The position numbers and the translations under genes are program-made. Source: the human T2T-CHM13v2.0 reference genome, Homo sapiens. From it: a stretch of 64,000 nucleotides of DNA. The DNA lies in assembly GCF_009914755.1 (NCBI RefSeq), contig NC_060936.1, one strand, 5' to 3'. The notes under the pieces are model-generated. The model made no database searches. It was not told the origin of the DNA and was given only the letters and a program-made list of their open reading frames with translations. Every line of letters starts with the position of its first letter. The stretch's first letter is position 1. Positions 1-64,000 of the stretch are shown piece by piece.

Positions 1-655
1 TGCAGGGGGAAGCCAAGCCCAGAGATAGAGGGGGAGATCCAGTCCTGTTGGTGGTACTTGGATGCCTGGATCAAGCCATGCCTGAAGTCAGTAGCCCAGT
101 CCCAGGAACCTATCCATGGTTTTTGTTTGTTTGTTTTAATGTTTGCACTAGTTTGAGTTGGAGCTCTATCCTTAGCCCTGGAGATGGCCCAGTTAGCCCA
201 GAAGACAGCAGTTAATTTCCACCCACAGCAGCACCTAATGGTGGTCTGTATCAGCAGACCCTCCAGGCAGGGAGGCGAGGACCTGAGAACAAGCTGAAAT
301 GCAGCCCTCTGGGATGGGGAGGAGGAAGCTCTGATTTGGTTTTGCATCCTGAAGACTACAGGTCAATTGTTTGTTTTCATCCGGATTTGAAACCCGGACA
401 CAAGTTGCTATCTGCTGCTAAGGATGCTGGAGTTTACTCTGTGGACATCAGCTGAAAGTGCTTTCTCTGACAAGGCTAACTTTTCTCCCTTGAAGGACTT
501 AGTGTAGCCAGTCACAAGGGGAAGGGAGAAAGGATCAGACAACTGAGTGTGGACAGAGGTCTTGTTGGGCAGGTTGGGTGCTAACTGAACACTCCCTACG
601 ATGGCCACTGGTCACGTGCCAGGTTCTGGCCTCTTTCCACACAATCCTCATGTGA

Positions 656-1003
<348 letters not shown>

Positions 1004-2876
1004 TAGAAGAGAAAACCCAGGCTCAGAGATGAGCAGACTTCTCCAAGTGCACATAGCAGGTAAAAGGAGGGGCCAGGCTAGGAACCCAGGCTGGCTCAGA
1101 CCCAATCCCCCTGGGCTTAATGCCTTTCCGTAAATCCTGAACCTTTGCAAGGGTTAGATCCCAAAACATGAGAGCATCCTGTAGACCAAGCTCCACTCCT
1201 CCTGCCTCCCTGACTTCCTGGCTAATTCAGCCAATGGCATCATTCAGATCCTCATCAAAAGCCTCATGCTCTCCATGCCAAGAGCCCACACTAGGGTGGG
1301 CTGCCCTCTTTCCCGATTGGCAGATTTTTCAGCCCTTGATTGGCAGATTCTGTAGCCCCTAAACCACTCAGAGGAACCTCACATTTCTGCATGCACAGTG
1401 GGCTCCTCCACATCACAAATGTAAATGTGGACTGGGTTATCCCCATTTCTACTCCTTTCTTTGGCCTCCCCAATTGATTATTTTATTTATTATCTTGTTA
1501 TTTTGCCTTCCTCTGCTCCAAAAGTCAGTTGGCCTTTTTTCTCAGGGTCATTCTTTTCCCCTAACGTTTTACTATGAAAATTTCCAAATGCCAAAAAGTC
1601 AAAATATTTCATAGCACTCACCCCAACCCACCATCTTGATGCCACCATTGACATCTGACTGTGCTTGTACCTTCTTTAACACCATTCTCTCCATCTGTCC
1701 ATCTCTCTGTGAATGCATGTTATTATTTTGTCACATTTCAGAGTAAATTGCAGACATTAATACATTTCTCCAGAGTTATTTTTGCATTTCAAAACCAGTT
1801 GTTTGTTTTGTAAATCACTTCCTGAGCTTTTTTGCAGCTGAGAGCACATCCAGATCAACAGAGCTGTGTTGAGACGAAGCAGCCAGCCGCGTGGCCAGAG
1901 AGGGAGCTCCAGTTCTCACAGTGCACACAGCACCAGAAAAACGCTTTTTTTCCATTATTTTATGAGCATATGCCACAGGCTGAGCACTGTGAGAGGGTGC
2001 TGCCATGAGCAAGGCAAGCCACTCCTGCCCTTGGGGACTGATATCCTGGGGTTCCCAACAGGTAGAAATTGCAAGTGGCTAACCATAAGGAGATGTTTAG
2101 GGTCACGACTAGTCAAAACAGTGACTGTTAAATCCAGAAATGTCCAGGGTCCACTTTTCAGAGTTCTTGTGACAGGAACGTGATAGAGAAGAGAACAAGG
2201 ACCATCCACACAGGCCACAGAAAGGTTCTGAATGACCACCACGCACAGCAAAGCCTCCCTATGGCTTCTGCTAACTCAACCAGTGTGGACAAATCAGCCC
2301 TCTTCTGGGCACTGGCCGTGCAGCCGATGCACCGAGCCACGCTGCTTGACGTCCAGACAGATCTGCCGAAAATGCCACTTCCTTGTACTAAGTGCCCTTG
2401 GGACAAAAGTATCACTCAATCCCATAAGACATGGCATGAGTCCTGGGGCCCAACTTCAGCTATGCGAGAGCATCTTGTTACTACCGTGAACCAACCAGTC
2501 TAAACTGTCAGTTCACCTCCAGGTGAGCACTGGCTGTTTCTCCTGGGGAACCTCTTCCCCCTTGGCCTTTGTCTGGCTGACTCCTACTCATCCCTCAAAA
2601 CCCAACTCAAATGGCACTTCCCCCAGGCAGCCTTCTTTGACCACCTCTCCCATGGGTTGGGAGCCCTCCTCTGTGCTCTGACAGCCCCTGTTCTCTCTCT
2701 TTTGTGCAACATATGTGAAACAGATTTCTAACTAAAACACACAGCTAGGGATCCCTAGGTGTTTCCGGTTGCTGAACCAGGGCTGGATTTTGGAGAACAG
2801 TCTGCTGACAGAGAGGTGGTCCTCTCCTGGGAGGGGAGGTGAGAGGATGCTCCTGAGGATGTTCTGTATTTTGTAA

Positions 2877-3248
<372 letters not shown>

Positions 3249-3254
3249 TAGTAT

Positions 3255-4250
<996 letters not shown>

Positions 4251-4820
4251 GAGTCTAGAAGCAATTGAACTCAAAAGTCATTGCACCTTTTTACTTGCAT
4301 GCCTCGATCGTCACGGACGGGATATATAGACCCCACCTGTGACCCGGACATCCAATTCCTCTGCCTCTTGCTTCCCTCGCTCACCCAGCTGGCCCCGCCC
4401 CGCTGCAGCCACGCCTCCCTCTCTTCTCTCCCACCTGCTCCCCATTCTGCGATGATGCTGAAATCCAGACGCCCGCAGACCCAGGCGGTGGCAGAACTCC
4501 TGGGGGCCGGTGGAGAAGGAAGCAGCTGGCCAGCCAGGCTCATTCTCCGTGAGGCGGCACCCAAGGTACTTTGTTCATCTTTCCCCATCTCACTCCCACT
4601 GCCTGAACCTTTCTGGGAGCCTCCTCTTCCCTTTAGTTGCCGCCAGGGTCACCTGCAGGCCGCACAAGTGTAAGGCCTTTCTCAGTTCAAGTCAGAGGAA
4701 TGTTCCGTGTCCCTAGCCCTCGGGTCTGCCTTATCTCAGTTCACAGGCCCACCCTGCGATCCGCTCCTCACTCTGTCTTAGAATCTTCTCACCCTTCCCC
4801 TCACCAGCTCCCAAGCGTAG

Positions 4821-5644
<824 letters not shown>

Positions 5645-6393
5645 TCAATGATGGAAGGTGGGAAGCACCCCCCTAGAGAAGATCAGAGATGCTTCCACCT
5701 GTTGGGGGGCACTTACCCCACAGGAGGAAGCCTGGGCAGCCTTGGGGTCAGAGGATGTGGGTCCTAGAGATGAGCCCGGTTGTCCCTCTCCTGGGAGTGT
5801 TTGCTTCTGTCCCGTGGCAACCTGTGAGTGACTGTAGAAGAGCTGGACAGGTTCTTGTGGACTGGACACCCCTTGGGGATGGCCTGGCCTGGCTCTTTGG
5901 CTGCTGTTGGATTTGCCCACATTTCAGCCGCCAGTGAGATCTCTGTCCTGCTTTGACTCTTGAGGGTTTTGATTCCAGAGATCAGAGGTCCAGCATCTAT
6001 ACCCACAGGATCAACAGTCAACACAACCAGCATCCTCCAAAGGAGGTGATGCTTAGCTCCAGCACCTCATCTCCTACTTCTGATCCATCTTCTTATTCCT
6101 TTCCCTGAACTTCCCACTGACCACTCTTTAGGAGCCTACACTAGGTCATTACAGTGCCATGGAGGGGCGAGGAGACCTGCAGACTTGGGGTTAAATCCCA
6201 GTCACGTAACCTCAGAGAGTTTTTGTTCCTATGTAAACCAGCAAACAGATGGTGTCAGCTGAGGCCTCTGAGATGTGATAAAAGACCGTGGGGAAGCACA
6301 GTGTCATTTGAATCCCATCTCTAGCCTTTACTAATCATACCTAAGCTACCTAGCCTCTCTGAGCCTCAGTTTTCTCTTCTGTAAAATGGGGAT

Positions 6394-7125
6394 GTATTTA
6401 TTGTCTATGGCTGCTGTAAGAATCCCCACAAATTTAGTGGCTTAAAACAATATAAATTTATCATCCTACAGTTCTGGAGGTCAGAAGTCCAACATGTGTC
6501 TCCCTGGGCTAAAATCAAGGTGTCAGTGGGGCTGCGGTCCTTCTGGAGGCTCTAGGGGAGAGAATCCATTCTCTTGCCTTTTCCAGCGTCTAGAGGCTCC
6601 ATTCCATCCTCACAGCATCTTTAAATCTGACACTGACTCTCCTGCCTCCCTCCTTTACCCATAGGACCCTTATGATTACATTGGCCTACCTTGATAACCT
6701 GGGGTAATCTTCCACCATTTTTTTTTTTTTTTGAGACAGTGTCTTGCTCTGTCACCCAGCCTAGAGTGTGGTGGTGCAATCACAGCTCGCTGCAGGCTCG
6801 ATCTCCTGGACTCAAGTGATTCTCCTGCCTCAGCCTCCTGAGTAGCTGAGACTACAGGTGTGCACCACCCTGCTTGGCTAATCCTTTGTTTATTTATTTA
6901 TTTTTTTTGTAAAGATGGAGTCTTAGTATGTTGCCCAGGCTGGCCTCAAACTCCTGGGCTCAGGCAATCCCTCTGCCTCCCAAACTGCTGGGATTACAGG
7001 TGTGAGCCACCACACCCGGCAATTCGACCTATTTTAAGGCCCCTGATTAGCAAACATAATTCCATCTGCATCTTTTATTCCCACTTGCCTGGTAATAACA
7101 TATTCGCAGGTTCCAGGGATTAGGA
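6394..7125. mobile_element. MLT1 (MaLR LTR, MLT1C-like) interrupted by an AluJ (6718-7020, minus)
   Basis: tagtggcttaaaacaa...cagttctggaggtcagaagtcc...aaatcaaggtgtcag...ggttccagggattaggac. Confidence 0.8.
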
Positions 7126-8089
7126 CCAGGGAGGAAAATAAGGATAGATTGTGTCCTGGTATACATTGCAGGGAATAAGCTCCCTATACATGCTAGTGAA
7201 TGCTGTTACTATTTTTGTTGCTAGAATGTGGGTGATTTCTCATAGAAGGGGAAGAAAAGCTTTAGAAACATGATCTCTGAGCCTCAGTTTCCTCATCTGG
7301 GAAATGGGAACATCCCACTGGTTGTGCAGGCTGTGGTGCGGTTCCGGGGAGATGCTGCCTGACTAGTGTTGAACTCTGTGCAGCACACGGCAGGTGCTTA
7401 CATGACGGCAATTTGCGTTTTTTCTCCCATTAGTTGCTCAACCCCAGAAGGAGTCTCATTCCCCCCATGTCTCCTGTATGCTTTCTTCTGGTGTCATCAT
7501 GGCCAGCTGGCACTCTGGCTGTGAGCAGAGCTCTGCCTAGAGCTTGTGACCCTGGCATTTTTGCCTGGACTCTGCACACCTGACTCCCCCTTGCCCATGG
7601 CCAGGAACAGAAGTCAGACTCAACTGTGGCTCCCAGCCCTTTCCTGGTGGTGACCCAGTGGCTGGGCTCCATTCTCCCAGCTGAGCACTCCAGGATATGG
7701 AGGGTGCCCCTGTCCCCTAGCTCCTGCAAAGTCCCTGGGGTATGCTCATTGGCTGTGAACACCATGGCCTAGGTCACTTGTTCCCCACTGCAGCCAATTT
7801 CAGAGGGTGGCTGGGGGATGCAATGCTCTTTTTGGCCAGGCTGGGTTCACAGGGTCATTTAGGAGCCAAGCCAAGAGAGGATGTTACAGGTGCTGGGCAG
7901 AGAAAGCCAGGCTGCCGCAGGCACCCTCTCCCTACCCCATGCCTGGCCTCCACCAAGCACTTCCTGACACCACCCATAGCCCATCCTCCCAGACAAACTT
8001 CCTCACTCATGAAACGTTGCATGTGCACGAATCTGGTCTCCCCTGAGGCTGCAGGCCACTTCCTGGGTGGGCCTAAGAGTTAGACTCCT

Positions 8090-8371
<282 letters not shown>

Positions 8372-8954
8372 CTAATTAACACATCCTTTGCCTGTTATAT
8401 CTTGGACAGCAAGTCACCTGCTTTATTCCCCTGAGCCTCAGTTTCTTCATCTGTGAAATGGGTGTAGTAACAAATCAGACATGCTTCCTAGGGCTGTTAT
8501 GAGGACCAAATGAGCTAATTTACAGCAGTGACTAGTGCAGGGCCTGGCATATAGCAGGTGCTGGAAGGGGTGTGTCTCTTTCCATCTTGTCTTTTCTGAC
8601 ATGAGGTACACACCTGAGCTGTGCCACTGAGCTCCAGGACACACACTCAGCCAACCCTACCTCTCCAAGCCTCTGCTCTGAGTGGTAAATGGCGTTCACG
8701 ATCCCTGCCTGAAATGATGCCTGTCAAGCAGCAGGTCTCAGGGACAGTAAATGGAGGCGGTGCTCATTGTAACCTTCATGAAAAACTTCCCCCAGCTTCT
8801 GGTGCGATGGGAACTTGGTGTCAGAATGCCTGGTTCTGAGTGGTGTCACCTCTCTGGGCCTCAATTTCCCCATCTATAAATGGGATCTCACCTGTAAGGG
8901 GTGAGTGAGTGATGTCATTATCCTTTATCTCCCTTTGACCTTCTCACGAGCCAC

Positions 8955-10652
8955 AGAGCTGCCATTCAGCCTTTATTGATAGAAGACAGTTGCTCAATTC
9001 TACACTTACAGTCTTGATGTTGCCCAAACACGGAGTCTTTGTGAATAACAGTTTCAACATCTTATCAGGGGTCATGTTACACAAAGCAGATGAGCAGTGC
9101 AGGTCAGACGGGTAGCACTGGGATTGTGTCTAAGGGTGGTGGATACTCGGTAGAAAGTTCCAGAACTGGGAAAAACTTAAAGCTCGCCCTTCAAGGCGGG
9201 GCTTAATGCCAAAACTCCCAGGCAGCTGGCTGAGCTGTTGATTAAACAGAACATCCTGGCTCTAGGGTTCGGGAACTCCCAGACACCAAGTCAACATCCA
9301 TCTGGTGGAAAGAGGGGGATGGTGCGTGAGGCTGCAGCTTCTCCAATTTTGTCTCAGCTTTGCTGGGAGAGCATTTTTCACATTTGACTAGCTCACTCCC
9401 CTGTCTCTCTTCTAACCCAGCTATCTGCGGAACTTGCCACTTGGGGAGTCAGTAATTAGCAAGGAGAGAAAAAGAAGCATAAAAACAGCTGCAGGGCAAA
9501 GGGAGGTGAGGAAGTGCCAATAAATATCATGCGTTGAAGTTTTGTCCACCACTTGCCACGTGGTTCGAGCTTTACGTGGTTCAGTTGGCTTTCATTCCAT
9601 CAGGGGTGTCTTAAATCCCAGTACAAAAGCACCCCCCTCCAGTTCCTCCCTCTCCCATCGCATTTTCCCCTTTGAAAGCCCCCCAAGCCCCCAAACAATG
9701 GCACCGCCCCTCTTAGGTACATGCAAGAAGAGATGTGAATCATGAACAGGTAGAAAAATATCTGGTCTCTAATACGGAAAAAATGGGATGTTTCACAGTA
9801 TCAACAGTGCTTGCTGGTTCTAAAAAGTAGCCCCAGGCTGCCAAGGGATTATGAGCCAGTTAGAGATGTCATTCTCTGGCCTGTAGGAGTTAGGATGGCT
9901 GGGAGGTAGGGAGGGAGAAGGAGTCCCATTCCAGAGGCCTCGGGATGGGTTTGCAGAAGTGGGGTGGATGGGCCACAATAAATATAAATAAATTTACACA
10001 AGGTCACGGTACCCGGCATGGCCCAGGAATCTGCGCTAATAAAATTCTAACAGACTATCGGAAAGGTGGGGCTGAAGGCCACCTGGACCGGCTCCCATTT
10101 CAGAGTTCAGCTTGTCCTGTCCAAGAGAGAGGCTCAAGCTTCTCCGGCTCCATTTCCCGCCCTGGGCCTGTCCCCCGGAGGCTGCGGCTGAGGTTTGATC
10201 CACTCAGCCATTTCCCATGAGGATGAATTCAAGGGCTTTCACCCCAGGGTGTTTCCTTAATGCACCAAGGTGTCCCAAAATGGGGTGCAGGTCACTGAGG
10301 TCACGCAGCCAGGATCCAGGATGGAGAAGTCTCACTCAACACGGGCAGGCATTGCGGCTCAGGCCTCGGAGGAGTGTCAAGGGGTCGGGGGATGCTGGGT
10401 TGCTTGTCCACCTTCCTCCATTCTTCTGACTTGGAAGAGCCCCCAGAAACTGCTCCGGAAGCTCCAGGGGGAGGCACGAGAAGGAGAGGGGCTGCTGAGG
10501 GGAACCGCTTCCCTGTCCAGCCGGCAACTTCGCCACAGGTCCAGGAGAGGCTTCGGGGACAATGAGGGACCTGCCTTCTGGGAACACCCTGTTCTAGTCA
10601 GTTCTCTGCCCAAGCCGGGTGCCGGGGTTCCAGGGCAGGTGAGGCTGACAGC
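8955..10652 (-). other. FOXN4: FOXN4 3' UTR (~1.7 kb)
   Basis: Essentially repeat-free sequence between the stop codon and the first minus-strand AATAAA noticed; contains AU-rich elements. Confidence 0.75.
8972..8977 (-). terminator. Polyadenylation signal AATAAA of FOXN4
   Basis: TTTATT on the plus strand, followed on the minus strand by a GU-rich element (TCTGTGGCTCGTG). Confidence 0.75.
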
Positions 10653-10912
10653 TCAAAGCAGGGCTATAGGCTTGTTCCCCTGTGCACCCAGGTACTGGGA
10701 GGAGGAGCTGGTGCCCGATGCAGCCACACTGTCCGGAGTGGAGTACGCTGTGTAGAGACCCGTCACCTGCAAGTCTGGGAAGGACTGGTCGCTGCCACCC
10801 GAGGCAGGGGTTAGGCCTGAGGCCCCCAGGTCACAGCCAAGCGGGGAGTCTGCAAAGGCGCCCAGTGTGTCCAAGCTGAATCCCTCATCCTTCATCTCCT
10901 CCCACAGGTTCC
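10653..10912 (-). CDS. FOXN4: FOXN4 exon 10 coding part ([20 protein letters not shown]...GNKPIALL*), acidic C-terminal region
   Basis: Acceptor tctttgaAAG|GG; TGA stop at 10655-10653; 260 nt. Confidence 0.96.
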
Positions 10913-11014
10913 CTTTCAAAGACAAAAGCATTAGGGTGAGCTGGCTTCCCATCAAATGACCTGAGTTCGAATCCCCCATCTTAGGGAAGAGGCAGAGACC
11001 ATGTGTGGTGTCTA

Positions 11015-11348
<334 letters not shown>

Positions 11349-12116
11349 GCATGGAAGGGCCAGAGTCGCAGCAGCCCCGGGCCCTCACCTTCCCACTGAA
11401 TGTCCTTGGGAAAGTCACTTCCATCTCAGAACCTCAGAATAAGATGGAAATGATCAGTGAACCCAGCTCCTAAGGCTGTGGCACGGGTTAAACAAGAGGA
11501 CTTGTGAAAAGCATTTAGTTCTCATGGTATCATTATGGTCAAAGCCAGGGGGACAAGACAATGTTTCTCTTTCTTCAGCACGTTGAACTACACAACAATC
11601 CAGGGGGAAAGAGGCAGGGAGGTGCAAATATACCCACTTCACAGCTGCAGCTGACTTGCCACTTGTCCATTTCCCTCGCTAGAGACAGAACTCAGGGCAG
11701 AGGCTGTCTCCACCCTTGGCTGGAACATAAGAGCTGCACCTGTGCTAGTGAATGGATGAAGTCTGAGCCTTCACTGAAACCTGAAATTCCCTTGTTCGTT
11801 CATTCATCACGTCCCATTTATTGGAGATGATCATGCGGCAAGGCAGCAGGTCAGAGTGTGACCTGGCATGGGGCTGGCACATGTGAGTTGAAGCAGTTAC
11901 TGATGAAAACTTTGGGGTCAGACCGAGGTTTAACTCCGGACTCTGCCACTTACTAGCCAGGTGACCTTGGGTGAGTGACTTCACTTCTCTCTGCCTCAGT
12001 TTCCTCATTGGCAGAACAGGGATGTGGAATGGTGGTGACCTCAGGTGATGCCTATGGAATGCTTTGGCCCGGTATACAGCAAATGCTCATTCCCTGTTGG
12101 CTGCCATTGGCTATAA

Positions 12117-12257
12117 CAGGTTGAACATCCCTAATCCAACCAAACATCTGAAATCTGAACTGCTCCAACGAGCATGACATTTGAGTGTCTTGTCGGAGCT
12201 CAAAAATTTTTGGATTTTGGAGCATTTTGGATTTCCGGATTAGGGATGTTCAACTTG
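12117..12257. mobile_element. Tigger4/Zombi-type MITE in intron 9
   Basis: Terminal inverted repeats CAGGTTGAACATCCCTAATCC / GGATTAGGGATGTTCAACTTG (20/21 matched), TA on the right flank. Confidence 0.8.
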
Positions 12258-12265
12258 TAAAGGTT

Positions 12266-12279
12266 GTTGCTATGGGAAC
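12266..12279. promoter_or_regulatory. RFX X-box in intron 9
   Basis: GTTGCTATGGGAAC matches the X-box consensus. Confidence 0.5.
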
Positions 12280-12388
12280 AAGACTGTGGGGCAAATGCAG
12301 GCAGTACAGTCCTCTCCCTCACTCCCTTTGGCCCCCGGGCCTCTCCCCTCCCCATTCCATTCCCATCACTCCATTCCTCCAGCCTCAC

Positions 12389-12781
12389 CCTGCAGAGCGA
12401 AGTCCATGATGCTCGGGTCGAGGGCATCCACCTCAGTGTTCATGTCGGTGCTGATGTTGATGAAGTCTACAGGAGCCCTTCCCATGGCGGGGTGGGGGAG
12501 CGGGCTGGGGCTGAGGTCCGGCAGGGCGTGCAGTGGCGGGGTCTGGGCTGGTGCTGGAGAGTCTGGAGCAAGATGTGCCTGGGGCTGGACCTGGTGGTGC
12601 AGGGGGACTGACTGCAGGGACAGGGTCATCAGTGGCTGGGGTGGGAGCTGGGAGACAGCCAGGCAGCCATGCGCCACGGCCACTGTGGTGGCGTGAGTCA
12701 GCACGGGGGCCTCTGGTTCCCCCGGTTTGCCGGGGCGCCGGCAGCTTTCAGGCCGGTCGGAGATCAGCTTGTCCAACTCCT
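12389..12781 (-). CDS. FOXN4: FOXN4 exon 9 (E-ELDKLISDRPES...MNTEVDALDPSIMDFALQ-G)
   Basis: Acceptor cctgCAG|AG; donor CAGG|GTGAGG; 393 nt; matches ORF 12366..12854. Confidence 0.96.
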
Positions 12782-13158
12782 CTGCAGGCAAGTGGGAGAG
12801 GTCACTCAGAACCCACCCAGCAGTTACCGGGCCCCAGCCCAGGCCTGGGTTCAAATTCCAGTGTCACCACCTGTGTGACCTTAGCAAGCCTCTTGGACAC
12901 TCAGAACCTCTGTCTCCTCACCTATGAAATGACACAGGCATCATCTCATCTCACAACTTACATTGCCACCCATTGTAAATGAAGGTGTCTATTAAATACT
13001 TCTCTGCGTCCTAGCCCATGCTGGGTGTCAATATTTTATTATTTTAAACATCTCTGCCCATCTAGCAAAACATCATACCCTCTGCACACGGTTGTTGTGG
13101 AAATGTAACAAAATCACAGACTGTGCAGAATCTTTGAGGAATAAGAGACGACATCAAA

Positions 13159-13440
13159 GGCTGGGCTCATGCAATCCCAGTGCTTTGGGAGGCTGAAGCA
13201 GGAGGACAGCTTGAGGCCAAGAGTTCAAGATTAGCCTGAACAACATAGTGAGCTACCATCTCTACAAAAAATAAAAAATATGAGCTGGGCTTGGTGGTGT
13301 GTGCCTGTAGTACCAGCTACTTGGGAGGCTGAGGTGGGGGGATCACTTGAGCCCAGGAGGTTGAGGCTGCAGTAAGACATGATTGCACTACTGTACTCCA
13401 GCCTGGGTGATAGAGCAAGACCCTGCCTTTAAAAAAAAAA
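13159..13440 (+). mobile_element. AluJ in intron 8
   Basis: Alu consensus match. Confidence 0.88.
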
Positions 13441-14457
13441 TGTCATCAGATAATAACACTAGCCCCTTTCATCTTTCATCGGGACAGTGCCTTACAGGAC
13501 AGCCCTGTAACCCTAGGGCTTCACTTAAATCTCATAACAGCCCTGCAAGAAGGAGGTAAGGCCGCGATTACAAATCCCATAAGACTGGGACAAAATGTAT
13601 TAACATGCAAGGGGCCCTAGCCACTCCCTGCTACTAAAGAGACATTAAGAAGTGTTGCTGTGGGTTAAAAATCCTTAACACTCTTGGATATAAACAAGTA
13701 AAGACAAATTACTCTCATATTATTTTTGATTAATGGCTATGTCTTGTTGAGTGCAACACAGGGTTGATAGTAGACTGGTAGGGTCCCCAGATCTATTTGG
13801 GTTGTACCCATTTGAGAAATGAGAGCACTTAGAATGTAGAAGGCAAAATAACTTGCCCAAGACTTCACTCCGAATATGTGTCAGTACTGGCCCTGGGTCT
13901 CAAGCCAGACCCCAGAGCTCTCGGTGGGGTGGGCGCGATGTCATACCCCCTCAACTGAGGGACCATTGGCTCCTGCTATAGCCCTTCTCCCTGCCTTGAG
14001 TTGTTCATCCCCAAGCCACACTGCTAGCCCCATTCCTACACCGCATGGTGATACCCAACAGACTCTGGCCATACTCCGAAGGCTGGGGCACAATTAGCCT
14101 CCACGTCACAGTCCCCATGCATATGTCCCTTGGATGGCCCCTCCTCAAATCCATTAATTTTTTTTTTAAAAGCAGATGCAATCCTTTTTCTAATTAGGAA
14201 CAGGATAGAAGTTTTGGAAAATACAGAAATATGTGAAAAATATAAAAGTTATCAATGGTCTCTCCATTCACAGTAAAGATTTTGGTGTATTTCTTCCCAA
14301 ACACACAAGCATATTTATTCTCATTCTCTCACTCGCTCTCTCTCAGATACATACATTTTTGGGAGGGAAGTGAATATGGATATATATGTATTTTAAAATA
14401 TGATCTTGCTGTGGATATTGATTATAACCTGCCCCTTTTCACTTATTGTTTGAGAAC

Positions 14458-14836
<379 letters not shown>

Positions 14837-15407
14837 TAACCAACCCCTATTGTGAGATGTCTGGACTGCTTTCTGTGTTTCACTCTTAGAAATAATTTTG
14901 TGATGGATAACTTTGTTCACAAACCTTCTGCTCAAATCTTTGCTCTTCACAGTACACATCATCAGAAGTAGAATAATTGGACCAATCCATGGGTACCATT
15001 TGCAGGTGTTTGATATATTAGCTTTCCCTCAAAAAGTTTAACAGCTTAAATTCCTATCCATTATATACGAAGCTCTCTATTGTTCCACATCCTAGCCCAC
15101 ACTGAGTGTTACTATTTTAAACATCTCTGACAATGTGGTAGGAAAGCAATGTGTAACCCATGGTTGTGTAGTTTGGCATTTCTGGGCAAGAAACTATGGA
15201 TGACAAGTGAGATCCAACAGCTTTTCCTGTTTTTGATCAGGCCCCTCTACTACTCCTGCCACTGGATAGGGTTGGGGAGGGGGAGGCCTATTTCATAGGA
15301 GGGAGGGAGGTTTGCCAGACGCCTGTCTTCCCATCATCCTGGCTGAGAAGTGTTGGAGACTGGGTAGGGCATAGGCAGAGCTGGGGCTGGGCTGGGAGGA
15401 GGGGCGC

Positions 15408-16221
15408 GTGGTGTGTGTGTGCATGCATATGTGTGCGTGCATGTGTGCGTGTGCGCACACACTAGGGGCTGCCCGGGCCTCTTGGCCATGCTCTGGTGGA
15501 TGGTGGCCAGGTCCTTCCTCTTCCACTTGTGTGTGCGCACGTGTGTGTGCGTGCGTGTGTGTGTGCGCGCTGTGGGCTGTCCGGGCCTCACCAGAGTTGG
15601 CCATGCTCTAGTAGATGGTGGCTAGGTCCTTCCTCTTCCACGTGTGTGTGCGCACATGTGTGTGTGTGCATCCAGGCCTCACCGGGGTTGGCTACGCTCC
15701 GGTGGATGGCGGCCAGGTCCTTCCTCTTCTGTGTGTGTGTGTTTGTGCATTTGTGTGCATTTGTGTGTGTGCGCACATGCTGTGGGCTATCTGGGCCTCA
15801 CTGGGGTTGGCCATGCTCCAGTGGATGCCAGCCAGGTCCTTCCTCTTCTGCGTGTGTGTGTGCACGCATGTGTGTATTGGTCTGTGTGTGCATTTGTGTG
15901 TGTGTGCGTGCTGCAAGCTGTCTGGGCCTCACCGGGATTGGCCATGCTCCAGTGGATGGCAGCCAGGTCCTTCCTCTTCTGCGTGTGTGCGTGCATTTGT
16001 GTGCACAGGTGTGTGAGTGCATTTGTGTGTGTGCGCGCATGTGTGCATCTGGGCCTCACTGGGGTTGCCCATGCTCCGGTGGATGGCAGCCAGGTCCTTC
16101 CTCTTCTGTGTGCGTGTGCGTGTATTTGTGTGTGTGCGCATATTTGTGTGTGTGCGCGTGCGTATGCATCGGCTTCACCAGGGTTGGCCATGCTCTGGTG
16201 GATGTCGGCCAGGTCCTTCCT

Positions 16222-16263
<42 letters not shown>

Positions 16264-16340
16264 CTGCGGGCTGTCCGGCCCTCACCAGGGTTGGCCATAC
16301 TCCGGTGGATGGCAGCCAGGTCCTTCCTCTTCCACTTGTG
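15408..16340 (-). repeat. Composite minisatellite: native exon-8 end plus 7 intronic copies of [exon-8 3' end + 5' splice site + CA-rich spacer]
   Basis: Unit core GGCCATGCTCCGGTGGATGGCAGCCAGGTCCTTCCTCTTC (plus strand) recurs with a period of 91-131 bp, separated by TG-rich spacers. Confidence 0.97.
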
Positions 16341-16493
16341 CATCTCCTCCTCCATCTTGTCGATGCGGGCCAGGTTCAGAGCCCACAGGCAGCCCTTGCG
16401 GGAGGAGCCGCTCATCTTGTTCTCCACCTTCTCGAAGCACTTGTTCAGAGACAGGTTGTGCCGCACCGAGTTCTTCCACCCGTCGGGGGCCGT
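16286..16493 (-). CDS. FOXN4: FOXN4 exon 8 ([70 protein letters not shown]), forkhead recognition helix and wing
   Basis: Acceptor cttcaTAG|ACG; donor CTG|GTGAGG; 208 nt; [10 protein letters not shown] signature. Confidence 0.97.
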
Positions 16494-16732
16494 CTATGAA
16501 GACACATGGGCATTCAGAGGCCTCCCTGTAAGCCCTTCCCCCTACCCCGGGGATCTCCTACTCAGGCCTATAGGGGCAGGACACCGCGGTGGCAGGAGTA
16601 ATTTGACAGTGCCTGACACTCAGCCTCAAGTTGGAGAGACAAGAGAGAGTGCTGGGGACTGAGGCCAACTGGTGTGGCCATGCCCTGATGAGAGGGGAAC
16701 TACAGTTCAGCTCTGGCCAACTGTTACTATAG

Positions 16733-17021
<289 letters not shown>

Positions 17022-17628
17022 TAGATAACCAGATATCACAATGCATCTCACACCACATGTGTACATGTGTGCACACACACTGTACTGCAGTATTTTTGCT
17101 AAGGACACTGTCCAATCCAGGGACCCCACAGCTTGGTGTACCCTCTAACTTCCTGCTCCACTTTTTGCTTTGATGCTAACAAGGATAACACTACTAGTGG
17201 CCAACCCTATGCTGGAAGCTGCCAGGCCCTTTATCTGCAGGATCCTCACTGACCCTGCCAGCTTGGGATGATTCTCCACCCCTGACAGATGAGGATACTG
17301 AGGCTCAGAGGTGAAGGCTTTTGCCAATTCTGTTGTTTTGCATCATTATGTTGTACTGAATCTGTGCTGAGTACCTAGTCTGGTGCCTCTACCCTTTTCT
17401 CCTTGGGATGCCTAATGAACTCCTCTTCATCTGTCAGAGCCCAGTTCAAATGCCCCCCTCTCTTTCTGACTTTCTTCTGTGTGAGTGTGTGTGCACATGT
17501 CCTAACCACCAGATGTACAGACATAACTGGGAACCAAAGAGGGTTGGCCCAGGGCCAGCCCTGGATTCTGGCAGCACCAGGAAGAGACCAGGGCAGCTCC
17601 AGCACCCCTACCCTAGCTTGGGACTCAC

Positions 17629-17725
17629 CTTGAAGTAGGGGAAGTGCTCCTTCATGAAGCTGTAGATCTCGCTCACAGGCAGGCTGCCTGTCTTGCTGTT
17701 CTTCAGGGCCATGGCGATCAGACAG
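17629..17725 (-). CDS. FOXN4: FOXN4 exon 7 ([33 protein letters not shown]), forkhead helices 1-2
   Basis: Acceptor cccCAG|C; donor AAG|GTGAGT; 97 nt. Confidence 0.97.
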
Positions 17726-18377
17726 CTGGGGGCAGGAGGTGGGGCAGGGCAGGGCAGGGCAGGACAGGGCAGGCCAGGCATGAAAGGGTCTCAGGCTGAC
17801 AGCCCAATGCCGCCTCTGCCAGGAAGCCTGCCCTGCTTGACCCTAAACACTCACACACAGTGAGCTCTCAATATCTTTTCATGGCCCGATGTCTTTCCCA
17901 CCCTTTGCCCTTTCTCCTTGATCTGGGCACAACAATTGGTACTGACTTGAGAAATCTTACCCTTTCCCCTCTTTATTGCATCCCCATAATTTTAATGGCT
18001 ATGAGCCTTCAGACTTTACCTAGGTTGTTTCCCCCTCCCCAAACTCCCACGAGGTATACAATACTATTATTTTGATGACTTTTTACATTTGGGGAAATCG
18101 AGGCTCAGAGAGGTCATCCCACTTCCCCAAGGCCACGTGGCTTATGAATGAAGTGAACTGTGGCACTGGACTCAGGTCTGCAGTGGGCTCTTGACCTGGG
18201 GGACCCTATGATGCGCCTTCCTGAGAACAAGTCCCACCTGGGGGTTCCCCACTCCCCAAAACCTCCCCCTTGGAAGTCTGGGCTGCCACACTAGCTGTCT
18301 GAGATGCCCTGAGGGCAGCCTCATCCCTCTCTCCCGGAGCCGCCCTTGGCCCTGACCCGGCCCACCCTGGACCTCAC

Positions 18378-18505
18378 CTGTACGAGTAGATGGGCTTGGG
18401 GTAGTGTTTGGGGTGCAGTTCTTGAGATGAATGCACAGCCACGTGGGGCTGGGGGTAGGGGGGCCGCACCCCAAATGGGGGGCCATAGAGGCCCACAGGA
18501 GGGCA
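18378..18505 (-). CDS. FOXN4: FOXN4 exon 6 (CPPVGLYGPPFGVRPPYPQPHVAVHSSQELHPKHYPKPIYSY-S), start of forkhead domain
   Basis: Long pyrimidine tract then gggAAG|TGC; donor ACAG|GTGAGG; 128 nt. Confidence 0.92.
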
Positions 18506-18824
18506 CTTCCCACAGGCAGGGGCAGGGAGAAAGTGGCAGAGAAAGAGAGAAGGTGAGAAATAACATACGTCACTCACAGTAACACTGTCCCCACCCCAGT
18601 TTCAAAACACCTTGTGTGGGGATTCACAACCGTCCAGGAAACAATCTTGTCTCCACTCAGGGCAGGAGTTTTGGGGGAACGGAATGAATGACCCCATGAC
18701 ATGAGCATGGAGGGAATGTTATCCCCATGTGCTGGGTGAGTAAACTGAGGCTCAGAGGGGTCCCCGGCCAGCCCAAGGCAGGGTGTCTGCTGCTCAGTCC
18801 AGGGCTCCCCTGAGCCCTTGGTAC

Positions 18825-18935
18825 CTGCTGGGCACCCGGGGGGAGCGGGAACTGTGGTTGGGTGGCAGGTGAGTACAGATGCAGCGGGTCCTGCAGGCCA
18901 GATGAGGGCTGGCCCCCCACGGGGAACTGGCTCAT
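18825..18935 (-). CDS. FOXN4: FOXN4 exon 5 (MSQFPVGGQPSSGLQDPLHLYSPATQPQFPLPPGAQQ)
   Basis: Acceptor cccagCAG|ATG (NAGNAG); donor CAG|GTACCA; 111 nt. Confidence 0.93.
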
Positions 18936-19036
18936 CTGCTGGGCAGGAAGAGGAGGAGACAGAGGGTCACGGTGGGGGTAGACACCCAGTCTGGAGGGCA
19001 CTACCCGCCCTCCGCAGTCCATGCAGTGCCACTTAC

Positions 19037-19161
19037 GCTGTCTCTGTGGCCAGTTATGGGGCCCAGACCTGGCATGCCTCGGGGGGCCATGCCTGCTGGG
19101 CCATGGAGAAGGGGACTTGGAGTGGCTCCCACATGCAGGTCGGCCACCCCAGCCAAGGCAC
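19037..19161 (-). CDS. FOXN4: FOXN4 exon 4 (G-ALAGVADLHVGATPSPLLHGPAGMAPRGMPGLGPITGHRDS)
   Basis: Acceptor ctctccggCAG|GT; donor AGC|GTAAGT; 125 nt, phases match the neighbouring exons. Confidence 0.92.
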
Positions 19162-20202
19162 CTGCCGGAGAGAAGCACAGAGACGCTGCTGGGCTGGAGG
19201 AATGGTGGCTGCCACCAGGAACAGCCCAGTGCCCAGGTGTCTCCGGAGAACGGAGCCAGCCCCTTTCCTCGGACCAGGCACATAGTAGGTGCTTGGCAAA
19301 TCACTTCCCTGGTGTGTAGTGAAAAGTAGGTTCTTACCAGCTGTATAACCTTAGGTCAGCCTCAGTTTTCCCATTTGTACTTGATCTACTGATACCCCTA
19401 ACTATAAATCTGCTGTGAGGGTTAAATGAGATAATGTCTATCAAGTGCTTAGCACACTGCTGGGCACATGATAATATCTCAATAAACATGAGTCAATAAT
19501 AAATGATAATTGATTATGTCCTTCATGAAGCTAAAACACCAATTCACGGTTCATTTCTTTTCCTCAAAAACATGCCATGGCTCCCGAGTGCCTCTAGGTT
19601 TAGGTCCAAAGTACCTTTGTGCCTCCTCTCCCCTTTGCCAAGCCCTGCTGCTCCACACAGGATGAGAATGGCAGACATACTTCCCCCATCTTGTGCTGGG
19701 CTTGTGACAGACATTGCTAATCTATCACAGATTCTTACTGCTCTAGCCTGATTTTAGGCAGCCACCTCCAATCAAGCAAAGTTGACCTGCAGGATGGTCT
19801 TGCCCTAGGGCCACCTCTTCCAGGAAGCCCTCTGGGTCCTTCAGCTCTCTTCTGAGTTCTGGCTGCCACTGTCCCTAGATCTGTTTGTCTTGTCCTTCTC
19901 TCTCTGACCAGATCATCAGCTTTCTAAGAACTGGGACCACAACTTATATCATTCATTGCTCCAAATGCCTGGCACAGTAACAGGCCCACAGAAAGTACCC
20001 AGCAGCCACAGTGGGGAAAGAAGAGGAGAGGCGTCCTTATTTCACCATTTGTTAAACACCTCCGCATTCAAGGCACTTTCTGCATTGAATCCTCACAATG
20101 TCCCATGCAGGCAGTTCTGTTACACTTTTGCTGCAGATGTGGAAACCAGTCAGGGCAGAAAGCACTTGGCTGAGATCACACAGCTGTTCCCTGGGCGTTC
20201 TA

Positions 20203-20860
20203 GATCAGGGGTTGGCAAACTGGCAGCCAAACTCTGTTTTTGTAAATAAAGTTTTATTGGCACAGAGTTGCATTGATTCATTTACATATTGGCTGTGGCT
20301 GGTTTTGTGTTACGATGGCAAAGTTGAATTGTTTTGACAGATCAGTTGACCTACAAAATCTAAAATATTTACTACCTGGCCCTTGACAGAAAATTTGCTG
20401 ACCCCTGCTGTACATGCTTTGCCCAAGAACGATTTGCCCAATGAAATAAATAATCCTAGACAAGTATTTTTCAACCACTGGTACTTTTAATATACTGTTG
20501 TTTATTGTTTTGTCACTGTTTTGCTTTTCTTCAATACTTTCTGTGTCTCTAAGCATTTTATCCATTTGCTATGATTGCACCTAACTGCCACTAGCTGCCT
20601 TTTATTGAGCATCGACTGTGTGCCAGCCCCTACACTCAGCACTTTCCACACATTATCTCTTGGAATCCTCTTGATCAGGGGGCAGCAAACTTCTTTTGTG
20701 AAGGGCCAGATGGCAAATATTTCAGGCTTTGCCAGCCAGATGGTCTCTGTGTTTTTACAACCCTTGGAAAATGTAAAATCCATTCCTAACACAAAGGCTG
20801 TACAAAAACAGGTCGTAGGCTGCATTTGGCCCACGGGCTGTAGTTTGCCAACTGCCCTAG
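20203..20860. mobile_element. Two MER58-type hAT elements (~20203-20410 and ~20675-20858)
   Basis: caggggttggcaaac...aaataaagttttattgg...tttgctgacccctg; aagggccagatggcaaatatttcaggcttt...tagtttgccaactgc. Confidence 0.75.
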
Positions 20861-21121
20861 AGGTTCAAGATGCACCAGTGTGGCAGCGGGACTCTATTCA
20901 CAGAAACCTTAGCTCGCCCAGGGCCTGGCGCACAGTTAAGCAAATGATAAACCACATCTCTCTAAGGAAGGGAGCATTTGTCCCATTTTACAGATGCAGA
21001 AAGAGAGGCCCAGAGAGACTGGGAGACCGGGTCATGGCTGCACAGTGGGTGGGTGGCAGGGCTGGGAATCACCCCTCTCCTATATCACCCTCCTCCCTGC
21101 CTACCTTGTCCCTGAGCCTAC

Positions 21122-21267
21122 CTGGGTGTGGATGTGGCACGCAGGGGCCACCCAGGTCCACGCGGCCACTTGCCATCTGCTGCAGCCGAGGCACATCCAC
21201 CGCCGTGAGCCACGACAGCGACTGCAGGTCCCCGGGAAGGTCATCATCGCTGGTGGTGGCTAGAAGC
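21122..21267 (-). CDS. FOXN4: FOXN4 exon 3 ([50 protein letters not shown])
   Basis: Acceptor ctctttgCAG|G; donor CCAG|GTAGGC; 146 nt; contains the FoxN-type LQSLSWL motif. Confidence 0.95.
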
Positions 21268-22626
21268 CTGCAAAGAGGAACAGAGAACTCGGGCGGGAGG
21301 GGGAGCTTAGGCCAGCTCCTGGGGGTGCGTCCCGACCTCTGGAAGCACCCGCTTAATGTGCCTCATCTCCCCAAGCCACGCCAGCCCTCCAACCTGCCCG
21401 TCCCCAGGACTGGACACGGGAACCTGGTCCCAGATCCCTTTCGGCAGCCAGATCTTTCATCCTCATCATTCCTTCCTTAGCCCACTTAACGCATCCTACT
21501 TAGCACCTACCACATAAACAATGCACGCGAATATTTGTTGAGGACTTGACCAGTGCCAGACACCGATCAAGCCTTTTTACACTCCCAGTCACCCTATGAG
21601 GCAGGTGTTATTATTCCTATTTTACAGATGGGGAAACCGAGGCACAGTTGGAGCTCACCTACTATGGGACACTACAGCACAGAGCACTCAGGGCCTGTGG
21701 TCAGGGTCCCACCTGCCATGACAAGATCAGTCACCTGACTCCATGTCCAGGGCAGTTTCCTGCTGTACTGTAGCTGTGAGGAACATGGAACTTGGGAACG
21801 GTCTGCGTGGATGATCCTGCCATGTGCTGAGGCAGCTGAGTGCCTGCTACCTGCCAGGCCCTGGACTCAGCATTCAACAAGCGCTGTCCTGCACAATCCC
21901 CACAGCTGCTGTGAGATGTAGGGTGGGCCCATACTCCCCTCGTACAGATGAGAAAACTGAGGCTTGGAGCACCGAGTCACCTGCCCAAGGCGACACAGAA
22001 CAGGAGGTGGTGGGGCTGAGACCCAGTCAGTGCCTCCTGAAGCCTGAGCCCTTCAACTCGACCCCTGGTGGTCCCAAGAGGCTCCAGTTAGGACCCACAC
22101 CCACCAGCCGCAACAGATTCATGGGCAAAACATCGGTTGTAGTGGATGTAGGATAGCTGCCCATGGAGGTGCCAGACAGGTCGGTGATTTGGGATAGCCA
22201 TGTCACTCCCCAGTGCCCTCAAGTCACACTTGCCACGCGACTCCGAGAGCATCGGGTCTTACACCACCATCCGGGCCCTGTCGTGATGGTGCAGACCAGC
22301 CCAGGAGCACACGCCCGACTCCACCACATCTGCCACCCCTGTAGCCAGGGGCTTTCTGTGTCACCACCAAGAGGCCCACAGTCTAAATTCTAAGTTCCAT
22401 GTTTCAAAAATAGCCTCATAGATTGAGGGGCAGAGAGAGGCGGGACACCGACCCATCCTGCCCTGGTTTTCTGCGCCTCTCGGAGGCTCCAGCAAAGCCC
22501 GGCCCCTTCCCTCCCTCCATCTGCTTGGCCAGCTCTGCCTCACGTTCTCCCTCTCCCTCCTCCTCCCTGTCTCTCTCTCTGCTCCTCCCCATCTCTCCCC
22601 TCTTGTGTTTTAGGGCCACAATTAGC

Positions 22627-22640
22627 GTTGCCATGGCCAC
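22627..22640. promoter_or_regulatory. RFX X-box in intron 2
   Basis: GTTGCCATGGCCAC, 13/14 match to the palindromic GTTGCCATGGCAAC. Confidence 0.6.
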
Positions 22641-22903
22641 ACTGCTCAGTTGTCGCAGGGCCGGGCCCTGGGCCCACAAAGCTGGCATCAGGTGACTGCC
22701 TGGCTGCCCCCGCGATTGGCTGCCTCATAGGGAAACAGGGCCTGGAAACGATTTGAAAACGCGGCCGGCCGGCCGTGTCAGTGGCAGCAGTTGGTCCGGC
22801 TGCTGTCCCCCGGCATCCCATTGTGTGACAAACGACTGTTGCCCCTGTGGCACGTGGCCCCCATTGTCCCAGGGTCTCAGTGCAATTGTTTCTGCAGCCC
22901 CCC

Positions 22904-22948
22904 GGCTGCCACCCCTCCGGCCGCCACCCCTCCGGCTGCCACCCCTCC
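22904..22948 (+). repeat. Three tandem copies of a 15-bp unit GGC(T/C)GCCACCCCTCC
   Basis: Units at 22904, 22919 and 22934. Confidence 0.9.
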
Positions 22949-23648
22949 GGCCTGCTCGTAACTCATCTGGCCAAGTGACAGCCACGGCCCCGGGCCTGGG
23001 CGATACCATCTGTCCCCTCAGGCCCTGGGAGACCACGGGGTGAGGTGCAGGGGCAGGGCCTGCTATGCCACCCGCTGTTGGGGGTGCTGGCCAGTCCTCA
23101 CCCTCCCTTCCTCACCCACTGGCCAGACAACCTCCCGGCGCCTGGTGGTGCAAGCCATGCTCCTGTTCAGTAACCTGCTGTGACTCCCCACTGCCCTGGC
23201 TGCTCTGCTTGGCACTGCGGTAACAAGGAGAAGTGGAGATGGGTCCCTGCTGGCAGGTTTGGTAAGGTGGCTGCCCTCCAAAGCTCCCTGAGTAGTCGGG
23301 GGGAGGGGCTATAAATAACCCAGGTTCCTAAGTGCCACTGTGGGGCAGGATCTCTGGCAGCAGGTAAACCTAACAGGCAGTACTCGTGGTGGTTAAATGC
23401 TTGGGCTCTGGATTCTAATCCTGGTTTCCACTTGCCTGTGTGCCCTTGGGCCACTGGCTTAACCTCTCTGAGCCTCAGTTTCTTATCTGTATAATGCGGA
23501 TAACAATAGCTGTTATCGCATAGGATGTCATAAGAAATATGTAATTGTATGTAAAGCACTTGGAACAGTGGCTCACGGTCAATGTAATATGAATATTTAG
23601 CTGCTATTAATATTAATACCAACATTAATGCTCATATTAATATCCACC

Positions 23649-23667
23649 AGGTCGCCAGGGGGCTGGA
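23649..23667 (+). promoter_or_regulatory. Candidate CTCF site
   Basis: AGGTCGCCAGGGGGCTGGA resembles the CTCF core CCASYAGRKGGC. Confidence 0.4.
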
Positions 23668-24482
23668 AGTACACTGAAGCTTTGGGGTCTGGGGGTCACA
23701 CCGACATGCCCCGGCCACTGCTACCACTAAACACGCCCATGTAATGAGCACTGCCTGGGTTTTACACTGGCCCCATTTTACAGATGAAGAAACTCAGGAC
23801 TGAGTGGTCACTTCAATGCTGTCAGCCTGTTTCCCTATAGAGTGAGGATTACACGAAGTCACGTATAAAGGGCTGAGCACAAGGCTGAGCATCTAGTTGG
23901 GCTGAGTCAATGGCACTATCCTGATTCTTCTCTTTCCTGCTACTCGTGAGCCCCTCTGGCTCCCCCTTCCTGCAGCCCCACTCCTTCTGCAGCCCCCCGC
24001 AGGCCCAGGCAGGGCTCACCTCCACGCCTTTGCATTTGCCGTTCCCCTTGCAGGAATGATGCCCTTTCTGCTCCCTCCCCTGCACCCATGCCCACCCCTG
24101 GAGGCTCACTGCAAAGTCTGACTTCTGGCCTCTTCACCCCAGACATCCTGCAGACATCACTGGACCCCACCTCTTACTTTACCTCTGGAAAGCAGAGACT
24201 GGTTTGCTCCCAATCTCACAGTCTGGAAAAGGACCAGGGTTGGGGTCCTGACTCCCTGTGCAGGTTCCTGCTACCCCGAGAGCAGCACCTCCGCTGGGAA
24301 GCCTTTGCCACCCAGACCCCAAGCACAGGGACCCACTCTGCACCCTGACTGCTCTCTACACTTCGCCAGGACCAGCCAGTCCTGCACTGTCTAGTTCTCT
24401 GCCCCATCACTCTGCCTTCTGGCTCATTGAGTGTTGGCTCCAAACCCCATATTGCCCCATGTCCTTGCACACAGTGGGTGCC

Positions 24483-24742
24483 TTTGTTTGTTTTTTGAGA
24501 CAGAGTCTCGCTCTGTCACCCAGGCTAGAATGTAGTGGCATGATCTCGGCTCACTGCAACCTCCGCCTCCTGAGTTCAAGCGATTCTCCTGCCTCAGCCT
24601 CCTGAGTAGCTGGAAGTACAGGCACGCGCCACCACGCTGGGCTAATTTTTGTATTTTTATTAGATATGGGGTTTCACCATGTTGGTCAGGCTGGTGCTGA
24701 ACTTCTGACCTTGTGATCCGCCCATCTTGGCCTCCCAAAGTG
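24483..24742 (-). mobile_element. AluS (truncated)
   Basis: Alu consensus match. Confidence 0.85.
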
Positions 24743-26464
24743 GGTGCCCTTTAAATGCCTGCTTGGCTGGTTGAAATAGGCTGACCGCAGGCCACCAGCG
24801 CTGAGAGTTGGTGTGACAGTGACGGTCACATCTAGCTCTTTTGAACTGACAGAGCGGTCTTCCACCTCCTCAGGTCCTTGCCACAGTCCCAGGACAGGGA
24901 CAGAGAGTAGGCAGCCCCACTTCACAGAGGGGGAAGCTGAGGCCAGCCCAGTAAAAGCAGAATCCCTTTGTTTATAAGCGAGGCAGTCAGAACTCGAACC
25001 CGGGTCTGTCTGCCTCCCTCAGGTGGTTCCTGTGGCACTACAGGTGGAGATCAGACGTCTTCCGGGGGAGATGCCCCACCCTGGGTCCCAGGCTCTCACT
25101 TGGGGCTACGCGAACCGGCATCTCCCAGAGAGCCAGTTAAAATGCAGAGTTGGGGCCCCAGCTCAGACCCTGAAGCCCCACCCTTGGGACTTCCAGCTAT
25201 GCTCTGGGGGAAGGACAGCCCACAGGGGACACGGCCAAAGCTCAGGCTTTGACTGGACAGATCTAGGTTCAAGTCCTTGTAACCCCTGAGCTGCGTGACC
25301 TTGGACAAGTCACTGCAGGTCCCTGGGGCTCCAATCCCTGGCTGTCGTAGGATCAGGTGAGCCACTGTGTGACTGACTTTTGGCACAGGTGCAGTCCCCA
25401 TCTCCCTTCTCGGGGGTTTGCTGTACATGCTTGGGGTCGATGGCCCCGCCCCTGCTTCCCCACTACTCCAGGCATCCCAAAGGTGGTCTGGTCCTCTCTT
25501 GTGCCCACTGCCCATGCCAGAATGTCCACCTCAGTGCACCTAACAGGTGGCCCCAGCCAGCACCCTGGACACCTGCAGTGGCTGTGGGCACCAGGAGCAC
25601 TGTGGTGGGAGTCCACTGGCTCCGAAGGCTGGCTAACTTCCTGCTGTCTCTTAGGGTCTCTCTGGCATTCAGGCATGTCTTCTGCATACATGGCAAGGGC
25701 CAGGGGCTGATGCACTAGGGCCTACATGAGAATGTCTCATCCCCCAACCCCTGCCCACACTGACCTCTGTCCCCTGCAGAAAGGTCAGCACGTGCCCCTC
25801 TCCACAGTGGCATGTGAAGCCCCCTCCACACCTCTCCCTCATCAGTGCCTGAAGTTCCCTCATTAAAGGCGTCCCCATGTGCCCTCGCCTCTCCTGGTGC
25901 CTCATTTGAGATGTTGTAAACTACAGGGCTCACAGCAGCTGTAACTCAGGAAAGACTCCTTGGTTCTGGAACCACCCATTCTGGCTTCTCAGCCATAGGC
26001 CCTGGGGAGGGCACTTAATCGCCAGCCTCAGTTTCCCACCTGTAAAATGGGCATGAGTGATAATAATAATAATAGTAATAGCCGCAATACCTCATACCCC
26101 CCAGGCTGGCACACTGGTGTGGAGGCGGAGTGGCTTTGTGATCCACCCTGCCATCTTAGAGGGTTTGGGAATATTCCCTGGTGTGTGCGTAACAGAGAGA
26201 GCCACACAGAGAGAGACCCTAAATCAACCTCCTAAGTTTCTCCTCTACTGGAAAATGACAGGACATTTTTAATTCAAAGAAAAAGGCACATTCTAGCCCC
26301 ACTGCCCTGGGCTCTCCTCCCAAGGCCTGTTCTGCTCCCCATCTGGGTGTGTCACTTCAGTTCCTGGGCGAGAGGAAAATTCAGCCCTGCTAACCCTGAG
26401 TCTCCCATGTCACTGATGCCTGCCTGCCTAGGGTCACCTCCAGAGGAGGCTTTGAGAAGAATCA

Positions 26465-26942
<478 letters not shown>

Positions 26943-28111
26943 TCAGTTTCCTCATCTGTAGAATGGGAGCAACAATGATGAAGGCAGAGCACCCACAAGA
27001 GCTCTGATAAGTGCCCATCCTCTCCTCTTCCCCTTTCTCTGACATGGCGTCCAGGGTCCCCGATCTCCCATGGACCTGTCTCCACCCTACTCACCTACAG
27101 TCCCCTGCATGGTACCAGCCCTGCTGCTGGGTCGCCCAGAGGCACTGAGCCAGGCTTTCTGGGGAAGAGGCCGGGTACCTGCAATTAACGCATCCCCCAG
27201 CCTCAGGTGGTTCCTGCGCACCCAGCGCTGGGGAGCTGTGGCCCCATCCTGCCCTCCAACCTGTTCAGGTGACCCCCGTGCTCTCACTCAGGTGTGGTAT
27301 GTGACAAGCCTCCGTTGCACTAAAGGTCCCGGCTGGGGCCAAATGTCCTTCCCCCCTTCTCTGTGTGCCTTCCTCTGTGTCTCTGCGCCTTCTGTTCCCT
27401 CACAAAGGATGCCTTTCCTTCTCCCTCTCTGCACCTTTCAGTGTCTCCCCATTGGATTCCCGATTTCTCTGAGCCCCAGGGAGCGCTCTAGTTGGCCACA
27501 ATTTTCTTCTGAGCCCAACTGGTGGCCCCAGGGAGGGTAGGGGCTACACCTTCAGGTCTTCAGGGTCCCTAAGGGTCTGGCAGGGAGGAGACCAGGACAG
27601 GACAGGGGTTGAGTCCCCTGCTGGGTGCAGGCAGCCCCCAGAGACCCTGATGCTGAAGCAAGGACCCTCATGCCCCCAGGGGAGGAGCCAAACTCCCAGT
27701 GCCCAGCACAGGGCCGGGCACACAAAGGCTGCTCTACAAGTACCCACAGATGAACACAGATGAGCAAACAGACCCAGCATTCTGGTTGCTCCACCCACAC
27801 TCCCCTGGGGTCAGCTGTCCCCCCATGGATGTGGCATGGGGTGGACAAGCCCCTGGTGTGCGCCCAGCCCTGAGCTAAAGCCACTTTCTCACTGGATCTC
27901 ACATCATCCTTGCAAGAGCCTGATCAGGCAGGGATTGTTATCGTCACCACCTTCCCATTTGCCAGACGAGAACACTGAGGCCAGAGAGGAACAGGCCTGT
28001 CTAGGGTCACCCAGCCAGGGAGCTGTGGAACCAGGAGATCCACCTCCAGAGACTGGGTTGGCCACAACAACCCTGTCCTTTTCTCCCTGGCTGAAGAAGT
28101 GTGCTCTATTA

Positions 28112-28757
<646 letters not shown>

Positions 28758-29309
28758 CTATGATATCTAGAAAATCCTCGCAGTGTCTCCCCAATAGGCA
28801 GGCACAAGCAGCTATTTACATTTAAATTCATTGAAATAAAATCAAATGTACAGATTTGGTTCCTTGGCCCATCAGCCACGTTTGAAGTGCTGAATGGTCA
28901 CACATGGCCAGTGCAGATATGAAATATCTCCATCAGTGGAGAAAGTTCTAGGTGGCAGTGATCTGAAACAATCTTTTCCATCTTGATGGAAAAAATCTGT
29001 GGTGTTCTTACATTGCCTTAAAACAACTAGAAATTTGATTTAGATCTGGAAATTTAAGGAGATGATTTCATGGAATTTTGAGTTTTAGTATGTTTCATTG
29101 TAAAAGGAGTCCCCCATCGCCATCCCCACCACCAGCAAGGAGGTTGCAGGGAAGAGCTCTGTAAAACAGGAGCTGTGCATTAGGGCATCTCACAAAGTTG
29201 TGAGCCCTCCGTCCCAGACCTATCCAAGCAGTAGCCGAGGGGATGAACTGCCAGGCCCCTGCTGGATGAAAGATGAGCCCAAGCAACCTGTACGGTTCCT
29301 TTTGTTTCA

Positions 29310-29645
<336 letters not shown>

Positions 29646-30274
29646 TAAGGTTGCTTTTGATGCAAAGACCCCGACATTTGTGGGAGAAACCTGCAGGTGA
29701 ACCCCCTGGGAGCATTTCCAAAGTTCCATCATCTTGGGCAAGCACCTTTCCTTCTCCAGACCTCAATTTCCCCAACTATAAAGCAGCAGCAACAGAGTAG
29801 AGGGTCCCTCAGGGCCACAGGTGTGAGCTCCTCCTGGCTGCGTGACCTGGGGCTGGTGACTTATCTGCCCTGGGCCTCAGTTTCACTGTGTAGACAGTGG
29901 GAATAATAATAGCAGCTACCCTAAGGGAGTTGCCTGAGAGAAAATGACAACAGTTCATCAATAATTTATTTAAGCATCAGATCAGATGAGGCATCTGGTC
30001 TGCTGAAAAGGCAGGCAGAACTATTAGTTCAGGGGTCCCCAGGGTGACTCCTGACAATGTGTCTTTCTCAAACTACGTGGGTGATCTGTCACCCACAGGG
30101 AGTCCTCATTGGTGAGCAGAGAGCTTTTTGGGCAAAAAGAACATAAAAGACCTATCTGGTGCTCCAGAGTCTCCCTGAATTCAATAGTTCACCAGCAACT
30201 TCCCCCGCCCCCAAGGACGCTTCTTGCTTTTCAAAGCTCAGCCTTTTGCAGGTGCATATTTTTCCTTATCAAAA

Positions 30275-30420
30275 CGCATATGCACACAGACACACACACG
30301 CACGCATGCACACTACGCACACGGATGCACACATGTGTGCACACACACGTGCACACACACAACACACATATGCACACACAACACACACGTGCATGTAAAC
30401 GCACACATGCACACGCCCAC
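30275..30420 (+). repeat. Degenerate (CA)n-rich tract in intron 2 (UG-rich in the FOXN4 pre-mRNA)
   Basis: cacacagacacacacacgcacgcatgcacac..., about 145 bp. Confidence 0.9.
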
Positions 30421-31583
30421 AGACCCTAGAGGCTTCATCATCCCCTTTAACAGATAGGAAAGGTGAGGTCAAGCCAGGTGACCTCGCCAAATCCCCAAGC
30501 TTCAGCAGCCCCAGGTAGCTGCTTCAGCACCTCCCTCCTTAGGCCTCGATTTCCTCATCTGGGATGCCACTAGAGCCCCTTTAGGCAGTCCCCCCTCTGC
30601 CAGGAAGTAGGGGGATGCTGAAGGGTTGGGTCCCCTTTTGAAGGGACGGAACACATGGAGCATTCAAGGTCTGAGACAGATCCGGGCAAGGATTGAGGTG
30701 GCACCCTGGGAACATCAGTGTCAGAATAACACTCTATCATTGGTGTAATCCATTTCCCAAGTACCTACTATGTGCTTATTACTTCATGGGTGTTACCTGT
30801 GTGCCCTTGTGAGTTCTGCAATGCCACATCCTAAGCCCATCCCAGCGGGGCAGCCCAGCCCCGGGTCCCCCTTTGCTCTCTCTGTGGCACTGCAGTGGAG
30901 TGGTCACCCAGGTAGGCTTTGGGGTCAGCCAGGCCTAGATCTGGCCACTTAGCAGCTGTGAGAATTGTCTGCAGCTGTCTGCCTCTCTGAGCCTCAGTTT
31001 GCACATCTATAAAATGGGAGTGCTAATGCTCATCCATCTCACGAGGTATGGTGAGGATTGAAGGAAGGCACACAGGTAGGCCGCTCACCCCAGTGGTGGT
31101 GGTCCCATTATAGTAAACATCTCCTGAAGAGTATGGAGAAGTAGACCCCGTGAAGACAGCCAACAGCAGGGTGTCCGGCACTCGGGAAGTGTCTGCTTTA
31201 TTCCACAGCATTTCTTGAACTCTCACTTGCCAGGCACTGTTCTGGCAAGCAGAAGCAACTGTCCGCATCCAAGGAGATAACTTTCTGATTGACGCCAGAA
31301 TGCACAGGAGAGACCCCTGCATGGGATGCTACCTTCCTGCCAACCCCCTAGGTCCAAAACTCTCCAGTCTCCTGAGAGCCTGTGGGGACAGCTACCTGTC
31401 ATCCTCATTTCACAGATGGGATGGCTGAGGCCCAGAGAGATGAGTGACATGTCTCAGCCACATAGCATATCTGCAAAGGAGCTGGGATTTGAACCAGGGA
31501 CGCACTCAGAGCCTGGAGCCTCTTCACTCAGCTGCTCTACCAGTTTGGTTGAAATGCAGGAAGGGCAAACCCTCATCATATCA

Positions 31584-31920
<337 letters not shown>

Positions 31921-34900
31921 AAATCCAGCTGCCAGGTATCCCCATGGTGTCACAGTCACTTGTCAGGGGACCCTGTGGTAGCTCTGGGCAAGGCAAGACA
32001 CCACTGGAGTCCATGGCTTCCATCCTACGCTGACTGGGAGATCAACCCAACCCACTTTAATGGACAATGTCCTTAATCAGTTGTGTTGCTGGAGGGAGGA
32101 AAGAAACCGGCAGGGAACAGGAGGACAGGGACCAGGGAGACCTGCATTCCAGTCCAGCTCCACTCTTAATGGGGAAGTCTTGGGCAGATAACTCAATGCC
32201 CTTTGAACCCCAGCATCCTCGTGTGCCGAACAGAGGTGAGAACAGAGCCTGACTCTCAGTTCGGGGTAGGCAAACCATAGGTGCCATGTTTGGCTCCAGG
32301 TAGGCACTGGAGAACTGTTTGTGGAATGGATTTAACACCCAGCAGCCAAAGTGACCTCTTACAAGGGACATTGGAACCTGTCATTGTCCTTAAAACCCAC
32401 CAAGGGAGTGAGAGTCAAGCTCCTCACCTTGACCTGGCACTCGACCATCTCCTTCCCCACCTCTCTCCTTCCATCCTCTCTGCTCTAGCAACCTGTCCAT
32501 CTCCCAGTTCCTCAAACATTCTAATTCTCACTCATCTTAAGATCACTGTACACACTGTTCCCTCTGCCTGGAATGCTGTTCCATGCACTCATTTATAGCT
32601 GGCTCTTTCTCAGCCTAAATGATCTCTCCTGCAAGAGGCCCTCCCAGGCCCTCCCTATCTCTTCCTGTGGGTGTCCACAGAATACTTATTTTGCAATGAG
32701 ATATTTACTTATACATGTTTCCAGTCTTTCTGCCATAGGATGGCAAGGACCAGGAGGCCCTCTATTTTGTTTAGCACCTGGCATAGGACCTGACGCCCTG
32801 TGGGCATCTATTACATACTCTCAAGTATGAAAGCTAGAGTCAGAAAGGGAGGAAGAGTCCTCAGCCCAGCCCAGCCCCAACATATCTTGCATTCTTCAAT
32901 CTCCATTCATTTCCTGCCCAGCTTAAATACACCTCCTCCAGGAAGCCCTCCCAGACCAGTTCAGCATCTCCCAGTTTTCCCTTCTCCTGAAATGGTTAGT
33001 GCTGTCAGTATCTACACGTAGCACAGACCACTCATGATCACCCACTAATGTAACCCAGGCATCTGTTCTTACCCGCTCCTCCCTTCTAGATACTAAATGC
33101 CAAGAGGACAAAGATGGATGTGTCTTACACCTCATTACAAGACCCATAGCAGCCAGCTCTGAGCCTTTCATTTGACAAATATTTGTCCCCCCAATGTGAA
33201 CTGGACCCCCACGGCCACTGTCCCGTGATTGTTGCCATAAAGGTAAAATGCAATGAACTTGCCATAGAGCCTGGCAGGTGCCCACACAGGGTCACACATA
33301 TTTATGGATGGATTATGGTTTCTGTGGGAATACTTGCCTACATAGCTGAAGTCCAGAGACCACAATTAACTCTTTACTTCCTACCTTGGGATTCCTTAGG
33401 TTGATACAGCAATTGTACAGAGGAAAGAATATCCATCTTGAGTTTAGTTGAAATCTCATCTCAACCCCTTCATAGCTGTGTGATTTGGGGGAAGTCACTT
33501 CACCTCTCTGTGCTGCAGTTTCCTCATAAGTAAAATGGAATAATAATAATTCTCACCACAGGGGGCAGATGTGAGGATAAGATCAGGTAACCTCTAAGAC
33601 AAAGCCAGACACATAATAGTAGGTGCTCAGGCCACATTTCTCTCTTCCCACTTCATTCTCTCCTCTGCGTTGTCATTTAGGAGGGGTCTGCCTGACAAAT
33701 ATTGCCGGGGGGTGGGGGTTAGATCACCATTCCAGAGATTCAGAGACATGTCCCGCCCTACCTGGGCGGCAACTCCGCCCTGATTACAACAAGGTTTCGC
33801 CTGCCTTCTTGAGATGTGGTGGGTAAGAAACTGTTACATCACTGAAAGCTGTTCTTGTTCCCAATCCAACCATTACACAAAAAGGGATTAAGCATTTCAT
33901 GGAGGTGTTTATTTAGCTAACACATCTTTTGTAACCATGTGCAGGATAAAGAAAATCAAATACAATTTAGCAAGCTCAGAAATTCCCAGCTTGGCCAAGG
34001 GTCAGTGTAGTGTGAAATGATTTGATTAGGAATTTGGATAAAAGAATCTTTCCTTTCTAGAACAAGAGTTGGCTTGGGACTTAGAATGTGCATGTGTGTG
34101 TGAGTGCATGCACACATGTGTTTTTTAGGGATGAAACTGCAAGACTGGGAAAGAGTCGGACCACAGAGAGGCTACCTCTCTTCCTTGCCCATAAGGTCAC
34201 CTGAGGAGCTGTTCTCTCCACCCTGAGGGTGAAGGGATGGGAAGACATCGGGATGGTTACTGCCCCTAAGAAACGGAGCCCCTTCCAAGGAGATCACAAC
34301 TGATGGGTGAAGCCACCTGATATGGGTTAAACTATCCCCACACGCAGTGTGGGTTCAAGAGAAATTTATCATCCCTTGAGCATGAAGCCTCCCTGTGTTT
34401 CCATGGATGTGTTATTTTCACGTGATATTTGTCCATTCATCCATCTATCCAGTACATATGTATTAACTTTTATCTACTGTGTGCCCAGCATTGCAGTCCA
34501 CAGATAAGAGAACCACCATCCAGAGAGAGGAAGGGCTTTCCCCTAAGGTCGCCTCATTTCTTAGAGCAGGGACTGAGATTTTGGGAAGTGAACATCCAGC
34601 ACGAGGATCCAGAAGGAGGACCACTGAGCCTTGTGGCCCTGGGAGAAGGTGAGGGTCCAAGAAGCCAGAAGCCTGCCTTCCGTCATCTCACTGGGCCTCA
34701 GTTTCCCAATCTGTAAAAGGAGCTTGTTGGACCTGACCTCTAGAATAAATTCTAAAAGGTAGGGGCAGGTGATTAATAATATAAGTTCTGCCCCTTCATA
34801 AATGTGTGCCTTTGAGCAAGTCATGTCTCTTGGCCTCAGTATCCTTACCTGTAGATTGGGATAATGTCAGTACCTGTCTCATGGTTGTTACTATAAAAAA

Positions 34901-35358
<458 letters not shown>

Positions 35359-36363
35359 TTAATAACTCTGTTTTAGCACCTCTAAGGGTGGACTTTCCTC
35401 CCACCCCCTGAGCTAGAGAGAAATCCAGCTAACCCACATTGAGCATGAGCCCTGTTTACCGTTGCCCAAGAGGTCAGGACCACCCCCAGTCCCCTGCCCC
35501 TTCATCAGCAGCAGGGCTGAGAGGCTGCTGCCAATTTGCTGTCTAGGCCCCGCCACTGACTCCTGACAGCTCCCCAGGGACAGGGCAGCCGCCTCTAGCT
35601 GCTGCCCCCGCCCTCCTGCACACAGCCATTGAAAATTAACGGCCAAACTCAGCCCCAGGGGGATGGAGAGCCAGGCGGCTGCACGAGAGGCTGGACCCAC
35701 AGCCTAAGTGGTCCTTGGAGTCCTTCTCTGGGATGTGGGAGGGCGAATGAGAAGCCCATAAACTTTTCCTGGGCTACTATTTGGGGAGAAAAATGGGAGT
35801 GGTTGGAAGTGGGAAGTCACTGTGTAATCATAAAACCCCCTCTGCAAGAAAGCATTCTCTCCCAGGCCCCTCTGAATGCCTTGACCCATTCGAAGTGCAG
35901 AATCCTCCCAGCAAACCTGCAAATTGGGTGGCTCCATTTCACTGATGAAGAACCTGAGGCTCAGAGAGAGGCAGTGACTACTCCAGGGTCACACTGAGGT
36001 GAGGTGATGCAGCAGCTTATTCTGTTCCAACACCCGTGCTCATGGCCAGTGGGACTTGGGGCCAGTGGTCACAAATGGTGGTTACAAATACTCTCAGGGT
36101 GCAACCACTTTGGGGCCAAGTCTCCACTGTACCCATGATGAGCTGTGCCATCTTGTTAAGCCATTTAAACAGGCTCAGCCTTGGTTTCCTCATTCACCAA
36201 ATGGGCCCAAGAGTTCTACCCTCATGGGGTGGTTTTGGGGATTTGATGGGATTTGACGGGGATTTATGCCAAAAGCCAAGAGCACAGGGAAGGCAGGCAG
36301 TAAAAGGTTAAGAAACCACCAGCTGCTATTATTATTGTTGTTATTATTATTATTATTATGTTA

Positions 36364-36740
<377 letters not shown>

Positions 36741-39196
36741 CCTTGAATCCACGTGAACAGGAAAGGCTTGTGCCAGACCAGGAGCCTGGGCACCTCTGGA
36801 TCCAGTGCTGATGGGAACAGGCCTGCTTCTCCTCCCCACTCCCCAACTCCTGACCCCTGCTAGCTCGGCAGTGGACTGGCTAGGCATTGCCAGGCCCCCA
36901 AGAAGTTCTCTGCTTGCCCCGCCCTGTTTTTGGAGAAGGGCAGTTGCTTAGTGCCCCCAGACAGTTTGTCAGCTGGGTGGCCCAGATGAACAAGGTCAAG
37001 ACTCCGGGGCTGAGTCTGATGGGAGCCCCTCCTGGGCAGCACCTGGGCACCTGGATTCAGGGTTTCTCCCACCCTCCAAGTTCCTCCCCACTTCCCACCG
37101 TGAGAGCCCTCCATAGACGCGTCTCTTGCGGGAAGCTGGACTCTCTAATGTAACTAAGTGGTAACAGCAACAGCAACTACTGATTATGTGTTTCTTGCTC
37201 TACAAGCTTTATTTACTTAATCCTCCCAGCAACTGCATGAGGGAAGAGCTGTGATCATGCCCATTTTAAAGATGAGAAACAAAAGCAAGTCACCGGCCCT
37301 GCCTAAAGCTGGGCTTTGAACCTGCACGTGTCTGAATCCTAGCAATTGTTCTCACTCTCTGACTCCCCTATCTCCAGTGCTTTTAAGGGGTGCTTTTAGG
37401 CAACAGTAAGATTCAATGTCTTTGAGCTCTTAAAGCCAACCTGGAGGAAGGATGCGCTCGCCCAGGCTTGCAGCTAGGAGGGCAGAAGTAGATTCACCCT
37501 GGATACATTCAGTGCCTGCTGGGTGTCAGGTGCCTTCATAGATAATATGATACATATATCATTTAACCCTCCAGAGCTAGCTTTTACTATCCCCATTGCA
37601 CAAAACTATGAAAGTTCACAGGTGAATCTGCTCATAATTGGTGAATGGCAGAGCCAAAAATGATTACTAAATTGTCATAACAACTCCATGCAGTGGGTAT
37701 TATTTCTATCCCCATTCTACAGATGAAGAAGCTGAGGCTCAGAGAGCTCCACGTAGCCAGAGAAGTTGGGATTATAATGGACTTGAGAGCCTAAGCTGCT
37801 AACCCTTACACTGCCACTAAATCACTTGGCATTATTTAAACCCTGAGAGTGCTGGAAGGAAGCCTAGAGGCCCTTGGCTGTGTGATCTTGGGAGAAGCCA
37901 TTTCATTTTTCTAAGCCTCAGTTTCCTCACCTATACAACAGGGCTCATCAGAGCAACCTCCCGAGATGAGGTGAGTGATGGGGGATGGCACACAGTAGGT
38001 GCTTGCAAACTGCCACGTACCTGGCCCCAGCTCTGCACACAGCAGGCTCTCTGCAAATATCTGTTTGAATCTGTGTCCTCGTTTGGATCTCAGAAGGCAG
38101 CTTCCAGGCCCACAGCCCTCAGGAAGCAGCCTCCCTCTAATTGCGGGCTGCGGTCTGTCCCAGCAGGCACTCCTGGTGAGTTGCAGTGACCCCGGGGGGG
38201 CCAGACAAACCCTGGGTAAACAGGGCTGATAGGAGGTGACAGCCTGCTCTTCCCAGGCCAGCCCTGGTCCTGTCCCCATTCCGTAATCTGGACTGTGCCC
38301 CCTCAGCCTACAGACATGTTGCTTGCTCTGTCGGGGGAGCCCTGGAAACGAGGTCAGGGCTCCCTGGCCTCAAGGGGAAAGAGGCCGGGAGGGGACTCCA
38401 GGTCCTTCCTTTTCCTCCTTTTCCCTCCTGGAGACCTTGGACAAGCCCTTTCGCCTTTCTTGGCCTCAGTTTCCCCAACTGTAAAAAAAATAGGGGGTGC
38501 GCAGACTGGTTGACCTCCTAAAGGCCTTTTTGGCTATGATGTTTGAAGACAAAAAAAGACAGAAGGGCTCTGAAGGCTTCCATGCATCCTCTCAGTTGTA
38601 CCTTGCTTCACCCTGTTTCAAGGCCTCAGTTTCCATCTAATTTACTCTTCAAACACATGAGGCCTAGAAGAAACCTTAAGATCATCTACTTCAACAAGAT
38701 CAATTAAATGATGAGGAAGTGAGGCCCAGGGCAAAGGACTTGCTGAATGTCACACAGCCTGGCTGAGAACTTAGCGTATCTGACTACTTTCTTAACATCT
38801 GTGGAGGATAGAACCCAATTCCTCCCAGAAGGTTTTTTTTTGGCAGGGGGTGGGGGAGCATTTCCCACAGCCCCCATTAAGGCCACTGGAGGGGAAGCAG
38901 TAGCTGCTATTGTCATCTTAACATTCACCAGGATGCCCAAACAGTATCAAATGCAGAAACGGACCTCTTTTGGAGGGGACAAGAGACAGCAGGCATTTCG
39001 TGGTCCCACTGGGCCAGGTTGTGGCCCAGACACCCTTAGCAAGACCAACATTGAAATCAAGACTTTCCAGCTCTCCCGCAAAAATCACAGAATTGAACAT
39101 AACAATAGTTCTTGGGCAGTTTCAGAAACCATAAACAGCATACAAACACTTTGAGCAATTAAAAAATATATAGTTTGTTATTGTTGGAGCCCTCAC

Positions 39197-39282
39197 CTGT
39201 ATTCCTGTGGAGAGGGGTGGTGATTTTGCCCTGAGTTTCGAATAATTCCTGACATTATGGATGAGGTGTCACTTTCTATCAT
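39197..39282 (-). CDS. FOXN4: FOXN4 exon 2 coding part ([29 protein letters not shown]); exon begins at 39285
   Basis: Acceptor ttttcccAAG|GAG ATG; ATG at 39282; donor ACAG|GTGAGG; 86 nt, ends in phase 2. Confidence 0.92.
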
Positions 39283-40079
39283 CTCCTTGGGAAAAGACAA
39301 GCAGAAAACAAAGCTCCCATCAGCGACGATATGGACAGGGCAGAAACCCACAGTTTTCCCGCAATTCAGAAAGATGGAGCACAATCAACTCACAGAACAC
39401 TTTTTTTTTCTTTAAAGAAAAAAGTTCTAGAGGATTCCTGGGCATCTCAGGTCACTTTCCCAGGGCAATTCTACAGCGTTTTAGAAACAAATGAAGAGAA
39501 TGAAATGAAATTCCCGGTTCTTTCGAATTAATGGGGGAAGAGCAAGGGAAGCTCTAGAATCCAAATGTCAAACCTGGAAAATGTGGACTCACAAAATAGG
39601 AATCAGAAAAACGATTTCCTTCCAAGCCTTATATTTTCAACCTCAGTTTGGTTATGATCACTTTCAAAATAAGGGGCAGCTGGATGTGACATGTGTATTT
39701 CTCTGGGGGAACAAATTCCCACTTGCAAAGGGAATAATCCCCGCAAGCTCCTGCCCTGAAATGCCTTCAGAAATGCCACAAGCCCTTACTGGAAAACCAA
39801 TCCAACCACCCACGTCCCCGCAACACACAAACACTGCCTTAAAAAAATAATAAAAATATTTGAGTTCCCTAAGTTTCTCAAACTCCAAGCCTGAACCAAC
39901 ATAAAAGCCCACCAAAGCCTCAGTTCCGCCCCCAAAGCCATCGAAGGATTCCCAGGAAGGAGGAAAAGGGAGCAGAGGGAGGCGGCCCCGCAGCCCCTGC
40001 GCCCGGGTCTCTACCCTGGAAATGCAATGCCCGGCATTGCCCGGGAGGAGGGAGCAAAGCCGACCCTGCAAGGCGGTAC

Positions 40080-40245
40080 CTGGAGCCGATCCTCGCGGGG
40101 CCGCCGCTGCCGGCGCTCCGGGGGTGGGCAGGGGTTCCGGAGGGGGGCTCCCTCGCGCTCGCCCCTCGCGTTCCGCAATTTGGCCGCCGTCGCAGCTCGA
40201 ACCGTTTTTAAATTTCCCTCTCTGGAGCTGTCCAGCTCAGAGCAT
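40080..40245 (-). other. FOXN4: FOXN4 exon 1 (5' UTR); 5' end approximate
   Basis: Donor CTCCAG|GTACCG (GT at 40079-40078) inside the CpG island, about 800 bp upstream of the ATG exon. The TSS is inferred, not observed. Confidence 0.7.
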
Positions 40246-40895
40246 GCGCAGTAGCCGTGCGGGGGGCTTTTCCCCAAGGGTCAGTTACAGGGCAGGGTCA
40301 AGGGGATTGCAGCGGGCGTTTCCCAGCAGCCGCGAGCCTTGCACGCCCCGGGGTTCTGGGGGGGGGGGTGTGTGTGAGGGGGGCGGGGCGGAGGAGTGCA
40401 GGGGTAGGGACCCCTCTTCAAACTTTGCCAACAGTGACAACAACTGCATGCCCGAGAGCATGCGTTGAGGAGCAGTGGGAGGGTGATTTCGGCCAAGGGA
40501 ATTAAGTTGCAAAAGGAGGCTGGGTGCATTAAAACTTGCAATCCCGCCTGGGGCAAAGGACGTGGGCGGGCGGAGAGATCTGTTGCAACCCCCTCTCTCC
40601 CCCAAAGTGGAGGACGGGCCGGGAGGCAGAGACGGGGCCCCAGGTGGACGCGGATTCGGTCCACCTGTCCCTTTAAGAAAGTTGCGCCCGCGCGGGCTGG
40701 CGCGCAGCGGGAGGGGGCTGCGGAGCGGGGCGCGGGGCGCCTCCACCTGCTGGGGCCGCGAGGGGGGGCCCGGGCCCAGCGCGGCGGCGAGGCGAGGAGG
40801 GCTCCCCGGGACTGCGCGCTGCGCCCCCCTGTCCCGCGAGGAGGGTGAGCCCGCCCGGAGCGAGTGCGGCGGGGCTCGGCGGCCCCGGCAGCCGC

Positions 40896-40962
40896 GACGA
40901 CGGCGACGGCGGTGGCGGTGGCGGTGGCGGTGGCGGCGGCGGCGGAGGCGGAGGCTGCGGCG
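40896..40962 (+). repeat. Interrupted GGC/GGT trinucleotide-hexamer repeat in the CpG island
   Basis: (GGCGGT)4 then (GGC)4, flanked by GAC/GGA variants. Confidence 0.9.
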
Positions 40963-43157
40963 TTCGGGGTACGGCGCCGCGAGCCCAGCGCAGCCGTTGG
41001 GGGCAGTGGCCCGCGTGTGCAACCGCGCTCCCTCCCTTCCCCGCCGCCCGGCCCGCGCCGCCGCTGCCCCGCCCCGCCTGGAGCCAGCCGCGGGAAAGGT
41101 GGCGCGGACCGCGGACGGCGGCGGGGCCCAGAGCGGGCAGAGGTCTCCACAGGCCCCTTAGGAGGCTTGGATGAGTTTGGTCCCCTGGAAAGTTTGCGTT
41201 TCTGGCGCCCTAACTCTCAAGCCTCCGTTGCAGTAATTGCCACGGCAGCAACGATATTAGGCACGGCTACCCCCATTCTTTCGTTACTTATTGACGCCTG
41301 CTTCTGGGTTCTTCTTCGCATCAGCCCTTGATGACATAGCATGGTCCTCCTTTTGCATGGGGGGAACCCAAAGCCCCGAGCGGCAGTGAGTGGGTCGGCG
41401 GCGCACGGGCAGAGCGCGGGCTCCCGCACCTCCCCAGCTCGCGTACTGCACGTGGACCTCTGCGCCGCCCCCACCGAGTGAGGCTCAGGCACCCGAAGCG
41501 TCTGGAGTTGTTTTGAGGCTGTCCTCGCGTTATCTACTTCGCAGCAGGCAGGGGACCAGTGTCCCCGCACCTGTGACTGTTTTTTTTTTTTTTAAACCCA
41601 GTGTTTAAGTTCAGGAAGAACTCAGGGCTCCCCTGGACTGGGTGTGCCTGGATTTCAAGTTCTATTCAGGTGGGCTGTGACCTTGGCACTGGTCCATGTC
41701 CTCACAAATGGTTTTCTGGTAGCACCTGGACGTCCTTCCTCCTTTCTTCTCTGCCAGGAGTAAATAGATCAGCTTTCATTCTCTAGGGAGGAAAAAGATG
41801 TAGTTTACAGATGTTAGTTGAGGTCACAGTCATGAAACTTTCTCAGTTTTCATCTCCCGCGACCAGCATGTATTTAAAATGTGTGTTTTGACCGGTTAGG
41901 AAAGTGGTTTACATAGTTTATGTTGCTTTGAATGTCCCTGAATGACATATAATTAATTCACCAGTAAAGCTGTAAGCATTCAAAGCATTTGGGTTTATTT
42001 CTGTTAATCCTTCTTGGAGTTGTAAGGAAACGTGGGTGACTTGACAACCTCCTTGTGAGGTCACAGTCATTTTCATTAAGGTATAATTTTATATCTTCAG
42101 AATGGTTTGGAAAGAAATTGTCTCTTCTGAAAGCTGATGGATTCAGTAAAGTTTTTAAAATAAAAGGCATCCAGTCTGTGAGTTCTGTAGACTCATGAAA
42201 TATGGAAAAGAAAAGCAAGAATCCTTCACTAAAAGACAGCCCCTCCCACTAAAAAGGAGTGGGGTGGGAGGTTGAGGGTGTTGGGGAGGCCATTTAATTA
42301 AAAAATTGAGATTTTTGAGTTCACTGCTTCAGGCCTGGTTGGTAAAAATATTGCCACTAAAACACCTACTGCTACAAAACCCAGGGAACTTAACAAAAAC
42401 ACTGCTTTCGCTTTGTTAGATCAATCTGTTTTTCCCTTATATAAATACATGGCATTTTTCAATTGTAGTAGGTCACCTGGGGTGAAATCAGAACCATAAA
42501 ATGCAAGGCTTAGGAATCTTTATTTTTTAATAAGTGCCTCAGGTGATTTTATGGTCAAGCAAATGAGGACACCTGTACTAGGTGATGCTTTCACTGAGCT
42601 AAAGGCGGCCAATACCCACCTTTTTTGTTTTGTTTTGTTTAAATGAAAGAATGTGAAATTCACCTGCGTCCATAGCTTCATTACACATTATCATTTGCTC
42701 CGGTGTAGGGAGAGGATCCCAGGCCTTATATTGGTCCTGATTTCTTCAGATTCCCTATTAGCACGATTTCTACGAGGCCCAACACAAACCCAGTTTACCA
42801 GACCTCCGATTATACAAGAAATCTTGCAGAAGAAAGAAAAAGCAATAGGTATGTGGCTTTGGCTTTCCTTTCCAGTTCTATGCAGTGGAAAATGCTCTAA
42901 TCTGCGTCTTGGTTGCTTAGGTTTGATAGTTAAGCAGTGTAGTTATCTGCCTGATCTGTTATCTGCATGGTCTGTTCAAAGCTAAGATGCCCATGGCTAT
43001 GTAAGAAATATTTGTTCATGATGCTGATAAGCTTATAAATCAACTCAGTCATAACTGGGAACACCAGTTCCTCACATGCAATGTGTAGAAACAGTGTTTG
43101 TACTGAAGGATTAAGAGTATTAACTCACTTGGCAAGCTGAAAGCAGGTTTTATTTGA

Positions 43158-43500
<343 letters not shown>

Positions 43501-43920
43501 TAGAAGTTCAGTTTTATTATCAGGTCATGACCGTTTCTTCTCCTTTTTCCCAAGTCCTTGGCTTTTGCTTTGCTTATTGGTCTAGTTTTCCAATGGTGAG
43601 GAGGAAAAGGGAGTGAGGTCTGGAATATGTGATTTGTAGTAATGATCAGGTCTCTTTCTTTGACCCTGACCGCTGGCTTGGTCTAGTGAACTGCAGGGCA
43701 TGTCTATGAAGCAGAAATACCAAGGTTTTTTTTGTTTGTTTTTTGTTTTGTTTTGTTTTTTTTTTTAACATGAACCATTAAACTAGAACCCTCCAGGGCC
43801 ATGGCACCCTGGGCTGTGTCTGGCACATAGTACCCTGGAGATTTATAGGCACTTTTTTCCCTTGCTTTGTCAATTCCTAAAAGCTAGGTGATATTTTCTT
43901 ATAAGAAAGTTCTCAATGGA

Positions 43921-46141
<2,221 letters not shown>

Positions 46142-49029
46142 TCATTTTCCATCAGGAAATTCCATTCACCAATCACCAATCAAGGAAAAGCTGTCTTGCC
46201 TCTGAATTCTATAGCTGATTGAATTTGGCCACTTTGTGTATCTCTTTTAGTGTTATTTTCTCATATCGTGCAGGATTATTGCTCTAGCCATTGGACCTAT
46301 GTTATAGGTGCATTTATATATAATTCCATATCTAATCTGGGTCTACATTATTAGACTGGGACTATTACTCTATTCTGTATTCTATTTTCTTTGTATGTGA
46401 TTTTCTATTTTTTCAAATCAGGGATCCTGAGCCAGGGATCTACAGGCCACATTCAGCCACAGACAGGCTTTGTTTGGCTCACAGGTTTTCTTTTAAAATT
46501 TTTGAATTAGATGCTAGAATTTTTAAATTCTACACGTTGGGGTTTTTTCTTTAAAAATCGAAAAGTTGGCCACACTAGGCCCACGATCCCTCAAGATAGC
46601 TATCAGCTGGGACCAAGTGCAGCTTGCCTCCTGTTACAGGGTTGGTCCCAGGGTTTTCAGTATGCCCCAGACCCTACCAGTCCTTATCACCCAATCCCAA
46701 GACTTGGGCCTTTGCCATTTTTCTTGGAACATGTCTTTCTTTGGTCTTATAATACAGTGAAGACAAAAATAAAATATCTTCTGTGTCTGTGTTGCTATCA
46801 AAATTTCAAAAATTGTCAGTAGCTAATACAAAGAATGAGTTATCCTCTCAAACAGCTTACTCTGCCCAACGAGGTGCTAAGTTCTATACATCTCGTTCTG
46901 ACTTCCTGATGATGCTGTGAGGTGGGTGTTTGGTGCTTTTGCTTTCTTTAGGTTTGATTTCAAATAAGTATATTCTTCTTTGTAATATATTTTGAAATTC
47001 ATGGTAACTCTTGATTAGAATAATATCTTTTATGGAATAAACTAAGACAAAAATAAGAGTGTTACATGAAAATGCATAATTCCTCTGCATGCTTCAAGCC
47101 ACCTCTTTTTTATGTCACAGATTGATTTGGGTGGGTGGGGGGGAGCTCTTCCTTTGTCCACAAAAGGGCCTTTTTAAATAGTTCGTTGCTCAACTGAGAA
47201 TCCAAACTTGTACTTTTCACTGCAAACAGCTTTATCCTGCAAACACCCAGCAACCGTGAGTGGTTTTAAAGAACTGCTTAGAGAACTTTCTTTCAGTCTT
47301 ACTACTATTGTGTGTTCGGATCATGCTCCCCAGTAACAAAAAGCAGCGTGTTCACTCACCAACAGCCCATTCCCAAGATTCTAGATGGGGCCTTTCCCAT
47401 CTCTTCCCATTTGTGTCTGAAGTGAGGTGAACGTGAAACCAGGGCGTATAAACTTGTTCCAATATAGCACTCCCCAGATACTTGCCTCATAACAATCCTG
47501 GCTGTTTGTTTTAGAAATGGTAATGTATCATTGTAACAAATTATACTTAAAAATCATTTAGTGTGAAATTGCAGATTAATCCCATAGGGATGGGGTATTA
47601 ACAATCCCCCAGCCTTTTGGAGCATACAGATGGTGAATCTAGGGTTTACAATAGGAACAATCGCTGATTACATGCATGGGTGTAACGGACAAAAAGACCC
47701 CCACAACTTGGGCCTGGAGAATACGGTGGAGGTCCTAGCGCCTGACTTGTTTGGGACCCTCGGGTCCCTAAGAATGTGTTTCATCATCTTGCATATGTGA
47801 AATTCTGCAGTCTGTTCTGTGAGCTTTGAAACCTACCAAGTGCATATATAGAAATGTTCTTTCAGTGTGCTTAGCTTTTGTGCTTAGATTCCATTTGAAT
47901 TTGTTTAAAGAGCAACTGCACAGTGGAGGAGGCAGTGAGGGTTTGGTAGATGTGCTTTGCTGATAGTTCATTATCAAAACCATACCTGCAGATTCACTAA
48001 TCATCAGGAAGGAAGTTGTCATGCATTGCATGAGCTGGGATGTGTTGATTGCCTCAAAAATTAATCTGCCCTTGAGATGAAAAGGACTGACTCTGAAATA
48101 CAATTCTCCTGATTTTGAAACTGTCACTTGCCTGACTCACTGTAAACTCCATGACATGCTTGATGTTGAGAATGAAAATGGCACACTTATACGCACAATC
48201 TTGAATGCAGATCACTTTACAGTAGTGGCCAGCCAGTATGTGCTGGAGACTGAAATAACCAAGTAATAAGTCTGTTTCTATTTAAATAATTTAATTTTTT
48301 AGAGAAACAGTGTCTCATTACCCAATTGTTCACTAAAAATTTAAATCAGAGAGTAACCATTTCGATAGTAATTTAAGTTCAAGTAAGTTCTCCTAATCTC
48401 TATTTGATTTCAGATGCAAAGATGAGAAATAACTTTGCAGTCAGGAGAATATATTCTCAGAGAAAAATACACTTCCCCTGGCCTTTTTCAGGGCTTCTCA
48501 AGAAACCCTTTATTCCAATGAACTGTTGTTTATCCTAAGTATTATTTTTCCACCCACCTTTTTGATGTAGGGCTCACAGCAACATAAAAGTACAGGCAAT
48601 GTTGCACCTGAATGTCTGTGTCTGGCTGAAGACAGAGCTTTGTTTCCTTTTAGGGATACAGCCTCCACTCTGGTTTTAAGGCTTATCCCTGAACCCAGCC
48701 AGGGATTTGGGACAGCGTTGGACCAGCTGAGTATTAATGACAGTGTCCTCTCTATTGGGCCAAGTAATTACCCTCCCAGAAGGGCTTTACAGCTCTGTCT
48801 TGAGAGGATGCTTGTAAGCTTCTCAGGGTAATTCTAGAGGTGCTGTGCAACTGGTCCTCGTTTCAACTGTGTCTCTCAGGCACTGGGTCTGGATAACATC
48901 TTGTTCAGAATGACCAGGGTAGCCTTTGTCGTCATGGTTATCAATGACATTTATGACATTATGCAGCAAGATTTATTCCCTGGAAAAAGTCTGTTCTGTC
49001 AGGTTTAAAACGTACATTAAAGTATCGAA

Positions 49030-50580
49030 CAAAACATATAGTTGTTGGTACATAGCTTAAAAAAGCAAGGAGTGGTCAAAGCTGAACAAATTTAGGTTAT
49101 AACCCAAAGTATAAAACAAGTATCTGTGAGTAAATGCTGATTAAAGAAATATTTACATGGAGGAGAAGTAACAAATATTTCTTAGAATCCCAATGTAACC
49201 ATATTTCTTATGCTACATTAGAACAAGTTTATATTTATTATAAAATAAATATTTCTTAGAAAAGAATTTATAAATATTCCTTATAAATGTAGCTGCTCCT
49301 TCCCCTAGGAGGTAGAGGCTAATTTTCCCTTCACTCCTTCCCTTCACTGTTTGGCTGGTCTTGGTGATTGGCCTCCAAATAACAGAGTATGGAGAGGAAT
49401 AAAAAGTAGCTTTGCAGTGGAGCAGGCTGGCACACATGACCTTGACCAAGTGATAAAAGTTAAGGTCAGCAGCACTGTCAGTGGCTCTCATGCTTCCCCA
49501 ATAAATGATGAAGGCACAGAGGTGCTTCACCTCCATGCTATTCTTCCCAAAAATCTATAACCCCAGTCAACTCATGAGGAAAAACATCAGACAACCCCAA
49601 GTTGAGGCACATTCTACAATAGACTGGACCAACACACTCCAAAATTGTCAAGGTCATGAAAAACAAGGAAGCAGGAGACACTGTCCCAGACCAGAAGCGA
49701 CTGGGTGGGCATGAATGCAGTGTGGTGCCCTGGGTTGGATCCTGCAGCAGGAAGAGAACATTTCTGAGGAAGGTGGTAAAGTCCAAATCAAGTCTGGAGT
49801 TTACATAGGAATGTGCCAAAGTGGATGTCTTACTTGTGAGAAATGTACCATGGTAATGTGAAATGATGGGCGGGAGTGAGGGGAGGGGAAATCAGGTGCG
49901 AGGCATTTGGGAACTCTCTGCGTTTTTTTTGTTTTTTTTGTTTTTTTTGTTTTTTTTTTTTTTTTTTTTGCAACTTTTCTGTCATTCTAAAATCATTCAA
50001 AACCAAAAAGTGTATTTAATCAAGAAAATGATACATCCATGTTCTAAGCGTATACCCAAAACAATGGAAAGCAGGATCTCAAAGAGATATTTGCATACTC
50101 ATGTTCATAGCAGCATTATTCACAATAACCAAAAGGTGGAAGCAACCCAACAACCCAACTGCCCATCAACAGATGAATGGATAAACACAACGTGGCTTCT
50201 CCATGCAATGGAATATTCAGTCTTAACAAGGAAATTCAGGCACGTGCAAGAGCATGGATGAACTTTGAAGATGTTACACTAAGGGAAATAAGCTAGTCAC
50301 AAAAAAGGCAGACTGCATTATTCTACTTATATGAGATACACACAGTAGTCAGACTCAGAAACAAATTAGAATGGTAGTTGTCAGGGGGCTGGGGGAAGGG
50401 AAAAAATGGGAGTGCTTGTTTAATAGATATAGAGTTTCTGATTTTCAAGATGGAAAAACTTCTGGAGATCTGGTGCACAAGGTGAATGTAACACTAATGA
50501 ACTGTACACTTAGAATGGGTTAGTTGGTAAACAATGTTAGGTGGTGGTGATGGTGGTATTTTTTTACCACAGTTAAATCA
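49030..50580 (+). mobile_element. Old L1M (L1MC/L1MB-type) 3' fragments
   Basis: atgttcatagcagcattattcacaataaccaaaaggtggaagcaaccc...gatgaatggataaac; actaatgaactgtacactta. Confidence 0.7.
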
Positions 50581-50605
50581 AGGAAATGAGTATAACAATT
50601 ATACA

Positions 50606-50860
50606 AGTTAGGAAAACCTTTGCTTGCCATGAGAAAGGTCTATGGCAAAGTTCTCAGTCTTGGTGTTAAAGACATTTGGGGCTGGATGATTTTTTGTTTG
50701 GGGGCACTTTCTGGGTGTTGTAGGATATTTAGTGGCTCCCTGGATTCTAGCCACTAGATGTTAGATGTTGCCCACATCATAACGAGCAAAACTACCTCCA
50801 GATAATGATAAATGTTCCTTGGGGCTCAGGAGCAAAATTGCCCCCAGCTTAGAACCACTG
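50606..50860. mobile_element. MER20 (hAT-Charlie)
   Basis: gacatttggggctggatgatt...tgtaggatatttagtggctccctgg...aaattgcccccagcttagaaccactg. Confidence 0.7.
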
Positions 50861-51006
50861 GCCTTAGAAGACTGGAGAGGAAACAGAACAGATTGTTTTT
50901 GTTTTGTTTTGTTTTGTTTTGAATTACTAAATTGGCTAGACTTTCATTGTCTAATATGGTAGCCATGAACCATACGGGGCTATGTAAATTTAAAATAAAA
51001 TTTATT

Positions 51007-53030
<2,024 letters not shown>

Positions 53031-53511
53031 GATGGGTTAGGCAAGTGGATCAAGCAGAGAGCCAGATATGAGCTGGCTCTCTTTATGGTCTTTAAGACCA
53101 TAAAGATGTTTACTGCTATATGAAACACTTGCATATAAATTGGATCTGTCTTCTTTATAAAGATCTCCTGGAAGCCCCACCTAAACACTCCTCCATTAAT
53201 CTTTGCCTGGAGCTGAAACTGGTTGCCTCTCCTAGCTCCAAGAGAGCCTTGAACGTCCAACACTTTACATTTCCAGCCTTTCAGAGACAAAGAACGAAGG
53301 GGTCCCTGCCTGGCCTCTGAGTCACCAGTCTGTAGTATCTACAATGCATTTCAAAATACTCAAAATATTAAGTGTTTTAATTTAACCGTATTAATGCATA
53401 TTGATTTATACATATTTTCAGTGGGGTCACAGTTACTGCTTTTTGTTTGTTTGTTTGTTTTAGGATGTGGGACAAAGCCAAGTAATGTTCTTGCTTTAAC
53501 TACACCTATAA

Positions 53512-54117
<606 letters not shown>

Positions 54118-54368
54118 CTAGGGTCAGTTTCTTTATTGTGGAATGGGGACTTAACACGTGCAAAGCAATTTGAGTACAGAATACCTTCTAGGTTTTTATC
54201 CTAGATCTTTTACAGTTTTCTCCCCTTACCAAATTTAATGGAAATTAACCCACAGGCTACATTCTCTTTGTAATACACATTGAAAGATGTCTATGCACTC
54301 GGGTTCCATTGGTTTGTCCGATGTTGAAATGAATTAATTAAAATAGCAAGTGTCATGGGCACAAAAAC

Positions 54369-54461
54369 AGAACATCCTTGCATTTCTGTTCCCACCAGCT
54401 GAGTTGAATTCTTATGAGTCACCTGTGTTTGTTGGTGGGAACAGAAATGCACGGATGTTCT
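54369..54461. repeat. Inverted repeat with 29-bp arms (28/29 matched) and a 35-nt loop
   Basis: AGAACATCCTTGCATTTCTGTTCCCACCA ... TGGTGGGAACAGAAATGCACGGATGTTCT. Confidence 0.95.
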
Positions 54462-54769
54462 AGAGAGCCCTGTTTCTCAAACTTGCCAGCCTCACTTAGG
54501 TCCCTTGAGGATCTTATTAAAAAGCAGATTCTGTTTCAGTTAAGTCTGGGAGAGGATCTGGGATTTTTCATTTCTAAGTGCTCCCAGAGGGTACTGATGC
54601 TGCTGGCCCCAGACCTAAGGTAAGAAGGTTCTAGAAGGTCTGCTGTTTTTGACAGTTCAGCATGCCTGGTAGCATCAATGTGTCCAACAGGGTATGGAAA
54701 GCAGTAACGAGTCGGGGTTTGATTCATAGAGGTCAGTTAAGAACGTCTATTCCTTATTGCTTCAGTTAC

Positions 54770-55445
54770 TCCTGGGGAGTAATAAACCACCCCAAATTTA
54801 GTGACATAAAATCACCCTTTTATTCTCACCAACTTGGTGAGCAAGGAATTCAGAAAGTGTATAATGGTTGGTCAGATGTGGTGGCTAATGCTTGTAATCC
54901 CAACATTTGGGAAGCTGAGGCGGGAGGATTCCTTGGGCCTGAGTTTGAAATTAGTCTGGGAAACATAGTGAGACCCTGACTCAAGAAAAAAAAAAAAAGT
55001 GTTCAACAGAGCTGGCTTGTCTTTGGTCTTCAATGTCTGGGACCTCAGCTAGGAAGACCCCAAGGCTGGGGTGGGAGTGACTTGATAGTTGATCTCAAGT
55101 CATACTAAGACTCACTCTCATGCCTGGCTCCTGGACTCGGGGCACTAAAGGATGAGGTCAACTGACCAGAATGCCTACAGGTGGCCTTTCCATGCGCTGG
55201 GCTTTCTTACAGCTTGGCGGCCTCAGGGGGCCACATGCTGCAATGGAAGCTCTGTCTTTAATCTAGCCCCGGAAGCCACACAGTGTCCCTTCTGCCACAT
55301 TCTGTTGGTTACAAGTAAGTCACAAGCCACCTAGATTCAAGGGAGAGAGTTACACTCTACCTTTTGATAGGGGAGTGGCAAGATGTAGAACAAGTGGGAT
55401 GGGAGATACTGTTGTGAATGTCTTTGGAAAATCTAATCTGCCTAA
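54770..55445. mobile_element. MLT1-type LTR with an internal FLAM/Alu fragment (54870-54998)
   Basis: aaaccaccccaaatttagtg...tgccacattctgttggttacaagt...ctttggaaaatctaatctgcc. Confidence 0.65.
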
Positions 55446-55656
55446 CTTATTTTATAAGCTTCCCCCTGCCATGATTAAGATGCTTTTGACAAAACACCAC
55501 ACCTCTTCAATGTGTCTCTTAGGTATTAAAATTGTGTAATTGATATTAGGGTCTAAAATTCTGCTCAGGGAGCCAAGAGTGAAGATAATGGGTGAACACT
55601 GATTTCTTTCTAGATTTGTTACCTTATCTGAGAAAGAAAGTCTCAGTTCTCATTTC

Positions 55657-56957
55657 TTTTTCTTTTTCTTTTCTTTTTTTTTTTAAATTTTACTTTAAGT
55701 TCCAGGATACGTTTGCAGAATGTGCAGGTTTGTTAAATAGGTATACATGTGCCATGGTGGTTTGCTGCACCATCCAACCCATCATCTAGGTTTTAAGCCC
55801 TGCATGCATTAGATATTTGGCCTAATGCTCTCCCTGTCCTTTTCCCCTACCCTCCAACAGGCCCTGGTGTATGATGTTCCCCTCCCTGTGTCCCTGTGTT
55901 CTTATCGTTCAACTCCCATTTATGAGTGAGAACAAGTGGTGGTTGGTTTTCTGTTCCTGTGTTAGTTTGCTGAGAATGATGACTTCCAGCCTCATCCATG
56001 TCCCTGCAAAGGACATGATCTCATTCTTTTTATGGCTGCATGGTATTCCATGGTGTATATGTACCACATTTTCTTTATCTAGTCTATCATTGCTGGGCAT
56101 TTGGGTTGGTTCCAAGTCATTGCTATTGTAAATAGTGCTGCAATAAACATACATGTGCATGTGTCTTTATAGTAGAATGATTTATAATCCTTTGGGTATA
56201 TACCCAGTAATGGGATTGCTGGATCAAATGGTATTTCTGGTTCTAGATCCTTGAGGAATTGCCACACTGGCTTCTACAATGGTTGAACTAGAACAAGCGA
56301 TGGGGAAAGGATTCCCTATTTAATAAATGGTGCTGGGAAAACTGGCTAGCCATATGCAGAAAACTGAAACTGGAACCCTTCCTAAAAATATCTTATACAA
56401 AAATTAAGATGATTAAAGACTTAAGTGTAAAACCCAAAACCATAAAAACCCTGAAAGAAAACCTAGGCAATACCATTCAGGACATACGCATAGGCAAAGA
56501 CTTCATGACTAAAACACCAAAAGCAATTTCAACAAAAGGCAAAATTGACAAATGGGATCTAATTAAAGAGCTTTTGCACAGCAAAAAAAGCTAGCATCAG
56601 AGTAAACAGGCAACCTACAGAATGGGAGAAAAATTTTGCAATCTATCCATCTGACAAAGGGCTAATATCCAGAATCTACAAGGAATTTAAACAAATATAC
56701 AAGAAAAACCCATCAAAAAGTGGGCAAAGGATATGAAGAGACCCTTCTCAAAAGAAGACATTTATGCGGCCAAGAAAACATGAAAAATAGCTCATCATCA
56801 CTGATCATTAGAGAAATGCAAATCAAAACCACAATGAGATACCATCTCACGCCAGTCAGAATGTCTATTATTAAAAAGTCAGGAAACAACCAATGTTGGC
56901 AAGGCTGTGGAGAAATAGGAACGCTTTTACACTGTTGGTGGGAGTGTAAATTAGTTC
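55657..56957 (-). mobile_element. 5'-truncated, 5'-inverted L1 (L1PA7/8-like)
   Basis: Poly(T) and antisense L1 3' UTR/ORF2 end at 55657-56290, then a sense ORF2 fragment at 56291-56957. TSD agttctcatt(t)cttt at 55645-55659 and 56953-56966. Confidence 0.9.
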
Positions 56958-57450
56958 TCATTCTTTAAGGCTTACACAAGACCATCCCTGATAGCAGTTC
57001 TTCGGTATTGGGTAAAGGCCCTGTCTAGAAGATATTTTCTGTGGTCCAAGGAGACTGCTATCTGAGGCCCTGTCAGCATGCAGCAGTGCTTACCTGAAGA
57101 GGTGAATCAGACTTCTCGGGCACAACCTGCTGGCCTGCCGGTGCCTGTCCAGGCATCCTCCTCATCCACCAGATGAATGATTCCATCACTGTCCAGTTGC
57201 CCAGGGCCCCAGAAGTTTGTATGTTTCTAGATCACTTCCTGCTGCATCCTCTCTCCCTACTTCCATGCTGTCTGTCATCCCTTCTTGGTCTTTCTTCTCC
57301 CATTCCCAGGCTAGTGGGTCTTGGGAACACACCATTCCTCCACATGGGGGATGAGGAAGGAACTCTTCATCCATGCTACCCCACATTCTGTTGGTTACAA
57401 GTGAGTAACAAGCCACCTAGATTCAAGGGAGGGAATTAGACTCTACCTTT

Positions 57451-57793
57451 TTTTTATATTTTATTTTATTTTATTTTATTTTATTTTATTTTATTTTATT
57501 TTATTTTATTTTTTGAGACAGCATCTCACTCTGTTGTTCAGTCTGAAGTGTAGTGGCACAATCTTGGCTCACTGCAACCTCCGCCTCCTGGGTTCAAGCA
57601 ATTCTCCTGCCTCAGCCTCCTGAGTAGCCGGGATTACAGGCATGTCACCATCCCCGGCTAATTTTTGTATTTTTAGTAGACATGGGGTTTCGCCACGTTG
57701 CCCAGGCTGGTCTCAAATCCCTGGCTTCAAGCAATTCATCCACCTCGGCCCCCAAAGTGCTGGGATTACAGGCATGTGCCACCATACCCGGTC
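57451..57793 (-). mobile_element. AluS with an (ATTTT)n tail
   Basis: TSD tagactctacctttt at 57437-57451 and 57794-57808. Confidence 0.9.
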
Positions 57794-58079
57794 TAGACTC
57801 TACCTTTTGATGGGGGAATGGGCAAGGTTTAGAAGAGCAAGTGGGATGGGAGGCACTATTGTGACCATCTTTGGAAAATCTATTCTGCCAAACTTATAAA
57901 CTTTCCCCCCACTCTATGAATAAGATACCTTGGACAAAATACACCTCTTCAATACATCTCTTAGATATTAACACTGTTATTACATTAGAGTTTAAAATTT
58001 TGCTCATGGAGCAAGGAGGAGGAGGGAACTCTTCCTTTATGCTACAGTAGAATGTGTCCCCAGCTCCTGTAGTTATTTA

Positions 58080-58095
58080 ATTTTTCTTTTCTTTT

Positions 58096-58126
<31 letters not shown>

Positions 58127-58755
58127 GAGACAGAGTCTCCCTCTGTCACCCAGGCTGGAGTACAGTGGCTCAATCTCAGCTCCCTGCAACCTCTGCCTCC
58201 TGGGTTCAAGCAATTCTCTGCCTCAGCCTCCAAAGTAGCTGGGATTATGGGCACCCACCACCATGCCTGGCTAATTTTTTTTGTATTTTTAGTAGAGATG
58301 GGGTTTTACCATCTTGGCCAGGCTGGTCTTGAACTCCTGACCTTGTGATCCACCCGCCTCGGCCACTCAAAGTGCTGGGATTACAGGCGTGAGCCACCGT
58401 GCCTGGCCTTCTGTAGTTATTTTAAAAAGGAAGAAAAAGTGCTGGCTGGGTGCGACGGCTCACGCCTGTAATAACTGCACTTTGGGAGGCCGAGGGTGGA
58501 TCACTGAGGTCAGGAGTTTGAGACCAACCTGGCTAACACGGCAAAACCCTGTCTCTACTAAAAACATAAAAATTAGCCAGGTGTGGTGGCAGGTGCCTGT
58601 GATCGCAGCTACTCAGGAGGCTGAAGCAGGAGAATCACTTGAACCCAGGAGGCAGAGGTTGCAGTGAGCAGAGATTGTGCCACTGCATTCCAGCCTGAAA
58701 GAGCAAAACTGTCTCAAAAAAAAAAAAAAAAAAAAAAGAAAGAAAAAAAAGAAAA
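58080..58755. mobile_element. Head-to-head inverted AluS pair (58080-58408 minus; 58444-58755 plus)
   Basis: Two Alus in opposite orientation about 35 bp apart. Confidence 0.88.
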
Positions 58756-59103
58756 AGTGCCTCTTCTGCCTGATGTGGTGTCTCCAAAGTGCTTTCTTCT
58801 AGAATTCAATTCAACCTAAAAATATTCTGGTCACTCGTAACTTAACAATAGCATAATAATAACTAGCATTTATTGACTGTTTGCTCAGTGCTGGGTCCTG
58901 TCCCAAATGCTTTCTATGCATCAACTCTTTTTAGACTCCAAAAGTATTTTAGGCTGATTGCATTGTTTGATATACCACTTAGAATTATTTAAAACTCAGA
59001 AGAAGGATGGTGATAGCTAAAAAGTCCCATCGTAGCTGCTTCACTATTGTCAAGATGTTTTGGTCTCTGAGTAAAATTCTGAGAATAATCATTGGGGATC
59101 ATA

Positions 59104-59153
59104 ACACACACACACACACGCATATATATATATATGCGTGTGTGTGTGTGTGT
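59104..59153. repeat. Perfect 50-bp palindrome (AC)8-GC-(AT)7-GC-(GT)8
   Basis: Base-by-base reverse-complement symmetry about 59128/59129. Confidence 0.95.
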
Positions 59154-60169
59154 GATGCCTATGTGATTTACCTTAGTTTTTTTAAATTGGGGTGAAATTC
59201 TCATTACTGTAAAATTAGGTATTACCAAGTGAACAATTCAGTGGCATTTGGTACATTCACGATGTTGTGCAAGCAACATGCATTAATTCTTAATCCTTAG
59301 AACAAGCCTATGAGAGAGATGCTATCAGTACTCCTTTTATTTTATCTTATTTTTTAAGAGATGGGGGTCTTGCTTATGTTGCCCAAACTGGTCTTGAACT
59401 CCTGGGCTCAAGCGGTCCTCCCACCTCAGCCTCCCAAAGTGCTGGGATTACTGGTTTGAGCTGTTACACCTGGCTTTAGTATCCCTTTTAAACTGATGAG
59501 ACAACTGAGACACTGTGCAGTTACAGAATAGGTCACAGAGCTAGGCTGTGATAATGCTGGCTCTGAACTTTTTGTTCCTTTCCCCTTCTGCATTTCATGC
59601 ATTTTAATAAATCCAAAATAACATTGAAACTATAAAAAGAACATCTCTAAAAATGGATTTTCTTCTAATGTCGTTTTTTCCTGTTTTGCAGAGACATATC
59701 TTTTTACCTATATTTTCGCTAAATATTGTATCACAAGTATTTTCTTTTTTCCAGCTGTATTTGAGGTATTATTGACACATAAAATTGTATATGTTTAAGG
59801 TGTACAATGTGATGTTTTGATATACAAATATCTTGTGGAATGATTAGCATGATCAAGCTAATTAACACATTCTTGAAATTCGCTGGGAGAGTAGACCTTA
59901 AATGTTCTCAGCACACATAAAAAGTGGTAACTGTGTAAAGTGATGAGACTTTTGTTCCTAACAGTTGTGGTACATCAGCTCCCAGTAAAATAAAATCAGT
60001 TTTCTTTTTTTTCTTTTTTTTTTTTTTGCAAATCTGTCTATGTTTTTAGGAACCTCCTTTCTTTATATGCACAAACTCTGTTAATTGGATGGTATTTTCA
60101 GTTTTGTACCTGATCTTCTGTTCCACGTGTTTATTGTATATATCTGTGTAGTTTATATGGGCAAGTATG

Positions 60170-60380
60170 CCCTAGATTGAAAAACAGCCTGTGGCCCACT
60201 GCTTGTTTTTATAAGTAAAGTTTTATTGTACAGCCGTGTTCATTAGTGTACAATATTGTCCACGGCTGCTTTTCAGCCACAAGAGGAGAGTTGAGTAGTT
60301 GTAACAGCCCTTTATGACCTGGAAAGCCTAAAATATTTCCTGTCTAACTCTTCCCAGAAAAATTCTGCTGAACCTTGCCT
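60170..60380. mobile_element. MER58A-like element
   Basis: taaagttttattg...ggctgcttt...gagttgagtagttgtaacag...aaagcctaaaatattt. Confidence 0.65.
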
Positions 60381-63300
60381 TAGGTAGGGTTGCTTTCTCT
60401 CTCTTGGGCTTAGGAAGGTGAACAGAGAGGGAGAGAATCTTTCCAAGGGAGGCTCTGGAAAGAACAGATTAACCAGTCATCCTCAGTGGGTGCTGAGATG
60501 AATTTTTGACTACTCGGGGATTGTGAGCTAGCCTTTTGTTACTTCTTATGCTAGAAAATGATTCAAAGAAGGCTTAAATGCAGGTGGTTGAAATAGCTCA
60601 TAAACCAGGAGCTGTCTGTAGATCTTTTGGTTCCTGCCTTCCCTGAATAATGGCTTTTCCTTTCACTTATTCAACTAATAATAATTAACCACCTGCCAGT
60701 GTGTGTTCTTACCATGATGCTGTGCTCCTTAAAAACAATTCAACCTCATACATCATGTGCCAATTATATGCCAGTGATTATGCCGAGGCCTTGACAATAG
60801 AACCTCCTACACACTTGGACGATAGTATGCATTTGTTCCTAGAATTCCACGTTGTGATCAAGGCCAAGCACTGTGGGTACAGCTGTGGATAGGACAGCCG
60901 TAGTCTCTGCTTTCAAGGAATTTATGGGGGAGGAGGCAGATGATGAGTAAGTAAACAAGTGAATGGCAAGATAACTTCGGGCAGCATGGTGGTGAACCGG
61001 ACTGGGGGCCTGGGACAGAAAACAAACATTTGTGGCAAAACTGGTGAAATCTCAATCAAATCGGGAGTCTAGTTAATGGTAATGTTAATTTCATTTCTTA
61101 GTTGTTCCCAGTGTACCAGGTTAGGTGAGATGCTAACATTAGGGGAAACTGAGAGAGGGTATATGGAACTGCCTGCACTGTGTTTGCAACCTCTCTGTAA
61201 GTCTAAAATTATTCCAAATAAAGTGTGTGTGTGTAGATACGTGGATGAAAACATGTACACACACACATACATATATACATACACACATGAAGCTGGCTAT
61301 ACTTTTTCAGTATTTTTAAAGCAATTACTTAAATGATACTGTCGTTATTATAAAATTTTTAATAGCAACAGACATACCACTTGGCTAACGATGTATATCT
61401 GAATGTGCCTGATGGACACATGTCTCGCAAGGTTACTCCTGTGCTTTGGAAGCTAAGGAACTTCCCACTTCCTCATTTAATAACTGGATTCGTAAGGGCT
61501 TCGTAAGCTTGAGTGACCCATGCTTTGTTGCCAGGTCTATTCCAGTGACCCCTACCAAGACCCCTGTCCCAATTCGTATATCAGAGAAAAATGAATCTAT
61601 TTCAGGAACCATCAGTCCTCATTATCTCTAATTGGGTCTGGCGGCTGGAGACAGGCCTCATTATTTTTAATTGGGACCCATAGTTCTAGAACGAAACACC
61701 ACCCAGTTTCATGCAGATCATGCCTGGATATTTGCTTGCAAGTTCAAAGTGAAATTGCATTGTGGGATTTCCAGGAAATCACACTATTTTTCTGCCCCTT
61801 TTTTCCCCCAGCTAACTTTACAGTTGTCGTCTTGTGTCGTCAGACTAAAAATAATATTTGAATGGGGACTGTCCGTGTTTATGTCGGAGGGGTTTTTAGC
61901 ATCTGGGTGGTGGTCATGTAGATTTTTCTTTCAAAATTAATGAATATGATAATACGCAGCAATTTGACAGATTGCTCACTTAAGTATCATTTACATACTG
62001 CTTTGGGCATGGCGTTATGCCACGGATAAATTTCCCTTGCTTAAAGACACTCATTTTTGCTCATTTTTCTAATTTACTGTAGAGCAGGCAATCCTTCACA
62101 AATATATATGCTTTCCTGTTTTTTCATCATTATCCTGATGTTGCTAAAATCAGTCAGCACCTGACGCAGGAAATTCATTTTAGAAAATCCATAGCAGAGT
62201 CTGTCTTCACTCACTCTTGATTAGAGTTTTTAGTTGTCCCAGCTCTCCTAATATTTTAACACTCCAAGGCAGCAACACATTCTGTTTTTAATTTTTAACA
62301 TGCTCTTCATCCCACCACATAGACACTGACCTTTCTTTAACAAGCTTGAATGCTTTCCAAGGCCTTTTGGGGACTTGCTTCCACTCAAGGTAGAAGTTCT
62401 GAGATTTGGCATGGGCCGAATCCCTTGAGAGAGTAGGAACAGACTGGGGTGCGGTGGGGCGGGGGTGGGGTGCTGAGAGCCTGAGACATTTTGCCAAACA
62501 TTCAGACACAAAGTCTGGGCCCTCCTCGGAGCCAAGAGCTTCTTGTAAGAAAAGAAGACCACCCTGGAAGGAGGACTTCGGGAGCGGTAGCTTTCACTCT
62601 TTGCTTCCTCAGGGACACTTTTTAGACCTTTCAGGAAAGAGAAAAAGGCTGGGGCAGTCATTCCAGGGAATGTGAGAAGATGGATGGGGCAGTGGTTCAT
62701 CCCTGCAGTTCTCCCGTGCAATTACTCTCCCTCCTGCAAACAGCTTGAAAATGTAGCTCCTGCATGACAGCTGGAGATAAGCTGCTTTTGTCTAATTTGT
62801 TCCTAATGCTTTTGCATTTAGTGCAATTCTGCTGTGTGTATACAGCCTAACCCTCTCATGTTTGAGATCCTCTTGAAATCTCTTTTTGTCTCCAGTACAA
62901 AGATCAGATTTTGGTGCTGTGTGCCTTTGGGTAAGCTATTTAACTCCTCTATGCTTTCATTTCCTTAATTTGAGCACGGGAATAATGTTATAACACAATC
63001 TATCTCATGGGGTGTCGTAAGGAGCAAATGATTTAAAATGTATAAAATACTCAGCACAGTGTCTGGCAGAGAGCAAGTGCTGTACTGGGATTTGCTATCT
63101 AACAGAGAGCAGTAGGATTTTCATGAACCTCAGTCCATTTTAAGCCAACTCCCAAGCTTAAGTTAGAATTGGTCTGCTTACTTGGAAAACAATGTAGTAT
63201 TTGGAAATTGCAGAAGTTCTAAAGTTAAAGGTGATATGTCTGCCAGACAGCTAGAATCCTCCAATAGTGGTCAGAGCCCAGAAACAGGAGATGGGAAGAT

Positions 63301-63549
63301 GACCCCTTCTCTCCTGCCCTTTTCCCCAGGACCAGTTTTGTTTCATCCCGGGCTTGTGGCATTTTGGATGAAGGGGGCCTGCCTTCAGACACAAGCTCTT
63401 CTGGCCCTTCCTAGGGGCAGACATCCTCATGTAGGGCTCAGGCCTAAGGCTGGAAACCAAGAGCTCCTTGTGGCCACAGACCAAGTGCCCTTGTGGCCGT
63501 TCCTGTCAAGGTCATCCATCTGCAACTGCATTGTGCCCTGGTGCAGCTT

Positions 63550-63861
63550 TTCATTTTCATTTTTATTTTCTTAGAGGCCAGGGTCTCGCTCTGTTGCCCA
63601 CGCTGGAGTGCAGTGGTGCAATCCTAGCACACTGCAGCCTCAAACTCCTGGGCTCAGGTGATCCTCTTGCCTCAGCTTCCTGAGTAGCTGAGACTACAGG
63701 CACATGCCACCATAGCTGGCTAATAATTAAAAATTTTTATTGTAGAGATGGGGGTCTCACTATGTTGCCCAAAACTGGTCTCAAAGTCTGGGGCTTAAGC
63801 AGTCCTCCTGCCTTTCTTCCCAAGGTGCTAGGATTACAGGCGTGAGCCACCGTGCCCAGCC
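63550..63861 (-). mobile_element. AluJ
   Basis: Alu match. Confidence 0.88.
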
Positions 63862-64000
63862 TGGTGCAGATCTTAATGCACATTTTTCTACACAAATGTT
63901 CCCCAAAGGCCAAATTTGGTGCCAGGTTTTATATGCAGGTCGACATAATTTGTATTATGACCGCAATTCTATGAAGGTTTTCTTTGGACTTGTTCATTTA

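What the first reader, a model, noticed from the sequence alone, without database searches (positions are those of the whole stretch)
15408..16340. Intron-8 array of duplicated exon ends: a battery of 'poison' 5' splice sites directly behind the forkhead exon
Seen: immediately after the native exon-8 donor (GT at 16285) lie seven tandem copies of the last ~46 nt of exon 8 (encoding [15 protein letters not shown] variants). Six keep a GT donor: 16178 (CTG|GTGAAG), 16059 (CCA|GTGAGG), 15932 (CCG|GTGAGG), 15801 (CCA|GTGAGG), 15682 (CCG|GTGAGG) and 15591 (CTG|GTGAGG, the same 9-mer as the native site). The seventh copy (~15481) lost its donor through a ~7-bp deletion. Reading frames were worked out by hand. 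Donor +107 reads exon 9 as AGG AGT TGG ACA AGC TGA. Donor +226 reads CAA GGA GTT ... GCC TGA. All more distal donors include the in-frame TGA at 16058-16056. Every alternative donor therefore gives a stop far upstream of the last exon junction. Established: such stops trigger NMD, and decoy 5' splice sites can promote intron retention. Inference: the array may be a variable-length rheostat on FOXN4 dose. If NMD is escaped, it would yield a protein with an intact forkhead domain but no C-terminal region, a candidate dominant negative. I do not know of a description of this structure.
Basis: partly seen in the sequence, partly recalled or inferred. Interest (0 to 1): 0.88.

Follow-up and report, generated by a model that had tools for sequence, protein, structure and literature searches.

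The report
FOXN4 exon-end minisatellite with pseudo-donors
The end of FOXN4 exon 8 and its splice donor are repeated seven more times in the following intron, a real but already known kind of minisatellite in which the extra donor sites usually stay silent.

Summary
On the minus strand, window 16340-15408 holds 8 head-to-tail units of 91-131 bp. Each unit is the last 47-53 nt of FOXN4 exon 8, a 5' splice site and a CA-rich spacer. Unit 1 holds the native donor; 6 of the 7 intronic units keep GT and the last lost it to a 7-nt deletion. All six alternative donors give stops 359-857 nt before the last exon junction.

A minisatellite whose first unit spans an exon-intron boundary is described for F7, IFI6, CBS, LMNB2 and PDGF (PMC1557585). 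In F7 the pseudo-sites are functional but silent and the most upstream site wins; IFI6 and CBS use only the two nearest. Here the two nearest donors are the weakened ones (U1 duplex -5.4 and -5.1 versus -8.6 kcal/mol). The donors are no better conserved than their neighbours. Every pseudo-donor lies between CA tracts, the layout reported for hnRNP L repression. No supplied RefSeq exon uses them. Units differ by 10-29%, so a variable-length rheostat is unlikely.

Best reading: an old, largely silent minisatellite, a new member of a known kind. Expression, polymorphism and orthologues could not be tested.

The parts
16286..16493 (-). FOXN4 exon 8 (208 nt). It encodes the C-terminal half of the forkhead domain, and its last 47-53 nt are the template of the repeat.
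   Evidence: Supplied RefSeq table. Pfam Forkhead matches residues 3-47 of 69. Sequence.
16234..16340 (-). Unit U0 (107 nt): exon end, native donor CTG|GTGAGG (GT at 16285-16284), 22 nt of intron and a pure CA repeat.
16227..16257 (-). Pure dinucleotide microsatellite of 15.5 units, read as CA in the RNA. It starts at +29 of the native donor.
   Evidence: TRF period 2, 15.5 copies, 100% matches. Position.
16115..16233 (-). Unit U1 (119 nt). Pseudo-donor CTG|GTGAAG at 16178 (+107), weakened at +5.
   Evidence: U1 duplex -5.4 versus -8.6 kcal/mol for the native donor.
15988..16114 (-). Unit U2 (127 nt). Pseudo-donor CCA|GTGAGG at 16059 (+226), weakened at -1. The TGA at 16058-16056 stops every longer exon extension.
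   Evidence: -5.1 kcal/mol.
15857..15987 (-). Unit U3 (131 nt). Pseudo-donor CCG|GTGAGG at 15932 (+353), as strong as the native donor.
   Evidence: -8.8 kcal/mol.
15738..15856 (-). Unit U4 (119 nt). Pseudo-donor CCA|GTGAGG at 15801 (+484), weakened at -1.
   Evidence: -5.1 kcal/mol.
15647..15737 (-). Unit U5 (91 nt). Pseudo-donor CCG|GTGAGG at 15682 (+603).
   Evidence: -8.8 kcal/mol.
15532..15646 (-). Unit U6 (115 nt). Pseudo-donor CTG|GTGAGG at 15591 (+694), the same 9-mer as the native donor. The exon-like part holds an in-frame TAG.
   Evidence: (-8.6 kcal/mol).
15408..15531 (-). Unit U7 (124 nt). The exon-like part begins with the same CACAAGTGG as the exon. The donor is lost through a 7-nt deletion. 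The CA-rich tail ends the array.
   Evidence: alignment.
12389..12781 (-). FOXN4 exon 9. Its acceptor (...CCTGCAG|AGGAG) is the single 3' splice site that all eight-unit donors would have to join.
   Evidence: Supplied RefSeq table..

Best explanation
This is an old, diverged minisatellite whose first unit spans the FOXN4 exon 8 / intron 8 boundary. It probably arose by tandem duplication at a CACA microhomology between the exon (..CACAAGTGG..) and the intronic CA repeat, and was then amplified. Each intronic unit carries a purine-rich, enhancer-like 15-mer, a 5' splice site and a CA-rich spacer.

In normal splicing the native, most upstream donor is chosen. Three things favour it. It alone completes a 208-nt exon with the exon 8 acceptor (exon definition, or 5'-to-3' 'oriented scanning' as shown for F7). 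The two nearest pseudo-donors are weakened. Every pseudo-donor lies between CA tracts on both sides, the layout in which hnRNP L is reported to repress cryptic 5' splice sites, whereas the native donor has CA repeats only downstream.

The pseudo-donors are therefore latent cryptic sites. Rare use gives NMD substrates, and they would be activated if the native donor were mutated. The array is not a tuned dosage device.

Shown here: the anatomy, the reading frames, the relative U1 pairing, the CA layout and the lack of extra conservation at the donors. Inferred: silence of the pseudo-donors, hnRNP L involvement, the origin mechanism and the age.
For: Anatomy and uniqueness:
- The 8 units are aligned.
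- The unit occurs only at this locus in the whole assembly. All 10 matches lie in C12:109259482-109260340 (the tool scores only the best candidates).
- The FOXN1 paralogue has the same exon end and donor context but no array.

Origin:
- U7 and U6 begin with CACAAGTGG and CACACGTGG, so each spacer joins the exon-like part inside a CA/CACA overlap.

Drift:
- The intronic copies carry 24 nonsynonymous, 17 synonymous and 1 stop codon change relative to the exon.
- CpG-decay variants (CCG to CTG or CCA; CGG to TGG or CAG) differ between units.
- Mean pairwise difference is 0.068 at non-CpG exon-derived columns and 0.177 over the core to +24.

Donor strength and conservation:
- U1 duplex energies are: native -8.6; +107 -5.4; +226 -5.1; +353 -8.8; +484 -5.1; +603 -8.8; +694 -8.6 kcal/mol.
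- The donor 9-mers differ from the majority in 10 of 63 cells, 5 of which are the U7 deletion. The rest of the exon-derived part differs in 22 of 203 cells. No excess conservation is seen.

CA layout:
- Spacers have 53-63% of their bases in CA dinucleotides, against 16% in the rest of intron 8.

Precedent:
- F7 pseudo-sites are functional but silent and the most upstream site wins. LMNB2 (100-bp unit) and PDGF (81-bp unit) use only the authentic site. IFI6 and CBS use only the two nearest pseudo-sites (PMC1557585).
- hnRNP L represses cryptic exons through CA repeats near the 5' splice site, and binding across a 5' splice site can block U1 (PMC5959245, passages).

Annotation:
- The supplied RefSeq table lists no exon of any of the 5 transcripts ending inside 15408-16285.
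Against: - No RNA data were available, so silence of the pseudo-donors is inferred from precedent and annotation only. NMD targets of a rarely expressed gene are easily missed by annotation.
- Three pseudo-donors pair with U1 as well as the native site does.
- Each pseudo-donor is preceded by a purine-rich 15-mer that is invariant in all 8 units. A run of 15 invariant columns has P=0.0044 by column shuffling, or 0.025 without 6 CpG columns. The test was chosen after seeing the data, but it hints at constraint or gene conversion that pure drift does not explain.
- Predicted local RNA accessibility does not favour the native donor. Mean unpaired probability is 0.21 for the native site against 0.18-0.49 for the copies.
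- IFI6 and CBS show that such pseudo-sites can be used constitutively.
Confidence: 0.6

Rival explanations
1. The pseudo-donors are used, or bind U1 non-productively, at an appreciable and possibly regulated level. FOXN4 transcripts are thereby diverted into NMD or intron retention, so the array lowers or tunes FOXN4 dose.
For: - All six donors give stops 359-857 nt before the last junction.
- Three have U1 pairing equal to the native donor.
- Each follows an invariant purine-rich 15-mer.
- IFI6 and CBS use their two nearest pseudo-sites (PMC1557585 Introduction).
- Decoy exons promote intron retention (PMC6097662 abstract).
- Four inner units also have CAG|AAGAGG, giving possible 46-nt mini-exons.
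- The same intron holds an annotated 51-nt alternative exon with an in-frame TAA, so unproductive splicing of this intron is at least annotated.
Against: - In F7, LMNB2 and PDGF the pseudo-sites are silent.
- The two nearest FOXN4 pseudo-donors are the weak ones.
- The stronger ones would need internal exons of 561-902 nt. Such lengths are poorly defined (F7 Discussion, and recalled exon-definition work).
- The donors are not better conserved than neighbouring positions.
- The possible acceptors have CA-rich tracts that are 40-50% pyrimidine with 1-2 T.
- No supplied RefSeq exon uses them.
- The 'variable length' element is doubtful because units differ by 10-29%.
Confidence: 0.15
2. The opposite sign. 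The array helps exon 8. The downstream CA repeat (through hnRNP L) and the downstream U1-binding pseudo-sites act as an intronic enhancer platform that strengthens recognition of the rather weak native donor.
For: - By U1 duplex energy the native donor (-8.6) is weaker than 5 of the other 8 FOXN4 donors (-9.5 to -11.6) and stronger than 3 (-7.1 to -7.5).
- A pure CA repeat of 15.5 units starts at +29.
- U1 binding downstream of a natural 5' splice site enhances exon definition in PAH exon 11 (PMC5933811 abstract).
- Hui et al. [quoted passage not shown]
Against: - The PAH site lies at +17 to +20, far closer than +107.
- Only the first CA tract is near the native donor, so seven further units would be superfluous.
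- FOXN1 splices the same exon end without any array.
- No binding data are available.
Confidence: 0.15
3. A function at the DNA level. The eight invariant GAGGAAGG-containing 15-mers, spaced about 120 bp apart, are transcription-factor sites (the resemblance to ETS-type GGAA cores is recalled, not tested) in an intronic enhancer.
For: - The supplied RefSeq functional-element table lists an enhancer at 15962-16805. It overlaps exon 8 and the first three units.
- The 15-mer is invariant in 8 of 8 units.
- CpG observed/expected is 0.51 in the array against 0.17 in the rest of intron 8.
Against: - The enhancer annotation covers only part of the array and also the exon.
- No motif scan or binding data were available here.
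- Low mutability of a CpG-free purine tract, or gene conversion from the constrained exon copy, also explains the invariance.
Confidence: 0.05

Closest known systems
F7 intron 7 (IVS7) 37-bp VNTR minisatellite (Borensztajn et al. 2006, PMC1557585)
   Same: The first unit spans the exon-intron boundary, so the authentic donor is followed by reiterated 5' pseudo-sites, all facing one acceptor. The most upstream site is the annotated one.
   Different: - F7 units are 37 bp, contain only 4 nt of exon and are identical at the donor. Five to nine copies are polymorphic.
- FOXN4 units are 91-131 bp, carry 47-53 nt of exon including a purine-rich 15-mer plus a CA-rich spacer, differ by 10-29%, and have donors of graded strength.
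- F7 behaviour was tested with 50 constructs. FOXN4 is untested.
LMNB2 (100-bp unit, 10-15 repeats) and PDGF intron 4 (81-bp unit, 16-18 repeats) boundary minisatellites, as summarised in the Introduction of PMC1557585
   Same: Long units of about 100 bp that reiterate the donor. Only the authentic donor is reported to be used.
   Different: These are known only from that summary. Their unit composition and divergence were not examined here.
IFI6 (6-16) intron 2 and CBS intron 13 boundary minisatellites, as summarised in the Introduction of PMC1557585
   Same: The reiterated donors lie behind the authentic one.
   Different: There the two nearest pseudo-sites are used constitutively. In FOXN4 the two nearest are the weakened ones, and every use would shift or stop the frame.
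hnRNP L-repressed cryptic exons with CA repeats near the 5' splice site (McClory, Lynch and Ling 2018, PMC5959245)
   Same: CA-repeat clusters lie next to cryptic 5' splice sites, and use of those sites would give premature stops.
   Different: hnRNP L binding at FOXN4 is not shown. In the published set the CA repeats are mostly inside the cryptic exon, within 50 nt of the donor. In FOXN4 they lie about 55-60 nt upstream and 15-31 nt downstream of each pseudo-donor.
Decoy exons that promote intron retention (Parra et al. 2018, PMC6097662)
   Same: Intronic exon-like modules with splice sites that give unproductive products.
   Different: Decoy exons are highly conserved cassettes with U2AF-bound acceptors. 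The FOXN4 units have poor CA-rich acceptor tracts, and their conservation could not be tested.

Membership tests
Minisatellite whose first unit spans an exon-intron boundary (F7 IVS7 type) | Head-to-tail array that begins inside the exon and continues into the intron | tested here: met
   8 units from 16340 to 15408, with no gap between them.
Minisatellite whose first unit spans an exon-intron boundary (F7 IVS7 type) | The authentic 5' splice site lies in the first unit and is reiterated in later units | tested here: met
   6 of 7 intronic units keep GT with 7 to 9 of 9 positions equal to the native 9-mer. One unit lost it by a 7-nt deletion.
Minisatellite whose first unit spans an exon-intron boundary (F7 IVS7 type) | Only the most upstream site (or that plus the one or two nearest) is used physiologically | not testable with these tools
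   No RNA data. The supplied RefSeq table shows only the 16285 donor among 5 transcripts, which is consistent but weak.
Minisatellite whose first unit spans an exon-intron boundary (F7 IVS7 type) | Copy number polymorphic in the population (VNTR) | not testable with these tools
   Only one assembly is held. Unit divergence of 10-29% argues for low instability. The pure CA repeat of 15.5 units is the more likely variable part.
Unproductive splicing coupled to NMD (poison site or poison exon) | The alternative site gives a stop more than 50-55 nt upstream of the last exon junction | tested here: met
   359-857 nt for all six donors.
Unproductive splicing coupled to NMD (poison site or poison exon) | The isoform is observed, and is stabilised when NMD is blocked | not testable with these tools
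   No expression data. The literature searches found no report for FOXN4.
Unproductive splicing coupled to NMD (poison site or poison exon) | The element is conserved beyond the neutral expectation | tested here: inconclusive
   Within the array the donors are no better conserved than neighbouring positions (5 of 54 against 20 of 201 cells). The upstream 15-mer is invariant (P=0.0044 and 0.025). Orthologues are not available.
hnRNP L / CA-repeat splicing regulation | CA repeats or CA-rich clusters close to the regulated splice site | tested here: met
   Spacers have 53-63% of bases in CA dinucleotides against 16% background. The first run of at least 3 CA units starts at +15 to +31 of each donor.
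hnRNP L / CA-repeat splicing regulation | hnRNP L binding, and a splicing change on its depletion | not testable with these tools
   No CLIP or knock-down data are available here.

The most novel reading that the evidence does not exclude
The array is a conserved, multivalent splicing-control module. It would consist of eight invariant purine-rich enhancer-like 15-mers, U1-binding pseudo-donors of graded strength and hnRNP L-binding CA tracts. Together these would hold intron 8 in a detained or unproductive state until a cell-type signal releases it, sharpening the brief FOXN4 pulse in retinal progenitors and multiciliated-cell precursors. The length of the pure CA repeat at +29, rather than unit number, would be the variable dial.
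Probability: 0.1. Interest if true: 0.6.

Novelty: new member of a known kind. Interest (0 to 1): 0.3.

Why it matters
If the best reading holds, the array matters in three practical ways:
- It is a set of latent cryptic donors. A variant that damages the native exon 8 donor would be expected, as in F7 deficiency, to shift splicing to a pseudo-donor or to skip exon 8. Both outcomes disrupt the frame.
- It is a trap for read alignment and variant calling at a coding exon end.
- It is a natural test bed for 5' splice-site choice. The pseudo-sites come with their own exon-like context, graded U1 pairing and CA tracts, which is richer than the F7 model.

If pseudo-donor use turned out to be substantial or regulated, it would add an unproductive-splicing layer to a developmental transcription factor.

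Tried and rejected
- Rfam scan of 14800-17000: 0 of 15 listed matches reach their family's gathering score. The hits inside the array are low-complexity TG-rich miRNA or snoRNA look-alikes.
- RNA accessibility as the reason the native donor wins: not supported. Mean unpaired probability is 0.21 for the native donor and 0.18-0.49 for the copies.
- Dispersed repeat or transposon origin: rejected. The unit matches only this locus in the assembly (the tool scores only the best candidates).
- Inheritance from the FOXN1/FOXN4 ancestor: rejected. FOXN1 has the same exon end but a short intron without an array.
- Inner units as 46-nt poison mini-exons (CAG|AAGAGG...donor): judged unlikely. The tracts before the AG are 40-50% pyrimidine with 1-2 T, and the exons would be very short.
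- Telescripting, meaning protection from intronic polyadenylation: four AATAAA signals lie in intron 8 at 14836, 14768, 14319 and 13040, all downstream of the array. Nothing links them to it, so this was not pursued.
- A proximity bias in which donors are weakened: 3 of 6 are weak, including the two nearest. By my own combinatorial estimate the chance is about 0.2, which is not significant.
- Literature for this FOXN4 array:
  - FOXN4 + VNTR gave 3 papers.
  - FOXN4 + tandem repeat + intron gave 5 papers.
  - FOXN4 + splice/isoform/nonsense-mediated gave 3 papers that hold FOXN4 among the 15 listed. One was opened and uses FOXN4 only as a cell marker.
  - For some searches and the other papers only listings and abstracts were seen. 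None concerns the FOXN4 repeat.
- Splicing-associated tandem-repeat catalogue (PMC10078293): FOXN4 has 0 occurrences in the main text and in 10 supplementary files. File 1 could not be searched.
- A recalled example of a VNTR that adds splice sites in CUL4A: the search found 2 papers, neither relevant by title and abstract, so it is not used.
- Two paper searches failed on term syntax and were re-sent in corrected form.

Full report
**Observation**

Read on the gene's strand, window 16340-15408 is a head-to-tail array of eight units.
- The 15-mer GAAGAGGAAGGACCT starts at 16332 in exon 8, and at 16225, 16106, 15979, 15848, 15729, 15638 and 15523 in intron 8.
- An 18-mer search allowing 3 mismatches found 9 matches in the 64-kb window. 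Eight lie in the array with at most 1 mismatch. The ninth is an unrelated 2-mismatch hit at 38397-38414. Chance expectation was 0.11, and 0 of 100 shuffles reached 9.
- Tandem Repeats Finder gives periods of 107, 119, 131 and 210, with 65-80% matches.
- The last unit lacks its donor because of a 7-nt gap.

The hand-worked frames also hold.
- The annotated CDS gives 517 aa.
- The +107 donor ends in ...RSWTS* and the +226 donor in ...RPA*, both in exon 9.
- All longer extensions stop at the TGA at 16058-16056.
- The stops lie 359-857 nt before the last exon junction.

Exon 8 carries Forkhead profile positions 44-87 of 88 in residues 3-47 of its 69 codons. The repeated part therefore starts just behind the domain.

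**Anatomy**

Units are 107, 119, 127, 131, 119, 91, 115 and 124 nt long. Each has four parts:
1. A purine-rich 15-mer.
2. About 30 nt more of exon-derived sequence.
3. A 5' splice site.
4. A spacer of 38-78 nt in which 53-63% of the bases lie in CA dinucleotides, against 16% in the rest of intron 8.

Behind the native donor the spacer is a pure dinucleotide repeat of 15.5 units starting at +29.

Two sub-types of unit exist. U0, U3, U4, U6 and U7 keep about 10 nt of intron sequence that U1, U2 and U5 lack.

The closest pairs are U3-U4 (p=0.097), U6-U7 (0.108), U0-U7 (0.123) and U2-U5 (0.139). Other pairs reach 0.29. The edge units thus resemble the exon copy most.

**Origin and age (inference)**

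- U7 begins with the same CACAAGTGG as the exon, and U6 with CACACGTGG. Each CA spacer therefore joins the exon-like part inside a CA/CACA overlap. This fits duplication by slippage or unequal exchange at that microhomology.
- The unit occurs nowhere else in the assembly. All 10 matches lie in the array (best candidates only).
- The FOXN1 paralogue has the same exon end and a similar donor but a short intron without an array. The array arose in the FOXN4 lineage.
- All 7 intronic copies read AGC where the exon reads AGT, so the exon changed after the duplication.
- The copies carry 24 nonsynonymous, 17 synonymous and 1 stop codon change, and different CpG-decay variants in different units. They have drifted without coding constraint.
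- Mean pairwise difference at non-CpG exon-derived columns is 0.068. With recalled primate neutral rates of about 0.5-1 x 10^-9 per site per year, that suggests tens of millions of years. Gene conversion could distort the estimate. Orthologues could not be fetched.

**Donor strength and selection**

Duplex energies with the recalled 5' end of U1 snRNA are as follows:

| Donor | kcal/mol |
|---|---|
| native | -8.6 |
| +107 | -5.4 |
| +226 | -5.1 |
| +353 | -8.8 |
| +484 | -5.1 |
| +603 | -8.8 |
| +694 | -8.6 |

- The two nearest pseudo-donors are weakened, one at +5 and one at -1. The -1 changes are CpG-decay transitions. With 3 of 6 donors weak, this placement is not significant (about 0.2 by my own count).
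- Among the 7 intronic copies the donor 9-mer differs from the majority in 10 of 63 cells, 5 of them the U7 deletion. The rest of the exon-derived part differs in 22 of 203 cells. Keeping GT in 6 of 7 units is what drift at this divergence would give.
- The one unusual feature is the 15-mer, invariant in 8 of 8 units. A run of 15 invariant columns has P=0.0044 by column shuffling, or 0.025 when 6 CpG columns are removed. The test was chosen after seeing the data. Low mutability of a CpG-free purine tract, or conversion from the constrained exon, could also explain it.
- Predicted local accessibility does not favour the native donor.

**What is known**

The architecture is in print. Borensztajn et al. 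2006 (PMC1557585; abstract, Introduction, one Results section, Discussion and the CV method section read) describe the F7 intron 7 minisatellite.
- Its first 37-bp unit spans the exon-intron boundary.
- Its pseudo-sites are functional but silent.
- Exon skipping rises as the first usable site moves further away.

Their Introduction lists the same layout in four other genes:
- IFI6: 25 pseudo-sites, the two nearest used.
- CBS: two pseudo-sites used.
- LMNB2: 100-bp units, only the authentic site used.
- PDGF: 81-bp units, only the authentic site used.

For FOXN4 itself I found no description.
- Searches. One of the papers found was opened and uses FOXN4 only as a cell marker.
- The splicing-associated repeat catalogue has 0 occurrences of FOXN4 in its main text and in 10 supplementary files. 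One file could not be searched.

**Mechanism**

The best-supported reading is that the native donor wins for three reasons:
1. It alone closes a 208-nt exon with the exon 8 acceptor. The pseudo-donors would need exons of 315-902 nt.
2. The two nearest competitors are weak.
3. Every pseudo-donor lies between CA tracts, while the native donor has them only downstream.

McClory et al. 2018 (PMC5959245; abstract and passages) report that hnRNP L represses cryptic exons through CA repeats near the 5' splice site, and that binding across a 5' splice site can block U1. The pseudo-donors would then be latent cryptic sites. hnRNP L binding here is inferred, not shown.

**Rivals**

Three donors are as strong as the native one, each follows an invariant purine-rich element, and IFI6 and CBS show use of such sites.
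- The opposite model is that the downstream CA repeat and U1 sites help a rather weak native donor. It is suggested by PAH exon 11 (PMC5933811, abstract).
- A DNA-level enhancer role rests only on the supplied RefSeq enhancer interval 15962-16805 and on the invariant 15-mer.

**Limits**

- No RNA-seq, CLIP, population or orthologue data could be reached.
- MaxEntScan and SpliceAI were not available. U1 duplex energy is a crude stand-in.
- Supplements of bioRxiv papers were closed.

**Verdict**

The frame and NMD logic is correct. The claim of a new structure and the rheostat idea are not supported. This is a new member of a known kind and is probably silent. It is of modest interest as a natural model of 5' splice-site choice and as a set of cryptic sites relevant to donor variants.

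Noticed in passing
window 12871-12921 (minus strand), intron 8 of FOXN4, 89 nt upstream of exon 9: The 51-nt alternative exon listed for other RefSeq transcripts has a good acceptor (..TTTCATAG|) and donor (CAG|GTGGTG). If it is spliced between exons 8 and 9 it reads GEETEVLSVQEAC* with an in-frame TAA. It is therefore a candidate poison exon in the same intron. The structure of the transcripts that use it was not available.
   Followed up: partly
window 16227-16257: A pure dinucleotide repeat of 15.5 units (CA in the RNA) starts 29 nt downstream of the native exon 8 donor. It is the part of the array most likely to vary in length between people, and it sits where intronic CA repeats are reported to affect splicing.
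   Followed up: partly
window 16318-16332 and the seven intronic copies: The purine-rich 15-mer GAAGAGGAAGGACCT is invariant in all 8 units, while the flanking exon-derived positions have drifted. P=0.0044, or 0.025 without CpG columns; the test was chosen after seeing the data. This remains unexplained. Constraint, gene conversion or low mutability are all possible.
   Followed up: partly
window 16105-16060, 15978-15933, 15847-15802, 15728-15683 (minus strand): In the four inner units the exon's GTGGAAG has become CAG|AAG. This creates an AG directly in front of the exon-like part and so four potential 46-nt mini-exons. The tracts before the AG are CA-rich with only 1-2 T.
   Followed up: partly
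window 16863-17000 (intron 7): A sub-threshold match to Metazoan SRP RNA (32.1 bits against a gathering score of 70) together with mir-3135 and mir-1268 look-alikes. This is most likely an Alu-derived element.
   Followed up: no
L002 1501-1707 (G000 C17:29476951-29477157): The homologous FOXN1 exon is 80% identical at the protein level. It ends ..CCAG|GTGAGGCC and is followed by an intron of only about 170 nt before the next coding exon, with no repeats.
   Followed up: yes
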